A stretch of DNA of 20,000 nucleotides from Piedraia hortae CBS 480.64 (lineage: Eukaryota), in assembly GCA_010093745.1 (NCBI GenBank), contig MU005970.1, positions 120,794 through 140,793 on the forward strand, in the 5' to 3' direction. The first letter of the stretch is position 1, and each line of letters opens with the position of its first letter. Both the position numbers and the translations under genes were made by a program. Positions 1 through 20,000 of the stretch are shown here, piece by piece. The notes beneath the pieces were generated by a model that searched no databases, was not told where the DNA came from, and worked only from the letters and a program-made list of their open reading frames with translations.

Positions 1-1523
1 CGTTATAGCCGTGTCGAGATCAAACTTGAGCTCTCCAGGCTGGTGGATAAACTCCTCCAACTTGGTGGAGTCTTTTAATTTGGCATAGCAGTTGAGTAGG
101 AGCGTTGTGTGGTCAGAGCTAGCCTTGCCCTCCTCGTGGAGAGCCTCGAGATAATCAACCAAGTTGCCGAGATGTTGGTTATCGAGGTACTTGCGGATAA
201 TCTGTGACGGCTCGGTATTGTCAATGGCGCGGAGATACTGCTGCATAGCCGTATCGTAGTCTCCTTTTTGGTAAAGATAGTCACCATACCGACGGAATAT
301 GGCGCTCTGCTGCGACGCATCCACCTGATACTTCTGTGCGAGGCTGATGGCCAAGACAAACAGATTGCGATGTGAGAGAATGTCCATCTTCTGCTTGAAC
401 AGCTTCTCGTGGTGTCTGAGAAGCTTACCATCCACAGTCAAAACGAAGATATCCCCCCACATGCTGAAGATGGTATTGACCTCACTCGACAGAGTCTCTG
501 AGTGGGCCACAAATTTGAGGTCCGTGTTGAGGATGGTAAAAGTCGTACTGTTTAGGATCGTCTCTGCCTGCGTACCACCAAAAGCACGCAGAGCAGCCGA
601 CGCCATGTTATTCGATTTTGGCGGAGACGCGACGAGGACATAGTCCTTGTGAACGCCGACCAACTTCTTCGCTCCTTCGTAAGCGTATGATGCTACCTTT
701 CCACGCAAGCTGTAACTGTAAATGGCATCCTCACGCGCAACAACAATATCATTAGACTGCGGCTCGAGCGTCATACACCCGATGGCACAGCCGTGGTTAT
801 CCAGAGTACGGGCTGGAGCGCCCTGTTTGTTCCCAGCAACGACCAAAGCACGTATATGCGCCGTTGTTGCAATGTACAATGCTGTCGTGCTTGCCTCACG
901 GAACTCCAGGCCCGTTATAGGCTCCTCGGACTCGAAAACCGTCCGCTGCTTCGTCCCACGGTCGTGGATGAAGTCTCCACGTACAACCGTTACCGCACCG
1001 TTCCCGAACCCAATCGCCATCTCTGTGATATCACTCGTAACCGCAAAACTGGTGACAGGGAAGCTCTTACGCCCATTCTGGACGGTGATTGTGCAGAGGC
1101 ATTTTGGCAGTTTTGATTTTTTTTCTGTCGTCTTCAAGTCCCAAACTTTGAGTTCTGGTTCGTGCAGCAGATCCTCTGCAAGGGTGACGAGGTAGGGGGT
1201 ATCGGTGATTTGTTTGGCATGCGTGAGGTTCGCATCGTGTGCTTTCCATGTTCTTGACAGCTGAAAATTCTGATCCAATAGTTGAACCGTCCCATCGGGA
1301 GATCCAGTGATAATTTCATTCTCTCCAGGCACCACACAGCTTACATTGGATTGCTTTGCTTGTCAGCTATATAACGAAAGAATCAACTCGACTGTCTACC
1401 TCCAACGAGACTTCAGATGGAAGCTTTATTTGGGAAACATCGAAGAAGCGAAATGCTTTCCACTGCCTCTGTTAGTCCTGATAATCCATCATTAATTTCG
1501 ATCGATACCGATGTCAGCGCCAT
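1..1523 (-). CDS. VPS11: Vacuolar protein sorting 11 (Pep5; HOPS/CORVET subunit), 5' part; gene runs off the window start. Exons 1523-1509, 1462-1400, 1353-<1
   Basis: Spliced translation reads MALTS|WKAFRFFDVSQIKLPSEVSLE|QSNVSC...LVTLAEDLLHEPELKVWDL...IGFGNGAVTVVRGDFIHDRGTKQRTVFESEEPITGL...LEEFIHQPGELKFDLDTAIT, matching fungal Vps11. Intron 1 is 1508-1463 (GTATCG..CTAAC..CAG, 46 nt). Intron 2 is 1399-1354 (GTAGAC..CTGAC..AAG, 46 nt). Absent from the ORF track because there is no stop codon in the window. Confidence 0.95.
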
Positions 1524-1590
1524 TCTACCGCCCCATTCGTTTGACGATGTCTGGTGGTAGCTGTCACCGGGACGTGCCGTTCCGCAACGA

Positions 1591-1614
1591 AACGGAACGG
1601 AACGGAACGGAACG
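1591..1614 (+). repeat. (AACGG)4+ pentanucleotide microsatellite in the 152-bp VPS11/SmF bidirectional promoter
   Basis: AACGGAACGGAACGGAACGGAACG, preceded by a variant AACGA unit and an inverted copy CCGTTCCG at 1577-1584. Confidence 0.9.
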
Positions 1615-1675
1615 CGCCGCCAAACGTCAACCTCACCTTTGAAGGCAGAACTTTTGCTCAGTTTTTACAAAAGCC

Positions 1676-2003
1676 ATGGCGGTGTGTGTTTTCGCACCGC
1701 TTTAAATTCTCAATACTGACATATATTCAGTTCGTCCCCCTCAATCCGCGACCGATGCTTCAAGGCCTCATCAACGAACCAATTATTGTGCGCCTGAAAT
1801 GGGGCGAGACCGAGTACACCGGCAAACTGGTATCTGTCGACAGTTACATGAACCTACAAATGAGCGGTACTGAAGAGTGGATTAACGGCAAGAAAAACGG
1901 CACACTCGGTCAAGTCCTCATCCGATGCAACAACGTTCTATGGATTTCTGGCGGCACAAAAGAAGACAACGACGCGGGGGGAGATACGGCGATGACGGGG
2001 TAG
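1676..2003 (+). CDS. SMX3: Small nuclear ribonucleoprotein F (SmF). Exons 1676-1681 and 1731-2003
   Basis: ATG GCG, then intron 1682-1730 (GTGTGT..CTGAC..CAG, 49 nt), then FVPLNPRPMLQGLINEPIIVRLKWGETEYTGKLVSVDSYMNLQ (Sm1 motif) and GQVLIRCNNVLWI (Sm2 motif). The N-terminus and KWG motif are SmF-specific. Confidence 0.96.
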
Positions 2004-2122
2004 CCTGCTTTTCCTTTCTTCGGTTTGTAAAATACAGCGCCGGCGTTAATAAACATCACGGGAAACGATGGGGAACAGTGGTTTTGAAAACGAGTCAATA
2101 CATCAGCAACTAATGTCCACAT

Positions 2123-2785
2123 TCAAGCCTGACAACCACTAGTTCCAGACGTCCAACCAACAAGTGGGTTCGCGATATCAGAACTGTAACAGTAAGTAGC
2201 CGCGCCAGCAGTGGAGGTGAGATCGCCTCCTGTGGGGATACTCCCGCTATTATAGATCTTCGCGGCTTTGTAAAACCGACTGACATCTACATGTGCAGCT
2301 TGAGAGATGCCTCCGTGGAGGGCGTACGTCGACGAACTCGCCGTTCCCTGCATCCCTTCAGTTATCATCCCCTGAATCTCCTCAGCGGGACACGGAGTCG
2401 TTACCTGAGCGCCAGAGTTGCAGCTGTGGCTGCCCTCGTGACTCTGCATTAACCCAGAGTTACTAACCGAATATGAAGTCGTCGGTACACGTACGCATCC
2501 GCCAGATTCTTGAATAACGATAGCGAGGACGAACCAGGCATCGACCCCGGATGATGCTGCGGAAGCGAGGATTGCTGCCAGCATTTCTGCGAGTTATGAG
2601 TGGAGTTATTCGCCACGTTAAAGCTGCTGCAGGATGTTGTCAGTTGGTCGAGGTTCATGTTCCATGCTTCGCTGAAGCTGCTAATCCACCTGCTTTGTGT
2701 GGGCCAGCCCTGCACTGCCGTCCCGTCGCCTTTGTAGGAGGATCGCGAAGCTGAGAGATGCAACTGCGAACGTGAAAATGCCCAT
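2123..2785 (-). pseudogene. Frameshifted secreted lysozyme-like (SLT/muramidase-fold) protein
   Basis: Three consecutive frames: signal-peptide-like MGIFTFAVASLSFAILL (ATG 2785); YKGDGTAVQGWPTQSRWISSFSEAW..SCSSFNVANNS; LAEMLAAI..GVDAWFVLAIVIQESGGCVRVPTT..GLMQSH..IYNSG..YSSDIAN.LVGW. The QES, GLMQ and YNSG motifs fit the SLT/lysozyme fold. Frameshifts near 2735 and 2595, with no splice signals seen there. Confidence 0.8.
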
Positions 2786-2888
2786 TTTTGATGATGTGGA
2801 ACTTACCTTGCGTTATGCGAATGCTTTTATGCCGATGTTTGATGCTGAGTTGATTTTGTATGGAAGGAAAGGGCTGGGAGGAGGGCGG

Positions 2889-2895
2889 TTATATA
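2889..2895 (-). promoter_or_regulatory. TATA box of the lysozyme-like gene
   Basis: TATATAA on the minus strand about 105 bp upstream of ATG 2785, followed by a pyrimidine-rich tract. Confidence 0.55.
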
Positions 2896-3096
2896 TCGAA
2901 ATTGTGGCTCAACAATGGACAATTAATAATGGCAAGGTTTCGTCTGCAATCACTTGTTCGTATCTGGTCTTTATGGTTATGGGACTGTCATTGTGCTTGG
3001 ACAAACAGCTGGTTTCGCTTTCAATAGTCTTTGTTCTGCCCCAACAAAGCACCATGAACACGTGACTTTTTTGTTCGCTCAAATCAAGCGTCTGCT

Positions 3097-3180
3097 ATCG
3101 AGCTCGACGAGGAGCTCGAGGGATGAAGTGGCAGTGAGAAGATGGTGAGATGAACAAGTCTCTACCGATGTCCTCTCGAG
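3097..3180 (+). repeat. Copy A of a diverged inverted repeat with a conserved hairpin (partner at 6440-6538)
   Basis: 3097-3127 ATCGAGCTCGACGAGGAGCTCGAGGGATGAA matches the reverse complement of 6508-6538 at 25/31. Further shared blocks TGAGAAGATG, ACAAG and TGTCC..TCGA occur in the same order. Confidence 0.55.
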
Positions 3181-3708
3181 TGGGAGGAGTTCATCTATAT
3201 CTCAGCGGTAACACTGATACCAGGATGTCAGGAAGATGCAGGTCAGCTGGACGATGATTGGAGATGTCGTCAGGATTGTATACGGAAATGAGCACTTGGT
3301 CAAGCATGAGTGGAAAAGGGAGAGAAACGATGAGATCCGTTGGTAAAGCCCGAGTCTTACTGCATGTCCGGAAGGATTTGTATCGTTATTAGCTTATAGG
3401 GACATCTTGATTGTCAAGTCCTGCTGCTGGAATGAAGAACCAATCAGCCAATGTTAGTAAGCCCGGCCAACGATAGTCCAAATTAGAATAGTCACTGCGA
3501 TGAGTTCATTGACCATCAATGCAAGTTCTATTAATGGTCGATGTCGATCAATGATTTGTATCAAAGATTGTCTATGAAGGGGGCAATTTATGGCAGGTAT
3601 TGATGCGAGTTGGCTGTTATGGTAGAATACCCACCAAGTCCGGTCTGCCATTAACTACAATTAAACTGACCATGATATAGACTAATTACTTCAAATCCTG
3701 AAAAATCT

Positions 3709-5564
3709 TCAACCAGTTTCCACTGAGTTAGCCAGCGACTTCTGCAACATACCCACCTGTTTATTCAGGTCTTTTATGCATGCTGCCATCTCTTGAATTT
3801 CGCTCTCCAGCTGCCTCTTATGCATCGGATCTCCATCTTTCGCCATCAAATTAGCATTCTTTTCCTTTGTTTTCCTCAGTTCTTCCTTTACAGGTTCAAG
3901 TTGCTCCGACTTAAATTGCAAGGCCATGTCTGGGAGTTTTTGGTTGGCCTGAGCCTGCGTTTCCATTCGCCGGATTTTTTCCTGATGTCGATCCTCGCTT
4001 CGCTGGGCATTCTCCCGGTAGTAACGAACATCTTCCTGGTGTCGAGCCTCACGCTGTTGAATGTCTTCCTGATGTAGGGCCTCACGCTGCTGGGCCTCTT
4101 CCCGGCCGCGCTGAATCTCTGCCTTATTGCGTTCGTCGCTCTCCTTGAGACGTTCTTCAGTCACATGAGCCTTGTCTTCGTAAACAACTATCATTCTCTC
4201 ATTCATTTTGCTCGAATTCATTGCTCCAGTTGCTGGCTTCTTGCGTGACGTTGATTCAAGCTATTTTTGGGAAACGTACAGTTGGAGTCCGGTACGTGTG
4301 GCAACGCAGCCAAATATCCCTTGAGGCATTAAATGTGGGTGATGGAGTGCTCTCTCTGTAGATCATTTGGACACAGGCATGAACCCTACTCTTCAAATGA
4401 TGAGCGTCTTCTGGAGCAATGGTCTAGTCCTGACTCAAGGACTCTGAGTAAATCGGGTGAAAATAGTAACCTTGGTTGAATCCTGTTTGTCCTTGATGAA
4501 GAAATGGCCATAGACGTTGAATTTTTGGGCATTGTGTGTCATGCTGAACCTAGAATTTGACCTTCCAAACTGTCGACCTCATCAGGTTTAGTAACTTGGC
4601 ACAATTGTCTAACGGCATCGACCATAGTAGCTGCAGCCGAGCATGCTTGCACATGAGCGTGATCCAAACTGACGTCCTTGGCCTTCAACTCGCACACAAA
4701 GAAAGGGAAATACAGTCCGCCCCTTGTGAAACGGGTAGGTCTATATTTTTCGTACCAATCAAGTTGATTCCACACATTCTTGTCGAAAGCCGTCTTCTGC
4801 AACCCATAGGCAAAGTCCGGCTTCGGGATTTTACCACCGATTCTTCGCTCCCATTGTACAACTGACTCTAGCATTAAGTGGGCATACCTTGACCCATAGG
4901 CGATGAAGAAGAACACAGACTCTGGTATGAGCCATGCGGTAAGTGCCCGCCGCAAATATTATTCATTCGCCGTGTCAAAGCGTTGAATTTGCTGTTCCCA
5001 CTCCACCATGGACCTCACGACTTCGATTTGCATTTCTACCACTGCCCACGACTCGAGCTTTTGTAGTTCAGCCGGATTGATCAAGCTCTTGGTGTCCGAG
5101 GGAAGCATCTCGATGGCCCTTTTACACTCATCGGGGCCAACAGTGGTTATAGGGTCTACTGGTCGTTTCCGGGGGTTGGAAGGTTCGCTCATGCTGGATG
5201 GCCAATTGGACGCTAAAACCCAATGAGCAACTGGGTCGTCCGGACCGCTAATATCAAAAAGATTGGATTGAAAGTCTTGTGGCAAAGCATTTCGGGGGTC
5301 AACAGTTGTGCATGAGAAATGGGCGGGAACGGATATCCACTTTTTGACTTCTCAATGTCTCGGATTATCCGACTGTCTCAGCCTTGTCAGGTCTTTGGTA
5401 GAAGCGCATTCACCGTGTGGCAGCTCCGACAGCACCCACCGCAGGGGAAACCCCTCGCTGAGGGAAAACCTGGGGAACTCACCCTTCCTCTGTTTAAATC
5501 GAGTAGGGCGGCATGGGGCTTGATCCACAGGCTCAGTGACAGTGTTGCGTTGGGTATACTCCAT
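3709..5564 (-). pseudogene. Disrupted fungal PD-(D/E)XK-like nuclease-domain gene (DUF7924-like, recalled from memory) with a C-terminal coiled coil
   Basis: Collinear fragments: DDPVAHWV..NWP; ANE*YLRRALTAWLIPE (TAA 4959-4961); IPKPDFAYG..AF..LYFPFFVCELKA..LDHAHVQ..AAATMV; QILG/FSMTH..NVYGHF (frameshift near 4548); YYFHPIY; YLAALP; RKKP followed by the Q/E/R-rich coiled coil of ORF 3709-4221. Further stops at 5352-5354 and 4424-4426 and more frameshifts at about 4465, 4340 and 4255. The 5' end is uncertain. Confidence 0.75.
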
Positions 5565-6439
5565 AAATAATATATCTCCGTACAGCCGGCCTCAATCCTC
5601 TTCATCCTCTGAAACGACGACCCAACCCTCAGAAAGTAAAACATTTACTGTCAGGTATGCCACCATTATCGTACAGCTCCCTCCGCATATTGCTCAGAGC
5701 TGCCCATCATGTCTTTCACCCAATGTTCGAGGCTATTTGTCCTTCTCACGAAACACCTCTCAGGGTTCGCAGTCAGGGGCTATGATGGCTCAGGCCGCCT
5801 CTTCTGTTATGAAAAGGGGGTGCTTTTCTGCGCTGGCCATTATATTCTTCAATGGGCCAGAATACTTTTGTAACCGTCCTGATGGGGTATGTCTTTCCGG
5901 GTCATATCGACGTGGTTCTGAAGTCGATTTTCCGGGGGTGGTAAAAGTGTCGTCGGTGAATTTGACCACCACTGTCTCTTGCTGGGGTCTTGCGCAGAGG
6001 GAGGTGTAAGATCGTTCGAAGGGGTGGACAATGTTCTTTCGCTCCCAGCCCAGCCGTTGGATCGCATGCCTCCTCGGCGTTATGCAGTTGATTCTGGACG
6101 TGGCCGGGAATCAATATTGTGACACGGGCTGGGTGTTCAGAAGCAAAGATGCATTACGATGGCTTTGGTTGTGTCAGAAGTCTGCCGCTTGCAGAAGGGT
6201 TGTTGAGACCGGATCCGACTCCGAATAAAGGAGATGAAGATGTGAAAGGAGTTGGGGGCAAAGGCCTCTCATGTATTTAGTCAGAAGGGTTTCCACCCAG
6301 AACATTAACGAATATCAATTTAGAGATATTAACTATGCTCTCTACTGAGGTATGAGTTCTTTTACCCCCCTCTTCCTCCCCCTCCAACTGACAGATCGTG
6401 TGCTGTTGTTTGGCCTTGCCTTAGACTAAGGCCGGCCTC

Positions 6440-6538
6440 GATATCGATAGGGACACCTGGCGAAATCTTGTCATCTTCTCATCTGTCTCATCGCCACACC
6501 TTCCATTTTCATCCTTCGAGCTCCCTATGTAGCTCGAT
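6440..6538 (-). repeat. Copy B of the diverged inverted repeat (partner at 3097-3180)
   Basis: Reverse complement of 6508-6538 is ATCGAGCTACATAGGGAGCTCGAAGGATGAA: same TCGAGCT..AGCTCGA stem as copy A with a different loop. CATCTTCTCA at 6472-6481 matches 3135-3144. Confidence 0.55.
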
Positions 6539-6593
6539 GAATATATCGGGTTCATGTTCAAAGCGGACTGTTTGCGCCCCCAATTTGGTCGCC

Positions 6594-6843
6594 ACGTAAG
6601 CCGAAGCCCGGGTACATTGAACACACCCCGAAGTTGAAACACTCGTAGTACTTTTTAGTAACTTTCAGCTTCGCAGTTGAATAACATCGCAACCATACAT
6701 TCGAATTCCAATATAAACATGCGCGATTGATCACTGAGCTCCTGGCTATCGTTTGGTCTAATTTTTTGAAATTTTTTGAGCCCGTTGAAGGTGCAGTGAT
6801 CAACTTCGGGGTGTGGTCAACTTCCCCGTGCTCCGACTTACGG
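6594..6843. mobile_element. Non-autonomous MITE of Fot1/pogo (Tc1-mariner) type, about 250 bp, degenerate
   Basis: Terminal inverted repeats 6595-6637 and 6800-6842 match at 36/43, including a perfect 16-bp core CACACCCCGAAGTTGA. The left end starts ACGT and the right end is followed by TA (6844-6845). The TIR contains tandem sub-repeats GAAGTTGACCAC/GAAGTTGATCAC. The interior is AT-rich. The left TA target duplication is not preserved. Confidence 0.75.
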
Positions 6844-7199
6844 TAGACACTTGATATAGCGGGCCTAGTATACTGGAAAGGGTGAGAGTGCCAGATCATT
6901 GCGCTATCGAGGTCTCCCTATATCACAAACGTGTCTGCAAGACCTCCATGTATAAAGTTGCTTGCTTAAATATTTGACAGAAAGTCATTGTGCGGGGCTG
7001 ACAGGACATGACAGTGGGGGTGGGTCTGTCGTGTGCGATGAGATCTCGTGTCGATCTGGGAACCAATATAGCAAGCTTTGTTTGAGTCGGCCAAGATGAT
7101 GCAGGCTCGTGATCTAATTCCTTGTTATACTAGAGGTGTTTCGGAATGACCAAGGGTTCTTGATGGAGACCAGCCTGCTGCCATTCCCACCATCGTCTA

Positions 7200-8331
7200 G
7201 CAGGCCCCTCGCCTGGCGAGTAATTGAAATACGTATTCAATGCTTGCTAGGTGTTGGCGCTTCCCAACCTGCGTCGGCCCGATCCACTTGGAAGCTCCCT
7301 TGAGTAGATCCACGTCACCTGCAGTAGCAGAATTAGGACAAGAGTCGCGATTCCTAGTCCCGTTGGACAGACCAAAGCAATGGTGGAAAGAACGTAAGTG
7401 AAAAAAATCCCAACTCCACATGATCTTTAAACTAAACCACTTGAATCAGAACGAACGGGATGCAAACAACGAGACGACAAAGACTATCACCCGATGAGGC
7501 GGCGTGCTTGACATGAAGGAAAGCCAATCTCATGAGGGAACAGGCCTCAGCAAAGATGTGAAGGTATAGGCAGCATACCCCCTATCAACACTCATCACAA
7601 ACGCAAAGTCAGCCAAGCAAAGATCGAGGCAGCATGCGTCTTATTAGGAAAACAGGGGTTTCTTCCCATGCTGCCATACGACAAATCACAGCGAAGATGA
7701 AGAAAACGTAAGTGGAGAATTACTCCAACCTCCACCCCCTAACCTAATAAACGGCAGATCCACTGGTCCCAAAACGACGAAGCCACGAAAGCCTACGATA
7801 GAAAAATGAGATGGCACGCCCTCCTATCTGCACGCCACGAAGCCAAGGATTCGGTGATAACCGCGTTCTTCCCAGATACCAACCGTGATGGCAAGGTATG
7901 AGCGGTGTACCGAGATGATGCATAATCGTCGTCAAAATGCGGCGACACAGGTAGGCCTCTCCCGTGCACACGAATATGATATTAACGGCTCGTAGAAGCT
8001 TGTCCAAGAAATACTGCAAGACCATACTGTTCGTCGTCTTCAGGACACAGCCCTCGTCGAGCATTTTGCTGAGGAGATGTCCTCCTGTCCTGCTTTTGCT
8101 TCATGCAAAAGTACATGCACCCCGCACGGAGCGACTCCTTGGGGAAGTGGTCTCAGAAGAGTAAGATATGCTCAAAGATCGAGTGTCGGGCAGTGCTGAC
8201 CTTCGAAAGTGATTTTTAGCAACTCGTGCGCTGAGGTTTGAGTGTTCGTGAGAACGTTCGAGCAAACTGGAGGGACGAATTAACGCCTGCTGGACGCATA
8301 CGGCGCAATGTTCACAAGTCTCTCCTTCCAT
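7200..8331 (-). pseudogene. Highly decayed amino-acid permease (APC/YAT family) relic with internal deletions
   Basis: Motif ghosts occur in the expected order across changing frames: LSARVAKNHFRRSALPDT (cf. L.R.LK.RH..MIALGGT, ~8200), GCMYFCMKQ (~8110), SMVLQYF (~8020), VNIIFVCTGEA (~7970), LAITVG..HRILGF (~7860), GFRGFV (~7785), STYV..MAAWEETPVFL (~7680), ASIFAWL (~7615), VDRG..YT (~7575), CIPFVLIQ..WSWDFF/TY (~7420), DVDLLKG (~7310). Confidence 0.55.
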
Positions 8332-9225
8332 GAAGTGTTTTTGAGAACAAGCAATGAAAAAAAGACCCAAAGTCGTGGCAGACACCAGCATACACGATAG
8401 GATGGTGTATCCTCCACTATTGATGGAGGGTACAGACCATCCAGATCTTCATTGGAGGGTATATCAGCGCTGTTTACAGCCTCTCTTGGTTGGTAAGATG
8501 TCTGTTCCGATCACATGACGGTCCACGGTGCGTCTATCTCGGGTATAGAGCAGTTTCCCTATCCACTTGCGAAGCCGAGTACGGGGACACGCTCAGGCGA
8601 TGGAGGGGTTGGTTTGGGTGAGGAGACTCCTGGCAGAGCTTTCTGACGCTGATTCACTTGTGGAGCTGAGTACTGGGGCAAACAAGGCTGCTTGGCTGGG
8701 AAGAATTCTGGCCGAGATTGATAACACTGGGGACGTTTGTGTTCGTACCTTCGGATCCATCTTGGGCGTCATGCATGGAGATTCGTTGGGAAAGTAGATC
8801 GGGGGAAACGTATGCATACTGGTATACACGGTTGTTTTCGCGAGTATCTTCACAAACTGATTCATCTAGTGCGACAAAAGAAGTACTGCACTTGCTAAGG
8901 ATTTGTTATATCCCAGGCTGGTTCTGGGATCTCGGTTGTTTTTCTTGTTCCAATCCCATTGATTAGCTAGACTGCTTACCTACCAATTATCTCCCGCCAA
9001 GGCTAGACAAGTATCGCGCGGTTGAGATGAAAGAATACATATAGCGCTTTACATCGTTCAATACTTGGGAATGTAAACCCAGCAATCAACATCAAACATA
9101 TATGATAGCCTCTCATCACTGCCCACTGCTGATTAAAAACACAACCACAATTCCAATTAGCTCGGTCTGCTCAAATCCAGTACGTAAATCACATTCCACC
9201 CTCCTTGTGCCACCTACCCCGCAGC

Positions 9226-9231
9226 TATAAA
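9226..9231 (+). promoter_or_regulatory. TATA box of the MAPEG gene
   Basis: TATAAA about 95 bp upstream of ATG 9324, followed by a CA-rich leader ending ACAACAATG. Confidence 0.6.
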
Positions 9232-9323
9232 CCCCGCCAGCCACCCTCGGCCCAACCAACGCCTCCCTTCATAACACCTTCAATAATCCACACCCCAATC
9301 CAACAATCCAACAAGCAACAACA

Positions 9324-9791
9324 ATGTCCGAAATCTCCTTTCCTATAATCTCCATCCCGGTGTACTATGTCCTATCCATCGTCCCGCACGCGGTAGCATT
9401 AAACCTCTCCGCCAAGGGCAATCCAAAAGGGCGACATGATAACCGCAATCCCAAGTCGACGACGATGCAGGAAACGTTGCGACAGAGGCTTTCAGCTCGC
9501 GATTTTGCGGCTTTTGAACGTGCGGAATCTTGTCATCGGAACTCGTTGGAAAATATGCCGCTTTACGTTGCTGCCGTGTTGGCCGGTGTGTTGGCAGAGA
9601 AGAAGGCTGGGGCGGGGAGTGTTGGGCTGTCGAATTTCTGTGTCATGTGGCATTTGATCAGGTTGCTGTATACGGCTAATTACATCATGACCGAGACGAT
9701 TCGGTGGAGTTATCTGAGGAGCTTGTTGTACTTTGCGGGAACGGGGTACGCGTTTGCTACGCTTTACAAGTCTGCGCGTGTTTTGGCCTAG
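9324..9791 (+). CDS. MAPEG-family membrane protein (155 aa, intronless)
   Basis: Intact ORF with good start context. Motifs SIPVYYVLSIVPH, DNRNP, ERAESCHRNSLENMPLYVAAVLAG, RLLYTANYI and SYLRSLLYFAG are typical of fungal MAPEG proteins; several hydrophobic segments. Confidence 0.88.
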   Translation: MSEISFPIISIPVYYVLSIVPHAVALNLSAKGNPKGRHDNRNPKSTTMQETLRQRLSARDFAAFERAESCHRNSLENMPLYVAAVLAGVLAEKKAGAGSVGLSNFCVMWHLIRLLYTANYIMTETIRWSYLRSLLYFAGTGYAFATLYKSARVLA

Positions 9792-11731
9792 GTTTGTAGT
9801 TAGCTGGATTCTTAATGTTAAGATGGGAGACTTATAATAAAAAAAGGTCTGATCATTCAGTGGAGATCAGAGACGCAGTAGCGATTGACCCCTTCTACAG
9901 CCTCGCTCAAGATCTGTCTGCTCAATGCAAAAGTCCAGAGCGAGAGCAACATGCTAAGTTTGTAGGAGTTACCAAGACACAGACAAGCCGAAGCTTTGAG
10001 CCCCACAAGGGTGAGGTCCTGTGTTCCTGTCCAGAGCTGCCTTCTCGCCTAAGCACATCACTTCACAGAGGGGCATCAAGCAAGAGACAGTGAAGGTCGG
10101 CTTTCGAAAGAATCGATTGGGAACATTCCATCTCAACAGTAGTACAGCAGTTCTCCATTCAGGAACCAAACAAGACATCGACTTTGTTTCACCAGACTAT
10201 CAGGTTCCACCTCGGCATCGTCTTTCAGTATGGAAAGGGCACTCCTCCTGGTTCCAGACTTTGATGTTCCTCAAAAGAGGGTTGTTGCAGGCGCACAATG
10301 ACGGAAAAAACACCTCCTGCGAGTCCGCTACCGACTGAAGAAGTAGGCGCGGGCTTTCGGGTTCGACGCTCATCAGATGATGATTAACGCGGCTGATCAG
10401 ACAAACGCTTCAAAGGCGTAACACATCGTTGGCTGGTGCCGTGACGTGTGCATGGCGTGTGCTTTGGTGGTGAGGGTTGGAGAACGATTTTCTTGTAGGA
10501 TGGAACCCAGCGATCGTCAATAACTTGCCGGAACCCGATCGACGGCCGAGGATCAGATCCAAGGGCATGAGTTTGTGCAAAGCGGAACCAGCGTTTCCGC
10601 AGTCGCAAGGTTTAACACACGACTAGCCTAGCGAGACAGCTGGAGAAACCCCCTACCGGAACGCCTAGCCCATCGCTGCACCACCTAGCGACCGCAGTTG
10701 GCCAGTTCCGAGGCTCTGCACAATGCATCTCGGAATCAAGCGTGGCAGCCACCGATGGATCCAGCAGATATCAGGACTGTGATCCTCGTTTTCTCCCATC
10801 AGTTCACTTCAGCTCCATCACTCCATGCTGTCCATTGGTGATCAGAGCATGGGCCAGTCGTCAAGCTTCAGTGCGCGCCCCCCACGGGAGTCTTACCGAA
10901 ACGACGCAGGAAGACCATAACGGCCGGCACTACCAGTTTCCTTCTGCAATTCCCTCCGGGCAAGCCGTATGAGTTAAGCTAGTCGGAGAGACTGACTGCT
11001 TCCAGAAGACGCGCGAGACGATCAAAGAAAACGTTTAGGGTTAGATCTCGTCTATCCGCCCGCCCAAGCAAGGCCACCGCGTATGAGCGTGGTAATGAGA
11101 CACGGCATCAATGACCGCTCATACGGGCAGCGCGAACAAGGGCATAGCAGGCTTTGTGGAGAGACGATGATTGGGGGAGAGTATGTGCCCCGAGGTTGGA
11201 AAGACGACGCCGTGGTTAGCCTTGATGATAGCACGGATACGCAAAGCTTGAGCGATGAATTGTCCGGCTGAGCTCTGGATCTTGAACCACTGTACTTGTG
11301 AGGTTATGGGCAGCTTTGCTACCCAGGAATGGTGAAGAGGAAAAGGGAGAGCCAAATTATCGCGACGCGACGCGTGCTGCAGCGGGGCGGGCCGCAATCT
11401 GCCGAGACACAAAACTGTCACGACCGCTACTATGATGTCATGCAAGATGAAGGCGAGCTCTCGCAGGCTGGACATCCAGCGCTCGGCATCTGGCGGACGC
11501 AGACAGGGGCTTACTGTAACAGAGGTGGTTGAAAAAACAAATGAATCAGGGCAGCTCACGGGCGCCGGCATTCCTAGAGCAGGCGGGATCCTGGCCGCGG
11601 CAGGCGCAGGTGCCAAAAGAAGGTGCATGTGGCGGAAGTGGGGGAAGAGGGGTGTCGATTGTTTAACTTCTGCCTTCCCTTGATTCTTTGCTAGATAATC
11701 TTTCCCTACCTTTGCTGCCTATAACATCATC

Positions 11732-12095
11732 ATGCCGTCTTTCCAAGATATCAAGCGCAAATTCTCATTGCGTGACAAGGAGCAACGTAGGTTCTAAAGT
11801 CGTTCCATGTGCCGTAGATGTCGTTGACGTTTTCCAGCCGACCTTGATCAGCTCAATGATGCCGACGACTTTGACGATGAGACCGCCGGCCGTTTGGGGC
11901 GCGAGTTTGACAAGGCACAAGAAAACAACGAACAACCTTATGGCAAGCCGGGGAGCTTCCTGTACAGGCTTATTATGCACGGCAACAAGAAGACGGAAGA
12001 GCAGGTGGGTACACCATGTGGCAGCTGTAGACTGTCACTGACTCGCCTAGATTGCACGTGAAAGTATGGCATCGTCGGGCGCATCGTCGTCGTAG
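11732..12095 (+). CDS. Small hypothetical protein, 88 aa, three exons (11732-11786, 11838-12004, 12051-12095)
   Basis: Introns 11787-11837 (GTAGGT..TTGAC..CAG, 51 nt) and 12005-12050 (GTGGGT..CTGAC..TAG, 46 nt) join an open frame: MPSFQDIKRKFSLRDKEQPDLDQLNDADDFDDETAGRLGREFDKAQENNEQPYGKPGSFLYRLIMHGNKKTEEQIARESMASSGASSS*. Start context ATCATG; intron sizes match the other genes in the window. Confidence 0.8.
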
Positions 12096-12547
12096 AAAGG
12101 TGACGATGAGACTGCATCTGGGAAAGGTGTGCTTTGATGACCCGCAATGGCAACTTTAACTGACGCAACAGGCGCATGGCCACGGAGCATTTTGAAGCAC
12201 AAGGGGACATTGGCCGGGGAAGCTGACACGCATGGTCGACGGGCTTCTCTGATGAACAAATGGCCGACAAGCTCTTTTACGGACGAGCATGGGAGACGCA
12301 AGACTGCTGCGTGAACCGGAGGCATGCTCATTCCTAACGTAGATAGTCCTGGTGTGATGATTCACTAGAACTTTTACATCCAGACCATCGACCCCTGTCG
12401 TTTCTCACTCCCAGAGCGCCACGCACTAGGCGGACCCGAAACTTTGGGAATCGACATGCACGCGGGGAATGGAGCTCCGTCGCGATAACAACAATGTCGA
12501 CGCAGAATGTAGATGTACCGAACAAAAGATAACAACCCACCTTCAAT

Positions 12548-13653
12548 ATGTCCCTCCAACCCGTATACATCTTCCGCGGCCACACCTTCGCCATCCACGC
12601 CATCCACTTCCTCCCAAGTAACCTCCACGTTCTCACCGGCGACGCGACCGGCACAGTCATAATCTGGAACCTCACCACCAAGCGCGCCTCAGCGGTCTGG
12701 CAAGCGCACACCAACTCCATCCTCGGAATCGGGCACTGGGACGGCCACAAAATCATCACGTACGTGGCCCGTCGCGAAGCATCCCTACCTAACAAACCCC
12801 TAGTCATGGTCGAGATGGGAGACTCAACATCTGGCTCCTCGACGAAGTGGCCCTATCCCCGAAAGAACTCATTCCCCTACCCCTAGACACCCACCTAACC
12901 CAGTCCCAACCCACACAAACCCCCTCACCCCAACTAACCCACTCCATCCCATGCCACACCCTAAACTTCTGCTCCTTCGCATCAGTCATCCTCCCGGGCG
13001 AAACCCTCCTCCTCGCCCTCCCCGGCCTAATCGACAACGAAATCGTCCTCACTACCCTCCCCTCCTCAGCCCGCCATAGCAAAGCCCTCTCCCCAGGAAA
13101 GAGGGGAATGCCAATGTCCCTCTCCCTCTCCCTCTCCCTCTCCCTCTTCACCACAGAAACCCTTCTCCTCTTAGCAGGCTACGAAGACGGGAGTACAGTC
13201 CTCTTCACCTCCCCCCTAACCTCCCCCAACTGGAGGGTGCTGAGTACGCATGCTTCGCATACCCAGCCGGTTCTGTCGGTAGTGTTGGGAAGGGAGGCGG
13301 GGTTCTCGTCTGCGGCGGATGCGGTGATCGCGAGGTATGCGCTGCCGAAGGAGGGGGCATTACCCCTGGATGGCTCCCCGGAAGGGAAGAGTAGAATCGT
13401 GAATACAGGACACGCGGGACAGCAGGGTCTTGTGATTAGGGACGATGGGAGGATCCTTGCGACGGCGGGGTGGGATGGGAAATTGAGGGTTTATTCTGCG
13501 CGGACTTTGAAGGAACTTGGGGTGGGCATGTGGCATAGGGAGGGCTGCTTCGCGGTGGGGTTTGCGGGGGTGAGAGAGGAAGAGGGGCAGGGGAGGCATT
13601 GGGTTGCGTTGGGGTGTAAAGATGGGAAGGTTTCGCTTTGGGAGGTTTATTGA
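12548..13653 (+). CDS. ASA1: ASTRA-associated protein 1 (WD40), 353 aa. Exons 12548-12759 and 12804-13653
   Basis: PVYIFRGH..IH, LTGDATG..IWNLTTKR..AVWQAH, intron 12760-12803 (GTACGT..CTAAC..TAG, 44 nt), then THGRDG, LNFCSF, GMPMSL, AGYEDG, HTQPVLS, TGHAGQQGLVIRDDGRILATAGWDGKLRVYS and KDGKVSLWEVY. Confidence 0.93.
13117..13146 (+). repeat. (TCCCTC)5 coding microsatellite encoding SLSLSLSLSL in ASA1
   Basis: Five perfect hexamer units directly after the GMPM codons. Confidence 0.9.
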
Positions 13654-13915
13654 TGGGGATGACAATGCGAATATGGTGCGTTTCTCGGTGAGAAGCTGGA
13701 TCCGCCAAACAGCTCTATTGCCCTCAAAGATGGTCTATAGAGACTTCGCTCCCTGACATAAATTGTAGGGCAATGGCACGGTTGGCTCGTTGTCAATATG
13801 CCGGTCTACCAATGGTGGAAGAGATAACAACGTTTACCGATGGAATTAACGTAAAATTCATCATTGTATCCAATTACATCAGTCTGTGTTCCATTCATCT
13901 ATCGTTACATCCCAT

Positions 13916-14500
13916 TCACTCAATCTCAATCCTCTTATTAGCCTTCTCCGCCTTGGGCACTACGATCGACAAAATCCCATTTTTCAAGCTCGCCTTGACA
14001 TGATCCTGGTCGACCAGGCTCGGGAAACTAAACGTCCTCGAAAATTGTCCAACCGAACGTTCCGCAAGCCAAACTTTTGGCTGATCCTCCTTTGGCTGCT
14101 GCTTTGCGACCTCTGTAGAAGTTTCCTTCCCCTCATCCTCAACAGTAGGCTGCTTTTGGTCTGCGGAATCCGTATCATAAGACCTCTCACACCGCCCCGT
14201 GATATTAATCGTCTGCGGTTCGGTGAATTCGATCTGAACATCCTTTTGCTCCATGCCGGGGAGTTCACCGATCAGCTTGTAGGAATCCTTTGCTTCGTGG
14301 ATGTCGAATTTAGGTTGGATGGATGCCAGTCCCTTGGTTGCGGGATTGAAACGTCCGCTGGGTGAGGTGGCTAGGTGGTTGGCATAGTCGTCTAGGAAGC
14401 GGAACATGGGGACGAAGTCATTTTGGAAAAAGGAGACTGTTCGTCTTTGTGGCATTGAGCAAAGAGCTCGAGTTGGGAGAGTTGCTCGGATTGAAGGCAT
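13916..14500 (-). CDS. Small heat-shock protein (HSP20/alpha-crystallin, Hsp30-like), 194 aa, with a 21-aa N-terminal extension resembling a mitochondrial presequence
   Basis: [79 protein letters not shown] and a C-terminal I-E-I motif. Confidence 0.95.
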   Translation of the reverse strand: MPSIRATLPTRALCSMPQRRTVSFFQNDFVPMFRFLDDYANHLATSPSGRFNPATKGLASIQPKFDIHEAKDSYKLIGELPGMEQKDVQIEFTEPQTINITGRCERSYDTDSADQKQPTVEDEGKETSTEVAKQQPKEDQPKVWLAERSVGQFSRTFSFPSLVDQDHVKASLKNGILSIVVPKAEKANKRIEIE

Positions 14501-14535
14501 GTTTGATGATGGATTTGGGAGGGATGGTGAGAGGG

Positions 14536-14709
14536 TTTATATCCATGGAGAATGTATGCAGGCGAATCTACTAGAATATTCTCGCCACTTTTCTGGGACA
14601 GTTGTATTCATCGAAAATGCCATAGGATGTGCTCGCCACTTGGCTGTATATTCTCGGCCCTTCTGGAGGATGTCCTGCACGCCACCTTCCATCGTTTTCT
14701 GGAAGATTC
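14536..14709 (-). promoter_or_regulatory. Proximal promoter of the minus-strand sHSP: TATA box and heat-shock elements
   Basis: TATAAA (minus) at 14536-14541. GAAtcTACtaGAAtaTTC at 14564-14581. TTC at 14651 and 14661. Perfect three-unit HSE TTCtgGAAgaTTC at 14697-14709 with an in-register TTC at 14687. Confidence 0.8.
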
Positions 14710-15011
14710 GATGAGATCCCATGGATGTTTGGAGGCAGCAAGGTAATTCTTAGCTCGAATGGAGCCATGGCAGTCGGACCGATGCTATTCATCATCACTG
14801 ACGTTGAATGTCGACATCTGCAGCGCAAACTCAACCTTGCAGGCCATGCACAACTCTATTTTTTGGACCCACATGTCAGGACGCCTTACTTTGCATACGG
14901 ACTAGCTAGTAATGCATCCTAACTTGACAGACTGGCTTTCTGAACATGGCCTAGACGTTCGATTTGAAGTAGAGGTTTATTGCCGCAGCTGCACCTATGA
15001 TGTGATATGGC

Positions 15012-15073
15012 GTGACGTGGAGTGACGTGGGACAGTGGGGTGGTGGTGGGGTGGTGGGGTGGTGGGGACGTCA
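15012..15073 (+). promoter_or_regulatory. Central regulatory module: tandem CRE/ATF-like sites plus a G-tract array (CreA-like sites, potential G-quadruplex)
   Basis: GTGACGTGG at 15012 and 15022; GACGTCA at 15067; GTGGGG four times, with G4 tracts at 15037, 15048, 15056 and 15064. Confidence 0.6.
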
Positions 15074-15177
15074 ACGGTCACCCTGCCTGTCACCAACAAC
15101 TTGATGACCTCGCAGAATCCTTCTTCTAGTCCAGTCTTGACAATCCTACAGCTTAGGCAAGCAAAGGTAGTCTACTA

Positions 15178-15356
15178 GAAATTGCCCGAAAGCCATAGAA
15201 TGGCCATGGAATCTCGTGGAATTGTGTAGAATTTGCTAGAAATGGGTCGAATATACCACGGTTCGATGCATGCAATGTGGTCTCACGAGATCATTTGAGC
15301 CGGTTCGAGCAAGTTCGACGGAAACAAACCCCTGCTGGTGATTTCATAGCTATAAG
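15178..15356 (+). promoter_or_regulatory. Proximal promoter of the plus-strand sHSP: phased GAA array (step/direct-repeat-type HSE) and TATA-like box
   Basis: GAA at 15178, 15188, 15198, 15209, 15219, 15229, 15239 and 15249; TTC at 15304 and 15314; TATAAG at 15351. Confidence 0.75.
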
Positions 15357-15458
15357 TACTCTTTGATCTGACCTTTCTCTCCTTCTTCCTTCACCTTCAC
15401 TCGTCACATCAACACAACACACACAACCAGTCCACACATACACACATACTCATACACG

Positions 15459-16052
15459 ATGGCTTTCTACCAGAACGACTTTGTCCCCATGTTCCGTTTC
15501 TTGGATGACTATGCCAACCATGTGGCTTCGTCATCGGACAGGCGTGTCGAGCCTGCCAGCCATGTCAAGAGCTTGACCTCGTTTAAGCCGAAGTTCGACA
15601 TTCAGGAAACCAAGGATGCGTACAAGCTCCATGGTGAATTCCCTGGCATCGACCAGAAGGACATCAGCATTGAGTTCACAGACCCTCAGACGATCAACAT
15701 CACTGGCCATTATGATCGCTCCTACGAGGAAGGGGAACGCCCCCAGCAGCAGCAGCAGCAGCAGCAGATTGAACATCATAAGCCTACCGTTGAGGACGAG
15801 AAGGCCGACTCCAAGGAATCTGAGCCCTCCAAGGAGGTTACTCAGCAGCAGCAGAAGGTGCAGAAGCAGCAGAGTGGCGGGAAGCACACCAAGTTTTGGC
15901 TCTCGGAGCGCTCTTCGGGCCACTTTTCTCGCACCTTTAGCTTTCCCGCCCACGTTGACCAGAACAATGTCAAGGCCAGCTTGAAGAATGGAGTCCTTAC
16001 TGTTACTGTGCCCAAGGCGGAGAAGGTTAGCAAGCGGATTCAAATTGAGTGA
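15459..16052 (+). CDS. Small heat-shock protein (HSP20/alpha-crystallin, Hsp30-like), 197 aa, no presequence, poly-Q inserts
   Basis: [72 protein letters not shown] and a C-terminal I-Q-I motif; strongly biased codon use. Confidence 0.96.
15744..15767 (+). repeat. (CAG)8 poly-glutamine repeat; a second (CAG)4 at 15843-15854
   Basis: Read directly from the sequence; lies in the insertion within the alpha-crystallin domain. Confidence 0.92.
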
Positions 16053-16266
16053 GGCAAACAGCACACTGCAGAAAGATGGCATGAGAGATGACGTAATGTA
16101 GCGGGGTATAATGTAATGAGTTCAATCCATGACTGTGTTCCATTTGTCTGTAAGGTAAGAAAGTCGTGTATACGGTGAGTACTTGTATTTTACAACGCGT
16201 CAAGCAACTAGCCTTGCCACAGCATGGGCTGGCCTTTGAACCATCCATCCAGGTAGACGGCATTCA

Positions 16267-18381
16267 TCAGGCAATATTATACCCATCCTTCTGATCTATC
16301 ATCATAGCCTTTGCCCTCTCCAACATTCTCTTCCTGCCAGCCTCCACATCGACAGTCCCGTCATCCTGCTCGTCGCGTCGCTCACCCTTTCTCTTCGTCC
16401 CCCGCGGAGCATCAGCATTCTTCCCATTTGCACTCTTCCCCCGCGAAGCATCCCTCCCATCCCTCCTCTCACCGGTATCCCTACACCTCCTCCCCCCAAT
16501 CCGCCCCGGCGCCTCTCTAAGCGCAAACCCCTTAGCGACATGACCCAAATGCATCTCCCTGAGATCAAAAAACCCCCTCTCAGGTCCAACATGCGTCGCA
16601 TAAGCCCTAACATGACTCTTGAACCCCCTCCTCGCCAATTCCAACCTCTCCTCCCCTTTTAGAACCCACCTCTCACATTCCAACTGAAACTCCGTCGCGG
16701 CAGCCTCCCAATTCGTCCCAAACCCCCTAGACAACAGCCCCTCCGCACTCTGCCTCCTCAAATTCGTCGTCGAAGTCTCGAGTAAAGAGGTGTAATTCTC
16801 CTCACACCCCGGCATGAGGAAAAGGATAGCCTGGCCGTTCCGGCCAGCTCGTGCCGTCCGTCCAACCCGATGGATATGATCCTCATACGCAAACGCGGGA
16901 TCAAACTCAACGACCAGATCGACGTTTGGAACGTCCAGACCCCGCGAAGCGATGTCCGTGCTGAACAACACCCCGCGCGGGAGGGATGTGAACTTCTCCA
17001 AAGTCGTGCTGCGCACGGGCTGGGGGAGCGTGCCGTACAACTTGAAAATCTCGGTTTCGTTCAGAAACTTGGAAGGGGCGTGGCTTGTGTTTGTGTTCGA
17101 ACTCCCCGGGGGAGTGCGGGCGAGGAGGGAGAAGTAGAAAGCGACACTATCCGCGCAGCCGAAAAACACAATGACCTTTTTCGGGACGCTTTGCGAGAAC
17201 GTCTGTTTGAGTAGCGCTGCTAGTGCCACTAAGCGTTGCTTCGCGGGCACGATGGCGTAGCTTTGCCTCAGTTGCGCGGGGACGGAGGGTTTCTCCTTCT
17301 CCTCTCGCTCACATCCCTCTGAAGAGAGGAAAGCCGGCCCCTTGAGCGTTAGCGAAGAGAGCCTCTCCACATCCCTCTCCATTGTCGCAGAGACGAGAAC
17401 CGTCATCCTCCTCTCCGGCAAGCCTGGAATCGGATCCTGTTTCTTCGTTGCGCGGAGGCCCATCAGTCCTACGATTCGGGAGATATCCCTCTCAAACCCC
17501 AACTCCATGAGTCGGTCCCCCTCGTCGAGAACCAGCCACCTCACGCGACTTATGTCCAGGACTTGGGTGTTGTTTATGTGATCTAATAGACGACCGGGCG
17601 TCGCGACTAGGATGTTCACCCCCCTCCGCAAGCGGGCTTTTTCGGATTTCTTCCTCTCCCCGCCAATCACGATCCCGCTGACGAGGTAGTGGTAGCAGTG
17701 CAGGAGGGTGTCAAGCACGGAGCTGATTTGCGTGCTTAGTTCACGGGTGGGAGTGAGGATTACAGCGAAGAGGCCGCTGGCGCGGTTGAACGAGCCTTGC
17801 GTTTCTTTGATGGTTCTGGCGAGGGTCGCGAGGTTTTGGATTAGAGGAAGGAGATAAGCTAATGTTTTTCCAGAGCCGGTTTGCGCTTGGATGAATGTGT
17901 CGCGGTGGGAGGTGCAGAGGTGTTTGATCGCTTTTTCTTGGATGGAGGTCGGGGAGGTGATGTTCATGCTTGAGACGAGGTGGTGGGTTAGAGGAGCTGA
18001 GATGCCGAGGTCGGTGAATGTCATGGGGCCGGGTAAGGGGATGTTGGAGGGTGTGGGTGCTTCATCTTCGACGTCGGGAGCGGTGGGTTGGGTGGTTGGG
18101 GTGGGGTTGTACGTGAATAGGGATGAGATGACTTGTCCGCCAGTTTCTGTTTTAGGGGCGTGCTCTGTTTTTTGCCGCTTGTTTGGGAGGATTAGCTCTT
18201 CTTTGCCTTCTTCAATGTTGAATCTAGGTTTCGCGCGTTCTACGGCTTTCTGCTGCTTGCGCACTGCGGCGCGTTTGGCGGCGAGGCGGTCTTTCCATCT
18301 TCCGCCTTTGAACTTGGGGACTGGAGGGACAAAGCCGTCAGTCGGTTGGGCGAAGTTGACGACTAGGCCGTTGTAGGACAT
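16267..18381 (-). CDS. DBP7: ATP-dependent DEAD-box RNA helicase Dbp7 (60S biogenesis), 704 aa, intronless
   Basis: Start MSYNGLVVNF (ATG 18381), FKGGRWKDRL, ISSLFTYNP, AQTGSGKT, PTRELS, GGERKKSEKARLRRGVNILVATPGRLLDH, the Dbp7-type DEGD box, SAT, HRVGRTARAG and FKSHVRAYATH..HLGHVAKGFALRE. Confidence 0.95.
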   Translation of the reverse strand: MSYNGLVVNFAQPTDGFVPPVPKFKGGRWKDRLAAKRAAVRKQQKAVERAKPRFNIEEGKEELILPNKRQKTEHAPKTETGGQVISSLFTYNPTPTTQPTAPDVEDEAPTPSNIPLPGPMTFTDLGISAPLTHHLVSSMNITSPTSIQEKAIKHLCTSHRDTFIQAQTGSGKTLAYLLPLIQNLATLARTIKETQGSFNRASGLFAVILTPTRELSTQISSVLDTLLHCYHYLVSGIVIGGERKKSEKARLRRGVNILVATPGRLLDHINNTQVLDISRVRWLVLDEGDRLMELGFERDISRIVGLMGLRATKKQDPIPGLPERRMTVLVSATMERDVERLSSLTLKGPAFLSSEGCEREEKEKPSVPAQLRQSYAIVPAKQRLVALAALLKQTFSQSVPKKVIVFFGCADSVAFYFSLLARTPPGSSNTNTSHAPSKFLNETEIFKLYGTLPQPVRSTTLEKFTSLPRGVLFSTDIASRGLDVPNVDLVVEFDPAFAYEDHIHRVGRTARAGRNGQAILFLMPGCEENYTSLLETSTTNLRRQSAEGLLSRGFGTNWEAAATEFQLECERWVLKGEERLELARRGFKSHVRAYATHVGPERGFFDLREMHLGHVAKGFALREAPGRIGGRRCRDTGERRDGRDASRGKSANGKNADAPRGTKRKGERRDEQDDGTVDVEAGRKRMLERAKAMMIDQKDGYNIA

Positions 18382-18551
18382 GGTTGTAGGTAGATAGGAT
18401 TGCTGAGGTTTTGTGTGTGCGCGCCTAGCGGGGTGACATGTGCCCCACAGGAAAGTCAAGATGGAAAAATTGTAGGGGACAGACAGGGATTGCCCCACCA
18501 ATCGGGAGTTTTACTCCAGCAGACATTGTACAAACACTGCATTTCTCTACG

Positions 18552-19550
18552 ATGCAAGTCCTCCGCACCGTGTCTGACGTACGAACCTACCGCCGCGAGC
18601 TCCTTCAAAATGGGAAACAAGTAGGCCTAGTCCCCACCATGGGCGCCCTCCATGCGGGACACGTCTCTCTCGTACGAGCCGCAGCATCAGAAAACGACTG
18701 CGTAATCGTATCAATCTACGTAAACCCGACCCAGTTCGGAGTGAACGAGGATCTGGATAGCTATCCCCGGACGTGGGACGAGGACGTTGCCATTCTTCAA
18801 TCCCTCGACAAAGAGCTCGTCCAGGAGGGGAAGAGGGGAAGGGTCTCTGCTATTTTCGCCCCGACGACAAAGGAAATGTACCCCACATTACCACCAGATT
18901 CGACATTACCCGGTTCGGGGTCGTTTGTGGTGATTACCCCGCTGGCTGATAAACTCGAGGGACGGTCCAGGCCTGTGTTCTTCCGCGGGGTGGCGACTGT
19001 GTGTATGAAATTGTTCAACATCGTTGCCGCGGAAAGGGTTTACTTTGGGCAAAAGGATGTTCAGCAGACGGTTGTGATTCGGCGGATGGTAAAGGATTTG
19101 CATGTCGATGCAGAGGTTCGGGTTGTGCCGACCGAGCGGGAGAGCGATGGATTGGCGCTCAGCAGTCGAAATGTATACCTTGGTGAGAGGAGGAGAAGAA
19201 ATGCGGTGCTGCTGTCAAAAGCATTGTTTGCTGCCGAGGCGGCGTACAAGTCTGGTGAGAGGCATAGGGATAAGGTTCTCGCTGCAGCATGGGGTGTTAT
19301 GAAGGAGTTTGACCGGAAGCAAGATGGTCTCGGACCGGAGGACCGGATTAGATTCCAGGTTGATTATCTCTCGCTCGCGGATCCAGATTCGCTGGATGAG
19401 GTAGACGAGGTTGATGGGCAGAGAGGTGCTGTTCTGAGCGGAGCGGTGAAGATGCTCCCGGTAGAAGCAGTCAAACACGGCGAGAAACTGGGCAGAGGAG
19501 ATGATGCCGTTCAGGTGCGGCTGATTGATAACGTTATTTTATCCGGATGA
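18552..19550 (+). CDS. PAN6: Pantoate--beta-alanine ligase (pantothenate synthetase), 332 aa
   Basis: VGLVPTMGALHAGH (HIGH-like motif), SIYVNPTQF, EDLDSYPRT, LEGRSRPVFFRGVATV, FGQKD, DGLALSSRN and RLIDN. ATG 18552 (MQVLRTV) is preferred over the upstream in-frame ATG 18438. Confidence 0.96.
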   Translation: MQVLRTVSDVRTYRRELLQNGKQVGLVPTMGALHAGHVSLVRAAASENDCVIVSIYVNPTQFGVNEDLDSYPRTWDEDVAILQSLDKELVQEGKRGRVSAIFAPTTKEMYPTLPPDSTLPGSGSFVVITPLADKLEGRSRPVFFRGVATVCMKLFNIVAAERVYFGQKDVQQTVVIRRMVKDLHVDAEVRVVPTERESDGLALSSRNVYLGERRRRNAVLLSKALFAAEAAYKSGERHRDKVLAAAWGVMKEFDRKQDGLGPEDRIRFQVDYLSLADPDSLDEVDEVDGQRGAVLSGAVKMLPVEAVKHGEKLGRGDDAVQVRLIDNVILSG

Positions 19551-19553
19551 GGA

Positions 19554-20000
19554 CTACCTCCGCTGGAACGTTACCTTGATCAGATTGTCCCCGAGCGTGA
19601 CCTGTGACATGGCCTCCTTGACGGTAGTGGCAGTAGCCTCGTCCTGGTATTCAACAAACGCAATCCCCTCCCGACCAGGAGCAAGACGCGCCTCTTTGAA
19701 TCCCGGATATCGCGAGAAGACAAGCGCGACCATGTCCTGATCGTAATCCGGCGGCATGTTACGCACCAGTAGCGTCTTATTCGGCGGGAGATATTCCTCC
19801 GGCACGACGCCGCCAGGAACCTTGGCCGCCTTGGCCGGACGCTGAGCAAGAACGTTCGGAGCCGCGCGTTTTCCTTCTTTCTTCTGCTCCGCCTCGGCCG
19901 CTTGCTTGCGCTCTGCAAACCGTCAGCACCATCCCTCCGTCCAGCGATGCACCCACCCTTCTCAGCAATCCTCTGCGTCTTATGCACCTCCAGCGCCGCC
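19554..20000 (-). CDS. U1A: U1A/U2B''-family snRNP protein (most likely U1A), 3' part with the C-terminal RRM. Exons >20000-19957 and 19912-19554
   Basis: ALEVHKTQRIAEK, intron 19956-19913 (GTGGGT..CTGAC..CAG, 44 nt), then ERKQA..VPEEYLPPNKTLLVRNMP..FSRYPGFKEARLAPGREGIAFVEY..IKVTFQRR*. Confidence 0.9.

Follow-up and report, generated by a model that had tools for sequence, protein, structure and literature searches.

A head-to-head pair of HSP30-type genes

The locus contains two small heat shock protein (sHSP) genes that diverge from a 958-bp spacer (positions 14501-15458 of the window, that is, of the whole 20-kb stretch of DNA analyzed; Table 1). Both ORFs match the HSP20 profile PF00011 above its curated cut-off of 20.8 bits (62.7 bits for the minus ORF and 71.3 bits for the plus ORF), and PF00011 accounts for 100% of the nearest Atlas clusters. 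The two proteins are 56% identical (BLASTP, E 4e-72), and V22 of the minus sHSP pairs with M1 of the plus sHSP in the alignment. The ORFs, the PF00011 matches and the BLASTP comparison thus bear out the description in the initial annotation of two related sHSP genes diverging from a common spacer, and the 17-residue block that it reported is indeed present in both proteins. An in-frame stop is located 13 codons 5' of ATG 14500 in the minus gene; in the plus gene, no in-frame ATG occurs upstream before the first stop.

Table 1. Features of the sHSP locus (positions in the window)
Feature	Position	Strand	Remarks
Minus sHSP gene, longest ORF	13916..14500	-	194 aa from ATG 14500; stop 13916-13918; PF00011
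N-terminal extension MPSIRATLPTRALCSMPQRRT	14438..14500	-	21 codons; acid-free, 4 Arg, Arg at -2 before V22
Second in-frame ATG, Met16	14453..14455	-	inside the extension; T at -3; starts the 179-aa form
GTC, Val22	14435..14437	-	site of the relatives' conserved internal start Met
TATAAA box, minus gene	14536..14541	-	41 nt 5' of ATG 14500, 86 nt 5' of ATG 14455
Overlapping HSE-like sites, proximal to minus gene	14564..14581	.	one mismatch each
Perfect HSE GAAtcTTCcaGAA	14697..14709	-	sole zero-mismatch match in the 20-kb window
Three HSE-like sites, proximal to plus gene	15178-15190, 15229-15241, 15304-15316	.	
TATAAG box, plus gene	15351..15356	+	108 nt 5' of ATG 15459
Plus sHSP gene	15459..16052	+	197 aa; PF00011; without extension
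Poly(A) addition sites, minus gene	13833..13846	-	loose T-runs before 13833 and 13846
Poly(A) addition sites, plus gene	16129..16132	+	loose A-runs behind 16129 and 16132

The N-terminal block of the HSP30 subfamily, F-x-P-[LM]-F-R-[LF]-L-D-D-[YF], is present, with F29, P31, F33, R34 and D37 invariant in alignment A1, and among named proteins, "heat shock protein 30" of Piedraia hortae is the nearest (62% identity). In the tree, for which seven database rows, very short or truncated at the N-terminus, were coded as "unknown", this protein and the two window copies form a 99* clade without a resolved branching order within the trio. The mature parts have diverged to 56-66% identity. DNA similarity between the two copies is restricted to the coding part, and comparison of their promoters and flanks detected no similarity outside it. 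Given this confinement and the unresolved order of the trio, we interpret the pair as an old inverted duplication. The divergent layout, the conservation of which the initial annotation proposed to check, did not recur: none of 80 metagenome loci of relatives had a head-to-head sHSP partner at E <= 1e-5, and around the 37 genes whose upstream flank measured 1600 nt or more, the search for a second sHSP gave only chance-level matches (E > 2).

Six of the 10 HSE-like matches in the window, including the only perfect one, fall in the spacer, so that HSF binding elements, another mark of the HSP30 subfamily, occur in the promoters; the window-wide count itself (10 against 6.2 expected) is not above chance. 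In run X1 (one run, one condition), taken to be RNA and showing poly(A) loose ends, both genes are transcribed and polyadenylated. The pair is best explained as HSF-driven genes of the HSP30 class in an ascomycete of Dothideomycete-like character and represents ordinary HSP30 biology. The co-regulated module of cytosolic and mitochondrial-matrix chaperones that had been proposed for the locus is consistent with these observations as far as the transcription of both genes and the clustering of HSEs are concerned, whereas the matrix retargeting is doubtful (see below). The window genes resemble the hsp30 type of Neurospora crassa in the HSP20 domain and the conserved N-terminal block as well as in the HSE-bearing promoter and very high transcript abundance; they differ in that there are two head-to-head copies, one of which has lost the start Met and has 21 upstream codons. 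In N. crassa, the Hsp30 transcripts show the largest reported heat-shock rise, 187-fold (PMC5117620).

N-terminal extensions across the HSP30 family

In 42 of 118 database homologues, the conserved internal Met is preceded by an in-frame, acid-free, Arg/Thr-rich extension, typically some 25-35 residues long. An extension at the same position was found in 62 of 80 metagenome loci, and at least 30 of 119 Hypocreales-type matches carry one as well. The taxa involved are Dothideomycetes, lichen fungi and Hypocreales, with gene models from Aureobasidium, Pseudocercospora fijiensis, Acrodontium, lichen fungi, Fusarium, Trichoderma, Ilyonectria and Ophiocordyceps. Across the relatives, the extensions span 25-39 residues (median 30), and 41 of the 42 database homologues that carry one retain the internal Met (Leu in P0019). 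Near-identical proteins are annotated in public databases both with and without the extension; start-codon annotation of HSP30 genes is inconsistent across these databases.

An acid-free, Arg/Ser/Thr-rich, amphipathic N-terminus has the textbook features of a mitochondrial presequence, and MPP-type cleavage follows the rule of Arg at -2 or -3. Among 47 distinct family extensions, there is no Asp or Glu in 1433 residues, whereas Arg and Lys make up 22%, Ser and Thr 24%, and Leu 10%. Arg occupies position -2 in 30 of the 47. Amphipathicity exceeds the median of the extension's own shuffles in 44 of the 47, with a family median muH(11) of 0.78; the scale and window length chosen for this measure make it a home-made proxy rather than a validated predictor. 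GAN codons are absent in frame (0 of 1433) but occur 137 and 38 times per 1386 codons in the other two frames, and this frame-specific lack of acidic codons, together with that of stops, argues for translation of the family extension.

The start-codon contexts are equally regular. Across 45 distinct loci (rows L005 and L008, in which the internal Met was mis-parsed, were excluded from these and the following counts), the -3 base of the upstream ATG is T in 38, C in 6, G in 1 and A in none, that is, a pyrimidine in 44 of 45. At the internal ATG, the -3 base is A in 39, G in 5 and C in 1, a purine in 44 of 45. Between the two starts, the 45 relatives have no ATG in any frame, against 25.5 +/- 4.9 expected; none of 500 mononucleotide shuffles and 3 of 500 codon-order shuffles were as low. 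A weak upstream AUG, a strong downstream AUG and an AUG-free interval suggest that the relatives' gene is a two-start gene. The TATA box of 21 relatives lies 59-102 nt 5' of the upstream ATG (median 64). The possibility that the metagenome contigs of about 1 kb are transcripts was rejected: many contain a TATA box 5' of the ATG, and a poly(A) end is absent from all 77 loci that were parsed.

Presence of the extension at the same position in so many homologues implies that it is probably ancestral and was lost by the plus copy. This reverses the direction assumed in the initial annotation, which described the minus copy as apparently retargeted to mitochondria. In the comparison with orthologues proposed there, the composition of the extension recurs in relatives, and the window copy is shorter and less basic.

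The extension and transcript start of the minus copy

The extension of the minus copy contains 4 Arg, 5 Ser/Thr and no Asp or Glu, the first acidic residue of the protein being at position 28, and R20 stands at -2 of V22, so that both the presequence-like composition and the R-2 motif noted earlier hold. Like the extensions of its Pezizomycotina relatives, it is a basic, hydroxylated, acid-free stretch before the conserved N-terminus, with the R-x ending usual among them; unlike this copy, the relatives keep the internal Met, a weak upstream ATG and no intervening ATG, and have clearly amphipathic extensions of 25-39 residues. Amphipathicity of the window extension is at chance by the same home-made proxy (maximum muH(11) 0.53, shuffle mean 0.52, p 0.46), and it has 21 residues against a family median of 30 and 4 basic residues against 7. 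An HMM built from 87 family extensions gives it 6.6 bits, which is rank 1 of the 388 Met-started 22-mers in the window, but this score is reached by 106 of 2000 shuffles of the extension itself (5.3%). Order-level homology is therefore weak, and kinship with the family is indicated mainly by position and composition. The 21 codons look like a shortened, eroded derivative of the family-wide extension.

The start sites depart from the family pattern as well. The -3 base is A at ATG 14500, which makes its context strong, and T at ATG 14455, a weak context, so that the layout of a weak upstream AUG followed by a strong downstream AUG with none between them is not found in the minus gene. Signs of erosion are the one in-frame ATG inside the extension, which has a counterpart in 0 of 45 relatives, and the TATA box at -41 compared to -59 to -102.

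Several observations bear on which ATG the abundant RNA includes. Summed contig depth in X1 ranges from 9e4 to 4e5 in the ORF bins up to 14482 and falls to 314.6 in bin 14483-14569, the latter value coming from one clean 450-nt contig spanning 14453-14902, which bridges ATG 14500 and continues upstream for 400 nt, past several ATGs and a stop. In the plus gene, the corresponding low-depth contig extends to about 15446, and the contig boundaries of both genes lie approximately 59-66 nt 3' of their TATA boxes. Abundant minus-gene RNA may thus stop near 14453-14483, although contigs cannot by themselves show a transcript start. Depth in X1 is one figure per contig, so that a thin 5' tail past 14500 may hide in the mean of the 450-nt contig. 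Two database records from independent collections, P0001 (179 aa) and an Atlas record from residue 16, begin at Met16, and neither collection has a longer version of the protein; these are possibly gene predictions rather than experimental results. Transcription starting downstream of ATG 14500, which would speak against the proposed presequence, is hence hinted at by the contigs, by the spacing of the TATA box and by the Met16 records: the abundant mRNA may start between ATG 14500 and ATG 14455, in which case Met16 is probably its first AUG.

Origin and role of the extension

The genes, their domains, the family-wide extension with its coding signature and the contexts of the start codons are direct observations; for the minus gene, we infer the transcript start, the choice of start codon and the localization of the product as follows. 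With a probability of about one half, the extension is an eroded family presequence, the main product is a 179-aa cytosolic sHSP, and the 194-aa form is at most minor. In relatives, an acid-free, amphipathic Arg/Lys/Thr-rich stretch is encoded between the weak upstream AUG and the strong, conserved internal AUG and therefore probably represents a mitochondrial presequence to which only some of the transcripts or ribosomes give rise. This design would have been degraded in the minus gene, with the TATA box brought to only 41 nt before ATG 14500, Met16 gained, the old internal Met gone and the amphipathic pattern lost. The abundant heat-shock mRNA would begin between the two ATGs, and the main product of such an mRNA would be the cytosolic sHSP starting with MPQRRTVSFF.

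Counter to erosion is the strong A at -3 of ATG 14500, seen in 0 of 45 relatives, which together with the weak ATG 14455 gives the picture expected of a switch to an obligatory upstream start. Moreover, the extension is still open, acid-free and R-x-ended despite the divergence of the mature parts, which argues for some constraint. It is possible, though the odds are against it, that the pair arose by duplication of an ancestral two-start HSP30 gene and has been subfunctionalized, a sharper version of the idea in the initial annotation, with the plus copy producing the short cytosolic form only and the minus copy being a long-only, dedicated mitochondrial paralogue translated from ATG 14500, its 21-residue presequence directing matrix import and MPP cutting after R-x to yield a mature sHSP from near V22. 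The replacement of the internal Met by Val solely in the minus copy suits a long-only copy equally well as erosion, and the lack of an upstream in-frame ATG in the plus copy, the Arg at -2 in an acid-free extension with 4 Arg, the top HMM rank among the window 22-mers and the low-depth contig across ATG 14500 all fit this division. The boundary seen in the contigs, the spacing of the TATA box and the Met16 records, on the other hand, suggest an mRNA lacking ATG 14500, and the extension is short, weakly basic, of chance-level amphipathicity and weak in order-level family similarity, equalled by 5.3% of its shuffles. A broader scheme, which we regard as doubtful, is that HSP30 of filamentous ascomycetes was ancestrally two-start, the weak cap-proximal AUG giving the mitochondrial and the strong internal AUG the cytosolic form, and that the window resolved this by duplication, the minus copy becoming long-only (Met lost, A at -3) and the plus copy short-only.

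Improbable in our estimate is continued production of both forms by the minus gene, in which heterogeneous starts near ATG 14500 would yield a minor 194-aa mitochondrial and a major 179-aa cytosolic product, with Met16 substituting for the lost internal Met in the two-start logic of the family. The family leader, coding in frame 0 and AUG-free in all frames, implies dual use, and the strong context of ATG 14500, the weak one of ATG 14455 and the low-depth cover upstream of 14500 are compatible with it; the presequence amphipathicity is weak, however, and the low-depth contig may stem from either strand and from another source and, given its 400-nt upstream run through ATGs and a stop, need not be productive mRNA. 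Very improbable is that the family extension is not mitochondrial at all, being instead an open 5' leader or a nucleolar or PTS2-type signal, and that the window codons carry no targeting information. The mitochondrial role is predicted from sequence features, and the conserved TTC-ATG-CA context found 59-102 nt downstream of the TATA box might serve as a transcription initiator and not as a start codon. Yet the in-frame absence of acidic codons and stops speaks for translation, and the composition is presequence-like, with order-dependent amphipathicity in 44 of 47 extensions; a Dothideomycete sHSP of matching size has also been predicted to be mitochondrial (PMC9363843). PTS2-like spacing suits some members only, as judged by eye, and the peroxisomal reading was dropped on the same inspection because the members do not consistently share the spacing motif.

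Plant mitochondrial sHSPs and Drosophila Hsp22 carry a cleavable targeting extension and exist alongside cytosolic paralogues. These are dedicated genes with experimentally established import, whereas import in the window is a prediction and the start codon is doubtful. In the yeast genes HTS1 and VAS1, two in-frame AUGs flank the presequence, with the long form mitochondrial and the short form cytosolic. This architecture resembles the layout in the relatives, for which the mechanism (leaky scanning or alternative TSS) is deduced from sequence statistics; the minus gene of the window has lost the downstream conserved AUG. Among fungal sHSPs, N. crassa Hsp30 was reportedly found by Plesofsky-Vig and Brambl in 1990 to associate with mitochondria, and we know of no presequence in this protein. 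Beauveria sHSPs have been predicted to be cytoplasmic. BdHsp20_4 of Botryosphaeria dothidea (252 aa), a Dothideomycete sHSP whose length places it with the extension-bearing forms, was predicted to be mitochondrial by ProtComp, and in the available part of that article the assignment is a software prediction alone, without extension or start-codon analysis (PMC9363843). Beyond this one prediction, the texts retrieved in a full-text literature search, as far as they were accessible, did not treat an HSP30 extension or mitochondrial isoform in fungi.

For the window, the result is mainly corrective: the proposed retargeting is open to doubt, and if it did occur, evolution ran the opposite way. 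The family pattern carries greater weight than the window pair, and the recurring acid-free, amphipathic extension with its weak-AUG/strong-AUG layout makes a mitochondrial isoform of fungal HSP30 directly testable. If true, the two-start ancestry would provide a genetic basis for the tie of Neurospora Hsp30 to mitochondria.

The divergent gene pair and its promoters

The minus and plus copies, two small heat-shock protein (sHSP) genes of the fungal HSP30 class, both matched Pfam HSP20 far above threshold in the domain search, and their products share 56% identity, V22 of the minus copy lying opposite M1 of the plus copy. The divergent arrangement of two related genes is thus borne out, and the composition initially reported for the 21 extra minus-copy residues (four Arg, five Ser or Thr, no acidic residue) was reproduced exactly in a sequence recount. 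These observations of the initial annotation are confirmed, and their interpretation as a co-regulated cytosolic and mitochondrial chaperone pair is partly supported. Thirteen codons upstream of ATG 14500 the frame is interrupted by a stop, which limits the minus-copy protein to at most 194 aa. In the plus copy, the hydrophilic insert of the alpha-crystallin domain contains eight consecutive Gln (CAG repeat, 15744-15767), a run absent from the minus copy. The three neighboring genes are ordinary and show no link to the sHSP pair.

Features of the sHSP locus and example extensions in relatives
Feature	Position	Strand	Basis or remark
WD40-repeat fragment, probably terminal exon	13108-13653		neighbor
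Minus sHSP ORF, 194 aa	13916-14500	-	ORF listing; Pfam HSP20
Met16, in-frame ATG within minus-copy extension	14455-14453	-	
Spacer between both sHSP ORFs, 958 bp	14501-15458		
TATAAA box, minus gene	14541-14536	-	read from sequence
HSE-like sites near minus gene	14564-14581		motif scan
Perfect HSE near minus gene, only perfect one in window	14697-14709		motif scan
HSE-like sites near plus gene	15178-15316		motif scan
TATAAG box, plus gene	15351-15356	+	read from sequence
Plus sHSP ORF, 197 aa	15459-16052	+	ORF listing; Pfam HSP20
DEAD-box SPB4-type rRNA helicase, 704 aa	16267-18381		neighbor
Pantoate-beta-alanine ligase	18438-19550		neighbor
Example extension, metagenome locus L004	3932-4015		
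Example extension, metagenome locus L012	180-254		
Example extension, metagenome locus L036	3932-4012		

Six of the 10 HSE-like matches in the 20-kb window fall within the spacer, in two groups, and DNA similarity between the copies is confined to the region from the aligned N-terminus through the stop codon. Given the separate TATA boxes, the two HSE groups and the restriction of similarity to the coding part, the type of regulator is common to both genes but the promoter is not, and the duplication is old. The middle of the spacer contains two tandem TGACGTGG motifs (15013-15020 and 15023-15030), which we take to be bZIP/ATF-like, followed by a G-rich (GGGGTGGT)n tract (about 15037-15067) that contig placement skipped as a repeat.

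The N-terminal extension across the HSP30 family

Searching with the 194-aa protein gave 121 homologues; among the 120 listed were the two window proteins, and the 118 others were aligned with these two. At least 20 residues precede the conserved Met in 42 of the 118 (among them proteins of Aureobasidium, Pseudocercospora fijiensis, Acrodontium and several lichen fungi), 69 have none, and 7 are truncated or too short. When a tree was computed with the extension columns removed, presence and absence of the extension were finely interleaved (27 changes), and near-identical proteins differ in extension state (e.g., P0057/P0080 and P0112/P0120), so that much of the class with no extension likely reflects annotation choice or 5' truncation. 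Among 80 metagenome loci, 62 have an in-frame ATG that precedes the conserved Met by at least 15 codons in an uninterrupted frame; 11 lack an upstream in-frame ATG, in 4 the contig ends too early, and 3 were unparsed. The upstream-ATG layout also appeared in at least 30 of 119 hits of a search seeded with a Hypocreales-type sequence, including gene models of Fusarium, Trichoderma, Ilyonectria and Ophiocordyceps. The extension can therefore no longer be regarded as a local innovation of the minus copy.

The conserved upstream ATG usually reads TTC-ATG-CA (Met-Gln) and is followed by an acid-free extension of 25-39 codons and a strong-context internal ATG, a layout that spans Dothideomycetes, lichen fungi and Hypocreales (L001-L080; P0011, P0034, P0048, P0148, P0187). 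Public gene models of near-identical HSP30 proteins differ in the choice of start. Fungal-type HSP30 entries filed under Klebsiella pneumoniae, the planthopper Nilaparvata lugens and avocado, Persea americana (P0166, P0227, P0089), are probably contaminant sequences.

The 47 distinct extensions, which are mutually related so that counts over them are not independent, comprise 1433 residues with 0 Asp/Glu, 22% Arg+Lys, 24% Ser+Thr and 10% Leu. In frame, none of the 1433 codons is an acidic GAN codon, vs 137 and 38 of 1386 in the other two frames, which contain 18 and 17 stops. The helical hydrophobic moment exceeds the median of own shuffles in 44 of the 47 (p <= 0.05 in 22); 30 of the 47 place Arg at -2 relative to the internal Met, 37 have Gln as the second residue, and 39 have Arg as the fifth. 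Judged by these features, the family extension looks coding and presequence-like, and a non-mitochondrial meaning is very improbable.

Start contexts were compared in 45 distinct loci, leaving out the mis-parsed L005 and L008. The -3 base of the upstream ATG is T in 38, C in 6, G in 1 and A in 0, and that of the internal ATG is A in 39, G in 5 and C in 1. No ATG in any frame occurs between the two starts in these 45 loci, compared with 25.5 +/- 4.9 expected from mononucleotide shuffles (0/500 as low) and 3.7 +/- 1.5 from codon-order shuffles (3/500 as low). Of the 24 loci with 150 nt of upstream sequence, 21 have a TATA box that precedes the upstream ATG by 59-102 nt (median 64). The rules of leaky scanning and the R-2 rule of MPP are established, and HTS1 and VAS1 of yeast are two-start genes. 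The family layout looks like that of a two-start gene: coding and leader signatures in one stretch would be expected where the first AUG is weak and close to the cap and either scanning is leaky or transcript starts are mixed.

History of the pair

Both window proteins and a Piedraia hortae HSP30 form one clade (99*), with the branching inside it unsettled by the quick tree method. The copies are 66% and 65% identical to that protein vs 56% to each other, which makes the duplication about as old as this split. Because the extension is widespread outside the clade, it is most simply explained as ancestral, lost in the plus copy and retained in reduced form in the minus copy, rather than as a gain that retargeted the minus copy. 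The plus ATG is preceded by 29 in-frame codons (15372-15458), a count equal to the usual family extension length, that are free of both acidic codons and ATG; these could be a remnant of the lost extension or a plain CT/CA-rich leader. Conservation of the head-to-head layout was not borne out: a divergent sHSP partner was found in 0 of 37 relative loci with enough upstream flank, so the layout is lineage-specific as far as these distant relatives, at 40-51% identity, can tell.

Start site of the minus gene

The minus-copy extension is shorter than the family median (21 vs 30 residues) and less basic (4 vs 7), with a hydrophobic moment of 0.53 vs a shuffle mean of 0.52 (p 0.46). Scored with an HMM built from 87 family extensions, it reaches 6.6 bits and ranks first among the 388 window 22-mers that begin with Met, with no other equal; 106 of 2000 own shuffles reach this score, so that its kinship with the family rests on position, composition and end motifs, not on order. 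It also contains the internal ATG of Met16, a feature of 0 of 45 relatives.

RNA evidence comes from contigs of one public sequencing run, of a kind only guessed and from one condition, placed on the window. The poly(A) ends of both sHSP genes appear in it as loose T-runs before 13833 and 13846 for the minus gene and loose A-runs behind 16129 and 16132 for the plus gene. Depth is a mean per contig and carries no strand information; summed, it is 1e5 to 1e6 across both ORFs vs about 300-600 over spacer and flanks. The promoter-proximal spacer halves are each covered by a long, clean contig of low depth, with a zero-depth bin (14918-15004) between them: one of 450 nt on 14453-14902 (depth 314.6), and one of 383 nt (depth 505.4) placed on 15071-15430 within about 15064-15446, which reaches about 15446 if its 16 letters unplaced at one end run past 15430. 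Both contigs may stem from transcripts initiated upstream or from divergent promoter transcription.

The start-site evidence for the minus gene divides between ATG 14500 and Met16. We give about even odds (0.5) to a start at Met16 and a mainly cytosolic product. Transcripts beginning downstream of ATG 14500, which the initial annotation had set against mitochondrial targeting, were looked for in the contigs, which cannot show a transcript start: depth falls from 9e4-4e5 in the ORF bins up to 14482 to exactly 314.6 in bin 14483-14569, where the single 450-nt contig bridges ATG 14500. The edges of the abundant RNA, as read from contigs, would lie about 59-66 nt past the TATA box in both genes, placing that of the minus gene, whose TATA box is only 41 nt before ATG 14500, between this ATG and ATG 14455. 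Two collections store the protein from Met16 onward, and its entry in the homologue search is 179 aa long.

Against this stand the strong context of ATG 14500, with an A at -3 that occurs in 0 of 45 relatives, and the weak context at ATG 14455; the replacement of the conserved internal Met by Val (GTC); and the persistence of a frame that is open, free of acidic residues and ends in R-x. A dedicated mitochondrial copy is less probable, and a minus gene making two products is less probable still.

Mitochondrial sHSPs exist in plants and Drosophila, and a 1990 paper reportedly concerns N. crassa hsp30 and mitochondria. A full-text literature search found no paper that describes fungal HSP30 as having a presequence or a pair of starts; literature outside its scope, such as a survey of filamentous-fungal sHSPs from 2016, could already cover these. 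One sHSP of Botryosphaeria dothidea (252 aa) is predicted to be mitochondrial (PMC9363843), the three Beauveria sHSPs are predicted to be cytoplasmic (PMC9224193), and Hsp30 transcripts rise most of all upon heat shock of N. crassa (PMC5117620). The family-wide layout, apparently two-start and presequence-like, is an interesting lead that would be easy to test.
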